Source: Podospora anserina (Eukaryota). Taken from it: 64,000 nt of DNA. Location: NCBI GenBank assembly GCA_017654855.1, contig CM030332.1, forward strand, positions 434,001 to 498,000, given 5' to 3'. Shown here one piece after another: positions 1-64,000 of the stretch. The notes beneath the pieces are model-generated. The model made no database searches and was not told where the DNA came from. It was given only the letters and a program-made list of their open reading frames with translations. The first letter of the stretch is position 1. Every line of letters starts with the position of its first letter. Both the position numbers and the translations under genes were made by a program.

Positions 1-910
1 CCTGACGCGCAAGAACAACAGCGGCATTACCCTTGCCCTTGCCCTTGCCCTTGCCAACTTGAAGCTGTTGGGCACCGGCACCAACGAGTCTGAGAAGGTC
101 ATTGATAGCACCATTAGCATTGCCCTTGCCCTTGCCCTGAGCCTGACCAACAAGTAAGCCCAAAAGCTGGTTGAGCTGGCCTCTGTTGACGTTTTGGCCC
201 TGGCCCTGGAGCTGACCAGTGACAAGCTGGAGGAGCTGGTTGAGCTGAGCGTTACCGTTGCCGTTGCCGTTGCCTCTGAGGACCTGGCCGAGGAGCAGCT
301 CCAGGATGTCATCGACGTCATCGATATCAAGCTCGTCGTCGGAGTCATCGACCCGCACGACACGGTTGACTCTGCCGCCGCCAATCAAGTTGAGAAGTCC
401 GCCAAGGTTCAGGTTGTTGTTGCCGGCGCCGAGGTTGAGGCCATTCCCTCCGATTCCGATGAGCCTCAAGAGATCGTTGATGTTGGCATTGCCTCCTCCA
501 ATAAGCTGGAGCAGATCCTGAAGACGGATGTTGCTGTTATTCTTGCCCTTGCCTCTGTTGTTGTTATTGTTGTTGTTCTTCTTTCCCCTCGCAGGCTCGG
601 TGCCGTTGACGATAACAACAGGCGTGGCTGTAGCGGTTGCCTCGGTGATGGTGGAGATGATCTCCTCGATCTCCTCGGTTGCGGTAGGAGTCTCGGTTAC
701 TACCACCTCTGTTTCCTCAACAGCTGTGGTCTCGGCGACGGTCTCGGCGGCGGTCGTCTCGGCCACCGCGGTCTCGGTGACCACCACAGCCTCGGATGTG
801 ACAGTTACAACAACAGCACCATCCTGAGGAGCAGGGACAGCCTGAACTGCTTGACCGAACAAAAGAGTGGATGCCAGAACGGCGTGTCTCCAGGACAATG
901 TGATGGCCAT
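1..910 (-). CDS. Secreted Thr/Glu-rich, Gly/Asn-rich repeat protein (3' end outside window)
   Basis: Open frame from ATG at 910 to the window edge, absent from the ORF track. It reads MAITLSWRHAVLASTLLFGQAVQA (signal peptide-like), then VPAPQD, a T/E/V/A-rich stalk, and repeated xxLLxL[IV]G units separated by GN/GQ/GK linkers. Confidence 0.8.
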   Translation of the reverse strand, partial: MAITLSWRHAVLASTLLFGQAVQAVPAPQDGAVVVTVTSEAVVVTETAVAETTAAETVAETTAVEETEVVVTETPTATEEIEEIISTITEATATATPVVIVNGTEPARGKKNNNNNNNRGKGKNNSNIRLQDLLQLIGGGNANINDLLRLIGIGGNGLNLGAGNNNLNLGGLLNLIGGGRVNRVVRVDDSDDELDIDDVDDILELLLGQVLRGNGNGNGNAQLNQLLQLVTGQLQGQGQNVNRGQLNQLLGLLVGQAQGKGKGNANGAINDLLRLVGAGAQQLQVGKGKGKGKGNAAVVLARQ

Positions 911-2218
911 TTCGTCTGATTTTGTGGCTTTGTCGTTAGGAAACAAAAAAAGGAACGTTGTCGTAAGTAATGATGCAGAATCAAAAGGATTGTCGTTAAA
1001 AGAAAGAAAAAAAGGGATCAACCCTGGTGACGTTGAAAGAAAGGAGGGAAAGGGCGAAGAAAGGAAGAAACAGCAAAGTCGAGTATCGAACTGACGACCA
1101 AAAGGAGAAAAGGGCTCTGGAAAAAAGGTGGGATGAACCTCCCCTTTTAAAGAGGCACAATTGGGACGAAGCGTCTGTTCTCCTACGAGACACCATCGCG
1201 TTGGATTTGACACATCCTGGCTCGATGTTACCTTGCACTTCGAACCTTCATGCTTAGTCCCATCTCCTGTTTGGAAAAATCTCCTAGGCTCGAGCCAGGG
1301 TGCCAAAACATCGTCAACAGCGGCAGCTGGCGCGCTTCAACGAACCCGGAAGTTGGTAGGTTCCCAAAAGTGCACTGGCAGTCTGAAACCCCACGTCGAT
1401 CAGTCGTCTCGAACCCTGGGATGTGCCGTCCTCGCGCTAGCTTCATCAGAAGTGTGGTGCGGCTCTTCAGTCGCTCGAGGTTGCATTGAGCGGCAGCCAT
1501 TGGGTCTTCGGTTGCCCCTGTGGGGATCGTAGCGTGCCCTTGGGGTTTGGTGCCAAGATCTTGGGAACCTGGAGAAAGTGTTTCAGCTCTCCGTCTCAGA
1601 CGAAGTAACCTGTCACTGCGATTTGGTGGACAAAAGGAGAAAGTCGCCTACACTACCTCAACGAAGCCATTGCCGATGGTAATACAGCAAGGTTCTTCAA
1701 GCAAGAAAAACCAATGTCGAGTTTTGAGTTTGTTGTTTCCTGCTGGCTCCATCCCCTGCGTGTTTGAAGCTTTCTTTAGACCAAGGGCCAGGCGCACCAA
1801 TCAGAGACGAGGAGTTGACCAGAAATATGTCAACACAACCATTCCATCAACCGTCGTCTGGCCTGACTTCAAGGAGGTGGGAGATAATAATAGAACCTCA
1901 GACCAGACGAAATCATGCATAGATGATCTTCTAAGCGGCCGATCAGATGGATAAGCCCTTGGGGTTGTCGGTTACTGTGTCGATGCAGACTGGCCTAACC
2001 TTGAAATCAGAGACGGCGTATTGATCTTGATCCTTGATGTTTGTCGACCATCCGCGCTGTTTACCATGGTTGCCGACCCTCCACCTTACTGCAACCCAGC
2101 TTCCGTGCCTTGGTCACATTGGCCCGGTCCAAGCAAGTGTACATGGATCTCGCCGAGTTTGTTTTCGGGCTTGGCATGGACGCAATGCATCCTGCGACAA
2201 AGAGAGTCCGATGCTCAA

Positions 2219-4513
2219 TCAAGGGAGCGTAAACTTATAAAGTTGCGTGCCCTGCCCTTTCTTCAACCTTCCATCTTGAAAGGCGGGGCAGTGGTCGAAA
2301 TACTCCCCATGCATTAGACCGTGGACATATGCCTCACCAACCAGCAAATACTCACCACTCCCATCATCTCGTGGACGTACAAGAAATGGCATACCCGCGC
2401 CGCTGATAATCACCAGCATATCCCCTGGCATGGTGTGAGCGGGCCCATATCCCATCCATCCTCCCGGCGTGACAAACGCACAGCGTGAGTGAAAAACAAT
2501 GTGAGATATCTGAGCAGAAAACAGCTACATCCATTACAAAACGACTGAGCTTGTCCACGTCGCCCTCCCAATTTCCAAGAAGCCCATGGGTTTTTATTCT
2601 GGTTTTCTTTGCCCTCCAGTAGTGCAGTAATAGCGATGCCTCATCGGGATACAGAGTTTGTAGGTAGTAAACCAGTTCATCTCTCGCAAACTCATGTGCT
2701 GGACTAGTGCAGCTTCGGGATTCATGAGGTACAACGTCTCCTATCCTTGTCCTCCAAAGAGCCTCATTGGAAGGGCAAGGTGAATTGATAGTCCCAGGTG
2801 CCTGCCAGAAAGCTGATTAGCTCTGTCGTCCCATGCGTTCCTAGAGTGCTGCCATCTCGCGATGAGTAACAAATCCCCATGTCGGCACATGGTAGCCTGA
2901 GAAGCGGTTCCCTAGGCATTTTTGGGCTGTAATTGGGGTTTGAACAAGTGGCAATAGTTGAAGACTCCGTTTTGTGTTCGAAATTCGGTTTGATCGTCTG
3001 TTTTCCTGTCTTTTTCCTGACTCTCATCAACACGTGTTGTTTGTGGCTGACAGCCAAAGCAGGTCCCACATGATTGAGCAACGCGAGAGAACACATTCGC
3101 GAACGCTTCAGAATCGGGTTGTCGGTTTCGGCCTGCTGGCTGTGTGCGGAAAGCATTGTCGGTTAGCTCCACTTCATCTACCGGAAAGGCCCATACACCC
3201 AGTCGTTGACCTTGGGCGAGTTGGAATTCATTTGAGAGACATCCAGAGGCACGGTATATTGCTGCCCGTCGGTAGGTTATGCCTACCAGCGGGAGCGGAG
3301 CTGATGGAGCACGAACGAGCCGCTGATCCAAACGTGGCAACCAACTTGGCCACGGTTGCTCATCATCCCATTCCCGCAAACCGGCACACCATGACAAAAT
3401 ATTGAGACTGCCGGATTGACCGAATGAATACTGAACAAAGGTGGCGAAGACTGACTGAACATCTGCGCTGTAGTCTACCGGAATATGAAATGTCGCTTCG
3501 CGGGGTTCAAGTCCTAGTAAGCCGTAGATCTTGTCTCTTGGATTTGACACGAGCTGTGGATTCGTTATCAGGATAAGTTCTTTCAAATCCAGGTGTCCTT
3601 TTGTTGCCTGCACTATATTCCGTAGCTGCAGGGCCGCTCTAGCCAAAAGTTATCCATCGTCGTGTGAAAAAAGTCCAGTTTAAACCGTTGTTGGAACGCT
3701 GGATAATCGGTTTCAAAATAGCTAGGCGTAAGGTGAACCCGGAGCTGGTCGAATCCAAGCAGAAGCAGTCCCAACACATGCTCGAGTTGCCTATCATCAT
3801 CAACGGGGGCTTACTAGGCAGGGTAAACTCCTGAAGGATCCACGTTCTCCGGAACCAGGGGCAAAAAGGATGTTGGATATGCCCATTATTGCATCAAGGA
3901 TTGAACATGAGGCCAAATGAATCTTATCTGCTGTAATGAATCCGACGTGTCTTTGTAATGTTGGGCAGCCGGGATAGTTGCATCTCGAACGGCCAACTCC
4001 TGTCTCAAATCCATGACTTGGTCGGTAGATTGGTTCCCTGTCCCAAGCCAGACTAGGACAGTTGCATGAGAGTAGATTGTGCACATGAGTGGCATCTGTG
4101 TATTCTTTTCGGTGATATTCGCCTGGTCGATGCAAATAGCGTCTACCCACAGCATGAGGGGCAATCCATTGCAGAATTTGGGACGAATTATCCGCAGTGC
4201 AGCGTGGAGGATTGCTGAGACATTGACAACATGCCTGTTGAGTCTGAGTGACGGTAACCCTCCTCCTGTTTGATCCGTGCTCGAGGTATTCACTTCTTGG
4301 TGCCAGGCGTACGACAACGCGCTGAATTCCGGAGGACGGTCGAGACTTTGTGCAAACAACTCTCCCAGATATACGCTCGTCGTCCGCTCCCGGGTGAAGC
4401 TTTAGCAATCTGATCTCTCGTGCTTGCGCGTCAAGTGGTACTGAGGAGTATAGTAGAGTGTTCGCAGTCTATCGGGCGGCTTGCTGCTCAGGGGTCGTGG
4501 TGCAGGACATCAT
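2219..4513 (-). pseudogene. HET-domain (HET-6-like) heterokaryon incompatibility protein, disrupted
   Basis: Motifs occur in order but in different frames: EIRLLKLHPG, FSALSYAW, LWVDAICIDQ...EKNTQMPLMCTIY, WFRRTWILQE, RDKIYGLLGL, PSWLP, and C-terminal GDMLVIISGAGMPFLVR...YLLVGEAYVHGLMHGE. There is an in-frame TAG at 4469-4471 and several frameshifts (e.g. near 4365 and near 3880). Confidence 0.88.
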
Positions 4514-4714
4514 CAGTAGCGAGGTTTTTTTCAGTGCCGAGGATCTCACTACAAGACTGAAACATACTGCGATACGCCGGTTTAGCTTGTGCGCTTTTGG
4601 TGTTATTCTGACAGATTAAGGAAAGGCACAACTACCATGTCAAAAATCTGTATTAAAAGTTTCTACTGTATCCTATCCAATACCAGCTCAGACAGACGCC
4701 ATCCCATCAACCCC

Positions 4715-5803
4715 CTACTTGAACTGTAGAGTACCGTTGGCGTTTCCTATCCGCTCATCCAGATTGAGGGAGCTGCTGACCCAGCAGCCATCACCTCTGC
4801 GAAGCTCAGCAACCAGTCTCTTGCCGCAGTCCTCAAGGCGCACATTTCTCGCCGAAGAACCAAAGTTGCCGCCAGCCTGGCCGCCCTGGCTACCACCTCC
4901 AGGAAGCTTGATCACTTGACCGGGGTGGATCAAATCGGGGTTCTGGAGGCAGTTGATCTTGGCCAGCTCTTGCCAGTTGGTACCGTGACGCTGGGCAATG
5001 TCGCGGAGGGTGTCGCCGGGCTGAACAGTCACGCTGCTGGGCTTGTTGCCGCAGCTGTTGATGTTGGCGCCGCCAGAAGTCCAGCGGAAGTTGCCGTTGC
5101 TGTTCTCGATGATCTTGTTCAGGCTGATGCTGGTGGGCTGGTAGGAGCCATCAAGACGGCGGCACTCGCAGTGCAGCATGAACTCGCCGTGGGCGTCCAA
5201 GCGGATATCCTTGGCGGAACCGCTGAAGTTGCCGCCATGGCTAACACCGTTATCGCGAGGCTGGTTGCTGTGATGGTGTTGCTGCTGTTGCTGTGGCTGA
5301 GAAGCGCGTCTCCGGTCCTCCTCCTCTCTTCTGCGTCTGTCCTCCTCGTCCCTGCGCTTGCGGTCCTCGTCATCTCTCCTCCTTCTGTCGTCATCCTCCT
5401 TCCGTCTCTTCTCGTCCTCCTCTCTCTTCCTCTTCTCCTCCTCCTCGCGGCGGATCCTGTCCTCTTCCTCCTTCTTCTTCTTCTCCTTCTCTTCGTCCTT
5501 CTTGTCCTTCCAGTCCTCAACACCGTCCTGCAGCTTGTGACCGGCAACTGCACCGGCAACAGCGCCGAGGACGGTGCTCAGCTTGCTGTGGCCGGTCTTG
5601 CCGCCAATCTTGTTACCACCGAAACCACCGGCTATACCACCACCAACGGCGCCGAGGAAGCCACGCTCCTGTTGATCGCCATGTTGTGGGTTGCTGCCTT
5701 GGTAGTGCTGTTGGGTCTGTTGGGCAGCGGCGGCGTAGTAAGAGGCAGCTTCGCCCTGGACATTGCTGCCCTGGTTGTTGTTGTTGTTGTTGTGGTAGCT
5801 CAT
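4715..5803 (-). CDS. Glycine-zipper + coiled-coil + split CVNH domain with inserted LysM (type III CVNH-like lectin)
   Basis: Intact 362-aa ORF. N/Q-rich N-terminus; GFLGAVGGGIAGGFGG...LGAVAGAVAG glycine zipper; K/E/R/D coil; CVNH half 1 (NFSGSAKDIRL...SISLNKIIENSNGNFRW); LysM (VTVQPGDTLRDIAQRHGTNWQELAKINCLQNPDLIHPGQVIKLP); CVNH half 2 (NFGSSARNVRL...LNLDERIGNANGTLQF). Confidence 0.92.
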   Translation of the reverse strand: MSYHNNNNNNQGSNVQGEAASYYAAAAQQTQQHYQGSNPQHGDQQERGFLGAVGGGIAGGFGGNKIGGKTGHSKLSTVLGAVAGAVAGHKLQDGVEDWKDKKDEEKEKKKKEEEDRIRREEEEKRKREEDEKRRKEDDDRRRRDDEDRKRRDEEDRRRREEEDRRRASQPQQQQQHHHSNQPRDNGVSHGGNFSGSAKDIRLDAHGEFMLHCECRRLDGSYQPTSISLNKIIENSNGNFRWTSGGANINSCGNKPSSVTVQPGDTLRDIAQRHGTNWQELAKINCLQNPDLIHPGQVIKLPGGGSQGGQAGGNFGSSARNVRLEDCGKRLVAELRRGDGCWVSSSLNLDERIGNANGTLQFK

Positions 5804-6753
5804 GGTGAAGGTTTCTGGTGAGTCTGATGGGGCGGTCTGTGTGTAGTTGATATCTTCAGAGGGGGAAATAGGGCAAAGGCCGCAAGGTGGTGAGGTTTTG
5901 TGTGGATGTTTGTGTGAGGATATCGAGGCAAGGTCGGTCCAAGACTACAGCTTATATAGACCAACAGTTCGCAATGGGGTCATCTTGAGCGGTCGTCGGA
6001 CTTTGAGGACCCTTGTGGTCCAGACCTCACCGCACCGCCGCAAGCACTGGCCACTTGCCGCCGCTCGAGTCGGACGAAACAGTCGCGGTCCCACTCCGGG
6101 GCCCACTTGGGTTCAGCTTCGCCTGGCTTTCGTCGATTCAAGTCGCCAGACCGCCGAGATCGTGGACACGCGCCACGCGTATCAAAGGCTTAGCCAAACC
6201 TTGGCTGCCGTGTTAGCCGTTCCGCCCGACGGTTACCTCCGTCCGAGTGGCGATCGGGGCCCAGGATCGTCCCCGGACGATGCGGAGCGGCGGGGTCCAA
6301 CTGTGGAGTTGGGCTGCCGTCGTACGATCCCTTTCAGCTTGGTGTCTCAACACCAAGCATTTGGGTCCTGCGTGAGCATTGCTGTCGTGTTTCCGTGACA
6401 GGCCTTCGGTTTCTCCGAGTGGCTCTGGATGAACCTAAGGCTTAAGTTGTTGACAGATTATAGAACACGTGTAATTTCTTGTCTTGGTGCTTTACTGATA
6501 GGAATGAAGATGGGAGAGATCACCTGTAAGGGCGACAACCCTCTCCAGCTACAAGAAATCAGGGGATGGAGATGTTCAAGGTGACCGTTTTCTGTCGAGC
6601 AAGGTCACTGTGAGCCCAAATAAGCAGATGAAAAAAAGGCGGTAATAGGTAATCTACAGAAAATAGCAAAATTTATAGAGTACCTATGCGCGAAAGCAGA
6701 AACTACCTAAGCAAACCAAGCCCTATGACCAATACATGCTTGGGCTTGGGTTA

Positions 6754-9067
6754 CTAACCTAAGGTGGGCGGCAATTGCTCACCACGTTTTCTCCCACCTT
6801 GTTGAAGCGGACCTGATGTTTGCAGTATCCACATGGGAAGCATCTGGTCATACACAGCTGCCTCATTGTCAAGGTCGTCATGAAGAAATTCGCTATATTC
6901 CTTCAAAAGCTCACCCTTGACTTTCTTCGCACTGTTCAGCTGCTTTGCTGCATCATCAGGCCGCGACAAAGCAGTCAACACCTTTGAGTACCAATACTGA
7001 GCTCGAGCCACACCTTCAGTTGTCCAGTTGCTTCGATAGTGCCTATTGAGACAGCACTCAAACTCTTGCCTGTTCTTGGGGTCAGTATAAGGCAACATAC
7101 GGTAGACCAAGGCAACCTGAGGTGTGTATCATTCACTTGCTCAACTTCAGCATTGCGACCTTCTAGATGCAGAAGTATTCCCATTGCCTCATGGCTCTTA
7201 AGTGTAAATTGGGCATTCTTCCCACACACTTCAATCCTTGCCTCGAGCACCTTTTGATGTTCATCAAGGGCTTCCTGCACCCTCCCAGCATTGAACAACA
7301 AACATGCCAGGCCATAACGGGAAATTAAGACTGTTGAGTCTTCCCCGCCAGCTTGGGCCCCTCCAATTCCATTCCCTTGCGAGAAAACGCGATAGCTTAG
7401 TCTTGATGGCCTTCTGCCATCAAGACGTGGCCAAGATGGTGGTAGTACTTTGAGTACTCGAAAGGGTATTCGTCTTCGGGGCCCCATTTTTTGTAGTAGA
7501 TCAATAGCTCCTCCATGATTTCGCGTGTTTCTCAAACTGGCCGCGTTGCAGGTAGGCACAAGCAAGGTCCCCTTTTGGGTTTCCCCACCGGATCTGATCC
7601 TCGACTGTTACCTCTTTGGGAGGGATGCTGGCCAGTTTCTTCTTCCCGCAGCGTGAGCAGTACTTGACGATACTCCAAACTTACCCCACATCGACTGACA
7701 CCGATGCAGTCGGCCAATCTTCCAGTAACAAGATAAATGTCACTAATGAGAGCCTTACACTCTGCACTCTCTCCAACCGAGGTTGGCTGTTTCTTGATAA
7801 TCTCATCGGCTGTCTTCATAGCCAAGTCACACTCTCTGATCTGCCCCATATGCCAAAGGAAGCATCCAATGTTGGACAGCATTTTGGCAAACTCAATGTC
7901 GAAATCCATGGGAGGCTCAGGGCAAAGTGAGTTTCGCCGCAATGCGAGTACCTGGGGTACGTATCGGGTGAACTCGGGCCATATCTTCTTTTCGTTCTGG
8001 GCCAGGCGTGATGCTTGTGGCGGTACTGCGTTCAGCATGGCAATGACTTCCATGCATACTGTGGCACGGAGTGAAGCGTCCTCGTTTTTGGCTAGGCCGT
8101 CCAGCAAGTTCATCTGCAGAGAACGGTGAATTTCGAGTTGATGCCCACCGTCCCCTTCCTGTCTTTTGACGAGCTGTCGGAGACCTAGGTCTCGTCGTAT
8201 TGAAAGATACTTCTCCTCGTCATTCATGAACTGAAGAGATGATAAGCCATGTCCTGCCGAGTATCTGAGAAGTGTTTCCGGTATACCATGAGGACTGAGG
8301 AATGCCAAGATATGTAGGAAGTGACGAGACTGTTTGCTGATCTTGGACAAGGCAAGGTCGAAGACGATTGACAATGTCCTGTCATAATTGCGTAGAGTTT
8401 CTGTGCCAGAGCTTGCCCAAATCTGTCATGTCTTCTGAAGACTTTTGAAAATCTCGACCATCGAGGACGATGAGCACTTCTGGTACCCTGCGACCGTGAC
8501 AATAGCCAGTGGTAAGCCTCCGACCCAGGTACAAATCTCATGAGCTATACCATCCTCTTCCTCGTCCTTGGCACTGTCCTCCCAGGCCGTGAATTACAAT
8601 GCATGCAGGATTCTCACTTTGGGACGATCTTCGAGTCATGAAATAATCATGAATCTCTTGCATTGTGTCTTCGCGACCCACAAAAGAAGGATTCGGGGAC
8701 CAGGTGATGTTGGTCACTAGGGAGGGCACATCATGGCTGCTTGAAGAAGTTGTTGGCCGACCCTCTTGCGCGCCCAGCTGCAGCCAAAGGGTGGGGGCAT
8801 TTATCCCATCTGCTGAAACTTTGGACAACACATCTCCCTGAGGACGTATCCTACTTGTCTGCCTCCGTAACACCACATGCCACTTGTACCGTTCCAAAGC
8901 CCAATTCGCTTACGCGAGCCCAATCTGATGTCGGCCAAATGCCCATTGTCCGATATTTCTATTCCTTTGAGGAGTTGAGTTTCTTTCCATATAATTCTCG
9001 TCCTGCGGGATGCCAACTCCACCTTCGTGCTAACGGATTCTTTCGAGATAACAACCTCCTCCACCAT
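6754..9067 (-). pseudogene. Fungal NLR (NB-ARC + TPR), truncated, internally deleted and frameshifted
   Basis: PNPSFVGRED...IVIHGLGG (start of the P-loop), then in another frame ICTWVGGLPLAIVTVAGY, then LSIVFDLALSKIS...LAFLSPHGIPETLL, then TPR-like helices (YGLACLLFNAGRVQEALDEHQKVLEAR; ARAQYWYSKVL). Contains internal stops and frameshifts; the 5' boundary is uncertain. Confidence 0.82.
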
Positions 9068-9089
9068 TCCTCACACGAACCTAGCGCCG

Positions 9090-10354
9090 ATGGCTCTTTT
9101 CTGCCATCTCCCCGACACACTACGTCAATTCCCCCGTCTCTTCCGACGTACCCCGAAGATCCCAGCCGCCCGCAAACATACGATGAAAGCAGTAACCGAG
9201 TGCTCCCGTCTGCAAGAGTTGACTCCCTCCATCCTTGTGATCCTACATGTATCCGGTGCTGCTGGAGCTTCCGTTGGCGTTCTCGACGGTCAAACAAACC
9301 AACTGCATGTCGCTGGCTACGGGTATCGCGATGTAGAGGAAATGAGCGTACGGTTTATCACCTTGCCTCTCTCTCGAAAAGCTTCACGGCAGCCGCTATT
9401 GCTCTGTTAGTAGCCGATGGAAAATTGGCATTCGGAGACCGCATGTGTGATATCCTTCCAGGCTTCCACCATGCAAACGACGCAATCAATTCTCAAAGCA
9501 CGTTGCTTGATTTCCTCTCCCGTCGAACCGGTCTTGCAAGCAAGAACGCACTGTGGCAGCAAGACGGACCTGAGATTTTACTCGGTGAGAACGACACGCT
9601 ACCAATGGTCTCCTATATGGAGGCGGCTCAACCATTGGGGGAGCAATGGACTTATAATAACTTCGGCTACGACATTCTAACAAACATCATTGCCTACGCG
9701 TCAGGATAGTCCTGGGGCGAGTTCGTTACTTCTCGAATACTTCAAACGTTGAGCTTGCAAGACACAACGACGGCCGCTCACCCCCCAGAGGAAAATTGGG
9801 CTCGTGGATACATGCCTGGCCCGGATGGGACGCTCACGGGTGTTGGAAGACCCCAAATTTCTGAAGGGACCGTCCAACAAGCAGCCAATGGGGTGAAGAG
9901 TAGTGTCAATGATCTCTTGGTGTATTATAAGGCTGTGTTGGATGCCTGGCGTTTGGAAACAGGCAGTGGAATAAGCCAAGACCAGAACTTGCCACCGCTC
10001 AAGAGTGTCAAAGAACTTCTGACATCACATATACCCCTGGATCCCGACGCTGATGGACAATGGTATAGCGCAGGGTGGGCAACGTCGGGGCCGGACGACT
10101 GTAGCGAGAAGAACGACTACGTTTCCCTGGCCAAGCAGAGCGCCGCCGCCTATGATGACATGTGGACTCGATGGCCAGACCTTGATGTGCCAACCTATGT
10201 CTTTCATTTTGGCACAGATGAGAAGGGTCATATCGAGACTCTCCAGTGGGAGCATGACCCTGATGTGCCGGGCGGTGAAACATTTGTGAAGAAATCCAAT
10301 GAGACCCTTGATCATAGGGTGCCCACGGAGCTCTCAGGAACGGTGAAGAGGTAA
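9090..10354 (+). pseudogene. Beta-lactamase/serine hydrolase family protein, disrupted
   Basis: GASVGVLDG...AGYGYRDVE, then a frameshift near 9340, then TVYHLASLSKSFTAAAIALLV (SxxK), LLDFLSRRTGL, WTYNNFGYDIL (YxN), an in-frame TAG at 9707-9709, and AANGVKSSVNDLL. The C-terminal part looks shortened by deletions. Confidence 0.82.
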
Positions 10355-10838
10355 TGGTGTAAAACTGGGGTGGGATTGAAAAGAGACATGGTGGATTCAG
10401 TATGTATACGTGCCTGTTCCGATGACAGTAACTCTCAAACTGGCTGGAACGGTTTGTAGAAGAAGCAGTTATTATGTGTCCTCGAGGCGTACTAATTTTG
10501 TATTCTTCAATGTATTGACCACTTGGCGGCTAAGATGACCTGATCTTCATTTGACCGCACAAACAACATAGGGACCCATAAATGATATAACAATTGAAAC
10601 ATGGTGAGGTAATGCCGAAAGGCTACCAATTCCGCACTTTCGATATGACATCATAGACATCATCCATCTGCTCGAACCACATAAAGCTCACCGCGCAGTA
10701 ACACGGTATTTGCCTTTTGTGTGACTTCTAAAGACCAACCACAACAACCAAACACTTCTAGATACCATCAAGCTGTTTCCTCTCTCACTTTTTTTCCACG
10801 CATAACACCCACGGACAGAAACCTTACCTACCTACACA

Positions 10839-11168
10839 ATGGCTCCCTCTCACAGCGAAGTATCCAACCGTCCCAAGAACGAGAACGACCACCTAGAAAC
10901 AGGTCAGCAAATTGCCCACGGCTCCGCCGGCGACCAGAATGTTGGTCTTCCTTCCCCGCCTTCTTGATTGTGCCCAAAGAGTAAGCTCGCTGACAAGTCC
11001 AAAAAAAAATAGCTCTCCCCGAAGGTCGCCCGTGCAGATAAGCAGGCTCCTGCGCCTGAACACGAGCATGGGGCCGGAATTCCGGGTATGAATGCCAGTG
11101 GAGGCTCCAGTCAGGGGTTGTCGACGGGGCCGAATGCTGGTCAAGGGAAGGGACCGCTGAAGCCTTGA
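10839..11168 (+). CDS. Small hydrophilic Gly/Pro-rich protein (~85 aa), two exons
   Basis: CACA-ATG-G start context. Exon 1 is 10839-10940 (34 codons). Intron 10941-11012 has a GTTGGT donor, GCTGAC branch site and TAG acceptor. Exon 2 is 11013-11168, in phase, ending in TGA. Confidence 0.65.
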
Positions 11169-11594
11169 AGTGATTGGGCGCGCGGCTTCATTGGTGGTGC
11201 TTCTAGGTCGTTAATAAAAGCCTTCATATTGACTTACTGGCTTGATTCATCACATCACTTTAATGTGCAATGCGGCCTGACTGCAAGGGGGTTGTAAGAT
11301 TGCGCAGTTGAGGGTTAATACAGACTTGGGACTTGGGACTTAGGATTTGGGGAATTTCCAACAAAGAGGTGTAAACTAGCTTAGCTCGCGGCCCGCGAGT
11401 AGGTTTTGCAGATAGTTTGAAGCAGTCGGGTTGAGCCAAGTATCGCGGTCTTCCACAGGCATATGTTGGTAGAACGCGGAAGTGGTAATCATGTTGTCTT
11501 CTTCGCAACCTTCTAGCAGTAGCTTCCGTCTATCTCAAGGCCAAGAACTCAACAGCTATATTCTAGAGACTCCAGGCGCCTGAAATTACATGAT

Positions 11595-12710
11595 TTACAA
11601 CTTCCTTTGTCTACCAAAGGTGTTAGGCCCTGGGGGCTTATTGTCCAACACGCCCTCAATCTCCTCCAACACATCAGGCGTCAGCTTCTCCAGCAGCTTC
11701 AACGCACCGATGTTGTCCTCCAACTGCTCAATCTTGGTAGCACCCAAGATAACCGTGCTAACATTGGGGTTCGAGGCAGCCCAAGCAAGCGCCAGCTGTG
11801 ACACACTGCCTCCAAGACGCTCCGCAATCTTGGTCAACTTGCGCACCTTTTCAATCTTGGCCTGCCCAGCCTTGCTCTTGAGCTCCTTGACAGTATTCTC
11901 AAAGAAGGCCTTGTTGGTGGCAAAACGCGAGTCCTCGGGGATTCCATCATTGTACTTGCCGGTGAGGATGCCGCTGGCAAGAGGGGACCAGATGGTGGTG
12001 CCGTAGCCGTGATGCTTGTACAGATCCGCGTACTCGACCTCGAAGCGCTCGCGGTGGAAGGCGTTGTATTGTGGCTGCTCGACAACGGGGGCGATGAGGT
12101 TGTGCTTCTCGGCCAATCTGATGGCATCGGTGATCTGAGCGGCGGACCACTCAGAGGTGCCCCAGTAATAGGCCAAGTTGAGGTTGCGGATCACCTGGGT
12201 GAAGGCCTCGACGATCTCGAGCATGGGAACGGTGGGATCGGGGCGGTGGGCAAAGACGACATCGACGTAGGGCTGCTGGAGGCGGGCAAGTGACGACTTG
12301 AGACCCTCGACGATGTGCTTGCGGGAGAGACCGCGGGTGTTCGGCTCCTTGCGACCAGTACCGAAGAAGACCTTGGTGGTGAGGACGTACTCATCGCGGG
12401 GCCAAGCGAGCTCCTTGAGAGCTTGTCCCATCTCGACTTCAGACTCGCCATTGGCATATGTCTCGGCCGTGTCGAAGGTTTGCTGACAAAATCTGTTAGC
12501 CACCCCCTAACTAAACCCGTTTGCGAACTGTGAACTTACAATACCGTGATCCCAAGCAGTCTGGAGAATCTTCTTTACAATCTCTCCCTTCTGGGTGCCG
12601 CCGTATGTGAGCCACCCGCCGAGCGAGAAAAGAGAAACCTGCAATCCGGTGTTCCCAAGGTACCGGAACTTCATTTCCTTGGGATCATAGGCGCTTTGTA
12701 CAACAGGCAT
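11595..12710 (-). CDS. Aldo-keto reductase, Kv-beta (voltage-gated K+ channel beta subunit)-like
   Basis: [25 protein letters not shown]; intron 12483-12539 (GTAAGT...GCTAAC...CAG); [59 protein letters not shown]. Confidence 0.95.
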
Positions 12711-14117
12711 GATGGGCAGATGTTTGATCAAGATTGGAGGAATGGTTTGACAATAAACGGGACAGGACTTGGGATGGAATAGGGATCAATTGGAAGCCAG
12801 ATCAAGGGCCCAGGAAGTATTTATGAACGGGTTAAGACTGAGATGAAGGCGGACTTTGGGGAGTTTATGACGAAAAGCCGCGGGGGTGTTCTCTTCTTTG
12901 CTGTTCCCGCTCAAGAGGAGAGCTCTCCCGCCCCAATTGTGGAGAGACCCCCAATGATCGCAACAGCTATTGGCATTGTGACGACATCCATTGTTTTTTA
13001 TCCGCCATCGGGCTTTCCACTTTGCGCTTGGTCAGCTTGGAGCTAGGCCTAGGCAGTGGGGGTGCTCAACAGCCGCCAAAGTTCCTGAGCGAGGTGGAGG
13101 GTGGTGGTGTGTGTCAAGCGCCTACTGCTTGGGCGTCGCGGGAGGGACCATTACCAATGGGAACTTTCTAGTATTTTATTTCTAGCTGCCGAGGCAGGCG
13201 GGCTGCTTTCTACCTCTGGTGACCGGCATCCTCGAGGTTGGGAAGAAACATTGTCCCTGAACGACCCCGCGGCAGTGGAGAACCCCGCAGTTTGCCGATG
13301 GGGTGCATTCAATCGATGGTGGGGCATCTTAAATCCAGCCATCTTGTCGACATTGGTTGAGAACCCAAGTTGTGTCATGGGCATTATATTGCTTTCACCG
13401 GCCCGTGCTGTAACACAGGATAAATATGTAACGCGATCGGGCTGACTATCTCCACATACAAAGGTGAAACGAGTGCGCTGAGCGCCGTCTTGCTGTCAAA
13501 CGCCTTTCAACGAAAACAGGTGGATGTCATACACCAGTGGCAGTCAACATTGTTTTCAACGGCGATAGGAAGCTGTGGCATCATGAGATCTACGCTCCCC
13601 TCATCGTTGCAAGACAGCTGCTATAGAGAGCATAATTGCCGCTATTCCACAGATTTCAAGCGACAAGACAGACAGAGGCTGCTGTAAACTGTGGAGTGCT
13701 GACCGACCTAATGCCTACTTCACTTGCGAGGTTAGCATGAAAGAGAGCTGTGACGGCAAGGCTGCCTGCCTGCCAGCAGTAGCCTTGGCTCTTTGCATGA
13801 CAATAAACATTAAGCATTACGGAAAGAGCCTAGAAAACGGCAAGAAACTTCACTGAAGAAATGTGTTAGTTGTATACGTAACGGCGTAATGAACCGGTGG
13901 CCAAGGCTCCGTCGCCGGTTTGGCAACGGAAAGGGGGCCGAGGAAACCACACAGAACATCGTACGCTGCCCAACACCGGTCGCGTTTGCACCAGGGCCAA
14001 CAAGGCTGTAGAAGATGATTAAAGTCAATAAAGATGCATAAGTACATGTGGAGCATATGTACAGAGGGTATCGGTAAGTCCAACCACCAAACCTCCAACG
14101 CCAAAAACACCATTTCC

Positions 14118-15293
14118 TCAGCTCTCGCAGAATCTTCGTCCTCTTGGCTTTGGCCGAAGGGCATCTGACGATGGCTTTTGTATGCGAGTAAGCGACCCTG
14201 CCGGGCCCTTACGCTTCCGCTGAACCGGACTGCAGTCCCTCTTCCACCTTGTGCCCATACACTGAGCTGCACTTCTTGGATCGCGATGAAGTAAATCATC
14301 GACTTCATGATCGGCAAGAGGATGAGATCGTAATGGAGAGAGACTGCGGTGCCGTCGATGAGATAGGGTTGTTGCTGTTGTCTTCCTATCAAAGAAGACC
14401 TGCCCTTCTGCTTTTGGTGTGGCCATATCGGCATTATCGATATCCACCACGAAGGGTTGTACTGCCTTCCGGACGCGGTCAGTGAACGAGGTCGCTTCGG
14501 CCTCAACGCCACCCCTCTCAGCTGCTGAGGTGCCGGCGACGGTGGAAGCCGCTGGCGACTCCATGTCAGCAGACTCGGACCGTGGGCTGGGCTCATCATG
14601 ATGTGTGTGAGAAATCGATCCGGCAAGATCGCAGCAATCGGGTTCGGACTCGGAGTATGAGAGGGTTCGTGATGGTGTCTCGTAGTCGCGATGATGATCG
14701 ATCGGCGAATCGACGGATGAATCTGAACACATCGTCATAGAACGAGGCGAGGGAGGAAGTATCGAATCGTCGAGGTCGGTCGAGAACTCAAAGGGCTCGT
14801 CGGTCATGGGCACAAGACCGCCATCATCGTCATCAAAGAGAGAGCCTTGGGAGGGCGCAAGCGAGTCAACGCTGCTGTCCGCCTCGGAAGAGGAGGACGA
14901 ACCCTTGTACCACGGGTGGTCGGGGGGAAGATAGCACGCAAAGTATCGGACAAGAGAGTCAAAACTCTTGGTTCGAAAGAGCTGAACTGCGTGCTGCCAC
15001 TGGTCTTCACCGATTAGAGAAGGGTTGGCGATGATCTCGAATGCCGCTGACTCGAAGCAATCATTCAGTTCTCGCATGCGCTGTTGCTTGCGTTGGCGGA
15101 GTAGACTGTGGAACTCGTCGGCCGAACTTGCTTCGTTGGAGATTTCGGCCACATCGTGGTGAAAAGCCACAGGGTCGAGGAGGGGCAGGGGCACCGTGTT
15201 GTATTGATCGTGGAGCTTGGTGAAGAGGTCATCTCTCCTCAACCCAAACTTCCAATGGGGCCAGCTCCAACATGTGTCGGCGGGATCGTCCAT
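14118..15293 (-). CDS. Hypothetical protein (ordered N-terminal helical region, long disordered S/D/P-rich tail)
   Basis: 391-aa single-exon ORF. The N-terminal ~125 aa (WPHWKFGLRRDDLFTKLHDQYNT...AFHHDV...FRTKSFDSLVRYF) looks like a folded domain. Confidence 0.75.
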   Translation of the reverse strand: MDDPADTCWSWPHWKFGLRRDDLFTKLHDQYNTVPLPLLDPVAFHHDVAEISNEASSADEFHSLLRQRKQQRMRELNDCFESAAFEIIANPSLIGEDQWQHAVQLFRTKSFDSLVRYFACYLPPDHPWYKGSSSSSEADSSVDSLAPSQGSLFDDDDGGLVPMTDEPFEFSTDLDDSILPPSPRSMTMCSDSSVDSPIDHHRDYETPSRTLSYSESEPDCCDLAGSISHTHHDEPSPRSESADMESPAASTVAGTSAAERGGVEAEATSFTDRVRKAVQPFVVDIDNADMATPKAEGQVFFDRKTTATTLSHRRHRSLSPLRSHPLADHEVDDLLHRDPRSAAQCMGTRWKRDCSPVQRKRKGPAGSLTRIQKPSSDALRPKPRGRRFCES

Positions 15294-17579
15294 CCTCGGG
15301 TGGCAGGAATAGTGGCAGCAGTCGGTGGAGGCGGGTCTGGAAGAGGAAGTGCTGTGGGTATGAGGTCGGAGTCGGGGGAGGGGGTCGAACGGAAGAGTGA
15401 ACCAATACTGAGAACCGGGGACTGGGAGAGCTTGCTGGAATCGAAAGTGAGTCTTGCGTCGGCGCTGGAAGCCATCTAAGCACGGAGAATAGTAGAGTAC
15501 ATCGTGAGAGTTTAGTGTGGTAATTGTAGTGGTTTGAGCGCTGGACGACCGTGTCTCCAGGTGATGATGGCGTGAGGGTGATGGTGAGGATGAGGGAGAA
15601 GACGGAGCAGGGAGACACCGGGCGCTGGGGGGAGGTCGTCACAGAAAGGGTCTCGACGGCTTAGGTGCGACCGGGATGGGGGACCGTCAGGTGTTTGGAA
15701 AGAACGGCCGCAAGGGCTGATGTGTTGGATGCCCCAACTCGGAACAGTGAGAAAACTCATTGGCAGGTTGTGCTGCCTTCCGAGCCAATGAAGTGCATCG
15801 TCTAAACAAAGGAGTGGGGCCCTGCCTGCACTTTGCTACCACACCGCCGCCTGCGACCAGCTTTGCCTGCATCTCGCTTGTTGCATCGCCCCCCGACAAG
15901 CCAATCAGTGCACTTCCAACTCATGCGGTCCTGCCGTTCAGCCAATTGCCAGCACAGTGTCCCGCCCGCCACACGTTCCACAGGCAGTTTTCGTAATCAG
16001 CCTGCTGCTGGTGCCCGACCAAAGGATGGGGGTGAGTGCATCAATTTCCGTCATCATTCTCACTCATTTCTTGTCCATTTCCTCCTCCCACACTTCCTTG
16101 GTTTTCCATCACAAAAAACCGTGATGAGCGCCTTCCAAAACATCCAAGAGCCTCGAGCCTCGAGCCTTCTCAAACTTACAGCGGCTCACTCCCTCAACCT
16201 TTGGGACCGGCCGACATCATCTTGTCTGATTGAGAGCATGACTCCTTCCTTCCCTCTTGGTAATCCGCTCGCTCCTTTTATGAGATCATGTCATCCCGGC
16301 TGGCATCGCCTCGCCTCCTCCCAAAGTTCTTCATGAACCCATCCATGATTCTCGTGATGCAGCTTGCCCTCACTCAACCTGGGCAGATGACACTTTTCAG
16401 AAGGATGCGAGGGAGGTGGGGTGTGACGCTGACGTCTGAATCCCACGGGGGTGAAGATAGTACATAATTCTCTCCCCCGAGACATTTTCTCGTTCTTGCA
16501 TGAAGGAGGGGCAATATCCTGCACGACTGGTGCTCTGCGAATCACGATGCACACGGTCCCATACTTTTCTTGAGGCCAGCGTGGGCAAACAGTCCCATCA
16601 TGTGCCACCACCACTCAGACACAGGCCTCCTGAAGAAGATCACTGAGTGCTACCTGAGGCCCAAATCGGAGAGGATGCTCTGAATGGAACTGCCAGGCGC
16701 TGACGGCCGTCAACATACCATAACACCGAACTTTCCAGCCGCCAGACTTCTCTCGGGCCCGACAGACGCAATCCGTCAACGGATGGCTGAAAGCTTGGAC
16801 AAGCCATCAGAGCCTCACTGTTAACTCAGGCCGTGAAGCCCTACCAAAAGGGACAGTATGGGCTGAAGCGACCCAGGGCGCTGGAACTGGCAAGTCGGCG
16901 TGCAGCCAGTTGCAGTCGGGGTCATGGGCGAGGTATGGCTCTTGGAAGATGATGGCGGCATTTGACTGGCAAAGCTGACCGGGAATGACGGCGATTTAAA
17001 CAAATCGATATCATCTGCCAGCCCTCTTCCAAGTCGAAAGAAGCATTCGGTCAACTACTGCACTAACACGGCAGTGCGCGCGAACAGGCGGACCGGTGCT
17101 AGGCACCCGCCGGACCGCTGCTTTTCTGAGAGCTTCGATGACTCCCTCCAATCACCTCGCGCCTGGTGAGGCTGATGCCCCAGCCAAATCCATCAGCAGG
17201 GCGCAAACCTCCAGCGCTCTTCCACCTTTACTGGTTCATCTGACTTTCACTGCACCGGTCATTCAGCAAAGATGGCTCCCCAGCCTTGAAACAATAACGT
17301 ATACGCGGCCGAGAGGAATTGCTTCCTCTTATGCCGGCCTGTTGTTCGTCTTGATTTCGCAGTTTTCCTCTCGCTCGCTTTCACCCCACGATTTTATCTT
17401 GTCTGCAGCGCTGGAGAGCTTGCCGGCTCCCTCCTCTACCCTCTTTGCTTTCGTTCCATCTGCGCACATTTTACGGTTACTCCAACCCCTTACTTTACAA
17501 GTGAACAGTTCTGTTAAACTCCGTGGGCCCGTTTCTTGCTTCCTTCCAACTATCAGACCCCAATTCATTGACTTGCGCC

Positions 17580-19442
17580 ATGATTACCCCCAAGGCGGTC
17601 GCGGCGGCAGCGGCGGCCGATTCAAGGGGATTCTCGCAGGCTTCCGAGCAAAAGACCCAACCATTTTCACAATCCGAAATCCAAGCCCGTCTGGCTCGTT
17701 CCAGGATGGAGGAAGACCGCTCCATGTCTAGCACAGTTCCGCTGGACAATTTGGTGGTTCCCCAGGACAGAGATATCCGCATTCTAATGAGGCCCTTGGC
17801 GCGGGGTCGGTCCGTCAGTCCAGGCAACCACGAGAACTGCGAATGGCTCGCGCTGCACGCAGAGGTGACGGATGGCGGCGATGACACGAACCACAGCGTT
17901 TTGGCTGTCACGCAAACCCACAGGGACATCAAGTTTTCTGTCCGCGTTCCTGGCCAACGGCGCAACGACGAGCTCTGGTGCGAGCTGTACTTTGTTCCAC
18001 ACAGCAACGAACTAGTACTCCTCAACCGCTCCGAGGTGCCGTTCAAGCTATACCGTGTGTCACAGCAAGTGCCGGGCAGCCCCCGGGAGCACTTTGAACT
18101 CAAGCCTAATTTCACCAGGGCCCTCGCGCCGGGCACCTGGCGGATCAAAATCGACGACGCCGACATCCTGGACTTTCGTGTCCTGGAGAAGCGTGCGGCG
18201 AAGGCGCGCCTGCTCTCAAGCTCTTCAGCCTCGGATCTCTCAACCATCGACGGCCAGCTGGTACCCGTGACTAGGAAGCGGTCTTTTGACGACGATGAAG
18301 ATGACGAGCCTGCCACCCCTGAAAAGAACGAGAAGAGAATGCGTCCATCGGAGCCCGAGGATAAGAATGAGGACGGGGTCATAATGTTTCTTCCGGCCAC
18401 AACCAACCCACTGGTCTTTCCGCTACCCGGGACTGGCAAAGAGATTTCTACATCCGACGGCCACCCCCTCTTGGACCTAGAGTCTGACGACGTCGTTGAG
18501 ATTCCTGGCGTCAAGCTCCCAAGGGGCGGCGAGATTGACGAATACACCATCGCCAAGAGGGATCAGATCGCTACATCCAGTCTCTCTACTGTATTCACTG
18601 CTGACCACTCTGATGTCCCAGATGGGGTCATTGTTGTCAAAGTCTTGAAGACACGGACCAACGCATTGCCCAATAATGAAGCCGCCATTGCCAAGAACGT
18701 GATCCGACAGGCCGACATCTGGCTTCGAGAGCTTCAGTACCAGGAAAATCTCGAGCACAAGAGCATTGTGCGGTTGTATGGCGGTGATGCCCGGTTTCTG
18801 TCCCTCTATATGGAGCATGTTGATGCGCGCGACCTCACCGCTAAGGGCACGTGGCGTGTTGCCAGTACAGACATGTTCAATGGCGATCGGTCAGACGCTT
18901 CCCGCATCCTGCGCGACATTGCAAGTGCTCTGCACTACATTCACAGCAAAGGCTTGGTGCATAACGACATCAAGCCAGGCAACATCTTGTACAGCAGGGA
19001 CCGCGGAGCCGTACTGTGTGATCTGGGCTTGTCGACCAAAGCCCGCGACCCAGTTGCGGCTGGCACACCATGGTACGTCCCACCCGAGTTTATCGGTTTG
19101 AGGCAGCGCGGGCCCGCAAGTGATGTTTGGGCGCTGGGCGTGACAATGCTCTACGTCTTGGGCAAGATCACTTGGCCTGATGTTCGGGCCAACCAACGGC
19201 ACCCGCGCCATTTGTACTGGATAATTGCGAAGCTCAACTCACGAGATCGCGGTCCTCAAAAGGAGGCCGTATCCAGGATGCGCGAGTGGCTCGGCGAGGT
19301 TACGAGTGCCCGCAACAGCCTGGACACACATGACAAGCTTGAAAGGCTTGTTCACGGCATGTTATCACCGAACCCCAAGGAAAGAGCCACCATCAAGGAC
19401 ATCGCTGGCCACTTTCTTGCTGAGCAAGTGACCGAAAGATAG
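17580..19442 (+). CDS. Ser/Thr protein kinase with a possible FHA-like N-terminal region
   Basis: Long intact ORF with VVKVLK, HKSIVRLY, LYMEH, LHYIHSKGLVHNDIKPGNILY, LCDLGL, GTPWYVPPE, SDVWALGV and PKERAT. First ATG is at 17580 (alternative 17706). The FHA-like call is tentative. Confidence 0.9.
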   Translation: MITPKAVAAAAAADSRGFSQASEQKTQPFSQSEIQARLARSRMEEDRSMSSTVPLDNLVVPQDRDIRILMRPLARGRSVSPGNHENCEWLALHAEVTDGGDDTNHSVLAVTQTHRDIKFSVRVPGQRRNDELWCELYFVPHSNELVLLNRSEVPFKLYRVSQQVPGSPREHFELKPNFTRALAPGTWRIKIDDADILDFRVLEKRAAKARLLSSSSASDLSTIDGQLVPVTRKRSFDDDEDDEPATPEKNEKRMRPSEPEDKNEDGVIMFLPATTNPLVFPLPGTGKEISTSDGHPLLDLESDDVVEIPGVKLPRGGEIDEYTIAKRDQIATSSLSTVFTADHSDVPDGVIVVKVLKTRTNALPNNEAAIAKNVIRQADIWLRELQYQENLEHKSIVRLYGGDARFLSLYMEHVDARDLTAKGTWRVASTDMFNGDRSDASRILRDIASALHYIHSKGLVHNDIKPGNILYSRDRGAVLCDLGLSTKARDPVAAGTPWYVPPEFIGLRQRGPASDVWALGVTMLYVLGKITWPDVRANQRHPRHLYWIIAKLNSRDRGPQKEAVSRMREWLGEVTSARNSLDTHDKLERLVHGMLSPNPKERATIKDIAGHFLAEQVTER

Positions 19443-19788
19443 AGGGCCACGGTGGTCCTGTTTACAACCATGCCACAGCACCAATTTCATGTTTCGCTGT
19501 TACACGCAGTTTGGGCGTCCACGTGAAGCAGACAAGCACTGCGAAGTAAGTAAAAATCATGAAGCATACCTCAAAGGACAGCCAGTATGCCTCGAAACAT
19601 GGTCAGTGGGCGTCGAAAGATAGTCATCTTTTGAGGCATTTTGACCATTTTCAAGGCCTATTAACTATCTTTTGACTCCTGGTTTATTCAATTATGACAT
19701 ATTTTACTAACGCATGACACAGCAATCTAGGTTACCAGCCACACTACCCATAGCGATATCTATCATGCCACGCTCACTGCGTCCACTA

Positions 19789-20509
19789 TTATACGCTCAA
19801 ACCGAATACAAATAGACCAGTCAGCGCGGCCACAGAGGCCAATACGCCAACATTGACACCAACAACGGTCGACCCAGCAGTCTTTGTGCCCCCTATTTCA
19901 ATAGCTGCCGCCGACACTCCTTCTGAAGTCTTGCAAGCATCACCACTCAGCACTGTCGCGTTTTGCCTGAACCGGATATCGGCACAGTTGTACAATGACT
20001 GGCCCTTTTCGCCCAGCGTCACAACCTGAATGCTTGCGAGCGACCCATCCTGAATTGGCAAGTTGGCCGGGAGAGTCACCTTGGGGATGCACAAAGTGCC
20101 ATTGCCTGTCGAGTTGAGGAACGGGTCGGTCAGACTGTAGTTGAAGTTGGCCACGTTCTCACCGAGGCCGAGGTTGACAAAGATGTATGTCCACTCGTGG
20201 TGCAGATCGAGAACTAGGGAGCCGCCGTCAAGGGGCCAGTCGGTCACGTTGCCGAGGTCACCAGGGACACCGGCGCCTGTTTGGAAGCGGGGGATGGGTC
20301 AGCAATTTTTTTTGGGAGGAACATAGACTTTGGAAGGGAGATATAAGGGAAGGGAAAGGAAACAACGAACATGGATATTCCCACTGGGAGTAGTTGCTTG
20401 TGGAGGCGCTGCCTAGGGTGTTGTCTCTCCAAGTAGGGTACTCAATGCCGAAGTGGGCGGTGGCGACCTGAGCGGATGCCAACAAGGCGAGAGCGGTGGT
20501 GAGGGCCAT
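19789..20509 (-). CDS. GPI-anchored Bim1/X325-like (LPMO-like) copper-binding protein
   Basis: Signal MALTTALALLASAQVATA, then mature N-terminal His (HFGIEYPTWR). Intron 20277-20370 gives YPCAG. Further motifs: TDWPLDGG, LDLHHEW, GNGTLCIP, ASIQVV...LYNCADIRF, and a hydrophobic C-terminal GPI-type tail. Confidence 0.88.
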
Positions 20510-20937
20510 TCTTTTTCTGGGAGGGATACAAATATTGATGGACGGTTTCAAGTGATGGAGGGAGGATATATGATTGGAATATTCGAGGGAGTGGAGTATT
20601 TGACTGGTGAAGGATGAGGATATGATGATGCTCCTGGAGAGATCACAATGGGCAAATTCGTATGCCACGGATGGGGTTATATATTTGGGAGTTTCGGACG
20701 ATTTTTTTTCTGGAAGTGAATACAACAACTGATGGGTGGCATGGAACAAATGGCTGCAGAAGGATGGGAAGCACAAGCTTAGTTATACTTCTCCCTCTGT
20801 TCCTTCCACCAACACCGAGCTGATGATGGGGAAGATGTCGACAGGGAAGAGGGGGCCAGCCTCACCGTAGCTAGCTGTATTTTTACTAGCCAGTTCTCCC
20901 CCTTGGCCAATGACATATAGAGGATTACCCTGATATC

Positions 20938-21178
20938 TGAGCAAGTTTGATATCGCCATGTGCTTCTGATGTGTGTTCCCCTGCAAATGCATCCTGTTGT
21001 TGTCCTCGCTTCCATCCCTGTGGTTTGTTGATGCGGCCGAGCAGCAGGAACCCCACACTGCGGCGGCGAGTCCCTAGCTGCCAAGGCCTGGGACTTGCCT
21101 TTTTGGGAGAGAACTGGCAGTGAGGGGGGGTTGTGATTAGCTGGGAGAACTGTGGAGGGGAGGCGGGAAACTTGCTCA
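20938..21178. promoter_or_regulatory. Pair of inverted copper-response-like elements (TTGCTCA core) upstream of the Bim1-like gene
   Basis: TGAGCAAGTTT at 20938-20948 is the exact reverse complement of AAACTTGCTCA at 21168-21178. The core resembles the Mac1-type CuRE TTTGCTCA. Confidence 0.45.
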
Positions 21179-21602
21179 AACACACGCAGCATTGCAGTGA
21201 TTATTGGCTTTGCCCTTGTGGGGATTTGTAACGACTTGTTTGAGTTGGGAAGTTGATAGGTGATGGATGAGAGTGGTGAGAATAAAGGTTGGTTTTGACG
21301 AGGTGGGATTGGGAACCCCAACCCATGGTATGGGGGTGTGCGGATATTGCGTGCTGATACCCAAGGAAGGGAAGGTTCGGGAAGGCAATATGCAGTTCTG
21401 GGCGTTGGAATTACACATCGGTCACCTCACTCGCCCCCTGGTTTAAAACACCGGCCTTCCCTCTGGGCGTTTTCTTTTGATGTTTCTGTAAAGGCAAATA
21501 TCTGAGGCATCAACAAAATTCCCAAGCAAGGATACCGCCACGACGCAAAAGCTTCCAGGGCTGAACATGGACGCGACTCCTCTTAGAAAGCAGTTTTCCA
21601 CC

Positions 21603-21700
21603 CATTGCGTTTGAGAAAAGTAACCGCGCATTCCGTTTGAGAAAATAAACAACCCGTGGTATTTGAGAAACTAACCCACACATTGCGTTTAAGAAAAGAA
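21603..21700. repeat. 26-bp-period minisatellite, 4 degenerate copies
   Basis: TTT(G/A)AGAAA recurs at 21610, 21636, 21662 and 21688. Three of the units begin CATT(G/C)CG. Confidence 0.8.
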
Positions 21701-21913
21701 AGGCCCAAGCTCAACGTTTTCCCCCTCTTTTTGATCAACCTGTTCTCAACCATGCTCCTCCTCCACATACAGAACAAAAACACGGAGAAACCTCAACAAA
21801 CACTGAAGCCAAACATTTCAAGCATGCATAGCTATCCAACTTCACAAATGGAAACGCTAAGAGAGATCCGAAACGACAAAAGACGGCACTGAACCCAACC
21901 AAACGACATCATC

Positions 21914-23794
21914 TCAAACAACATAACGCCCGTCGTCGTCCTCCTTCTCCTCAGTGAAATCATCCCCCCAGTCTTCAATCGCCTCCCAGTCCTCGGTCGT
22001 CCGCTTGAAAATCCCGTCGTCATCATCCCCCTCGATGAGCTGGCGGTTGGTGATCAGCACCCCGTCTTCTTGCTCGTCAAACTCCACGCCGGAGTCGGAG
22101 TCTGAGTCTTCGTCAAAGCTCAAGCTCGCAAAGTCATCGTGCTCGATGCCGCAGTGCTCGCAATATGTAGCCTGGAAGTCGGGGGTGGAGAGGACCTCCC
22201 ATTCTTGTTCGGAGTCGGAGTCGATGGGTCGGTCGTTGCTGTACACGTTTGGTTCATTTGGGGGGGTCGTCGGCTTAGGGGGCTGAGGCTCGGACGTGGG
22301 AGAGGGGCTGGGCTCGAGCGTTGGAGGCATCGTGGACTCGGTCTTTTTCTGGTTGCCCATAGGCACCTCGCTACCCATGAATCGAGACCGACGATCAGGG
22401 TTGTACGCCGAGATGTGACCGGTCACCGCCGGAACAGCCTTGGGCATTAGCTTCAGCTCGGCCTGAGGCTCAAGTTTGACCTTCAGCGGCAGCTTCGCTT
22501 CGGCTGCACGATGAGCAACAATGACGGAAGTGTCAGGCTCAACTTGAATCTCATGCCGTAACTTTGAAGGACGAGGCGTTGACCTCTTGGTTGTCTCGCC
22601 GACAGACCAAGCGTCGTCCTCACGACCGACTCCGAACTGGCGCTCAAACCCGGTCGTAAGGGGGACTTTGGGCTGGAGGAGCGGTGTGGCGCGATTTGGT
22701 GAAAGTCTAACAATCGGTTTTGCCTTGGCCTCAATTTCACGCTGAGAATCGAGAACACTTTTCGTCTCGAGGTTGCTGTCGGGTAGATTTATATAGATGG
22801 GTGTTTCTCTGTGTCTGAGAGGAGGTAATTGCCGCAACGAGTCCCTCGGGGTCCCAGGGGTCGCGTCGACAGGGTTCCAGTTGTGGGTACGATCCTTGGT
22901 GGACTCGGCGGGTGTAGCCTTGTCGTCGGCAAGAGTCGGACTGCAGAAGGGGGGCAGTGGAAGGGACTTGGTCGTCATCGAGGAGAGCGTGCTCGTCTTC
23001 GTTGTCATCGTTGGCGTCAAGGTGATGGGTTGCTCTTCTCTGGCCAAGGACGGGACATACCTGCCCATTGCAATGCTCTCGGCCGTCTCGAAAGATTGAA
23101 TGTGCTTGGGTTTTGGTGGTGGTGGTGGTGGTGGAAGAGGCCCTGCAGTTTTGGCAGTGTTCTTCATCTGGCTCTCAATGGCAGCACAAAGCTCGAAAAA
23201 GTCAGTGTCTGAAGGTGTGAGGGCGAGCCCTGAAGAGACTCGGCTTTTGGGCTTTGGCTTGTATCCGCCCTTAGCGAGGATCTGGTGAAGAACTTTGCGA
23301 TCGAGACGAGGGGCGTCCCATTTTCGCTGCAAAATATCAGCCAGCTTTACTGGGGCTGTGCCGCTGAGTGATGGCTCATCGTTGTTTGAGCCTTTCTGTG
23401 CGGTGGTCATCTTCAGTGCATGTAGCTTGAATGCAATCCGGTTTCTCAGTCGGTAGAGTTTGTATACTTCCTCCTCTACTGGGGACAACACGTTGGATTT
23501 GACGTGTCCGCCCGAGGTCTGAGCAGCGTCGTTACCGGTCAAATACCAGTTCTGCAACTGAAAAAGGAGCTCTATGTATTGTCTGAGCTCGTGCATCTGC
23601 TCCTTTGGGGGCTTCTGGGCCGATCCCGATGGCGAAGATGGTTGCTGGGCCTTCGTTGAATCAGTGGTGCTATCCCTGTTCAGCACGCTTCGGACACTCT
23701 GGGTCGGAGGCCCATTGGATCTCCAGCTCTGTCCATTGACCACATGGGGTTTTTTAGCATGCGATTTGCTTCTCCACTTGATGGAATAGGACAT
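21914..23794 (-). CDS. Hypothetical low-complexity protein (Pro/Thr-rich, acidic C-terminus)
   Basis: 626-aa open frame with good start context (CACA-ATG). No recognisable domain. Confidence 0.7.
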   Translation of the reverse strand: MSYSIKWRSKSHAKKPHVVNGQSWRSNGPPTQSVRSVLNRDSTTDSTKAQQPSSPSGSAQKPPKEQMHELRQYIELLFQLQNWYLTGNDAAQTSGGHVKSNVLSPVEEEVYKLYRLRNRIAFKLHALKMTTAQKGSNNDEPSLSGTAPVKLADILQRKWDAPRLDRKVLHQILAKGGYKPKPKSRVSSGLALTPSDTDFFELCAAIESQMKNTAKTAGPLPPPPPPPKPKHIQSFETAESIAMGRYVPSLAREEQPITLTPTMTTKTSTLSSMTTKSLPLPPFCSPTLADDKATPAESTKDRTHNWNPVDATPGTPRDSLRQLPPLRHRETPIYINLPDSNLETKSVLDSQREIEAKAKPIVRLSPNRATPLLQPKVPLTTGFERQFGVGREDDAWSVGETTKRSTPRPSKLRHEIQVEPDTSVIVAHRAAEAKLPLKVKLEPQAELKLMPKAVPAVTGHISAYNPDRRSRFMGSEVPMGNQKKTESTMPPTLEPSPSPTSEPQPPKPTTPPNEPNVYSNDRPIDSDSEQEWEVLSTPDFQATYCEHCGIEHDDFASLSFDEDSDSDSGVEFDEQEDGVLITNRQLIEGDDDDGIFKRTTEDWEAIEDWGDDFTEEKEDDDGRYVV

Positions 23795-24381
23795 TGTGAT
23801 CTAGACGATGCCAGCTTCCAAACTGTCGCCAGGAGCGTTGGTTGTGGAAGAAAGAAATGTCGTTGGTTGCGGAAAAGGTGAAAGAGCGGAGAAATGCAGA
23901 CCTGCGGTGAAATTGGATTTAAACATACGTGGCTCCGGAACGAGAGGGGGTGCCTTCGTGGGAGATGGCGCGCCTCGCCCAGCAAACCTCGCCGCTCGGG
24001 AACCCGGAAAGCATGATTTACTGCCAACGGTCCGCACTCATTGAAGATTAAACATGGAAAAGTATGGAGAACTATCATCGTGTCCCAATCACCCACAATA
24101 TGTCTTGTTCCAATTCTCACTCAGTGGCAACCTTGGATAGTGGAGGCTTACCCTTGGACGATGAAAGTCAAATAAAAAGATACATAGAGAGCTGATGTAG
24201 ACTGCACACAAGATCGCGGCAATTTATTACCAGAGGAGAGCGCAGGACTTTCAACCCAAATATTTCCCATCACATGACTCGTTTCGTAGTGGTGATGTGG
24301 CTAGAGTTGGTATGAGCCAGGCTGAGACTTTCAACGCCATCAAAAACCCAAGGGCCAATACGTGCTTTCAGCTGATCCACA

Positions 24382-24642
24382 TCAAGTTTCTTTTGTGTCC
24401 ATATCCTCCACTCCGTCTTCCCCATCCTTCTCTTCATTCTCCCCATCGTCCTGCCCTTTCCCGCCAAAAGAAAGCCCGTCCAGCACCTTGTTTAGCTTTT
24501 TCATCTCGGCCCTGTTTTTTCGGTGCCATCTTCGTATGGCCGCCTTTTTGTCGAGTTTTGTACCGTCTTTTCCAACGCCGAGCGCGTTTGTGCTAGCAGA
24601 ATCCAGTTCGCTGCCGCTCTTGTTCGGGTTCACAGGTGCCAT
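24382..24642 (-). CDS. Small charged hypothetical protein (86 aa)
   Basis: GAAA-ATG-G context; basic helix followed by an acidic tail. No homology recognised. Confidence 0.45.
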   Translation of the reverse strand: MAPVNPNKSGSELDSASTNALGVGKDGTKLDKKAAIRRWHRKNRAEMKKLNKVLDGLSFGGKGQDDGENEEKDGEDGVEDMDTKET

Positions 24643-26065
24643 TTTCAGTGTGTTTTCTTTTTCTGCGCATCCACGTTAGTATTTTCTGTGCTTCTGTTTC
24701 TTTCTTCTTGCTCCTTTTTGGGACTAATCTAGAGATTTTAGTGCTTACTTGATGGTTTGATACCAAGAGGTTTTGCTAGCGGTGTGTGCAGTGGCTCGGT
24801 GCTGATCTTGGATAGCTAGACGGTAGGTGAAGATATTGTGGTGTTGGTGGGATGTGTCAGAGGTTGGCAACAACGGTGAGAGATTAATCCATATACTAAA
24901 TGAAAATCAGGATGGCACAGTTCAATGCCCAGTGACAGGGAAAGTGGATTCTCTCAATACTGATAAGCTTTTTTCTTGCCATAGTGCGGCTCCCTTTAGG
25001 GTGCTCTTAACTCTTGATTGCCTTGTGACTTGAAAGCTGAGATGACTCCTGTATTCACTCATTGCACTCACTCTCAAGTCCACTAGTCCACCAGTCCACC
25101 TCACCTACGTGATCATCTTTCTCTTCCCCTGAATTACAATATTCACTCGTGACTTTTGAAATGCCAGTTCGTGGGCACATTCTCTCGAAATTTTGTTCAA
25201 ATTTTGCGGCGCTTGAAACTCCACAGGACATGAGATGCAAGCCTCGAGTCTCCTGTAATTCGTCTGGGAATCCACCTCTTGACGAGAGTGACGATGGGTG
25301 GCCAGAGATGGGTGACACAGCTGAAGTATCCACCCAGGCTGGACCTTGCGGGTGCTTTGAAATTTGCTGCAGCACAGGAATTTGGCATACATGGATTTGA
25401 CTTGTTATTTTTGCTGAAACATACCGACAACAGCTCAGCTTTATAAGGTCTGGTGCAGTCCTATACTGGGTATGCAGAGGAAGACAAAATCGTGCCTGAA
25501 CATTTAAATCAACAGTTAGAAACCCCCTTGCGGATAGACCGATGTTCCAGATGTTAGTGTGAGACATAAGGCCTGTTATAGGTACGCGGAGTGGATTAGA
25601 AATCAAAACATATGCCTGATGCTCTTTTCGCGTCAGGTTCCGTTTCTGGTAGTTCAGTGCGGTATAAGTGAGTGGGTCCGGTCAGGAAATCTGACGTCAT
25701 CACAGATCTGTACTCCCACCAGGTCCTCGTTTCAACCGACTGGTAGATGTGCGACTTCGGACTGCAGTGCCGTGAGGGCTTCTCCGGGGCTCCGGACTCT
25801 CAAGAGCATTGAACAAATCAGCTGGACATGGTCGGCTACGAGTCAACACAGTGATAGACCATTGTCCGCGTTGTTGCCGGTGCCAAGTACCCCACATGCA
25901 TGTCAGTTCAAGGGCGAGCCCGTTGCTACCATACCCCACCGCCGTCTGGATCGCGTGTCAAACATATAAACCGCCCCCTCATCGCCATCAGAACCCCGCC
26001 AAGATCGAATATCTTTCCTCATATTCTTCCCCCGCATTGCGTAGTCAACTTTGATCCTCGACACA

Positions 26066-26911
26066 ATGGCGAACCAACAACAAGTTATTCTCTTTGACCT
26101 TCCCAGCCAGCCCCCTTGCAAGGCTTGGTCATTGAACCCCTGGAAGAGTGAGTCTTGACCCTCAAGATGAAGTTTGACCTATCGTTGACATTATCATTCT
26201 AGCCCGTCTCCTCCTCAACTTCAAGAACATCCCCTACAAGACAGAATGGCTCGAGTATCCCGACATCGCTCCCCGTCTCTCCCCTCAGTGCGTCTTTTCC
26301 TCCGCTGCAACATTGTCCTTTTCCTTTACTAACACCGCCTTAGCCTGCCGCCTAACGAGGAAGGATCAGCCTACACCATCCCCACCGTCATCCTCCCCTC
26401 GGGCAAATACGTGACCGACAGCAAGGTCATTGCTGAGAAGCTCCAGGCCCTCTACCCCACCCCGCACATCGACCTCGCCTCTCCTTACCAAGCCAAAATG
26501 GAAGAACTCATGCCGCAGCTTATGAAGAGCTTCAGGCCAGTCTACCTGCCGCTCATTCCCAAAAGCTTGTTGAACGAGAAGAGCCGGCCGTATTGGTATG
26601 ACACGCGAGGCAAGCTGTTGGGAATGGAGGTGGATGATTTTGGCAGGGAGAATGGCGGGGAGAAGACATGGGGGAAGGTTGAGCCAGTTGTGAAGGCGGT
26701 CACGGCGTTGATGAAAGAGAATCCAAATGGGCCGTTTTTTGAGGGGAAACAGGTGGTGTATGCGGATCTTGTGTGGGGGGCATTTCTGATTTTCTTGAAG
26801 AGGATGGATCAGGGGGTGTTTGACGAGATGCTGAAGAGGAGTGGTGATAAGGCGGTGCACGAGGCGCTCTTGAAGGGGTTGGAGAAGTGGACTGATAGGG
26901 ATGACCAGTGA
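26066..26911 (+). CDS. Glutathione S-transferase (fungal GSTFuA/UstS/etherase-like class)
   Basis: Three exons; introns 26148-26202 and 26288-26343 have canonical signals. WSLNPWKTRLLLNFKNIPYKTEWLEYPDI, YTIPTV...TDSKVIAEKL, GPFFEGKQVVYADLVW. Confidence 0.92.
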
Positions 26912-27598
26912 GGGCGAGGTTGAAGATGAAGATGTATTGAGAGCTAGTATCTGCTCAATATCAAAGTCTTCCTTCCAAAATAGCCCCTCTTTTCAAAGAT
27001 GTTTTTCGCAACGATGCCTTAATGCAATATATAGTGAAGCAGGCCACAGATCGCTTGCCAAGAGAGACAGATCAACCTTCGACAATTTGGCTTCCCCAAA
27101 GGCTTTTCGTCATTGCTTTCTCGCCTTCCTCGGTCCATAGTGACTGAGCTTTATTTCTGTGGAAAGGTGGAGCTGGTCTGGGCCCTGCCGAGCTCATCAG
27201 AGCTCGATTACTCTCAGATATTAAATAGTCTCAGAGCCCTAAAAAAGACAGTTAAATTAACACCGGTTATACTCACGTAGGCTTTATTTTAACTATTTGG
27301 TAGTGGAAAAGATAATGTAGTGGTTATATGTAGCAAGAAAAGCTTGCACTTTCACAGCACCTTTTCCATTACCTAGTAGGCCTACCTGGATACACGTGAC
27401 GAACCCCTATCCAGAACCTCTGAAAAGAATACTAGTCGAAGGCGCTTCTGAACAATCATGGTTCGGTACAGCTAAACAGTGTACAACAATGGCTTGTCTC
27501 AATCACAATAGTCAAGATACCAACGAATGTGACTTGTAATTGCATACTGCGGAACTGTCTATCTACACCGGCCAGTTCCTCCGTATATATATCCCAGT

Positions 27599-27698
27599 GG
27601 ATCACCTGGATCACCATGCCAAGCGTGATCCTGGATCACTTCTCCCAGCGTAGGCTCACCATGGATCACCCCCGGCACCTTAGGATCACTTGGATCAC
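27599..27698. repeat. Cluster of GGATCAC heptamers
   Basis: Exact copies at 27599, 27608, 27633, 27663, 27683 and 27692; a reverse copy at 27625; a one-mismatch copy at 27653. Confidence 0.7.
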
Positions 27699-28064
27699 CA
27701 CGCTCCTGGCGCTCCCAGGCGCTCCACTTCCTATTGGTTCCCGTAGCAATTGGCTGGCACCTCCCGTGCTCCACATACTGTTCAACCTGCCTGTTGGCTT
27801 AACTGTGACACCAGCACAGAGTAGCACATCCCTACACACCCTTACACAGGCCAAAGCCGGTGCTGAACCGGCCCAGCACCGGTCCACTCACGAAGAAGGT
27901 AATTCTCAAAGTCGACATTCGGAACAGGAACTAGGATGAAACCCTTCAGAAGACTAACAAATGTCCAACTTCCGCTCACAAAAAAAACCCCCATGTCTGC
28001 CAATCATGCATTTCTTTCCTTGCACTTCTCACTCCTTCTATTCCAATCACGGTCACGAAACCAC

Positions 28065-29480
28065 TCAGTCAAAGATATGTCCAAGTGCGGTCTCGCATCC
28101 AGGGTGTTCCGGGGATCCGGACCCACAGCAAGAGTACTTGGAATCTCCTTCCTCAATCTCCGGATCGCCGTGAGCAGAGCAGCGAACAAAGCGACTGGTT
28201 GCGAACATGCCTGTTGTTGAAAAGGCAAGTTAGTATTTCGTGGTTGAAGAAAGGTAGAAACAGATGTGTGTTTGTTGTGGAGGTCGCGAAGGTATGAGCT
28301 GTGAGCCAATGAAGCAAGCAAACGCCAGACCATCAGATGTGGCGCAATGAGTCTATATATGATATAGTATTCACTCTGGAGAACTGATGGAACTAGGAAG
28401 CCTTCTCATCTTCCATCAACCTTCTACCACGGCCTATCCCACTGTGTCGCCATAAATCTATCGTCCCCACATTATCTGACTCTCCAAACTCATCTCCACA
28501 TACCAGAGTGCCACACACAGGTGTTCTCATCGACCGTTCTCTCCCCTTGGCTGTCAAAGGTCTTCATGCACCGTTGGCACTGGACCTGCTTCACTTCCAG
28601 GTTCATCTGGAAGTACTTGGTGGGGGTGTCAGGGACGGCGGCAGCGCGCTTCTGGGCCTCGAGTGTCGCGGCTCCATCATTCAGACTATGGGTGAGAAGG
28701 TCCTTCCTCTCCTTGAGTTCGATTCTCGCGCGCTTCAACCCACGTCTGTCGAGAAGCTCGAGCTTGCGCTTGGTTTGAGGGTTGATTGAAGCCAGAGGGG
28801 TAACCTTGGGCTGAGCGGTGATGGGGAAAAGAACGCCCGGTTTGGGAACAGGAGAGGAGGGTTCTGTGGTGGAAAAGAATTTACACATCAAGATCAGTTC
28901 AGAAGAAGAGGATTGGAGGAAACAAACTGCTGCTGGGGATCTTCGGGGAAGAGCCGGCACCTCTGGTCTTCTTCAGAGCCTTGGCACGACGTGATGAGGG
29001 GGTGATGGTATCAGCGATGAGGCTATCAACATCCATCCCGTCGAATGGAGGAGTGGCGTCTTGGTCGGAATTGATGTGGTCGTCAGCCTCATTGGCCTTG
29101 GTGTGGACAGCCTTGTTGGTGGTAGGCTCCACGGCAGCGACAGCCTCGTTGACCGTATCGATCTGAGGGATCACATCGTTCTCTTGGTCATGATTGCTTG
29201 AGGAGGAGGACGTCCAAAGAATGGTCTCCTTGTCGAGTGAGGGACGCGGGGTGTCACCGGGGGCGTACACCCAGTTGGGAGGGTAGTAGACGGGGGTGGG
29301 TTTGCTACGACCACCACAGCTGATTGGGCCTGTGGCATAGTAGTAGCGGTTGTACTTCTCCGCCTTTTCCTTCGCAGCGAGATTGGCGACGGGCTTCTTG
29401 TAAGTGAGGTCTTCCTCGTCACGGGGGTAGCGGGTCGAACCTCCGGATTCAATTTCGGCGAGGAGGTCGCTAACCCCCAT
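28065..29480 (-). CDS. Hypothetical protein (~341 aa) with a C-terminal Cys/His zinc-binding module (REXO1/Rex3 N-terminal-like pattern)
   Basis: Exons 29480-28961, 28863-28504 and 28210-28065 join in phase. C-terminus: CQRC...CVWHSG...YSCCGSGSPEHPGCETALGHIFD*. Confidence 0.78.
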
Positions 29481-30128
29481 CTTGAAACTTTGTCGACACA
29501 GTATTTACTTGTAATACGAAGGTAGAGACGGTAACACTAACAAGTATTGGATCAAACAAGTCACTCCTTGTGAAAGTATGAACAAAGGACCTCAGATGAA
29601 GACCTACGGGAAAAAGTCGCAGGAAAAATTGAGAGGACTAGAAAGGAAAGAAGGAAAATTCGTGGGTGGTGGGAATGAAGGAAATGTGGGGCTTCAAGGC
29701 AGCAGACGACGACATGGTCGTGTTTAGCAGGCCGAGAGGGCCATTCAGTGATTGTATAGTGGTTAGTGGGAGCAAGTAGGCCTGTAAGTCCCTGTAGAAC
29801 TCAACTGCCAGGCTGTGACCGTGACTGTTTGAATCACTTGGGGCTGCCCAATCTCCTATAGAAACACAGGTGCAAGCCATCTCCCTGATAGAGGTTCAGT
29901 CAACTACATATTTTAAGCACAGATCATCTTTTCATGACGGCTTTTCTGAGTACATTTTCTTCATCACACTATGTGTACGTCACAACTTTACACAACCCAT
30001 GGATATAAGATGTCCTTCAGTCGCAATGATAGAGGCCCGAATGATTACTGGATGAATTTCCCCAAAGATAGACAACTGTGATGTTTATTTACATACCAAT
30101 GAGGTTATTGCCGCTCCAAGCCGAGAAT

Positions 30129-31751
30129 TTACTGCAAGCTCCTCCTCACATCCCTCCACCAACTCTGCTCCTTGCTCCAATCACCACCAATACACCTGGC
30201 ACCCGACCTCATGGGAGGATTGTCAGTCGGTCCCAAAATCGAATCCATATACTCTAACAACTCCTTCAAAGCATCCTTTTCCCTCTCCCCAAACTCATCC
30301 ACCAACTCCTGCTCCGGTTCCTTCTGACTAACCACCCTCGACCTCCTCCACTCTTCCCTCCCATCCAAATCATGAGCCACGCACGTCTCCGAATAGATAA
30401 CACTATTAAAGCTATCCATCCTCTCCGCCTTTTCCTCGTTCACTTCCACCAGCTGCCTCTCCCTCCCCTGTCCCCTCGTCCCATGACCACTCTTAGGATC
30501 CATCCTCGCATACATCTCTGCCATATTCACCTCCCCCGATTTCCTCGGCCCCGTCGGCAGAATCTTACTCCACGGCGGCAACGACACCGGCCTCTCTCCC
30601 CCAGCAGAAAACCCATTCCCCGCCACCCGAGGACTCATACCATCCTTCCCATTCAAGCTCCTCACCCCACCACAAACCGCACTCGACCGTTTCAACGCCT
30701 TCTCTTTCTGCACCCACTCCGAGTCCCTAGACCCCTTCTTCGGACTCTGACTAGGCAAAACAGCCCTTGCATCATCCTCCTCGCCATACCCAATAGGCGA
30801 CTGCACCAGACGCTGCTGATTCGTCACAGGCGGGTATTTATACTGCGAGAGGAAACTCCCCATCGTCATGGCCGAGTCAGGCGGCGTCTTACCACCCTTG
30901 CTCATCACGGCAAGAAAATCGTCGTCTTCAAAAGAGGGGCCGTTCATGTTCCTCTCTAGCCTCAGCGCCAGAAAGGGGGTTTCTGGCTCGACGACGATAG
31001 GGGCATCATTCAAGAAGGGGGCGCCCGGGTTGAGCTTGTTGCCTGTTCCGTAGGGTGCAGAGGCCAGAAATGGGGTTTCGGGGATTGGTTCGGCTGGTTT
31101 GGTGGATTTGCGACGGTCCCGGCTTTTGCTCCTGCTTCGGGCTCGCTTGATGACCTGGGAGAGGCGGCGGGTGGTGGAGGAGGAGTTGGGGGGGTAGTTG
31201 CTGAGGGGGACAGGGGGGACGGGTGGGAGGTCCGGGATGGGGATGGGGACCGGTCTGATGACTGGGCATTGGGCGGAGGATACCCTTTGTGAAGAGGGAT
31301 CTGTTGCTGGTTTGTGGTAGACTCGTTCGTGTTGGTAGTGTTGGTAGGGGGGTTGATGAGGTCTTTGGGGTTGTCGCTTTTGGATTGATTGGTCCGACGA
31401 GGTTTTCTTCAGCGTGATTGCCCCTGGGACGGAGATGACTTGGAGTTGAAGAAGCAAAGCTTGGTGTGAGGAGTTTCTTCGGGGTATGACCAGCGGGGGG
31501 AGATTGTCGTGGCGCATTTTTTCCTTTTTCTGCGTGGGCTTTGAAGTCGCATCGGAAAGGGATGACGATGAATCTCGCGGTCGAAGAGAAAAACGGGGTA
31601 TGCTGAAGCGTTTAGATGGCATTTCGGTTTGATTTGGTCCTGGTGTTCGTGGAACCCGTAAGGAAAGCGGAACTTCAAATTGGGCCCAGTATTCCCCACT
31701 AAGCGGCAGGGTCTTTTTATGAGTGTTTATTGTGTCGGTTGTTGTTGCCAT
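30129..31751 (-). CDS. Hypothetical disordered Pro/Ser/Arg-rich protein
   Basis: Long single open frame; first ATG in CACA-ATG-G context at 31751. No recognisable domain. Confidence 0.7.
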   Translation of the reverse strand: MATTTDTINTHKKTLPLSGEYWAQFEVPLSLRVPRTPGPNQTEMPSKRFSIPRFSLRPRDSSSSLSDATSKPTQKKEKMRHDNLPPLVIPRRNSSHQALLLQLQVISVPGAITLKKTSSDQSIQKRQPQRPHQPPYQHYQHERVYHKPATDPSSQRVSSAQCPVIRPVPIPIPDLPPVPPVPLSNYPPNSSSTTRRLSQVIKRARSRSKSRDRRKSTKPAEPIPETPFLASAPYGTGNKLNPGAPFLNDAPIVVEPETPFLALRLERNMNGPSFEDDDFLAVMSKGGKTPPDSAMTMGSFLSQYKYPPVTNQQRLVQSPIGYGEEDDARAVLPSQSPKKGSRDSEWVQKEKALKRSSAVCGGVRSLNGKDGMSPRVAGNGFSAGGERPVSLPPWSKILPTGPRKSGEVNMAEMYARMDPKSGHGTRGQGRERQLVEVNEEKAERMDSFNSVIYSETCVAHDLDGREEWRRSRVVSQKEPEQELVDEFGEREKDALKELLEYMDSILGPTDNPPMRSGARCIGGDWSKEQSWWRDVRRSLQ

Positions 31752-33072
31752 TGTGGTGATGTATTCAGGGGTATTTTGGTTCTGCACTGATGCGTCCAAG
31801 ACTTGGTAGCAATGGGCCACCGGCAAAGCGGCAGAAGGAAGTAAAAAGGGGGGCGGTAGCGTTGATATAACCTTTCACCCGTCCTTTTCAAATCACTCAC
31901 CAAACGGGGGCTTAGACAAATTCACCCGACAAACGTTGCCCCGACTTGATGTGAATATAGACGGCTTGGTTTTAGTAGGTGGAACGGCTGAGGTAGAAAC
32001 CGATCAAGAGCCGACAGAGTGGGAAGCGCCACTTTTACATCCTCATCTTGTAATGAGTGTGCGGAGAATTGGTGTGGCTCAGTCCCTTACGATCCTCACT
32101 TGACAAAGAACGGAGCCGGGAATATCTTGCGCGCATTAGTCGTGGCGGGCTCTGAGAGGGCCGGGGCACAAGGCCAAAACTAACAAAAAGGCCCATGGGG
32201 CTAAGATCAGCCGCGCCCCCGACCGCAATGGCGAATACGCAATGGCAACTCAGGATCCGGGGCAGTGGACGATGACGAGGGAGCCAAATGCACGACGGGA
32301 GGTGGGAAATCCGGTTGCTCAGCCTCCTCCGCCGTGGAGCCAACATGTCAGCACTCAACAGCACTTTGACAGATCTTGACAACAATGATATTAAGCTTTG
32401 AGTATTTACAATGATTTCTACTTTGCCCTTTACAACTCATTTCTCTCACCTCGACCAGTATTTTCTGAGTTGCTCTGATGTTTATGGTTGGGCCCAACAG
32501 TCTGGTCGAGACTGTTGGACCCAAGTGCATCTTGGTTCTTTGTTGGTTTGCACAGCCCCCTTTTTGATCGCCAGGCCGCGCCAGCCAAACCTTGTTTCTA
32601 CCGCCATCAACCCTGACCCTGAAATGTAATTTTTTTTCCAAATGTGAGATCCGAGTAGTACCTGGGTTGTCGGACCGAGAACTAATGACTTTCTTGCTGT
32701 TTCTTGAGTGTCTGTGGGAACTTTGAACAGCCAGTTCTGGGTTGGGCACAAGTCAACTTCACACCAGCAGGGAATCAAAAGCACGGTAAGAAGGCCACAA
32801 GCAGCCATGGAACAAGTTGTCTTGTTGGACTATATAAGCAAGGCCAGCCAGTTCTGTTTCATCCTGGCTTCCACCCAGCTTGTCCTCCCCCAAGCTCCAT
32901 CTCTGAATTCATGACAAAAGAAAAGCCGGCAGTATGTGCCAAGTCGCAGGTCTGCTTCAAGCAGGCCAAGATGTAATAAGCAAGAAAAGGAAAAGTAGGG
33001 TATCGTATCCAAAAGCCCACCACGCCTTGCCATGATGTATGCCCGAGAACACCCCGATCCCGCCAAACCAGA

Positions 33073-33073
<1 letters not shown>

Positions 33074-33114
<41 letters not shown>

Positions 33115-33115
33115 G
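33074..33115. repeat. (TTG)14 microsatellite
   Basis: Perfect trinucleotide run just downstream of the gene ending at 33206. Confidence 0.95.
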
Positions 33116-33205
33116 AAAAATCACCAACGCCCGTCGCTAAACCAAAATCCATCAAACCCATTTTTCCACCATCTTGAAAGTCGTGCAAAAAGACAAAAAC
33201 ACTAG

Positions 33206-33988
33206 TCACCACCACACATCCCTTGCTCTTTTCTGCCCAGCGTGGCCAACACCAAGTCCGTTCACCTGTCCGTTATTGGGGCCGTGATTCATCCTGCTGT
33301 ATCCTCCCTGTCCTCCGGGACCAGTCGGGCTGCCCCTCACGCTGCCTCTCGGGCTCGTCACGGTCGAGCTGGTCTTTCCTCCGCTAGCGGCATACCCGCC
33401 ATACCCGGCACCCGCGTGAAACCCAGCATTCAACCCCTGAACTGGACCGCCCTGCTGCCACGGACCACCACTACCAGGTCTGGCTTGCTGCTGATGTTGC
33501 TGAAGATCCTCCAGGAGATTGATCAACTTCGCCTTGTTCCACAGCCTCCTCACATGCAGCTGCTTCACGTCGTCGTAAGGGTTGGGAGGTACCAACTCAA
33601 AGAGGAGCATGCTCTCAGCCCACTTGGTGGCCACTTGCTCGTCCGCGTCGATGAAGCTGAAGGTCACGGCATCCTCGTCGTCGGGTAACCGGCAGGTGAT
33701 GAACCAGGTGATGAAGGAGGGGAGGAAGAATGTGACTTCCTTTGTGGTAGGGGAGAACTGAGGAGCGCGGTGGTAGCCGCTCAGAGGATTGCTGTGAAGT
33801 GTGCGGTATGGGTTGTGGTTGTTGAGCTGTGGGGAGTGGTGTGGGGAAAAGGAGGATGCTCGTTGTTGTTGCCGGGCGTCTTCCGCTTTGAGGTAGGAGG
33901 CGTAGGCGGCTGCCACGGTTTTGTGAGAGAAGACGAGGCTGACCCGGTCATCTGTGACCGAGACGTCGACTGATACTAGATTTGGCAT
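33206..33988 (-). CDS. Hypothetical protein with Gly/Gln-rich C-terminus
   Basis: Open frame with fungal codon bias. First ATG at 33988 (MPNLVSVDVSVTDDRVSLVF); the frame stays open further upstream. Confidence 0.7.
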   Translation of the reverse strand: MPNLVSVDVSVTDDRVSLVFSHKTVAAAYASYLKAEDARQQQRASSFSPHHSPQLNNHNPYRTLHSNPLSGYHRAPQFSPTTKEVTFFLPSFITWFITCRLPDDEDAVTFSFIDADEQVATKWAESMLLFELVPPNPYDDVKQLHVRRLWNKAKLINLLEDLQQHQQQARPGSGGPWQQGGPVQGLNAGFHAGAGYGGYAASGGKTSSTVTSPRGSVRGSPTGPGGQGGYSRMNHGPNNGQVNGLGVGHAGQKRARDVWW

Positions 33989-35349
33989 GTCGTTGATTTT
34001 GATGTGAGTTGTGCCGTCGGTGTTGGTGATATTTGAAGTCGTCAAAATGTCGCAAGGGTGTGTGAGACTGGTGACGTCGGTGTCGTTGTCGTCGTCGATA
34101 GTTCGATCGAGGTGCAGCAGCAAAGTTGAATCTTTCTGTTGAAGAGCTCGGTCCAAGCAGTCTGGATCACGATATTAGTACCATCTCGCCTTTTTCCTCT
34201 CCCAAAGCTGAGCGGGTGACTCTTTGCCCAACTTGTGCTCTGTTGTGCGATCGTTGCCACACTGGCCAATCGCGTGGCTCCAGTTGTTCGACCAGACCTT
34301 CGCTTTAACCTCAAACACGTCTTCTTGCAGCGAGGGAAAAATGCCCACTTTGCTGGCATCTCGACCAGCCAGTAATTCTCCGTGAGAGCTGCCCGCCGAG
34401 CACGCTATGCTTCTTTTGTTGCTAGCTTCGAAGCCTGCTGGCAGTTCTGGCGCTCCATTGATGCCATGAGCCCACCCACCACAACGACAACAGCTCCATT
34501 GTCAGTCGTCAATTACCAGAGTTTCAATCAGGTATTAATGGAACGGCTGGCCCCCTCTTTCTTATTTTTCTTCTCGAAAGATTTGCTCCGAACCTGATGC
34601 ACGGCACAAGATGAACCTCCGAGGGGGCTTTGGCGACGGCACGTATCTGGTTCTTGACGCTCATTGCTCGCTGGTGGTCAACGAGCTGATAAGGGGCCTC
34701 AACCCACGACCCAACACGTGGAGCAAACTTACTCTTTGTTCTCTTCTCAAAGCCCAAAGGTTTAAATTTCTAATCCATAGTGTCACAAATCCTCGAAGTC
34801 CATGGAAGAATGGTGAGTGTTGAGCTGGCCATTTGGTGAGCCTGAGTGGGGTAGGCGCCTGAACATGCAGCATCTGGAGCATTGAGACCCGAATATATGT
34901 TGCGCGTTGAAGGGACAGAACAACACAGCCAGTCCTCACGTTGGGAGTTGAGGAGACTCGAAGAGTAGGCAAAAAACGCCAGCAATGCTGGAGAACTCAA
35001 CCAACTCTGGGAGTTTGGTTGTCCTGTGCAAGGAACACGCGGGGCGCCGGTGAGGTTAGGCTCCACCTGTTCATTAAGTTCATCGATAAACGTCAGGAAG
35101 CTTGCATTCTGGGCTGTCATCGTTCTTCGTGCCTGAGACAGTCAGATAGTCACATGAACCAAAGATAAGAAGTCAAAGGTCGGTGCTGAGCGGTGGGCTC
35201 CAGCGAAGACAAGTCTCACCGGAGCCGGCCGAGTCTCGGTGCCTGGGACTCGGAGTTTTCAGAAGATAGCGCCGATCTGCTCTGCTCCATGCACCGATCG
35301 TCACGGGGTATTTATTTTACACAGTATTGCTCTTCCCGGACACGTGGGG

Positions 35350-35545
35350 CGAAAAATTGCTTGTGCAATTTAATTTCGACCTTACTCAGTTACTACCCTT
35401 TAACTACCAAGTATTTTTTTTTGCTAAATCTAAAGGTATAGGTTTATTCTTAAGAAGCCTTTAAATACTTTGAAATTTTTCCAGATTTTTAAACTTATGA
35501 TTGGTGGCTATTTTGTCGTTAAGTGTAAAATTATTATTGAGATGT
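35350..35545. other. AT-rich, TpA-rich patch, possible RIP-degraded repeat relic
   Basis: Abrupt drop in GC with many TA dinucleotides relative to the flanks. No element identity recognisable. Confidence 0.3.
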
Positions 35546-37119
35546 CACAAGCGATCTTTCGCTCCACGTGCCGGACATCCCGGATGTCGATTCCGAAAAT
35601 ACCTCATCACCGGAGAAGGCTCCGACGGTGAAGCGGCGAACTACTCGGTGAACGTCAAGCTGAGTCAGCTGTTCCTTGGGCACTCTTCATGACAATCCAA
35701 CCCAATGAGATTGTACTTAAAAATCCTCTGTCATGAATGGTCCAAATACTTTGCTCACGGAGGTGAATCGGGTTCTCTGTGCCAAGGTTTCTTGAGACGT
35801 CGTCGGTCACCAAAAGTCATCGTCCTACACATGCTGGCACAGAAATACGGTACGTAGTGGTGTGGCCCAAGTGTAGAAGAGATGATGCCGAGTCGGCCCA
35901 AGATATTTATTCGGACCCATCTGCCCCGGACGATCAAGAACGTACATGATTGTCCTCCTGACCCTCCATCTCAGCCTATGATCCTGTTCCGCTGTCGCAT
36001 GAGGAGGGTGGTAAGACGACGCTTCAGCTGCGCGATCTCGGGGTTTCCTGCAGGCAATAAATGCAGCGTTGACAGACAGACAAGGCGGCATTTTGACATT
36101 TCCGACTGTTTGATGGATGGGTCATGCGACAAGGGAATTCCATCTGATGAAGAAGGAGGGGCAATCTCTTCTCCAAATCGGAGCAATGCGATGAGGGATG
36201 TGACGTTAGATGCTACCATGTCGTTGTTAATGTTGTTTTATCTTTCCAAGGTGATATTTTGCTTTATCTTTGGCATTCTTATTTTCTTATCAGTTAGGAT
36301 CCGAGTTGGGCAAGAGCGACGTTGGAAGAAGAGGTTGGGGCTTCGCTCTTGGCTTTCCGTTTTCTTCTTCGTTGACGCAAGAATTCAGCTAGGGCGGCAG
36401 GCCGCTTGGCGGTCTGTGCTGAGGCGTGGGATGCTTCCTGCCCTATCTTTGCTAGCGCCATCGGAACTGTGGGCCATCAAGGTTCTCACTGCGCGGGGCA
36501 TTGTTTGATTGACATGACAGATGCAAGTCACTGCTTGACAGCAATTTCTAGATAGAAGGGATCCCAGGTTCTCAGGTCTGGAGTGAGATTTGTGAAAGCT
36601 TCTGGAAGGGGCATCGAACAACATGAGAGTCGAGTGCATTTTGTGGTATTCGTTAGCAGGCGGCGACTTGATGATGGTGGAGCCGCCGAATCAAGATCTC
36701 AGGTTCTTGACGTTGTATCAATGCTCGTGAAAAATAGACTGGAGGCCAAGGGCAGCCCCCTTTATCAGATCTTACAAAATTCTCTGTCATGTCGGGTCAG
36801 AGTCTGATATCATGTAGTTCCACAGCTTCTAGACAGGTTTTCTACCAGAGGCATCCAATTGTGCAGGTTCACACCTCAGTGAAAAGAACGAAAGACATTT
36901 CGCAAGAAGTGATGTTGAACCATTATATTGTAATATTATTTAAGTATTTGAACTATCTGTCTTTCCTGCTAGATAGGAAGCTTGTTCAGCCAATCCTGAC
37001 AGCCCAGCATCACTGGCGAGATGTCCTCTGCATCAAACTTTGTTAAGGATTACAAGAGATAAATGATACATGTCAAAATACAGTCGGTGACTATTTGCTG
37101 GTATTTACCCCCCCTAAAC

Positions 37120-37716
37120 TTAGAGAACCATGGCAACGATGGCAGCAACACCGGCGGCAAGGCTGAGGCCAGTGATCTGGGCAGCGCCAGCAGTCGAGGT
37201 GGAGGAGGTGGTGGCGGCCTCGGAGTCGGCGCCGGTGTTTGTAGTAGTGACGACGATAAGAGTGGACGAAGCAGTACGATGACCATCGCAGTGCCAGTGA
37301 TCTCCATGAGCCTCACATCCATATGATTCGGTAGGGCTGGGCTTGATGCTACCAGTGCCGGGAGCATCAGTGTGGTCATCCTCATCGTCGGTGTGGTCAT
37401 GATCATGGTCATGGTCATCACCATCACTGTCGTGATCATGGTGAGCTGCACCCGTGGTGACTACAGGAGCCACGCCAGTGGCCGTCCCGGTAGTCACGAC
37501 AGCATCGGTGACCCTGGGTCCCTCACAGTCCCTGAAGTAGTGAGGTTAGTATGCCTTCAGGCTTACAGCACTAATTAAAACCAAAGCTTACCAGTGGTCA
37601 TTGTGAGGCACACAGCCGATGGACTCGGTGGGAGATGGTCCAGGATCGGCCGTGGTCTGCCCCAAAGCGGTGGACAGAGCACCCAACAGCAAAGCGGCAT
37701 ACGTGACGGCCTTCAT
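37120..37716 (-). CDS. Secreted, putatively GPI-anchored His/Asp-rich protein with two CxxHxDHWxC repeats (candidate zinc-binding surface protein), ~178 aa
   Basis: Exon 1 is 37716-37592; intron 37591-37532 (GTAAGC...ACTAAC...CAG); exon 2 is 37531-37120. Signal MKAVTYAALLLGALSTALG; repeats PSPTESIGCVPHNDHWDCEGPR and PSPTESYGCEAHGDHWHCDGHR; HHDHDSDGDDHDHDHDHTDDEDDH tract; S/T stalk and hydrophobic tail. Confidence 0.88.
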
Positions 37717-38305
37717 CTTGGCTTGCGGTGAGTCTTGGGGTTTGGGTGGACGGACAGGTGAGACTGAAGGTGTACGGGCGAGATGGGATGGACCGGATGC
37801 CTCTCTGCGTTATAAGACGGTCTTTAAAGCGAGGTAATACAGCCAGCCACAGCCAACCATCCCATGTCACCATGCCACCCTCAATGTTCATGCGCTGCCC
37901 CAGTGCCGCCCATCACCTCACCGAAACTCCCATGTACCCAGTCAAAAATAGGGACTGCTGCCGTCATTCGAGACAGCATGGCAAGTGGGACGGCTGGCAT
38001 CAGATGAATTTCAAACGAACCATTGGCCGCGAAGTGGTGCCGTTCGCTGCCAAGACACTCCAAGACATTGGTTAACCGATGGGTTTAGCCTGACAGGTCC
38101 GCTTTGAGCAAGACAATGTTGTAGCGAAATGCAGGCTTTGGACAGACGATCAGTGGTCCTCGTTTGTTTGTGCAACAAAGTCGAGGTGTTGGAATGGGGC
38201 GTTGGCTTGTCTTGTCTTTCCAAAACTGATGGGCTTTGACCAGCGTGGAAGGGTGGACCGGAGGACAGAGTGGGTCTCGTAGCCTTGGCTTTTTGTTAGC
38301 GATGG

Positions 38306-38873
38306 CCATCAAGGTTCTCAGCCCGCCGCGCATTTGCCGGGCACCTTGATGGGCAGCTCAAGATTGCTTGCAGTTCTGGGCATCGTTTCAGCCAATCAAC
38401 ACAAAGAGATTTTTTTTTTCTTGCTCAATCCCGCCCTTGACGATGTGGATTTCGTCGCATGTCGCCCAACTCGGCCACTCACCCGCAGCAGCCAGTCTGG
38501 GATTCGCGTGGTGGAGTTGGTCTTGGAGTCACCATGGAGCCCATGGAGCCCATGGAGCAAACGGGATTCGAGCACGCAACGACTCCATCCAAGGCCCCTC
38601 CACGAGCCCCTCTATGCGCTGAATTTTCCCATCTCAGCGATCCCCAAGTCCTTTTTTGTTTTCTGTCTCTCCTTCCCTCGTGGCTATCCCGTGTTCCCAG
38701 TCTTCTATCGTCTCTTTCCCTTCCCCGGAATTCGAACCTACGCCAGGTACCAGACGGCCCACGACCACGCGAGTAACTTGTGCTTCGCGCACAAGACTAC
38801 GGCTACCTACAGGACGCCCACGCCACGACCGCAACGTGCTGTGCACCTTGACGGTCAGTCACAACCTTGACGG
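38306..38873. promoter_or_regulatory. Bidirectional promoter with four ACCTTGAYGG zinc-response-like elements
   Basis: CCATCAAGGT at 38306-38315 and ACCTTGATGG at 38343-38352 form an inverted pair. ACCTTGACGG at 38845-38854 and 38864-38873 form a direct pair. The CAAGGT core matches ZafA/Zap1-type elements. Confidence 0.65.
38532..38558. repeat. (CCATGGAGC)3 tandem 9-mer
   Basis: Three perfect adjacent copies in the middle of the divergent promoter. Confidence 0.85.
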
Positions 38874-39126
38874 CTCGATTTGTGGACACAGCTGCTGCAA
38901 GACCTGGAACTTGGCAGCCACTCCCACCGTCACTGTTCTGTGTAGCCCCCCACGAGCCAGGACATGAGCTGAGGAGAAGCAACCAAAGATACCCCCTCAA
39001 TTGCCTCGCTTTAAAATCCCCTGTGCTATCCCGCGCCTTGTACGCCCATATCTATATCAAGCGCTCCGACAGGTTCACAGCAGCAGCATCACCCTTGGTC
39101 TTCGGTTACATACCTTCTATCACATC

Positions 39127-41076
39127 ATGTTTCAAAGCCTGCCTGCCATACGGGCGTCGCTCCTCTATGGACTGTTAGCCGCTCCATCTCTTAGCCTCGT
39201 CTCAGCAAGCCCTTCACCAATCGACGCCCGTCATGTCGTGACAGATCCTGCCAGAGTAGTTGCACAAGCAACCGTCACTGCTGTGTCAGAGTGCCACGCC
39301 CACGGTACTAATTATTATTGTCAAGCCGGAGTGACAGAGTTTCGCATTGTTGGCTCCGAGACTGCCGCCTCATACACGGATTGCCATCCACACGGCGCAA
39401 AGACGTAAGCACTCGCCCTCCATAGGTCTCACCATACACGGTTTGCTAAAAGGTCTACCCTATAGGTACTGTGTAGGACCAAAGTCTGATGAGGTAGAAA
39501 TTGTCCTTGCTGCCGCTACGGCACCTGCGGTAACAGCATCCCCAACGGCGACTGGCAGTTCGAGCTTGACTGCCGTTAGCGCTTGCCATCTCCACGGGTC
39601 TGAGCTGTAAGTACAACCTCCAACCACTCCATTATTGACCCACCGCTGACACGGCCTTGAAGCCTTTGTATGCACGGGGCAACCGAGTATAAGGTCCACA
39701 CAACTGTCACTGCTACTGCTACACAAGATCTCCCAGCACAGTTTACCGGTTGCCATGCCCATGGTGCTGAGACATACTGCAATGGCCCAACCGGAGAGGA
39801 AGTTGAGATCACCCTGGCCACCGCTGAGGAGGACCACGACGACCACGGTCATGAAGACTCGGAGGAACTTGATTGCCACTTCCACGCTGGCGTCGAGCAT
39901 TGCGTCGGCAAAGGGGGCGAGAAGGTTGCCAACACCTGCGAAAGAACGCAGCGTGACTACAACATCAAGCTTCGTGTTGGCTTGTTGTTCGTCATGTTGG
40001 CTACCAGCTCCATCGGTGTCTTCACTCCCATTCTCATCTCATCCTTTGTGTCGCCCAACCACATCGTATTTACCATTCTCAGACAGTTCGGCACTGGCGT
40101 CATCATCTCAACCGCTTTTGTCCACCTCTACACTCATGCTGTACTAATGTTCCAGAACGAATGCCTCGGCAAGCTGCAGTACGAAGCCACAGCCTCTGCC
40201 ATCCTCATGGCAGGCATCTTCCTTTCCTTCCTCATCGAGTATCTTGGCGTTCGTTTCGTCCAATGGCACCAAGCCAAGCAACAGGCCCACAAGGCTGTTT
40301 CCAGCGACGGTGAGCAGCAAGGCCCGGCCCCAGGCAAAACCGACATGGTCAACATCACCGTTCTTGAAGCCGGCGTCATCTTCCACTCCCTTCTTATCGG
40401 CCTCACTGTAGTCGTCGCCGGTGATTCCTTCTTTGGCACCCTGTTTGCCGTCATTGTTTTCCACCAAATGTTCGAAGGCATCGCTCTTGGCACCCGCATC
40501 GCCGCCCTCGGTCACCCCAGCGCTGCCACCGCCCACAGCGGCGTTCACGGCCACGGTCACGGTCCGGGTCATGCGCACTACCACCCCGAGCCAAAGCCCG
40601 CCGCTGAGATCGCCCCCGCCGGAGAGATCGTTGCCCATGCTCCCAAGGAAGGCCACAACCACGAACACGGCCACGACCACCTCGCCCTCCCTGATGCGCA
40701 CAAGACGGCCAAGAGCGGAAGCGTTTCGTCCTCCGAGAACAGCACCACTGCGGGCGAACTCGCCCCTCACGTCCCCATGTTCAAGAAGCTCATGCTTGCC
40801 TTGGCTTTCGCCTTGGTCACACCCATCGGCATGGGCATCGGTATCGGCGTTCTTCACACATTCAACGGCAACGACCCTTCGACTATCATCGCTATTGGCA
40901 CCCTCGACGCCTTCTCAGCCGGTATCCTCGTGTGGGTTGGTGTGGTGGAGATGTGGGCTCACGACTGGATGTTGGGAGGGGAGATGACCAATTCTGGGCC
41001 GCTGAAGACCGCTCTGGGGTTGATTTCCATGGTGGTTGGCTTGGCGGTCATGAGCTTGTTGGGCAAATGGGCGTAA
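39127..41076 (+). CDS. ZIP-family zinc transporter, ZrfC/Zrt1-like, with signal peptide and extended His/Cys ectodomain
   Basis: Introns 39405-39465 and 39607-39662 join in phase. Five CHxH-x5-C motifs including CHFHAGVEHC; QFGTGVIISTAFVHL, LEAGVIFHSLLIGL, FHQMFEGIALG, FALVTPIGMGIG, and terminal MSLLGKWA. Confidence 0.96.
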
Positions 41077-41853
41077 ATAGGTTTTTGGATATGTGGGTTT
41101 TGTTTATACTGGGCTTTCCGGATATGATGTGGTTTTTTTTTTTGGACAGAAAAGGGATATGATACCATCATGACATATTGTTATCTTGGAGGATTTGGAA
41201 TTTTGGGAGGAAAGGATCTCACTTTTAGCGTTGGGCGTTGCGGCGTCATGCAATTTACATACCTCCAAGGTTGTTGTTCACCTGCGGGTGCAACAGGGAA
41301 ACGATGAAAGGGGAATTTCGGAAATGATAGTAGTTTGGAGGAATGTGTGTTGATAAATGGTCATGTATATTTGATGTATCTACTTGGGGATGAATCTACG
41401 AAGCATGAGGTGACAAACCCGTTGTTTCTTTGTCTGTTCTACTCGGTATTGTGAACACCGAATTCAGCAACCGTGATCCACACAAAACTTGCATGATGTG
41501 AAGGAGACCAAAACTAAAGCTTTGTTTATGTCCAGATATGCTGGGTTGATAGATAATCAGGAGTATAATCAAGATTATATCGCTACACCATGCTCAGTAC
41601 AACTTGTACGACTTTTCATCGACAGTTATGCAATTCAATCTAATTATTACAAGTCGCCTATCTGTCTATAATTTCCGTCTAATCTAACTATCCATCCGGG
41701 TATCTATCAATCAACAAGGTAGTACCACCTTACATACTTTTTCCAGTTGCAACACAAAATAAGCCACCATCAATGTCCACACATCATGCACAATGCTCTG
41801 CGCCCAACCCCATTTCCATGCGTCTTCTTCTTTCCATCTGCTACGTGAGCACC

Positions 41854-44800
41854 TCAAATGCCAGGCCCCCACGTACTGCTCGTCCTCCCGCCCGTCGTCT
41901 CCAGTTCATATCTCCCCAGACTCTCCTGCCAGTTTTGCCAGTCAAAGCCCTCGTCTACGTTCATATCTACATCATCCAAACGACCCATGTTCGGCATCCG
42001 CAGGAAATCAGGCGATCCTGTGTTGATGGGCCACATCCAAGGGGGCACCTGCTCCAGTTGCTGCGGGGACTGCTGCATGCCGCGTTGCTGTTGTTGCTGT
42101 TGTTGCTGTTGCTGCTGCTGTTGGAGATGTTGCTGCTGTGCCTGCTGACGTTGTTGTGGCTGTAGCTGTACCGGTGTTCCTAACGACGAAGTAGAGTTGT
42201 TGTAGTTCGGTGTGGGGGCCGCATTGAAGTCCAGTCCGGATGGAGGATATCCAAAGGCCTGGGTATGGTGAACATAATCGGCCATGTCCCCGTAGAATAA
42301 GGGAGCGAAGTCTGTTGAGACAAAGGGGGTAGAGTTGCTCATGGCCGAGTCAATGTAGTCGATGACCTCGGGCTTAGTCGCCATCCTCACGTGGGTAATG
42401 TCATTCAGTTGTGAGAGTATTGGTTGGGCTTGGCCGGCTAGTTGCTGGTGCTGCCCTCGAGAAGCCGATGTCCCTGATTGTGTCGGTTCATGGACCTCTT
42501 CTGCTTGTTCGTCCAGCAACTCCTGTGGCAGAGGTGGTGCATTGACCAATTTGCGCCACTGTTCGAGAGCCATCACACGTTTCATCGATCCCGGGATTTC
42601 GCGAATACTGGTAGGAGTTGTGTTGCAGCGGTCCCTCAACTCCAGCTCCCGTGCAGCGTCGGGGTCGTTTTGAAGTCGCGCAATCTCAGCTGCACGGTGT
42701 TTAGCTGCCTTGTCGTACAACTTCCTCAAGGGCACCCACACCGCATGATGGCCCGCAAGTTTCTCTAGTTCGGCAGAATTGGGAGCTGCGAACCTTAGAT
42801 TCAACGCTGTCCAAGCACGCTCAGCTTTTGGACCCCATGGCCTATGAGACACCTCGATCAGGGTGTAAGCGACTGCATGCCACTGGCTATAGGTCTGGAA
42901 GAGCCATCGCCATTGCTTGCACCTTTCGTCCGTGTTCAAAATATGAGCGTACTCAAATACCTCGAGAGAGGCATTGAACAGACGACCTCGCACTTCGTCT
43001 GTAAGATACTCATTGCCCGGACCCGGAAACAAAACTGGCTGGTAGATGACAAGCATCATCTTGGCACAGATGACCCGCGTGATGTTGGCGGCTGCCCAGT
43101 ACATGGGCTCTGAACTGTCCTTGAGATATTGTTCCTCCACGCGTCGTTGAGTGTCTACCAGCATTTTTTCCCGCTCTTCAAGCGAAACGCCCGCCTCACG
43201 GGGGTTCACTGTTGCCATGGCCGAAGACATGGTGTGCAAGCTTCTGGCCAAGGAGCACATCTCGTATCGGATCAACGAAAAGGTCATGTCGGTAGTTCCA
43301 ACCCGCGGTTCGGGGAGACATTTGCTCTCTGGGGAGATGTCGGTGTCGTTGAGGTTCATGGGGTATTGCGTATCGAATGTCTGGTCCACAACAGTAAGAT
43401 CCGTCCCTTGATCCTCGGCTGATCTAAGATCCAGCACGCAGACAGCCCAAAAAAGCCTTCTTCGCATCTCAATCTCAAAAGGCGTGATGTTGTCGAAATG
43501 GGTCCCGTCGCGGTGGAGTCCCAATGCTTGGCTGATCCTGATCAGAAGCCCTGTCAAAGTCCAGGCAAACCTTGTATCATCGTGTCGACGAACAAGGACC
43601 AAGAACAGAAGGAATGCTTGTGCCACCACCAGATCCGGCGTCGTTAAGAGGTTAGCTTTGCCAAGCGCTTGTTCCAATGCGAAGCGATATTTTTGAAGTA
43701 GAACATCCTTCTCGGCATCGAAATTACGTCGCACCTGAAAGGAGTGTGAGCATAGTGGTGGCGGATAGGAGTAACAGTGCGTGACCATACCTCTTCTTCA
43801 TCCAAAGATGTTATGGATGCGTAATAGATGGAAAACATCAAGGCCTCGGTGGAGGGCGTGAGAGTGTCTAGGTTGCGTCGGAGATCTCGAATGAGCTTGT
43901 TCATGGTGGGAACATGGAGCACCTTGAGGATCGGATCAACATTTTCCTGGAATACCTGCCAGATAAACGGGATCTGAGATGGTAATGGGTGCAGAGGCCT
44001 GAGATCAACTTCGGACGAGCTATAGCCCATAATCCAAGATTGATGAGATAGGACCGAAGGTTTTACATGCTCAGAGGACTCGGGGGTAGCTTCGTCGTCC
44101 GAGTCTTCCGACTCATCGTGAAAGTGTTCGGATTCCCTTCTGATCTCGTCCAGCTTTGAGAGTGTTAGCCTGGCATGGACATAACACCAGTTGCGGCATC
44201 TTAATAATTACATACCTCATCCGTAATACTGGACCAAAGCCCGCTGGACACATAACGTGTGCCTCCTCGCTCGTTCAACATCAAGCGTCCGAATTGCTTG
44301 TGCACATCCGGTGAAAGCTTGCCAAGCCGGTCCGGCTCGGAAATAGCCGTCCCGGAAATAGTTCTTGTTGGCGCCTTCGGGATGTCGGGCGTGGTGACGT
44401 TGGCGGTGACAGCAGCATGGCTGGTGGAATAAGCAGGAGCAGTTGGTCTCCCCCCAGGTGTATAATGGTCTTGTCCGCTGTTGTACGCCGTCGTCCCCTC
44501 GGGAGAGTTTCCGGCGCTGCGCGCTGCTTCCACTTCAATCTGACCGCTGAGCTCCTCCACAATTCCCTCAAGTTTCCGCAAGCGCCTCATCAACTCCAAC
44601 TCTCGCTCACTCGACGGTTGCTTGGCCGGGGCATTGGGGTCTTTGGGGCGCGGACGACGAGGAGCGCGGCCGGGGGCCGGGAAGATACATGGTATCTGGG
44701 CTCGGCAGCAGTTCGAACATGGCATGTGCTTATCGCAGCGAACCTTCCTCCTCCTGCATGTCACACAGCTGCGCGGATTGAGGGCGTTTGATGGGATTGC

Positions 44801-44962
44801 CGAGGGTGAATAGACGGAGGCGCCGGGAGGAGGATGGCGCGCAAGCGCCAATATTTGCTGCGGATCGTAGCCGTCCTGGGCGCTCGTGATGGAGCCAACA
44901 TCGGTGTTGGGGCTGTCGGCCGATACCAGGCTCCGGCCAGCGATACTTGCACCGTCGGGCAT
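41854..44962 (-). CDS. Zn(II)2Cys6 transcription factor with fungal-specific TF domain
   Basis: CVTCRRRKVRCDKHMPCSNCCRAQIPC; introns 44154-44215 and 43735-43790; ALGLHRDG...EMRRRLFWAVCVLD; poly-Q tail. Confidence 0.95.
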
Positions 44963-45980
44963 CGTGACTTAGAGTTGGGGTGGGATGGAGTGGCGCGCGA
45001 GATGCGGTAAGACAGAGAGGACGAAGGCGGCGGCGGGGTTCCACAGATGAGTAAAGGGCGTCGGGTTTTGTGGATGGCGGTGGCGGTCACCTCGAATCGA
45101 CAAATTCGTATCTGCTCTCGCGTATGAGTGCTCTCAACATGCCATGCGATGCGTGCGAGCGAATGGGCACCGGATGCCCGACCGTATTCATTGATGGTGG
45201 CACGGATATTTTGTGATGCTGTTGTCGACTTGGAGAAGACAAAGGCCTTGCTCCCAAGTCACTAGACTAATTCCTGGTGGGGGCTGACAACGCCTCGAGC
45301 CAAGACTGGAGAGGATTCTCATGGCCCGTGCTCACCTTTCCCACTTTGTTTGGAGTTTCATCAAAGCTTTCAAGTTTCAAAAACACCATCCGACGACCCG
45401 GATCCAGACCATGAATTAGCCTTGGGTTCCTCAAGTTCACCTTTTATCCCCATTGACCTTGCCTACCAAGTTTCCGAATCATCTCCGGGGCCAGCAAACT
45501 CAATTAATGGGCCGGTATTTGTGGCAGCAGTGTCATTTCGAGATGCACATTTTGGCAAAGCCCTATCTAAAAATGTCTCCAGGATAACACGCTACTGACC
45601 AAAAGGTTGCAGAATTCAAGACAGAACAACTAGCCCAGCCTCTCCTCCGCCTTCGGCCCGGTCCTCATAGACACAACATTACTCGGCGTTCGGCGACCAC
45701 TCGGGCTCCAGGGCCTTTTATCTTGCTATCGCATCTCGCCAGTATTCGATGGTCTAGAATTTTGATAGCCGCACGCGCTTCATCTGTAGCCTTGAGATTC
45801 TGGATCTGTCCAATCGTCCTTCACCAAACATGCTTCAAACCCAATCCCCCAAGAATAGCTGGTGTCCGATCGATCGCATCACCAACCATCACGCCATCCA
45901 AACTTGATTCTTCTTCATTGGAACTTTCCTCCAATTCCACGTGTCCCCCTTGTTCTCCTTGTATTGTCGACCGGCCTCCA

Positions 45981-46587
45981 CTACATCAGGCTCTCGATAT
46001 TAGGATGATCCCTGAGCAAATTCAATATGGGCAGAAAAAACTTTTGCTCCCCTTGTTGACCGCTCCCACTTCCACCGGTATCCCCACCTATCAGCGCCTT
46101 GACGTCAGACCAACTCTTCCAGAACCACCCTGCGCATTTCTCAGGCTCCAGTACCTGTGGTAAGATTTATTAGCCTCATGTATTTGTTTCTGGCTGTGCA
46201 AAGAAAAGACCAGCATCACTTACAGCCGGTTCCTGGTCATCGGTTCTCTCGCAGAGTATGAACAAAGTGATGTAATGCTTCTTCTCCTCGTCAAACACAT
46301 CGTTGGTTGTGGCCAGCAACTTCTTGGCCCTGACTAGCAATCCAGTCTCCTCGAGCGTTTCTCTTTCAGCGCAAGCGAACCACGACTCGCCTACCTCCAG
46401 GTGACCGCCCGGGAATTGTATCGTTCCTTGAAAATTGCATGAGTAGGATGCCTCAATACTCGAAAGATAATTTGTTAGGAAGCATACCATTTCCGTGAGA
46501 GGCCTTTCTTGTCCCAAAGATCAACTTGTTGGTCTTGGGGTCGTGAATCACAGCTGCGACACCCACACGAACAACTGGAGTAGCCAT
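45981..46587 (-). CDS. Nudix hydrolase (NUDT15/MTH2-like)
   Basis: Exons 46587-46488, 46426-46224 and 46154-45981. VRVGVAAVI...[37 protein letters not shown] (Nudix box), HYITLF, LEPEKCAGWFW, FLPILNL. Confidence 0.93.
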
Positions 46588-48177
46588 GTTGAGTTGACTT
46601 GAGAGAACTTTTTGGGCAGTCAGACACAGCAGACACAGCGCATATCAAAGCTAGAAGATCTCTGAGATTCCGCAGCAATATGCCTGTTGTCCTCTCTACT
46701 CAGCCCCTGGCTTTCTTACAGGCACACAGAGAGGTTCTTCGGAAAGGGTGCATTCATAGCCCTTGATGAGACTTTTGCTTACAACGCCAGCTGCCCGTCA
46801 GTTGGCCATACGGTAGGATAGAGAAAACGCCAAGTGCCAAGACTCTGCTGTCATCCGGTGCCAAGTACTTGGCTTTTCCCTTGACAAAGACGGCATCATC
46901 TCATTTAACTGGACCACTTGGACTTCTACCATTGTCAACACCTAACTCCAAGTGTTACATACCTAACCCTCTTCCCGCAGTCTCAGCGGTGTCTGTTGAC
47001 AAAGTATCATCTTTTCGAGGTGCATGACTCACCTGTGAGGAATTGAAACCATGAAGGAATCATGGGACTCAAGATTATCGTGTTATCTGCTAACCGTTGA
47101 GGTTGTGGAAGGCTCATACGCAAGGCTTTTATTAAAGGAATAGCTTAACTTCCTCCGGCTCCCTTTCATATCCGGCGGATATGTTGATGCTGCACAAGGC
47201 AGCATCCAGCCTACTATCAGATAGTTCTAGGGGACCTTGATTCCAAAACTATCTCAGCCAAATCCGCCAGAGCTGAGAAGGAAAATGAGCGTATTGCCGT
47301 TCATGGGGGTATAAAAGCCTTCAAAAATATCAATCATCATATAGACACCCAAAATGCGAGGTAAGTCCAGAAACCCATGGCACCTCCTCATGATCTCGAT
47401 TCTCGATATGGCTCAGAGTCTGTGTTCCTCACGCCTCCGACCTGATGTATCTGCAAGGTCACCTCCACTAGTCTCGTCAACGCACATAAAGGAGGGCCAA
47501 GTCCCTTGCGCACTCCCCAGCGGCACCTCAATACGAGCTGACTAGACCGAGCCGCGGAACGGTCCGGACCCCAGGCCGGAGGGTCTTGCCTAGTACAGAA
47601 GGCAGAGCTAAAAGGCTCGCGTGGGCTTGCAGTTCGGAGATGGACGGGAGGGATGCTTTTACCGACCCAATCGGCACGCTTTATCTCTACACACTGTGCT
47701 ATCGGTACGCTATCGGGACATGTCACAATGCTCGAATTCGCACAGAAACTTTTAACGCCAAAAGCGTCACCCAGTGACGAGTAACATACTGTAGTATCGC
47801 ATCCTCACACTAGGCTGTTAGTGGGCAAGATCATCTTGTAAGTGCCAGATACACAGTATGCTGAGGAAAATCGAAACAGATCACAGATTTCTACCACGCT
47901 TATCTATTGGTCGAAACCCGACTGACATCTTCTACAGCGGGCGCTAGAAACCAACAAGCTTTCGCTGGTGACTCGACGGCCCTAAGACGGGGATTGTTTG
48001 CCATGACATTAAAGCGGTCAGTCGCAGGGCTCGTGTTTGCAATTGCAAGACCATGGCCGAGATATTCTTAAAATAAAAGTTGACTTAACATAATATTCTT
48101 CTCCGTAGGCATTCATCTTGGAGCCGTACTTGATTTCGTCCCAACGCCTGATATCTTTGGAATCATATTATCCCACC

Positions 48178-50013
48178 ATGTCGACACCCGCCCAACCATC
48201 TGCTGCAGATAGCCCTGAGACGGAAAAGCAGAAGTCTGACAAGGGCGAAATTGGCCCCGTCAATGCCACTTCGCCAGACGATTTGGACAAAGAGCAACCA
48301 CAAGTCACAGACGATGGCGAACCAGTCAACCCCAATCACATCAATGGCCGCTCTCAAGGCAAGATCGCCCTGATTATGCTGGCTTTGTGCCTGGCTGTCT
48401 TCCTCGGCGCTCTAGACGTAACCATCGTCACTACGGCCCTTCCTACAATCAGTGACCACTTCCAGTCAAGTACAGGCTTCACATGGATTGGTTCTGCGTT
48501 TCTGCTCGCCAATGCCGCATCAATCCCGTCATGGGGCAAGATCTCAGACATATTCGGCCGCAAGCCCATGCTCCTGCTTGCCAACGCCATCTTCATGATT
48601 GGATCTCTTATCTGCGCTGTCTCCAACAACATTGGTATGCTCATCGCTGGCCGCGCTGTTCAGGGTCTTGGTGGGGGTGGTTTGACCATTCTTGTAAAGA
48701 TTGTTATCGGCGACATCTTCCCTCTGAACATTCGGAGTGTTTTCTATGGTGTCATCGGCGGTGTTTGGGCAGTCGCTGCGGCAACAGGTCCGGCCATTGG
48801 TGGTGCGTTTACTGAGAAGGTGTCATGGCGATGGTATGTTCAAGCTCACTCAGGCCAGTTAACCTTTGCTAATAGATCTAGGTGCTTTTACATCAACCTC
48901 CCTCTTGACGGTTTTGCCTTCCTCATTATCCTCTTTTTTCTCGATCTCCACACACCACGGACACCGCTCATTGAAGGCCTCAAAGCTATCGACTGGGTGG
49001 GCTCTTTTTTGGTAGTTGCCGGCACGCTCATGTTCCTCTTCGGTCTTGAATACGGCGGTGTTTCAGCACCTTGGAACTCGGTTGAAGTTATCTGCCTTCT
49101 CGTCTTTGGCCTGCTCACCTGGGCGCTTTTCATCTTCTGGGAGGCGCGTTACGCCACACTTCCTGTCATGCCAATGTCCTTGTTCAGAAACGTGAGCAAC
49201 GCCGCGACCCTCTTCTGCGTCTTCATTCAAGGAGTCGTCTTTATCTCGGCATCCTTCTTCCTCCCGCTCTACTTTCAGGCCGTGCGTGGAAACACCCCTA
49301 TCGAGTCAGGTCTTTACGTTCTCCCTACCGCTCTCTCGCTCTCCTTTGGGAGTCTCGCGACCGGATGGCTGGTTGCGAGAACCGGTTGGTACAGACCGCC
49401 CATCATTTTCGGGTTGTTCATGATGACCCTCGGTTTTGGCTTGTTCATCGACCTGGACGCCTACAGTGGCTGGGCAAAACTTGTTCTCTACCAGCTTGTG
49501 GCAGGTGTGGGTGTTGGCCCCCTCTTTCAAGCGCCTATCATCGCCCTCCACGCACATACTGAACCTCGTGATGTCGCAACCGCCACATCAACCCTCGGCT
49601 TCATCCGTCAGATTGCCCAGGCCATCTCTGTTGTTATCGGCCAGGTGGTCTATCAAAACGAAAAACTCAAACAGTACCCCGTCCTGGTCGCCGCTGGCAT
49701 CTCCCCTGCTCTGTCAAGGGTCCTTTCTTCCGGAGAGGCTGGTGGCGCTGACATCGACATCATCGCGAACCTTCCGTTAGACCAACGCGACGCTGTCCGT
49801 GTTGCTCTGGCAGACTCTCTCGAGCCCATGTGGATCATGTACACTTGTATCACGGCCGCTGGCTTACTCGCTTCCTTCCTGATCCGGAAGAAGGTGTTGA
49901 CCGATGTGCATGTAGAAACCAAGACTGGGTTGGAAGCTGAACGTGAGAATGCGGAGGCTCGACGTCGTGAGCGTGAAATGAGGAAGGAGAAGAAGGGGGC
50001 ATCACCGGCTTGA
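48178..50013 (+). CDS. MFS drug:H+ antiporter (14-TM DHA2-type)
   Basis: LDVTIVTTALPTI, WGKISDIFGRK, GRAVQGLGGGG, GPAIGGAF, and WRWCFYINLP after removing intron 48834-48881. Confidence 0.95.
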   Translation: MSTPAQPSAADSPETEKQKSDKGEIGPVNATSPDDLDKEQPQVTDDGEPVNPNHINGRSQGKIALIMLALCLAVFLGALDVTIVTTALPTISDHFQSSTGFTWIGSAFLLANAASIPSWGKISDIFGRKPMLLLANAIFMIGSLICAVSNNIGMLIAGRAVQGLGGGGLTILVKIVIGDIFPLNIRSVFYGVIGGVWAVAAATGPAIGGAFTEKVSWRWYVQAHSGQLTFANRSRCFYINLPLDGFAFLIILFFLDLHTPRTPLIEGLKAIDWVGSFLVVAGTLMFLFGLEYGGVSAPWNSVEVICLLVFGLLTWALFIFWEARYATLPVMPMSLFRNVSNAATLFCVFIQGVVFISASFFLPLYFQAVRGNTPIESGLYVLPTALSLSFGSLATGWLVARTGWYRPPIIFGLFMMTLGFGLFIDLDAYSGWAKLVLYQLVAGVGVGPLFQAPIIALHAHTEPRDVATATSTLGFIRQIAQAISVVIGQVVYQNEKLKQYPVLVAAGISPALSRVLSSGEAGGADIDIIANLPLDQRDAVRVALADSLEPMWIMYTCITAAGLLASFLIRKKVLTDVHVETKTGLEAERENAEARRREREMRKEKKGASPA

Positions 50014-50362
50014 TATGTTGGTAGTTTACAGGATAGAGGATGGGGCACCGCTGCGTTGCGTGCACCACCAATTCTCTGTGTAAACAGAGCAGCTGTTCCA
50101 AGTGTTCTATACGGAGTACATGGGGTAGCTTTGCAGATACCTCACCATAGAGCACCCCCTGAACCTCTGACTCCCCCCTTCCCCCCAGCCGGCCGGCAAC
50201 CAACTGCCGAACCCACCAAGCATAACCCTTGCCACCATTCCACCCATCAAGCAAAACCCGACCAAACCTTGTTTCCGCATGCACACAAGAGTCAGGAATC
50301 ACACCCGCATGAAAACCCTTTCTTCCATCCCGGAACACCAACAACAACAACAGACAAAACCA

Positions 50363-50474
50363 GCCCGGCTAGCGCAATGGTAGCGCGTAAGACTTCTACT
50401 TTCTCTCTTCTGATCTCATATGAGTTGGATTCAAAGTGATCTTAAGGCTGTGGGTTCGAGTCCCACGTCGGGCT
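50363..50474 (+). tRNA. trnR-UCU: tRNA-Arg (anticodon TCT) with 40-nt intron
   Basis: Acceptor stem GCCCGGC/GTCGGGC; D arm GCGC-AATGGTA-GCGC; anticodon stem TAAGA/TCTTA with loop CT-TCT-A; intron 50399-50438; T arm GTGGG-TTCGAGT-CCCAC; T-rich Pol III terminator follows. Confidence 0.95.
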
Positions 50475-51081
50475 TTCTTTTTGCTTTTTTGTGACTCGAC
50501 ACACATGAAAAAGCAACTACCTTACTTTGTTCATTGTGATGTTTCTTTTTCTCAAAGGACCTGGTCCTTATCCTCACTATTGCCGAGGTTGCCATATCCT
50601 AAAGATCCATCCCCCGCTTGCCTCCCAACCTTCACACTGCTCACTCACAAAAGCCATCATGCATCAACATCTCATTATCATTCTAACATTATCTGCCTCC
50701 CCTCGTCCCCAACATACAAAAAAGAAAAAAGGGTATCAAGCAGACCTTTTGTTACCCGCTTTCTTTTCTTTCCTCAGGTGTTTTCCCATCATCACTTATC
50801 CTCACCCAAAATATCTACTCAATGCCCAATATCTTCCCCTTCAATCCACAACCCCAACCCAACGAAGGATGACCCTGTTCACTATCCTGCTAGATAATTC
50901 CCTCAAACCAAATAATAAACCACGCCAGAAATGTACTCCCATTTACACAAGTTCAATATGCAAGAGCCCCCACCGTTTCTTTTCCATTTTTTTTCACTAA
51001 ACCGCCCCTCAAAAAAAGGAAAAAGTTTCATCCCTCATAAACATATCCTCATCACATAAAATACCACAGTCATGTACAACC

Positions 51082-54000
51082 TCACCTCAACCCACCAGGC
51101 CCCTTCTCCACAACAAACCTCACCGGCCTCCTCAAACTCTTATTCACCACCCCCCGTGGCGGAATAACAGGCCTCATAACCGGCCCAGGACCCAAAGGCT
51201 TGACCCCCGGCAATGGTGGCGGTCCCATATTCGTCCTTATATTCCCCCCTCTAGACACCCTCCCACCCCCACCGACACTCCCATATCCGACTCCTCCAGG
51301 CCCCATCTTTCCCCCAGGTGTATTCCGCACGCTACTAATCCCATTCTGCGATCCAATGACCCAAGCCTCCCCATTTTTTCCCCTCTGCTCACTAACGCCA
51401 TTCCGCTCATCATACCCCCACCTCCCCACGCCGCCCCCAATCAACCAGCTCCCCAGGTTCTTGCACTGGCTCACGTCAAGCCACTCCAGCGCCGGGCAGT
51501 TCTCCAGCACGTTTTCCACCCCGTTACCCGTCACTCGCACACAACCCCTGACACTCAACCCCCGGAGTTCGTTGAGGTGGAGGGAGATGCACCCCAGACT
51601 GGCGTCACTGACAGCACTACCGCAAAACGCGAGACGGAGTTCCTTCAGATTGGGCAGACCAATCGAAACAACTTCAGTTGCCGTGTCGGAGAGCGCGCAG
51701 CAAAAACTCAAGTCGAGGTGTGTAAGCCCCTTGGCGGCGTTGACAAGGGCAATGATGCTGTTGTCAGAGAGGTAGGTACAGTCAGCCAGGCACAAGTGGG
51801 TGAGCTCGGTGAACCGATAGGCTCCCCACTGCTGGAACCCGGCGTCGGTGATAGAGGTGCATCGGGTGAGGGAAAGAGACTCGAGGCGATTGGACGCATG
51901 AGCAGCCAAGTGCGCCATGGAGCGGTCCGTAATGTGCTTGCAATACGAGAGGTTAAGGCGGCGGAGACGGGGACAGCCGATGACCGTGCCTGGAGGTGGA
52001 GGTTGAGGCGCTCCTGGTTGTCCGGCCTGTTGCTGTCCTCGTTGTTGGTACTGCGAGGATCTCCTGCCCTTCGCAGCAGAGCTAGAGATTACCACATTCT
52101 TGTGGTTCTCGCGTGGTGGCGGTGGTTCAGGCACCACCCAGCCCACTACCCTAGCAAGGAGGTTGTCGCCGACTTTGCGGCAGTTGCTCCAATCCACCTC
52201 CTCAAGCCCCTTGGCATTCTCGCTCATATCCAAAATGAGACCGGCAGACACGTCCCACACGCTGCGCATTTTCCACACCTTGATATTGCTGCCGCACGAT
52301 CGGTACAATGCCTGGAAGCCCTCGTCGGTGATGTGGAAGCAGTTGCTGATATCTATTTTGCTTGGCCGCTGCCCAATAAAGGGCGCTAGGATATTGACCA
52401 AAGCCCAGTCATTGACTTTCCGATTGAACGGAGCGAGATCAATCTCGGTGCATAGGTTCGGACTCGTAGTCAACAGCTGACGCCACTTTCTACTGACGGC
52501 TCTCAATCGTATGAGCTCAAGCAGATCAAGGTGCTGAAAAACATGTACCCAAAGGTCATCTGATATGGCCGTTATCCTATCGCCTGGTTTCGTCGCGGAG
52601 CTCCGTGAAAGGGTCCTTGCGCGCTTAGCTGGTAGAGGACAGCCATCCGGAGAAACCGGGGATAGCGGCACCGTGATAGAAGTGACCGGCTGCACCTTCA
52701 CGGGGCTGACGATGGCCGAGTTGTCTGTTTGAGGAACCGGTGGGGCCAGCGAGTTGCGACGCCGGTTACGAAGATTCTCCATGTCCACACTTAAAAAAGG
52801 ATCCGGGTCAGACGGCTGTCTGGTGACATCTGAATCTTCACTTGCTGGGGAGCCGGGCTTGGATGGCGTCGTGAAGGTGACAGTCGGCAACGCCACCTCT
52901 ATCTCATTCGATGTGGGCTTCTCTTCATCCGACGATAGCGCATGGCTTTCGGGGTCAGTCATATCCACGTCTTCGTCCGAAGAATGGTAGCGTTGCTTTG
53001 CTGTTTCTTCCACCTGTGACCTGACCTCCGGAGGACATCTCCTCCACAACTCTTCAAGCGCATCCCCACCAATCATCAGGCATTCTACGGCTGTGATGGA
53101 TCGGACAGTAGCTGTTCTACCCTCTGCAAGCCCCAAGCTTGCCACCTCACCAAAATACTGGCCTTGTTTTAACCTTGGCCGCAAAAATGCTGACCTCGTG
53201 TCTCGCTTGAAGGCTGGTGGGCTCAGAGGTTCGTGAATGACTTCAGCTTCTCCCCGGACGATGAAGAAGATCTCATTTCCAGGGCTCCCTTGACGGACAA
53301 TGTCGGTGAACGGTGAGTATGACTTTGGTTGTGCACTGAGGCCAAGGAAGTGCAAGATATCCGGAGGCAGGTTCGAGAAAAGAGGTAGCTCTTTGAGTGT
53401 TTTTCGGACGTTGACATAGCCGCCGCCGAGTGCGCTTCCACCAACTGTTGGATCCTCAATGACGCCTGGACTTGGAGACTTTCGCTTTTTGGTGTTGACA
53501 ACGGCTCCCTCTTTGATGATACCAACTTCTCCTGTGCTAACCTCCCCAGGCACAGCTTCACGGGCTAATTGTGCGCCATTCGTGTCGGGAAGTCTGCTGC
53601 TCAGTCCGCTTTCTTGACGCTTCTTCTTGAGGATGGACAGTCTCTCCTGTGCTTCTTGACGGATAGCTGTACCCATTTCTGGATATTTGGGCAGCTCAGC
53701 TTGAAGATCCTCCTTCTTCAACACGGCCAGCATGCACTTCGTCCGCGCAACGATGGTAGCAGTTCTCGGCATGTCCATCAAAACCCCGATTTCTCCAAAG
53801 AAGGCACCGGGCTTCAGCTCTGCATAAACGGCCTCACCGTCACGAGATGTGACAGCAACAACGCCCCGGACTAGCCAATACATTGCTTTCGCTTCGTCTC
53901 CCTCGGTAAGGATGTGGTCATGGGCGGAATGGAGTTGGAGTTTGAGATGGGAGATGATGGCGGCAAGGAAATCGTCGGGGGCAGACATGAAGAGTGGAAA

Positions 54001-54234
54001 GGAACGTATGCGATCCACCAAGTCGAGGGGCATGTCGGGAATGGTGGAAGCAGTCAGTGGCGAGGGACGCACTGGTCGACTTGGGTTGGTTTCGACGTTG
54101 AACGATCTGATCACTGAAGATACCGAATCACGAGCCTGCTGTGCCGCCTGAGATGCCGCTCCATGCTGTGCATGATGGTGCGCCAGGGCCCGGTAGGGCG
54201 AGGTTGGCGGTGTCGGAGTTCGATTCCGTCGCAT
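51082..54234 (-). CDS. Two cyclic-nucleotide-binding domains + F-box + leucine-rich repeats
   Basis: 1050-aa single exon. FFGEIGVLMDMPRTATIVA and YFGEVASLGLAEGRTATVRS (cNMP); ISDDLWVHVFQHLDLLELIRLRAVSRKWRQL (F-box); repeated LxLSxCxxITD units (FBXL-type LRR). Confidence 0.95.
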   Translation of the reverse strand: MRRNRTPTPPTSPYRALAHHHAQHGAASQAAQQARDSVSSVIRSFNVETNPSRPVRPSPLTASTIPDMPLDLVDRIRSFPLFMSAPDDFLAAIISHLKLQLHSAHDHILTEGDEAKAMYWLVRGVVAVTSRDGEAVYAELKPGAFFGEIGVLMDMPRTATIVARTKCMLAVLKKEDLQAELPKYPEMGTAIRQEAQERLSILKKKRQESGLSSRLPDTNGAQLAREAVPGEVSTGEVGIIKEGAVVNTKKRKSPSPGVIEDPTVGGSALGGGYVNVRKTLKELPLFSNLPPDILHFLGLSAQPKSYSPFTDIVRQGSPGNEIFFIVRGEAEVIHEPLSPPAFKRDTRSAFLRPRLKQGQYFGEVASLGLAEGRTATVRSITAVECLMIGGDALEELWRRCPPEVRSQVEETAKQRYHSSDEDVDMTDPESHALSSDEEKPTSNEIEVALPTVTFTTPSKPGSPASEDSDVTRQPSDPDPFLSVDMENLRNRRRNSLAPPVPQTDNSAIVSPVKVQPVTSITVPLSPVSPDGCPLPAKRARTLSRSSATKPGDRITAISDDLWVHVFQHLDLLELIRLRAVSRKWRQLLTTSPNLCTEIDLAPFNRKVNDWALVNILAPFIGQRPSKIDISNCFHITDEGFQALYRSCGSNIKVWKMRSVWDVSAGLILDMSENAKGLEEVDWSNCRKVGDNLLARVVGWVVPEPPPPRENHKNVVISSSAAKGRRSSQYQQRGQQQAGQPGAPQPPPPGTVIGCPRLRRLNLSYCKHITDRSMAHLAAHASNRLESLSLTRCTSITDAGFQQWGAYRFTELTHLCLADCTYLSDNSIIALVNAAKGLTHLDLSFCCALSDTATEVVSIGLPNLKELRLAFCGSAVSDASLGCISLHLNELRGLSVRGCVRVTGNGVENVLENCPALEWLDVSQCKNLGSWLIGGGVGRWGYDERNGVSEQRGKNGEAWVIGSQNGISSVRNTPGGKMGPGGVGYGSVGGGGRVSRGGNIRTNMGPPPLPGVKPLGPGPVMRPVIPPRGVVNKSLRRPVRFVVEKGPGGLR

Positions 54235-57200
54235 GTTGTCTTGGGTAGACCGGAAGGAAGCCCTCCCAGAAGCCGATGGAGTACGGTACCTGATGAGATT
54301 ACCTAGAATGACCCCGAGTGTGACAGTGTATCGCGGGTAGCAATGGCTTCTCTCGCCCCGTGATGTCGTACAATGTAGAGGGCCCGGCTAGATCGAAATT
54401 AGGCGGTAACTGTTCATGCTATATCCAGCCAGCAACTACGACTTCCCTCACAAAAGGAAGACCAGGCACAGAGAAGTTGGGGAAACCAAGTTATGCACTC
54501 GCTTGTCCCTCGCTTGTTGAGGCTCGTCTTGGCCCGTGTGGGGAAAGAGTTGATATGGCAATGTATAGGCGGAGGCGCTGGTTTCTCAAACACACTACAA
54601 GGACGTTGGCGAATTGGATTGCGTGGGCCGATAGTTGTATGTGGAAGATCTGTTGATCGCGCAAAAACGGCTTGCGCATCCAAAGGCGCACTCGGTCTCG
54701 AACACAGTCAAGCGATTCGAAGGCCAATATCAGGCCTTCAGCAGAAGAAAGGGGCAAGGCAGCTCCTCTCGATCTTTAGTGACGGCCACGCGTAGGTTCG
54801 GAAAAGATGAGACTATAGCACCAAACTTGGTCAGTATCAATGCTTCTCCAGTGGTCCTGGCATGCCTTGCGCACCGCTTACTTGTGGTAAAAGAGCTGAA
54901 ACACCCAAAAGCTGGATGGCAAGATTGTTCGGCGATATCACAGGTCAAAGTGTGGGGTGCACCCCCAAAGACGGAAAGAACACGGGATAGAGATCAGCCA
55001 GCGAGTCGGGATGCCTATGGGTGAATCTTTGATCGATGCTGCTGTTATGCTGAACAGAGACGAGACAGAGAAGGTGGAGGGAAGCAAGGGGTAGCTCGTT
55101 GGAGACGCTGGAGTCGTTTGGGTAGAAGATGTCTCGTCTGAAAGAGTCTGAAGGACTGTTGCTCTCGCGGTTCGGAGGAAAGGCAGTGGCATTCAGCCTC
55201 GATGCTGAAGAGCCACACGCTGTGCTTTTGGCAAACAAAGATTATGGACTATAGAGGTTGTTGTTGACATGGTGAGAGGTCATGGGGACCACGACAGGTA
55301 GCCGAACGGCGTGGTAATGGATGCCGGTGCCAAGCACGGCCTTGACAACTGGAAACAACTGGGATACAATCCGGCACTTTGGCCTCCTATGTACAGCAGC
55401 AAAGGAAGCAGAAGATGGGCGTTGCGATGGCCGGCGGCGGTGGAGCTGGAGGAGACAAAATGCTCGTGCTTTGGCCGATTCGGGGGAGGTGCAGACAGTT
55501 GAAGCAGAAAGGAGCTCCGTTCTTGTCGCGTCAGAGCTCGAGATTTGCGATTTGGGTAGGCTGCGGGCAGGGGCATTGAATGCGGGGCACGGCGCGCCAG
55601 GAGGCACGCTGCCAGCAAGCAAGATGCACCAGATGCAGACGATGCAGGGGTGGGGCATGACCTGCCTTCCTCTTTGTTATCTCTGCCTCCATCAGCGATG
55701 GGAGTTGTCTCTCCTTCCTGCGACATGTGCCGCGGAACGAGGTGCTCTACCTTAATGTGGTAGCCTAACATGACCAAGCTATAAGATCCCGAGACGGGAT
55801 AGACGTTGGCGGTGCTCCCATCGCCTTGTCACTCGGGGTTCTGCCGCAAATCCAACAAAACTCCCCGTCACCTCACTACCTAGGATGATTGCACCCCACC
55901 ATGCGCCATATGGGCCATTCCTACGGGAGTGGAGGTGCTACGAGTGCTCTGTAACCGCCCATTGCGACAGATACCAGATAGGAGTAGGAGACTGATATCG
56001 CTCAGTTATGGAATCGACACAATTGACTGAGTACAGGAAGCCCAGGCTGTGGGGCGTAAACGGGCAAATGGTGGTCTCCCATCATTCTTCAGCGGCGCAA
56101 GGAGCCGTGCAGCTGAGGGCGCCATGCTGCACGATGACGAGCTCGCTCTCCCAGCTCCGCGTGGTTCCAGCTTGCCAACGGCCCGCCAGGCAGTTGCTGA
56201 AGCTCTGTTCTCCATGCCTGAACTCAGTTAACTACTCATGGATGACGGTGATTCTGGCTTCGCGTTTCAGCCTGGGTTTGGTATTGGATACCGCCCAGGA
56301 ACACTCAGGGTCCAGCGAATGCTGTGGTCACAGTGACCCCATACGCATCCGGGATGACCGGCATCTCTTCTGCCGCCTCAACCATGGATGGCCCGTGCTT
56401 TTTGTTCGAGAAGGATTCTAGCGTTGGACTGTGCGTCGGGCATGGGCCAATCTCTCCGTCTCGTCCCTGGGCTTGCCGTTGCGGACTTCTGCATATTTGA
56501 CCCTGTCACCCTCTGCCCAGCCAACCAGACCGCCAAGAGACGAACGCCTGCATCAAGACGGTGTGTTTGACAGCGTGGTTATTCTGGGAAGTCGACCAAA
56601 CACCTCTCTGATGAGCACCGTGGCACAGCATGAGGCGCGGGCTGAAAGGCTGAGTGAGAGCACGTCAAGAGGAGACATTGCGGGATTTCTAATGATATTT
56701 CTATTCTCCTAGTAGTACGGAGTAGACCTTCCATATGTAGCATCGCTTGTTAAGTAGACGACACACAAACGAAAGGACGAGCTTATATGTGGCTTGTTCG
56801 TTGAGACGAGAGAGGAAGGTGAGCTCTCCGATAAAGATGTCATGTCTTAGTTTTTTCTCATCGTCCCCGGGCTATTCAGCTCGGATCTCACGGTCTGAAA
56901 GAGTGCAAGTGGTTCAAGAGGTAGCGTTCATATCAGACTCCACCAACACCACATGGGAATTTTAGCTGAAGAATATTATCAAGTCCGCAAAGTCCATATC
57001 TCCATGGAAAAACTACCTATCTCCGAGCTGTGACTGGAAGCCGGCCCAAAACTTTGTCGTCATGAGGCCAAGATGTGTCATAGGGTTGGGGTTATTGCAG
57101 GCTGAACCCGGGTAGACGCGGGGTTGCTCGAAGCTTCCGGAAAGCTTGGGCCACCTTTTGGTGTTAGCTAAGCAAAAGCCCACCTCGAAACGTCATCTTC

Positions 57201-57305
57201 ATTTTGCCTTTCGCCCTGGTGATGCACCACCGTTAAAAGTCCCTAGATCACACAACTCCTATTGGCGCCGTCATCATCGAGACAGCATCGACCACAACCA
57301 GAATA

Positions 57306-58393
57306 ATGCCGTTCACACTTACGCTCCGCGCGGGGCTCGCCCCTCGTCTGGCGATGCAGTTTGCGAAGCCCCCGTCAGCAATGCGCGCCTTCCATCAATC
57401 AGCCAAGCAGAATACCTTCTTTACCTCGAGGACAGCACTCAGGTCCAAGAACAGCTCCAGCAACATTCTCGCCAGACTTCGAGGCTCCTCCCGTAGTTAC
57501 CAGCAGCAGAGCGGCTATGCATACTACGATCCTGCAGCCCGCCGCAAGGAGACGGTGCGGAAGCTCATCATCGGCGGCGCCATCTTCGGCGGCACCCTCG
57601 TCGCTGTCAATGTCATGTTCAACGGGGAGTCGAGAGAGGGTGGCATGCCCAAGTTTGAGCGCCAGTATCTCAACCAGACCTTCCTCCACACTGGTCTTGG
57701 TGTCGGTATTATCGGCATGACAGCCTATCAGATGCTCCAAAGCGGATTTGTCTACAGACTCATGCAGACCAACCCTTGGGTTGTCGGCATCGGTGGTTTG
57801 GCTCTCAGCATTGGTTCTATGATTGCTACCCGCTCCGTGGACCCTGACAAGTATGTTACTGCCAATCGTCAATCGTGTAGTTGGCAATTGCTAACCGTCC
57901 GTCTTCCAGTTATGTTCCCAAGTATGCCTTCTGGGCCGTCTTCAATGCCACCCAGGCCGCTTTCGTTGCTCCCTTGATGGTCATGGCTCCCCCTGCTCTT
58001 CTTGCCCGCGCCGGTCTCTATACAGCTGCCATGATGGGCTCCATCTCGATCGTCGGCGCTACCGCCAAGCAGGACAAGTACCTTTACATCGGCGGTCCTC
58101 TTCTCGCCGGTGCTGCCATTGTGGCCGTCTCTGGCTTCGCCCCTCTTGTTCTTCCCGCCACCGCCGTTCGCACACTCGCCGTCACCGAGAACCTCTGGCT
58201 CTGGGGTGGTCTGGCCGTCTTCGGTGGTTTCACTCTCTATGACGTGCAGAAGGTCTTGCACCACGCCCGCCTGGCTGAGCGTGGCCTCATCAAGCGCGAT
58301 CCCGTCAACGAGAGCATCAGCCTTGAGCTTGACTTCCTCAACATCTTTGTGCGCATGGTCCAGATTTTGATGATGCAGCAGAGGAGGAAGTAA
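57306..58393 (+). CDS. Mitochondrial Bax-inhibitor family protein (GHITM/MICS1-like)
   Basis: R/S-rich presequence-like N-terminus; intron 57851-57909; YLYIGGPLLAG, GGLAVFGGFTLYDVQK, DPVNESISLELDFLNIFVRMVQIL, QRRK end. Confidence 0.93.
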
Positions 58394-58914
58394 ACCTGTG
58401 GAGGATAGGTCGGGAAATCGATGATAAGAAGCGGCAACAGCTGGGGGTGTTCACTATCGGTAGATCAGGACCGTTGCGATCATGGAATGGGCGGCGCTTT
58501 AAGGAAATAGCGACTCTCTCTGCTCTCCTTGTGCGTTATTAGGACTTGGAAATTTGGTATAGTTTCCTTTCTGTTGGAATTGGGGTAACATCAAAGGTAC
58601 CATGCAGCCGTTGATGGCTCTCCAAATGTGTACACAAAAATAGTATTATACCAGCCTTGCTACCAAGGCCAGAAAAACATTCTAAACATTGCCAAAGCAA
58701 CGTCCACTGCCAACTCCGTCGCTTGCATTTCGTGATATATCCGTTGAGGTGATGTCCATCACATGTTAAAAGCTGCCGTGCTGTGTTCCCATGTCTTCCC
58801 GCCCTGTCCCATTTGTTTACCAGTACGCCGAACCCCCATTTTCGTTCACCAAAAAAAAAAGATATCCCAACCCAGCTCAAAAAATCACAGTCTTGTAGCC
58901 ATCTTCCGGGGCTG

Positions 58915-59645
58915 CTATTGCAAATCGGGAAAAGTTCTCAAAAAGTGACTCGGGCATTCGTACCCGTACGGGTTCTTGGTGAGATACTCTTGGTGGTAAT
59001 CCTCAGCGTCCCACCACTTTTGCGCGGGGAGGATCTCGGTGACGATCTTGTTGTTCCACCACTGCTCGTTTGCTTTTTTTGTCATCTCCCTCGCGGTTTT
59101 CTCCTGCTCGGCGTCGTGGTAGAAGATCCCCGAGCGGTACTGGGACCCCCTGTCGGGGCCCTGCTGGTTGGACGTGGTGGGGTCGTGCATCCGGTAGAAG
59201 AAGGTGAGGAGGTCGGTGTAGGAGATTTTGGTGGGGTCGTAGACTAGGAGGGTGGCTTCGGCGTCTGTTGGGAATCGGGGGGAGGTTAGATTGTGGGGAT
59301 TTTGAGGGAAAGAGAGATGGGGAGGGGAAACATACGGCCTGTGTTGCCGCTGCAGACGGCGCGGTAGGAAGGGTCTTGGGTGTTACCGCCGATGTAGCCT
59401 ACTCGGGCGTCGTAGAGGCCTTTGGAGCCGAAATGCTTGCGGTACATGTGCTCGACGCCCCAGAAGCAGCCGGCCGCGACGGTTGCGCGGGCGGCGCCCT
59501 CGGGGTATTCCTTTTGGGTGGCGGCGGAGGCGGAGGCGGAGGTGCCCATTTTCTTGAGGAGGGAGTGGGTGTTTGGGGATTTGGCGATGGCGGCTCGTGA
59601 GAAGGGGGTGAAGAGCTTGGTGAGGATGAAGGGGCAGGTTGACAT
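58915..59645 (-). CDS. msrA: Peptide methionine sulfoxide reductase MsrA
   Basis: AAGCFWGVE, VGYIGG, CSGNTGHAE (joined across intron 59265-59335), HDPTT...QGPDRGSQYRS, AEDYHQEYLTKNP. Confidence 0.96.
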
Positions 59646-60388
59646 GGACAGAGTTACGGCAAGCAGCGAAGCTATGAGGGGAGGGGATGTGATTGATTTA
59701 TTATAATGATGTAGCTCTCGCGATGCGATTGTTGCAATGGGAGCTAGGATGTGGTGGATCGTGGGCCCTGGAAAGGGTGGAGTTCCCGCGATTGCGACAG
59801 AATGGATGTGGGATTGCGAAATGCGAATGAGGGTCTGGAGCAGCTACCGAGAGAGATTTATTGACGATGTTTTCCGGGATGTCAAATGAGGAAGGGGAGG
59901 AAGGATGGGATGAGTCAACTCTTCGAGAATCTGGAGCGGGGGAAAAGTGAGGATAAAGAATTGGCCGGTGGGAACTGTCAGCATTCATATGCTTTTGGTG
60001 ACAAAAACTGTCATCGAAGCAGTGATTCCAAAGCTCTGCTGAAGCTCTTTGCGATCGTGACGTCGCGCTGCCGGGATTCGCAGATTCGGCGCGGGGCAAA
60101 ACCACAAGGGGCGACATGGGATTCCAAATCAATGAAGGGTATTTGACAATGCAGGGTTAGGGTTCATATCGATATGATGGAAAAGGAGTGACCCCTGAAT
60201 CCAAGTCAAACGTGTTTCTCACTCGTTAGGAGGATTCCCGTGGCTCCGAGAGGCCCAAGTTACAAATTTCGACAAGAATAAGAGTTTAAAAAGATAGCCA
60301 ATATGCCTTTTGAGATAATCAATACGTCGTTGAAAGTAAGATACCGACGTCACCTTTTCGCTCGAAGAATCAAGGTCACCGATGTACC

Positions 60389-62250
60389 TTATTCGCTAAG
60401 ACATTGGTTTCCAACCTCTAGCTCTTTGAGTAGATGAGCATCAAAGGCCCTCTTGACACCAACTATTCCAGGACCGTGGTCAGTATGTATCGATGGATGG
60501 AGTGGGTATTCTTCACTCACAAATATTGTAGTAGAACAACTTCCCCAGAATGGTCGCCCATACCATGGAGGCAACAACCTGTCCATAGCTCCATTGATTC
60601 CATGCGGATATGCCCAATTCCTCAGCGATATTGCGGAGTGTCCAGACATGAATGGCCAAGTTCACCATCACCAAGAACTCAACAAAACCCCAGAGGAGCC
60701 GCACTATTCTTCCAGTGCGCCGTAAACGACGTGCGTTTACAAAACTACTAACCCATCGAGGGATCCTGCTTTTCTCAACATGCAGTAGGTTTTGATTAAG
60801 AACTAGAATCATGACTACTGGATAGATATGCGCTCTTCTGGCACTCCGAAAAGAAGGCGGGATCAACTCGGGAATTGAGGCCAAACAGAACGCCTGCAAT
60901 GAAGGATTGTTGCCACACTGTTGGACTTTTTCTGTAGCACGGAGATGGCACCCGACTGTCTCCATTGTTGGGGAAAGGCTTTCCAGATTATCGATGACCA
61001 CCGCAAGAATGCAGTTGCCGAGGGTGAGGGCCAATGTATACCACCTGAAAAATGCCTGGTCAGCTGACAGAATCTCTTGTAAATGTCGAAACAAAGTCTT
61101 ACCATCCCATCCCCACTCGCTGAAGAAGAGATTGCATCAGAAGTACAGGCAACACGCTATTGACTGCTAGAACCTGCACCAGTTGCGAGTTCATGATGGA
61201 TTCGCTGATCGATGATAATGTGTCGAGAGTTGAGCAGGATGAGCCGCAAGTTGTTTTGAAGGTTACGAGAGTGGCAATTTGAATCGCTGCTGTGAAGAAG
61301 GATTGTGCCTCTTGGAACTCTATGGCTGCTGATAGTATAGAAGTATTGGCTGCAGACTGTCGAAGTGTTTGTTGATGTTGAAGGGCGCTTTCAAAAGTGC
61401 CATGGCCCGATGTACTAATAACCATTAGCACTGGATATGTCCAGGAATTCAAGATGTTCATCAACCCGTATGCTACCAAGACCATTAGGGTTTGAGCAAT
61501 ATGAGAGAACAAAACCTATACCTCATTGACACTCATATTAGTTGGCTTGTTCAAGAGAACCAGGAGTCGTCGACTTACGCCAGGTCCAGCAACATCAGCG
61601 TTGACAGTCACATCTGTGCCATCACAGTAACTTGTCAATGCGGATTGTAGCCCAAGAAGAGAGTACGAGCTGTCAAAACCGACTCGCTGCAAATTCAAAA
61701 GGTCCGGGGAACAGTTGCCGAGTAGCCCGTCGTGTGCCTGGCAAGACGCTACAGCGCACTGCAGTACTGAACCCAGGACGGAAGATCCATTCCAATCTCG
61801 AATGTTGTTCACTCCATATGCTCTGAGCTCTGCCATGTCATCCGAGTCCAGCGGCCAGGCTAGACTGCCGCTCCGGATGAGAACTTCCGCAGAGGCAAGA
61901 GTAACGCAGTTGGCGAGAGTACTGGTGGACGCAGACCTGCTATCAGGATCCATACAGGTAGAGGTGCAATTTGGCTCTTGGTTGAACCCAATCCGGCATC
62001 CGGATTTCAATAGCTTCAGAGCAGGTTTTCCATCCGCATATTGATATTGGCGCCGATTTTGGGCGTTATGATCGGAGGAGTTTGAAGTGAATTCAATGAA
62101 GCGGAAAAGACGCTTGATGCCTGAAACCACTAAAGAAAGTGGAATCAGATCGGTCTCATCATGGCCTTGCATATTTTCACGATTGATGGTAAAAAGAAGC
62201 CGCTCAGGGTTTGCTGACAGGTCAGTTCCTGAGTCCCAGCTCTTTGCCAT
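60389..62250 (-). CDS. Multi-pass membrane protein with Cys-rich N-terminal region (uncharacterised), 4 exons
   Basis: Introns 61516-61578, 61045-61102 and 60463-60520 join four ORF pieces in phase: NADVAGPG|VLFSHIAQ, AIEFQEAQSFFTAAIQIA, GW|WYTL, CGNNPSLQAFC, WSYGQVVASMVW, YYNIF|GV. The start codon is uncertain. Confidence 0.72.
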
Positions 62251-62725
62251 GGTTGACGGGCGGAATTCACTGACAGTAGACGAGCAGGAGAAGGGATGGC
62301 AGCCTGGTAGAATGGAATAACTCTTTATTCATGGGCTTTATTGGGCCGGTATTTGTATCTGGTGTTGTTTGCTGAGGATAAGTGAAACTGCCTCACTTAT
62401 CCGGGCCTCACTCATCAAGGTGCAGGATCAGGGCGAGGACCCCAAATTCCCCGAATGTAACCCACTTGTAATATAGGTTATCGTGGAATGATTTCAGCCC
62501 CCAACTATCACTGCATGCCCTGTAACCTTCTCTTTCGACCTCTACTGACCGAAATGGCATCTTCGTTGCTCACAGTGTTTCGAGGCTAGCTTGTCAAACC
62601 AGACAAATACCTTAGGTAGTGTTGTCCGCCTTCGGAGGTAAACTGATCGTTGTACCTCACCTAACCTTGGCCCTTTTTGTGCTGCTATCATTCTCAGAGT
62701 CTTCCAGGCTTGGGGATATTCACCT

Positions 62726-63801
62726 TCATGTCCTGCCCGACACCCATAGCCTCCAGACCACCTTTTTCACCATCGACATTTTCCTCTGCGTTGCCCTCAT
62801 CCTTGGCTTCCATTCGACAAAAGTGCGGCTCTCATCGATCCGCTTCTCATAAGCCTGAGCCAATTCGTCCAGGGCTTGCTCTTTAGCGGCCTTTCTCTCC
62901 TCTTCCAACTCCGTCTTCGTCTTCAGTTTCACGCGCCTGTCTATAGACCACCTCCATTCATGGGTCTTGATGAAAATCTCCTTTCTGAGCTCCTCGTTGG
63001 CGGGATCTATGAAATCAGTCCTACTGTATGACTTTCGGTTCTCGTAGAAGAAATTGCTGAGGCATGTAGGGCAGCTGAACACATGCATGGTGTGCCCGTG
63101 ATCATTTTCGGCCTCATCTGTAGTTTGGGCCCAGAACCAAGATTCATCAGTCTCCCATTCCGTGTTGTAAAAGCCGCTGTCGCCGTCCTCGTCGCCGTCA
63201 TCGTAGTTGCCAATCCACCTTCAGATCGAATCTCTACGACGGCCCGCGGATACAAGTGGGGGACCTCGTAAAGAATAGGTCCTTCGCTGCAAGTAATCTG
63301 TTAACAACTCTCATTTTTCCGCTGGGGATTAACAAATATACTCACCGCCTGGCAAACTTTACCGGCCTCTGCGCATGGAACGCAAGTGTACTGGACCTCT
63401 GCGGTGTCGAGATCATTCGGGCACTCTAGAACAGTCCCTGTCTGGGCCAGGCGATAGACACATTCTAGACAAGGGGCTCTTGTCATTTGACCATCAATTT
63501 GATGATGAGGTCGAGTCATTCCTTTGGTGAGAGTAACGCTTTCAGAAAGGCTCACAATGACATCGCCATCTTCCTCGACATCGTCGCTGGGTCTGCCGGA
63601 GTCCTTGCCTTCTTTCTGCATTTGTCAAGAGACATTTAGCATAAACAAAGTTTAACACACCTTTCTTTTGTAATTTGATCTGGGAAAAACAGGCGGAGAG
63701 TCCCTGCGGGCTCACTTTCCAAGCAGCGACTCCGACTGCAACTCCGCTTTCACCAGGTCACGATTCCTCTGTTTCTGCTTGGTCTGCACTGTGCGAGCCA
63801 T
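62726..63801 (-). pseudogene. Probable disrupted gene with a Cys6 cluster and coiled-coil C-terminus
   Basis: Protein-like segments (MARTVQTKQK; CLEC...C...CVPCAEAGKVC; acidic linker; CPTC; K/E coil) are flanked by GTGAG donors and CAG acceptors, but cannot be joined without a frameshift and a stop or second shift. Confidence 0.45.
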
Positions 63802-64000
63802 TGGAGACTGTGGTCTTGTTGCTGAAGGATGTAAGGAGAAACTAGCCAGGTGGTGGCAGAAGTCGATTTGGCAAATTCTACGGAAAACAGCCAAGAGAGG
63901 TTGAGGAATTTGGTGAAAAATAGTTTGAAAAGTCAATGATCAAACGTGGGGTGGTCCCAGAAGCTGCCTGGCTAACAAACAGCTTCACAAAAGGAAAGAG

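What the first reader, a model, noticed from the sequence alone, without database searches (positions are those of the whole stretch)
37120..41076. Candidate alternative zincophore system: GPI-type CxxHxDHWxC protein divergently paired with a ZrfC-type ZIP transporter
Seen: head-to-head genes 1.4 kb apart. One encodes a secreted His/Asp/Cys-rich surface protein, the other a ZIP transporter with five extracellular CHxH-x5-C motifs, and they share a promoter with four ACCTTGAYGG elements. Established: Candida PRA1-ZRT1 and Aspergillus aspf2-zrfC are divergent, co-regulated zincophore/transporter pairs for zinc uptake at neutral-alkaline pH. The partner here has no Pra1/Aspf2 metalloprotease-like domain and is much smaller. 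Inference: a non-homologous, wall-tethered zinc-capture protein fills the Pra1 slot and hands Zn to the transporter ectodomain. I know of no characterisation of this pairing, but I could not search.
Basis: partly seen in the sequence, partly recalled or inferred. Interest (0 to 1): 0.85.

Follow-up and report, generated by a model that had tools for sequence, protein, structure and literature searches.

The report
Surface zinc-catcher paired with zinc importer
In the fungus Podospora anserina a small histidine-rich cell-surface protein and a zinc importer are read outward from one shared zinc-type switch, a widely conserved but untested pairing that may be a second way for fungi to scavenge zinc.

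Summary
The window is Podospora anserina. A 178-aa protein (identical to PODANS_1_1320) and a 610-aa ZrfC/Zrt1-type ZIP transporter lie head to head, 1410 bp apart. Contigs from four sequencing studies carry both genes with the predicted introns removed. The shared promoter holds four CCRTCAAGGT elements. These fit the ZafA zinc-response motif defined by experiment in Aspergillus fumigatus. The same 10-mer recurs upstream of relatives of the small gene in unrelated metagenome contigs, about 17 times more often than elsewhere in those contigs. The small protein belongs to Pfam PF28209 (His-triad_hairpin), a Pezizomycotina-wide family of small secreted proteins with a GPI-like tail. I found no functional study of it. 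Adjacency to this ZIP type is seen in 22 named genomes across Sordariales, Hypocreales and Glomerellales. It is also seen in 13 of 23 informative metagenome loci, and 10 lack it. The family also occurs in Aspergillus and Fusarium, genera reported to carry PRA1, so it is not a strict PRA1 replacement. The best reading is a zinc-starvation-induced surface zinc-capture protein that feeds the ZIP ectodomain. It resembles Pra1-Zrt1 and streptococcal PhtD-AdcAII. Zinc binding, zinc regulation and hand-over are all inferred.

The parts
37120..37716 (-). Gene for the 178-aa His-triad_hairpin (PF28209) protein. Exon 1 is 37592-37716, the intron 37532-37591, and exon 2 with the stop 37120-37531.
   Evidence: Read from the sequence. 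The spliced product is identical to P0314/PODANS_1_1320. The intron is absent from contigs of 4 of 4 runs. PF28209.1 is precomputed on the cluster representative P0001 and named His-triad_hairpin.
37657..37716 (-). Predicted signal peptide, residues 1-20.
   Evidence: Hydrophobic N-terminus. AF2 models a helix at residues 3-18. Conserved in alignment A1. Cleavage is inferred.
37519..37638 (-). Hairpin module 1: PSPTESIGCVPHNDHWDCEG, residues 27-46, interrupted by the intron. The triad is HxxHxD in Podospora.
   Evidence: AF2 models strands at 36-38 and 41-43, and the pLDDT blocks covering residues 31-50 are 80 and 76. The columns are nearly invariant in A1.
37366..37443 (-). His/Asp-rich acidic linker, residues 72-97.
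   Evidence: Present in most of the 39 family members in A1. 13 of those 39 give weak ZrgA hits below the cut-off.
37282..37341 (-). Hairpin module 2: PSPTESYGCEAHGDHWHCDG, residues 106-125, with a canonical HxxHxH triad between two Cys.
   Evidence: AF2 models strands at 115-117 and 120-122, with pLDDT block 83.
37123..37176 (-). C-terminal hydrophobic tail, residues 161-178, preceded by a Ser/Thr-rich stretch and small residues. This is a GPI-attachment-type signal.
   Evidence: Sequence. AF2 models a helix at 169-178. Conserved in A1. Some orthologues are named 'GPI anchored protein' by their source. Inferred.
37717..39126 (.). Shared 1410-bp divergent promoter region.
   Evidence: Lies between the two start codons. 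Contigs on the small-gene side reach 38190-38279, and contigs on the ZIP side start at 38506-38550.
38306..38315 (+). ZR-type element CCATCAAGGT. The 15-mer GCCATCAAGGTTCTC has 1 mismatch to the ZafA consensus.
   Evidence: The consensus comes from PMC6070888.
38343..38352 (-). ZR-type element. The 15-mer CCCATCAAGGTGCCC has 1 mismatch.
38845..38854 (-). ZR-type element. The 15-mer ACCGTCAAGGTGCAC has 1 mismatch.
38864..38873 (-). ZR-type element with intact core and 5' flank. The 3' flank departs from the A. fumigatus consensus, and the site is not among the matches with 2 or fewer mismatches.
39127..41076 (+). Gene for the ZrfC/Zrt1-type ZIP transporter, 610 aa. The exons are 39127-39404, 39466-39606 and 39663-41076.
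   Evidence: Pfam Zip at E 2e-29. The spliced product is identical to P0336. Both introns are absent from contigs of 4 of 4 runs. Orthologues are 90% identical in Apiosordaria.
39127..39963 (+). N-terminal ectodomain, residues 1 to about 240, introns included. It holds five CHxH-x5-C motifs and an acidic His-rich stretch before the last one.
   Evidence: for the motifs. AF2 models beta-hairpins at the motifs with pLDDT about 80 for residues 50-110 and 130-190. Conservation is shown in A2.
39874..39903 (+). CHFHAGVEHC, residues 211-220.
   Evidence: Invariant in 23 of 23 ZIPs in A2. The same motif lies within the C. albicans Zrt1 151-170 peptide, which is named as the most probable Zn site (PMC9780748, passages).
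36474..36483 (+). Fifth ZR-type element, outside the gene pair. Its 15-mer is identical to the one at 38305-38319.
   Evidence: Its target gene is unknown.

Best explanation
This is a bidirectional zinc-acquisition locus. A ZafA/Zap1-type zinc-starvation regulator is inferred to bind the CCRTCAAGGT elements and to switch on both genes.

One gene encodes a plasma-membrane ZIP importer of the ZrfC/Zrt1 type. Its large ectodomain is a string of small beta-hairpins, each carrying a Cys-flanked His motif.

The other gene encodes a secreted, largely disordered and probably GPI-tethered protein. It displays two histidine-triad hairpins (C-x2-H-x2-H-x-H/D-C) and a His/Asp-rich linker at the cell surface.

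This protein is inferred to bind Zn(II) at the wall or membrane, raise the local zinc concentration, and pass the metal to the higher-affinity sites of the ZIP ectodomain for import.

Shown here: gene structures, spliced contigs, the motifs, promoter elements that are conserved across loci, and conserved linkage to this ZIP type. Inferred: zinc regulation, zinc binding, the GPI anchor and metal transfer.
For: 1. Gene models. Spliced contigs cover both genes in 4 of 4 runs from 4 studies. The products are identical to stored P. anserina proteins.

2. Promoter elements in the window. There are four copies in 1410 bp. The window holds 5 against 0.41 expected, and 0 of 100 shuffles reach 5. Three of the four fit the 15-bp ZafA ZR consensus with 1 mismatch and an intact CARGGT core. 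In A. fumigatus that core is essential for ZafA binding. Mutating three such motifs in the aspf2-zrfC divergent promoter cut reporter expression more than 500-fold (PMC6070888, passages).

3. Promoter elements elsewhere. The exact 10-mer occurs 29 times in 41.3 kb upstream of relatives of the small gene, across 34 distinct metagenome loci. It occurs 11 times in the other 271 kb of the same loci, so 0.70 against 0.041 per kb. It is also present upstream in loci without a ZIP: L008, L038, L053, L006 and L023.

4. Linkage in named genomes. Locus tags or accession numbers of the small protein and the ZIP are consecutive in 22 genomes. Twelve come, among them Thermothelomyces, Staphylotrichum, Fusarium decemcellulare, Verticillium albo-atrum, Colletotrichum jinshuiense and Phialemonium.

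5. Linkage in metagenomes. Of 34 distinct loci, 11 have a divergent ZIP 0.9-1.7 kb away and 2 have a tandem ZIP.

6. Metal-binding chemistry of like motifs. The Aspf2 C-terminal peptide PNCHTHEGGQLHCT is that protein's strongest Zn site. The Zrt1 peptide containing CHFHAGVEHC binds Zn more stably than the Pra1 tail (PMC9780748, passages). HxxHxH triads of PhtD bind Zn through three His and one Glu and pass it to AdcAII (PMC3842936, abstract and passages).

7. Structure models. Both hairpin modules of the small protein have pLDDT blocks of 76-83 in an otherwise disordered chain. The ZIP motifs are also modelled as hairpins.

8. Pfam labels the family His-triad_hairpin.
Against: - There is no expression data under zinc limitation and no metal-binding data for any member of the family. 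The only paper that holds the motif gives an AlphaFold3 zinc prediction for Beauveria BBA_01910.
- 10 of 23 informative metagenome loci have no ZIP within the flanks held. In three of these clusters the divergent neighbour is a CARME-family methyltransferase. In one it is a paralogue.
- 7 of those 10 ZIP-less clusters lack the exact 10-mer, though CAAGGT cores are denser upstream.
- Much of the conserved adjacency could be inherited gene order within Sordariomycetes.
- In Madurella mycetomatis the two family members lie on contigs of different length from the listed ZIP.
- Similarity of the small protein to the ZIP ectodomain is not significant: hhalign probability 0.7%, E 0.08.
- 0 of 39 family members hit the streptococcal His-triad model at E of 1 or less.
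- In an oxidising extracellular setting the Cys pairs may be disulfides rather than ligands.
- Two of the four elements lie inside the stretch covered by ZIP-side contigs, so they may lie within a 5' leader.
Confidence: 0.55

Rival explanations
1. The protein is zinc-regulated and binds zinc but does not feed the transporter. It could act as a wall-bound buffer or store, as a shield against zinc shock when a starved cell with high ZIP levels meets zinc again, or as a means of withholding zinc from competing microbes.
For: The same promoter elements and motifs apply as for the main reading. Family members stand without a ZIP in 10 of 23 informative loci yet often keep the element, so the protein can work without a linked partner. 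Repeat number varies from 2 to 8 in the sequences seen, as expected for a capacity device.
Against: Head-to-head or tandem linkage to one ZIP type persists across several orders and in two orientations. The known analogues with like motifs deliver metal to an importer.
Confidence: 0.2
2. The protein serves another metal (Cu, Ni, Co or Fe) or has a non-metal surface role such as adhesion or wall structure. In that case the zinc reading is driven only by its neighbour.
For: His- and Cys-rich peptides of this kind also bind Ni(II). In the feature search, cell-wall proteins for iron and haem uptake appear as weak look-alikes at scores 0.79-0.80. The ZIP is labelled 'zinc/iron' in some records.
Against: The promoter element matches the zinc regulator's site and is conserved upstream of family members even without a ZIP. 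The Aspf2 tail prefers Zn over Ni. Atlas scores below 0.9 are leads only.
Confidence: 0.1
3. The adjacency is inherited gene order without functional coupling. The ZIP is zinc-regulated, and the small gene merely shares the intergenic region.
For: Most linked cases lie in one class, Sordariomycetes. Other lineages show other conserved neighbours, such as CARME in L008, L013 and L036.
Against: The 10-mer lies upstream of the small gene in ZIP-less loci too. Linkage survives in a different orientation in L024/L045 and L037. Two elements lie about 590-630 bp from the small gene's ATG, within the 1.2 kb range in which ZR motifs act in A. fumigatus.
Confidence: 0.1

Closest known systems
Candida albicans PRA1-ZRT1 and Aspergillus fumigatus aspf2-zrfC zincophore/transporter loci
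   Same: A divergent gene pair shares a promoter with ZafA/Zap1-type elements. The transporter is of the same ZIP type, with an N-terminal ectodomain that contains CHFHAGVEHC. The partner is secreted and carries Cys-flanked His motifs like the Zn-binding C-terminal tails of Pra1 and Aspf2.
   Different: The partner is 178 aa, has no HRXXH metalloprotease-like domain and is mostly disordered. It has two hairpin modules and a GPI-type tail, so it is probably tethered rather than released. The family coexists with PRA1-bearing genera.
Streptococcal polyhistidine-triad proteins (PhtD) with the AdcAII zinc importer component
   Same: A surface protein is built of short beta-strand units carrying HxxHxH triads. 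Its gene is linked to a zinc-uptake component, and it is proposed to scavenge Zn and release it to the importer (PMC3842936). Pfam names the fungal domain His-triad_hairpin.
   Different: The host is a eukaryote. The triad lies between two Cys. The tether is a GPI-type tail. The partner is a ZIP, not an ABC-system binding protein. No significant sequence match was found: 0 of 39 members hit PF04270 at E of 1 or less, and no Pht chain is among the 5 PDB hits at E of 10 or less.
Pfam PF28209 His-triad_hairpin family (uncharacterised fungal 'GPI anchored protein' entries)
   Same: The window protein's cluster carries PF28209.1. 56 of 58 first-search hits and all 120 listed profile hits carry it. 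The architecture is shared: signal peptide, 2-8 hairpins, HD-rich linkers and a hydrophobic tail.
   Different: Nothing differs. It is a member. In Podospora the first triad is HxxHxD. My searches found no function on record for the family.

Membership tests
Pfam PF28209 His-triad_hairpin | Match to the family model. | tested here: met
   PF28209.1 is precomputed on P0001, the representative of the 90% cluster that contains the window protein P0314. The Atlas names the family. The local Pfam copy lacks the model, so the scan could not be repeated.
Pfam PF28209 His-triad_hairpin | Repeated Cys-flanked HxxHxH hairpin. | tested here: met
   Two motifs lie at residues 35-44 and 114-123. Both are modelled as beta-hairpins.
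Pra1/Aspf2 zincophore | HRXXH metalloprotease-like domain of about 300 aa. | tested here: not met
   No Pfam family reaches its cut-off on either exon or on 5 orthologues. The protein is 178 aa and mostly disordered.
Pra1/Aspf2 zincophore | Divergent pairing with a Zrt1/ZrfC-type ZIP under zinc-response elements. | tested here: met
   Conserved in other genomes.
Pra1/Aspf2 zincophore | Zn(II) binding and Zrt1-dependent re-association with the cell. | not testable with these tools
   The one complex prediction was not folded by the tool.
Streptococcal histidine triad (PF04270) | Match to the Strep_his_triad model. | tested here: not met
   0 of 39 members of A1 match at E of 1 or less. A Dothideomycete relative matches at E 0.31.
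Streptococcal histidine triad (PF04270) | HxxHxH motif on a short beta unit. | tested here: met
   Module 2 reads HGDHWH. Module 1 reads HNDHWD. Both are modelled as hairpins. The motif definition comes from PMC3842936.
ZrfC/Zrt1-type ZIP (the transporter) | ZIP domain. | tested here: met
   PF02535 at E 2e-29, 103 bits, against a cut-off of 35.1.
ZrfC/Zrt1-type ZIP (the transporter) | Long N-terminal ectodomain with Cys/His zinc-binding motifs, including CHFHAGVEHC. | tested here: met
   Five motifs are present. The last is invariant in 23 of 23 sequences and is the same as in the Zrt1 151-170 peptide.
ZrfC/Zrt1-type ZIP (the transporter) | Induction at neutral or alkaline pH through PacC/Rim101. 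| tested here: inconclusive
   GCCARG (consensus recalled) occurs 6 times in the 1.41-kb intergenic region, against about 2 per kb in the whole window. This is not a significant excess.
ZafA/Zap1 regulon | ZR motif with a CARGGT core within 1.2 kb of the start codon. | tested here: met
   Four cores lie 263-821 bp from the ZIP ATG and 590-1148 bp from the small gene's ATG. Three fit the 15-mer with 1 mismatch. The criteria come from PMC6070888.
ZafA/Zap1 regulon | Induction under zinc starvation that depends on the regulator. | not testable with these tools
   No zinc-limitation data set for Podospora or Neurospora was found.
GPI-anchored wall or membrane protein | N-terminal signal peptide, C-terminal hydrophobic signal after small residues, Ser/Thr-rich stalk. 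| tested here: inconclusive
   All the features are visible and conserved. No GPI predictor was available, and attachment has not been shown.

The most novel reading that the evidence does not exclude
GPI-tethered histidine-triad hairpin proteins are a Pezizomycotina-wide class of surface zinc receptors and the eukaryotic counterpart of streptococcal Pht proteins. They load ZrfC/Zrt1-type ZIP importers by swapping ligands with the look-alike hairpins of the transporter's own ectodomain. In lineages that lost PRA1 (Neurospora, and probably Podospora) they are the main extracellular zinc-capture device. The ZIP ectodomain and the free protein may share an origin in the same hairpin module.
Probability: 0.3. 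Interest if true: 0.8.

Novelty: new variant of a known kind. Interest (0 to 1): 0.65.

Why it matters
Fungal extracellular zinc capture is understood through a single protein family, Pra1/Aspf2. Many fungi lack it, among them Neurospora, Histoplasma, Paracoccidioides and Emmonsia, and it is not known what they use instead.

This locus offers a concrete and genetically tractable candidate in two model fungi, Podospora and Neurospora. It has a defined partner transporter and defined promoter elements. It also links the chemistry of the Pra1 and Aspf2 tails, the Zrt1 ectodomain and bacterial Pht proteins into one motif class.

If confirmed, it would give a function to a Pfam family of several hundred uncharacterised proteins. 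It would also show that the 'capture protein next to importer' layout has arisen with a different capture protein.

Tried and rejected
- Own genome: none is held. The presence or absence of a PRA1 orthologue in P. anserina could therefore not be tested. Of the 37 frames of 200 aa or more in the window, I scanned only 11 against Pfam. None was Pra1-like.
- Complex prediction of the ZIP ectodomain, the small protein and Zn: the tool did not fold it. This gives no information either way, and I did not repeat it.
- Profile-profile comparison of the family (A1) with the ZIPs (A2): probability 0.7%, E 0.08. The repeats line up with ZIP motifs 3 and 5, but this is not evidence of homology.
- PDB sequence search with A1: 5 hits at E of 10 or less, all spurious or low-complexity, and no Pht.
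- Pfam scan of A1 members: only weak hits below the cut-off (ZrgA in 13 of 39).
- Longer family members: none of the 10 scanned carries another Pfam domain above its cut-off. The 150 best of 294 representatives are all 494 aa or shorter, with no ZIP fusion.
- Degenerate 15-bp ZafA consensus with up to 2 mismatches: not enriched over the window, 143 against 134 expected. Only the specific 10-mer is enriched.
- PacC-type sites: no significant excess.
- Sequencing runs: no RNA holder is listed on record. The kind of the four laid runs is a guess.
- The stretch 38280-38505 has almost no contig cover in the laid runs. I draw no conclusion from this.
- IQ-TREE did not finish in time, so I used a FastTree tree of 69 rows. 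I left out 60 of the 120 listed ZIPs (unnamed rows, cut or mis-fused models, and most of the many Fusarium and Colletotrichum rows) and added 9 metagenome ZIP pieces. On that tree the ZIPs I had marked as linked fell in one Sordariales-Coniochaeta clade of 37 rows. One search then showed linkage in Hypocreales, Glomerellales and Phialemonium ZIPs outside that clade, so I withdrew the 'one clade' reading.
- A second Sordariales ZIP paralogue clade of 7 rows might have its own small partner. In Chaetomium tenue the two lie on contigs of the same length. M. mycetomatis does not support this. It remains a lead.
- Earlier-findings look-ups: empty.
- Supplementary tables that could bear on this were not readable. 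These are Table S1 of PMC5751234 (PRA1/ZRT1 presence in 102 species), the ZafA regulon tables of PMC6070888 and the in-vivo gene lists of PMC4595289.

Full report
**What is there**

The region holds two divergent genes.

The small gene is on the minus strand. An ATG at 37716 opens a two-exon gene (exon 1 37592-37716, intron 37532-37591, exon 2 to the stop at 37120-37122). The spliced product is 178 aa and is letter-for-letter identical to P0314, annotated PODANS_1_1320 of Podospora anserina S mat+. The window is therefore P. anserina chromosome 1.

The ZIP gene is on the plus strand. An ATG at 39127 opens a three-exon gene (39127-39404, 39466-39606, 39663-41076). Its product is 610 aa and identical to the stored protein P0336. 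It matches Pfam Zip at E 2e-29.

Contigs of four public runs from four studies join 37530/1 to 37591/2, 39404 to 39466 and 39606 to 39663, with GT..AG ends. This is what spliced transcripts of both genes would give. The runs are only guessed to be RNA.

The two start codons are 1410 bp apart.

**The small protein**

Its parts, in order, are:
- a hydrophobic N-terminus;
- PSPTESIGCVPHNDHWDCEG at residues 27-46;
- a Thr/Val/Ala stretch;
- a His/Asp-rich linker at residues 72-97;
- PSPTESYGCEAHGDHWHCDG at residues 106-125;
- a Ser/Thr-rich stretch;
- an 18-residue hydrophobic C-terminus.

AlphaFold2, run with a 39-sequence alignment, gives a mostly disordered chain (mean pLDDT 60.7). It contains two small beta-hairpins exactly at the two motifs, with 10-residue pLDDT blocks of 76-83, and helices only at the two hydrophobic ends.

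No family in the local Pfam copy reaches its cut-off. The precomputed annotation of its cluster carries PF28209.1. The protein atlas names that family His-triad_hairpin, Pfam 38.1.

The family is modest in size and uniform in form:
- 294 representatives at E of 1e-3 or less among 1.84 billion proteins, and 177 at 1e-10 or less;
- the best 150 are all 494 aa or shorter;
- none of the 10 scanned carries another domain above its cut-off;
- members have 2 to 8 hairpins in the sequences I saw.

Named members come from Sordariomycetes, Leotiomycetes, Dothideomycetes, Eurotiomycetes (Aspergillus udagawae, A. ambiguus, A. affinis, Monascus, Thermomyces, Blastomyces parvus), lichen-forming Lecanoromycetes and Orbilia.

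**The transporter**

The five CHxH-x5-C motifs are real, at residues 56, 86, 133, 170 and 211. The last one, CHFHAGVEHC, is invariant in 23 of 23 aligned orthologues. The same motif lies in the C. albicans Zrt1 peptide 151-170, which a potentiometric and NMR study names as the most probable Zn(II) site of that transporter. That study reports it binds Zn more stably than the Pra1 tail (PMC9780748, passages).

The AlphaFold2 model is poor for the membrane part, because only 23 sequences were available (mean pLDDT 50.5). It models the ectodomain at residues 50-110 and 130-190 with pLDDT about 80, as strings of hairpins centred on the motifs.

**The promoter**

ACCTTGAYGG, which is CCRTCAAGGT on the other strand, occurs 5 times in the window against 0.41 expected. 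Four copies lie between the genes.

In A. fumigatus the zinc regulator ZafA binds a 15-bp motif, DYYVYCARGGTVYYY. Its CARGGT core is essential. Mutating three such motifs in the aspf2-zrfC divergent promoter abolished induction of both reporters. The motifs act within about 1.2 kb of the start codon (PMC6070888, passages).

Three of the four Podospora sites fit that 15-mer with one mismatch. The fourth keeps the core and the 5' flank. All four lie within 1.15 kb of both start codons.

The loosely degenerate consensus is not enriched over the window as a whole. The signal is the specific 10-mer.

**Is the element and the pairing conserved?**

A scan of metagenome contigs with the family alignment gave 55 loci, which collapse to 34 distinct ones.

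The exact 10-mer occurs 29 times in the 41.3 kb that lie within 1.5 kb upstream of the small gene. It occurs 11 times in the remaining 271 kb of the same loci. It is present upstream in several loci that have no ZIP nearby: L008, L038 and L053, and also the short L006 and L023.

For linkage, the 34 distinct loci split as follows:

| Class | Loci |
|---|---|
| ZrfC-type ZIP divergent, 0.9-1.7 kb upstream | 11 |
| ZIP in tandem downstream (L024/L045, L037) | 2 |
| At least 3.5 kb upstream and 1.4 kb downstream held, no ZIP | 10 |
| Too short to tell | 11 |

In three of the ZIP-less clusters the divergent neighbour is a CARME-family methyltransferase. In L004 it is a seven-hairpin paralogue.

In named genomes, consecutive locus tags or accession numbers show adjacency in 22 cases.
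- Twelve come: MYCTH_2307967/66, NEMBOFW57_003644/45, VTJ49DRAFT_1719/20, V8F20_007862/63, B0H66DRAFT_540441/40, FDECE_3107/08, ACHAQH_009835/36, EsH8_I_000211/12, VTK73DRAFT_10312/11, VTK26DRAFT_729/30, VTI74DRAFT_5402/03 and OQA88_3512/13.
- Ten come: five Podospora species, Cercophora samala, two N. tetrasperma strains, N. intermedia and an N. crassa strain.

The pairing therefore spans Sordariales, Phialemonium, Hypocreales and Glomerellales. It is not universal for the family. Madurella mycetomatis is a case where the listed proteins lie on contigs of different length.

**Relation to Pra1**

A pan-ZIP study states that N. crassa keeps a ZIP of the 'zincophore locus' cluster but has lost PRA1, and that in F. 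graminearum PRA1-ZRT1 synteny is broken (PMC5751234, passages). In Neurospora and in Fusarium decemcellulare the His-triad_hairpin gene is the ZIP's neighbour.

The family is also present in Aspergillus, where aspf2-zrfC synteny is reported for all species then sequenced, and in Fusarium. It is therefore not simply the alternative to Pra1.

I could not test P. anserina itself for PRA1, because no genome is held.

**Mechanism**

The motif C-x2-H-x2-H-x-H-C combines two features:
- an HxxHxH triad, as in streptococcal Pht proteins. There the triad plus a Glu binds Zn. PhtD, whose gene lies in an operon with adcAII, passes Zn to AdcAII (PMC3842936, abstract and passages).
- a flanking Cys pair, as in the Aspf2 tail (2 Cys and 2 His bind Zn) and the Zrt1 ectodomain motif.

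The most economical reading is a zinc-starvation-induced, surface-tethered zinc catcher that feeds the ZIP ectodomain.

Neither homology to Pht nor homology to the ZIP ectodomain is statistically supported. These are likenesses of motif and layout. Zinc regulation, zinc binding, the anchor and the transfer are all inferred. The single complex prediction was not run by the tool.

**Novelty**

The domain family is catalogued in Pfam. One paper notes the motif in a Beauveria protein, with an AlphaFold3 zinc prediction (PMC12099005, passage).

Seven full-text searches found no study of the family's function, of its regulation by zinc, or of its pairing with ZIP genes. Subscription journals and supplements were not covered.

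I rate it a new variant of a known kind: the syntenic zinc-capture-protein and ZIP locus, with a different capture protein.

Noticed in passing
window 39127-39669: One stored 468-aa ZIP form in the P. anserina cluster (P0330) equals the last 468 residues of the 610-aa product. It lacks the first two exons, with the signal peptide and three of the five ectodomain motifs. Spliced contigs support the 610-aa three-exon model.
   Followed up: yes
window 36474-36483: A fifth zinc-response-type element lies about 640 bp beyond the 3' end of the small gene. It shares a 17-base stretch with the site at 38306. No Pfam-recognisable frame lies beside it, and its target is unknown.
   Followed up: partly
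L008:7351-8436, L013:7738-8343, L036:7655-9226: In three distinct ZIP-less metagenome loci the divergent upstream neighbour of the His-triad_hairpin gene is a carnosine N-methyltransferase-family (PF07942) gene. This may be plain synteny within one lineage or a second functional pairing.
   Followed up: no
L004:6986-7772 and 10001-10498: Two family members lie head to head about 2.2 kb apart. One has seven CEAHGDHWHCPxGV-type hairpins and the other has PSPTES-type hairpins. The two repeat subtypes therefore coexist in one genome.
   Followed up: no
ZIP proteins P0104, P0108, P0110, P0113, P0121, P0145, P0175: Sordariales carry a second ZrfC-type ZIP paralogue clade, about 50% identical to the window's ZIP and separate from the clade that holds it on a FastTree tree. 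Some of these species also have a second His-triad_hairpin gene. What lies next to this paralogue is unknown.
   Followed up: partly
window 41854-44968, minus strand: The right-hand neighbour of the ZIP is a Zn2Cys6 fungal transcription factor (Zn_clus and Fungal_trans domains) with a long poly-Gln tract. No link to zinc homeostasis is evident.
   Followed up: no
window 37024-38279 and 38506-41200: Contigs on the small-gene side extend about 480-560 bases beyond its ATG. Contigs on the ZIP side start about 580-620 bases before its ATG. Both messages may therefore have long leaders, and two of the four elements lie inside the ZIP-side contigs. Contigs cannot fix transcript ends.
   Followed up: no
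PMC4595289, Table 4: Several 'secreted hypothetical proteins' are induced together with PRA1 and ZRT1 in Blastomyces during mouse infection. Blastomyces parvus has a His-triad_hairpin member, so one of these could belong to the family. I could not check this without the sequences.
   Followed up: no
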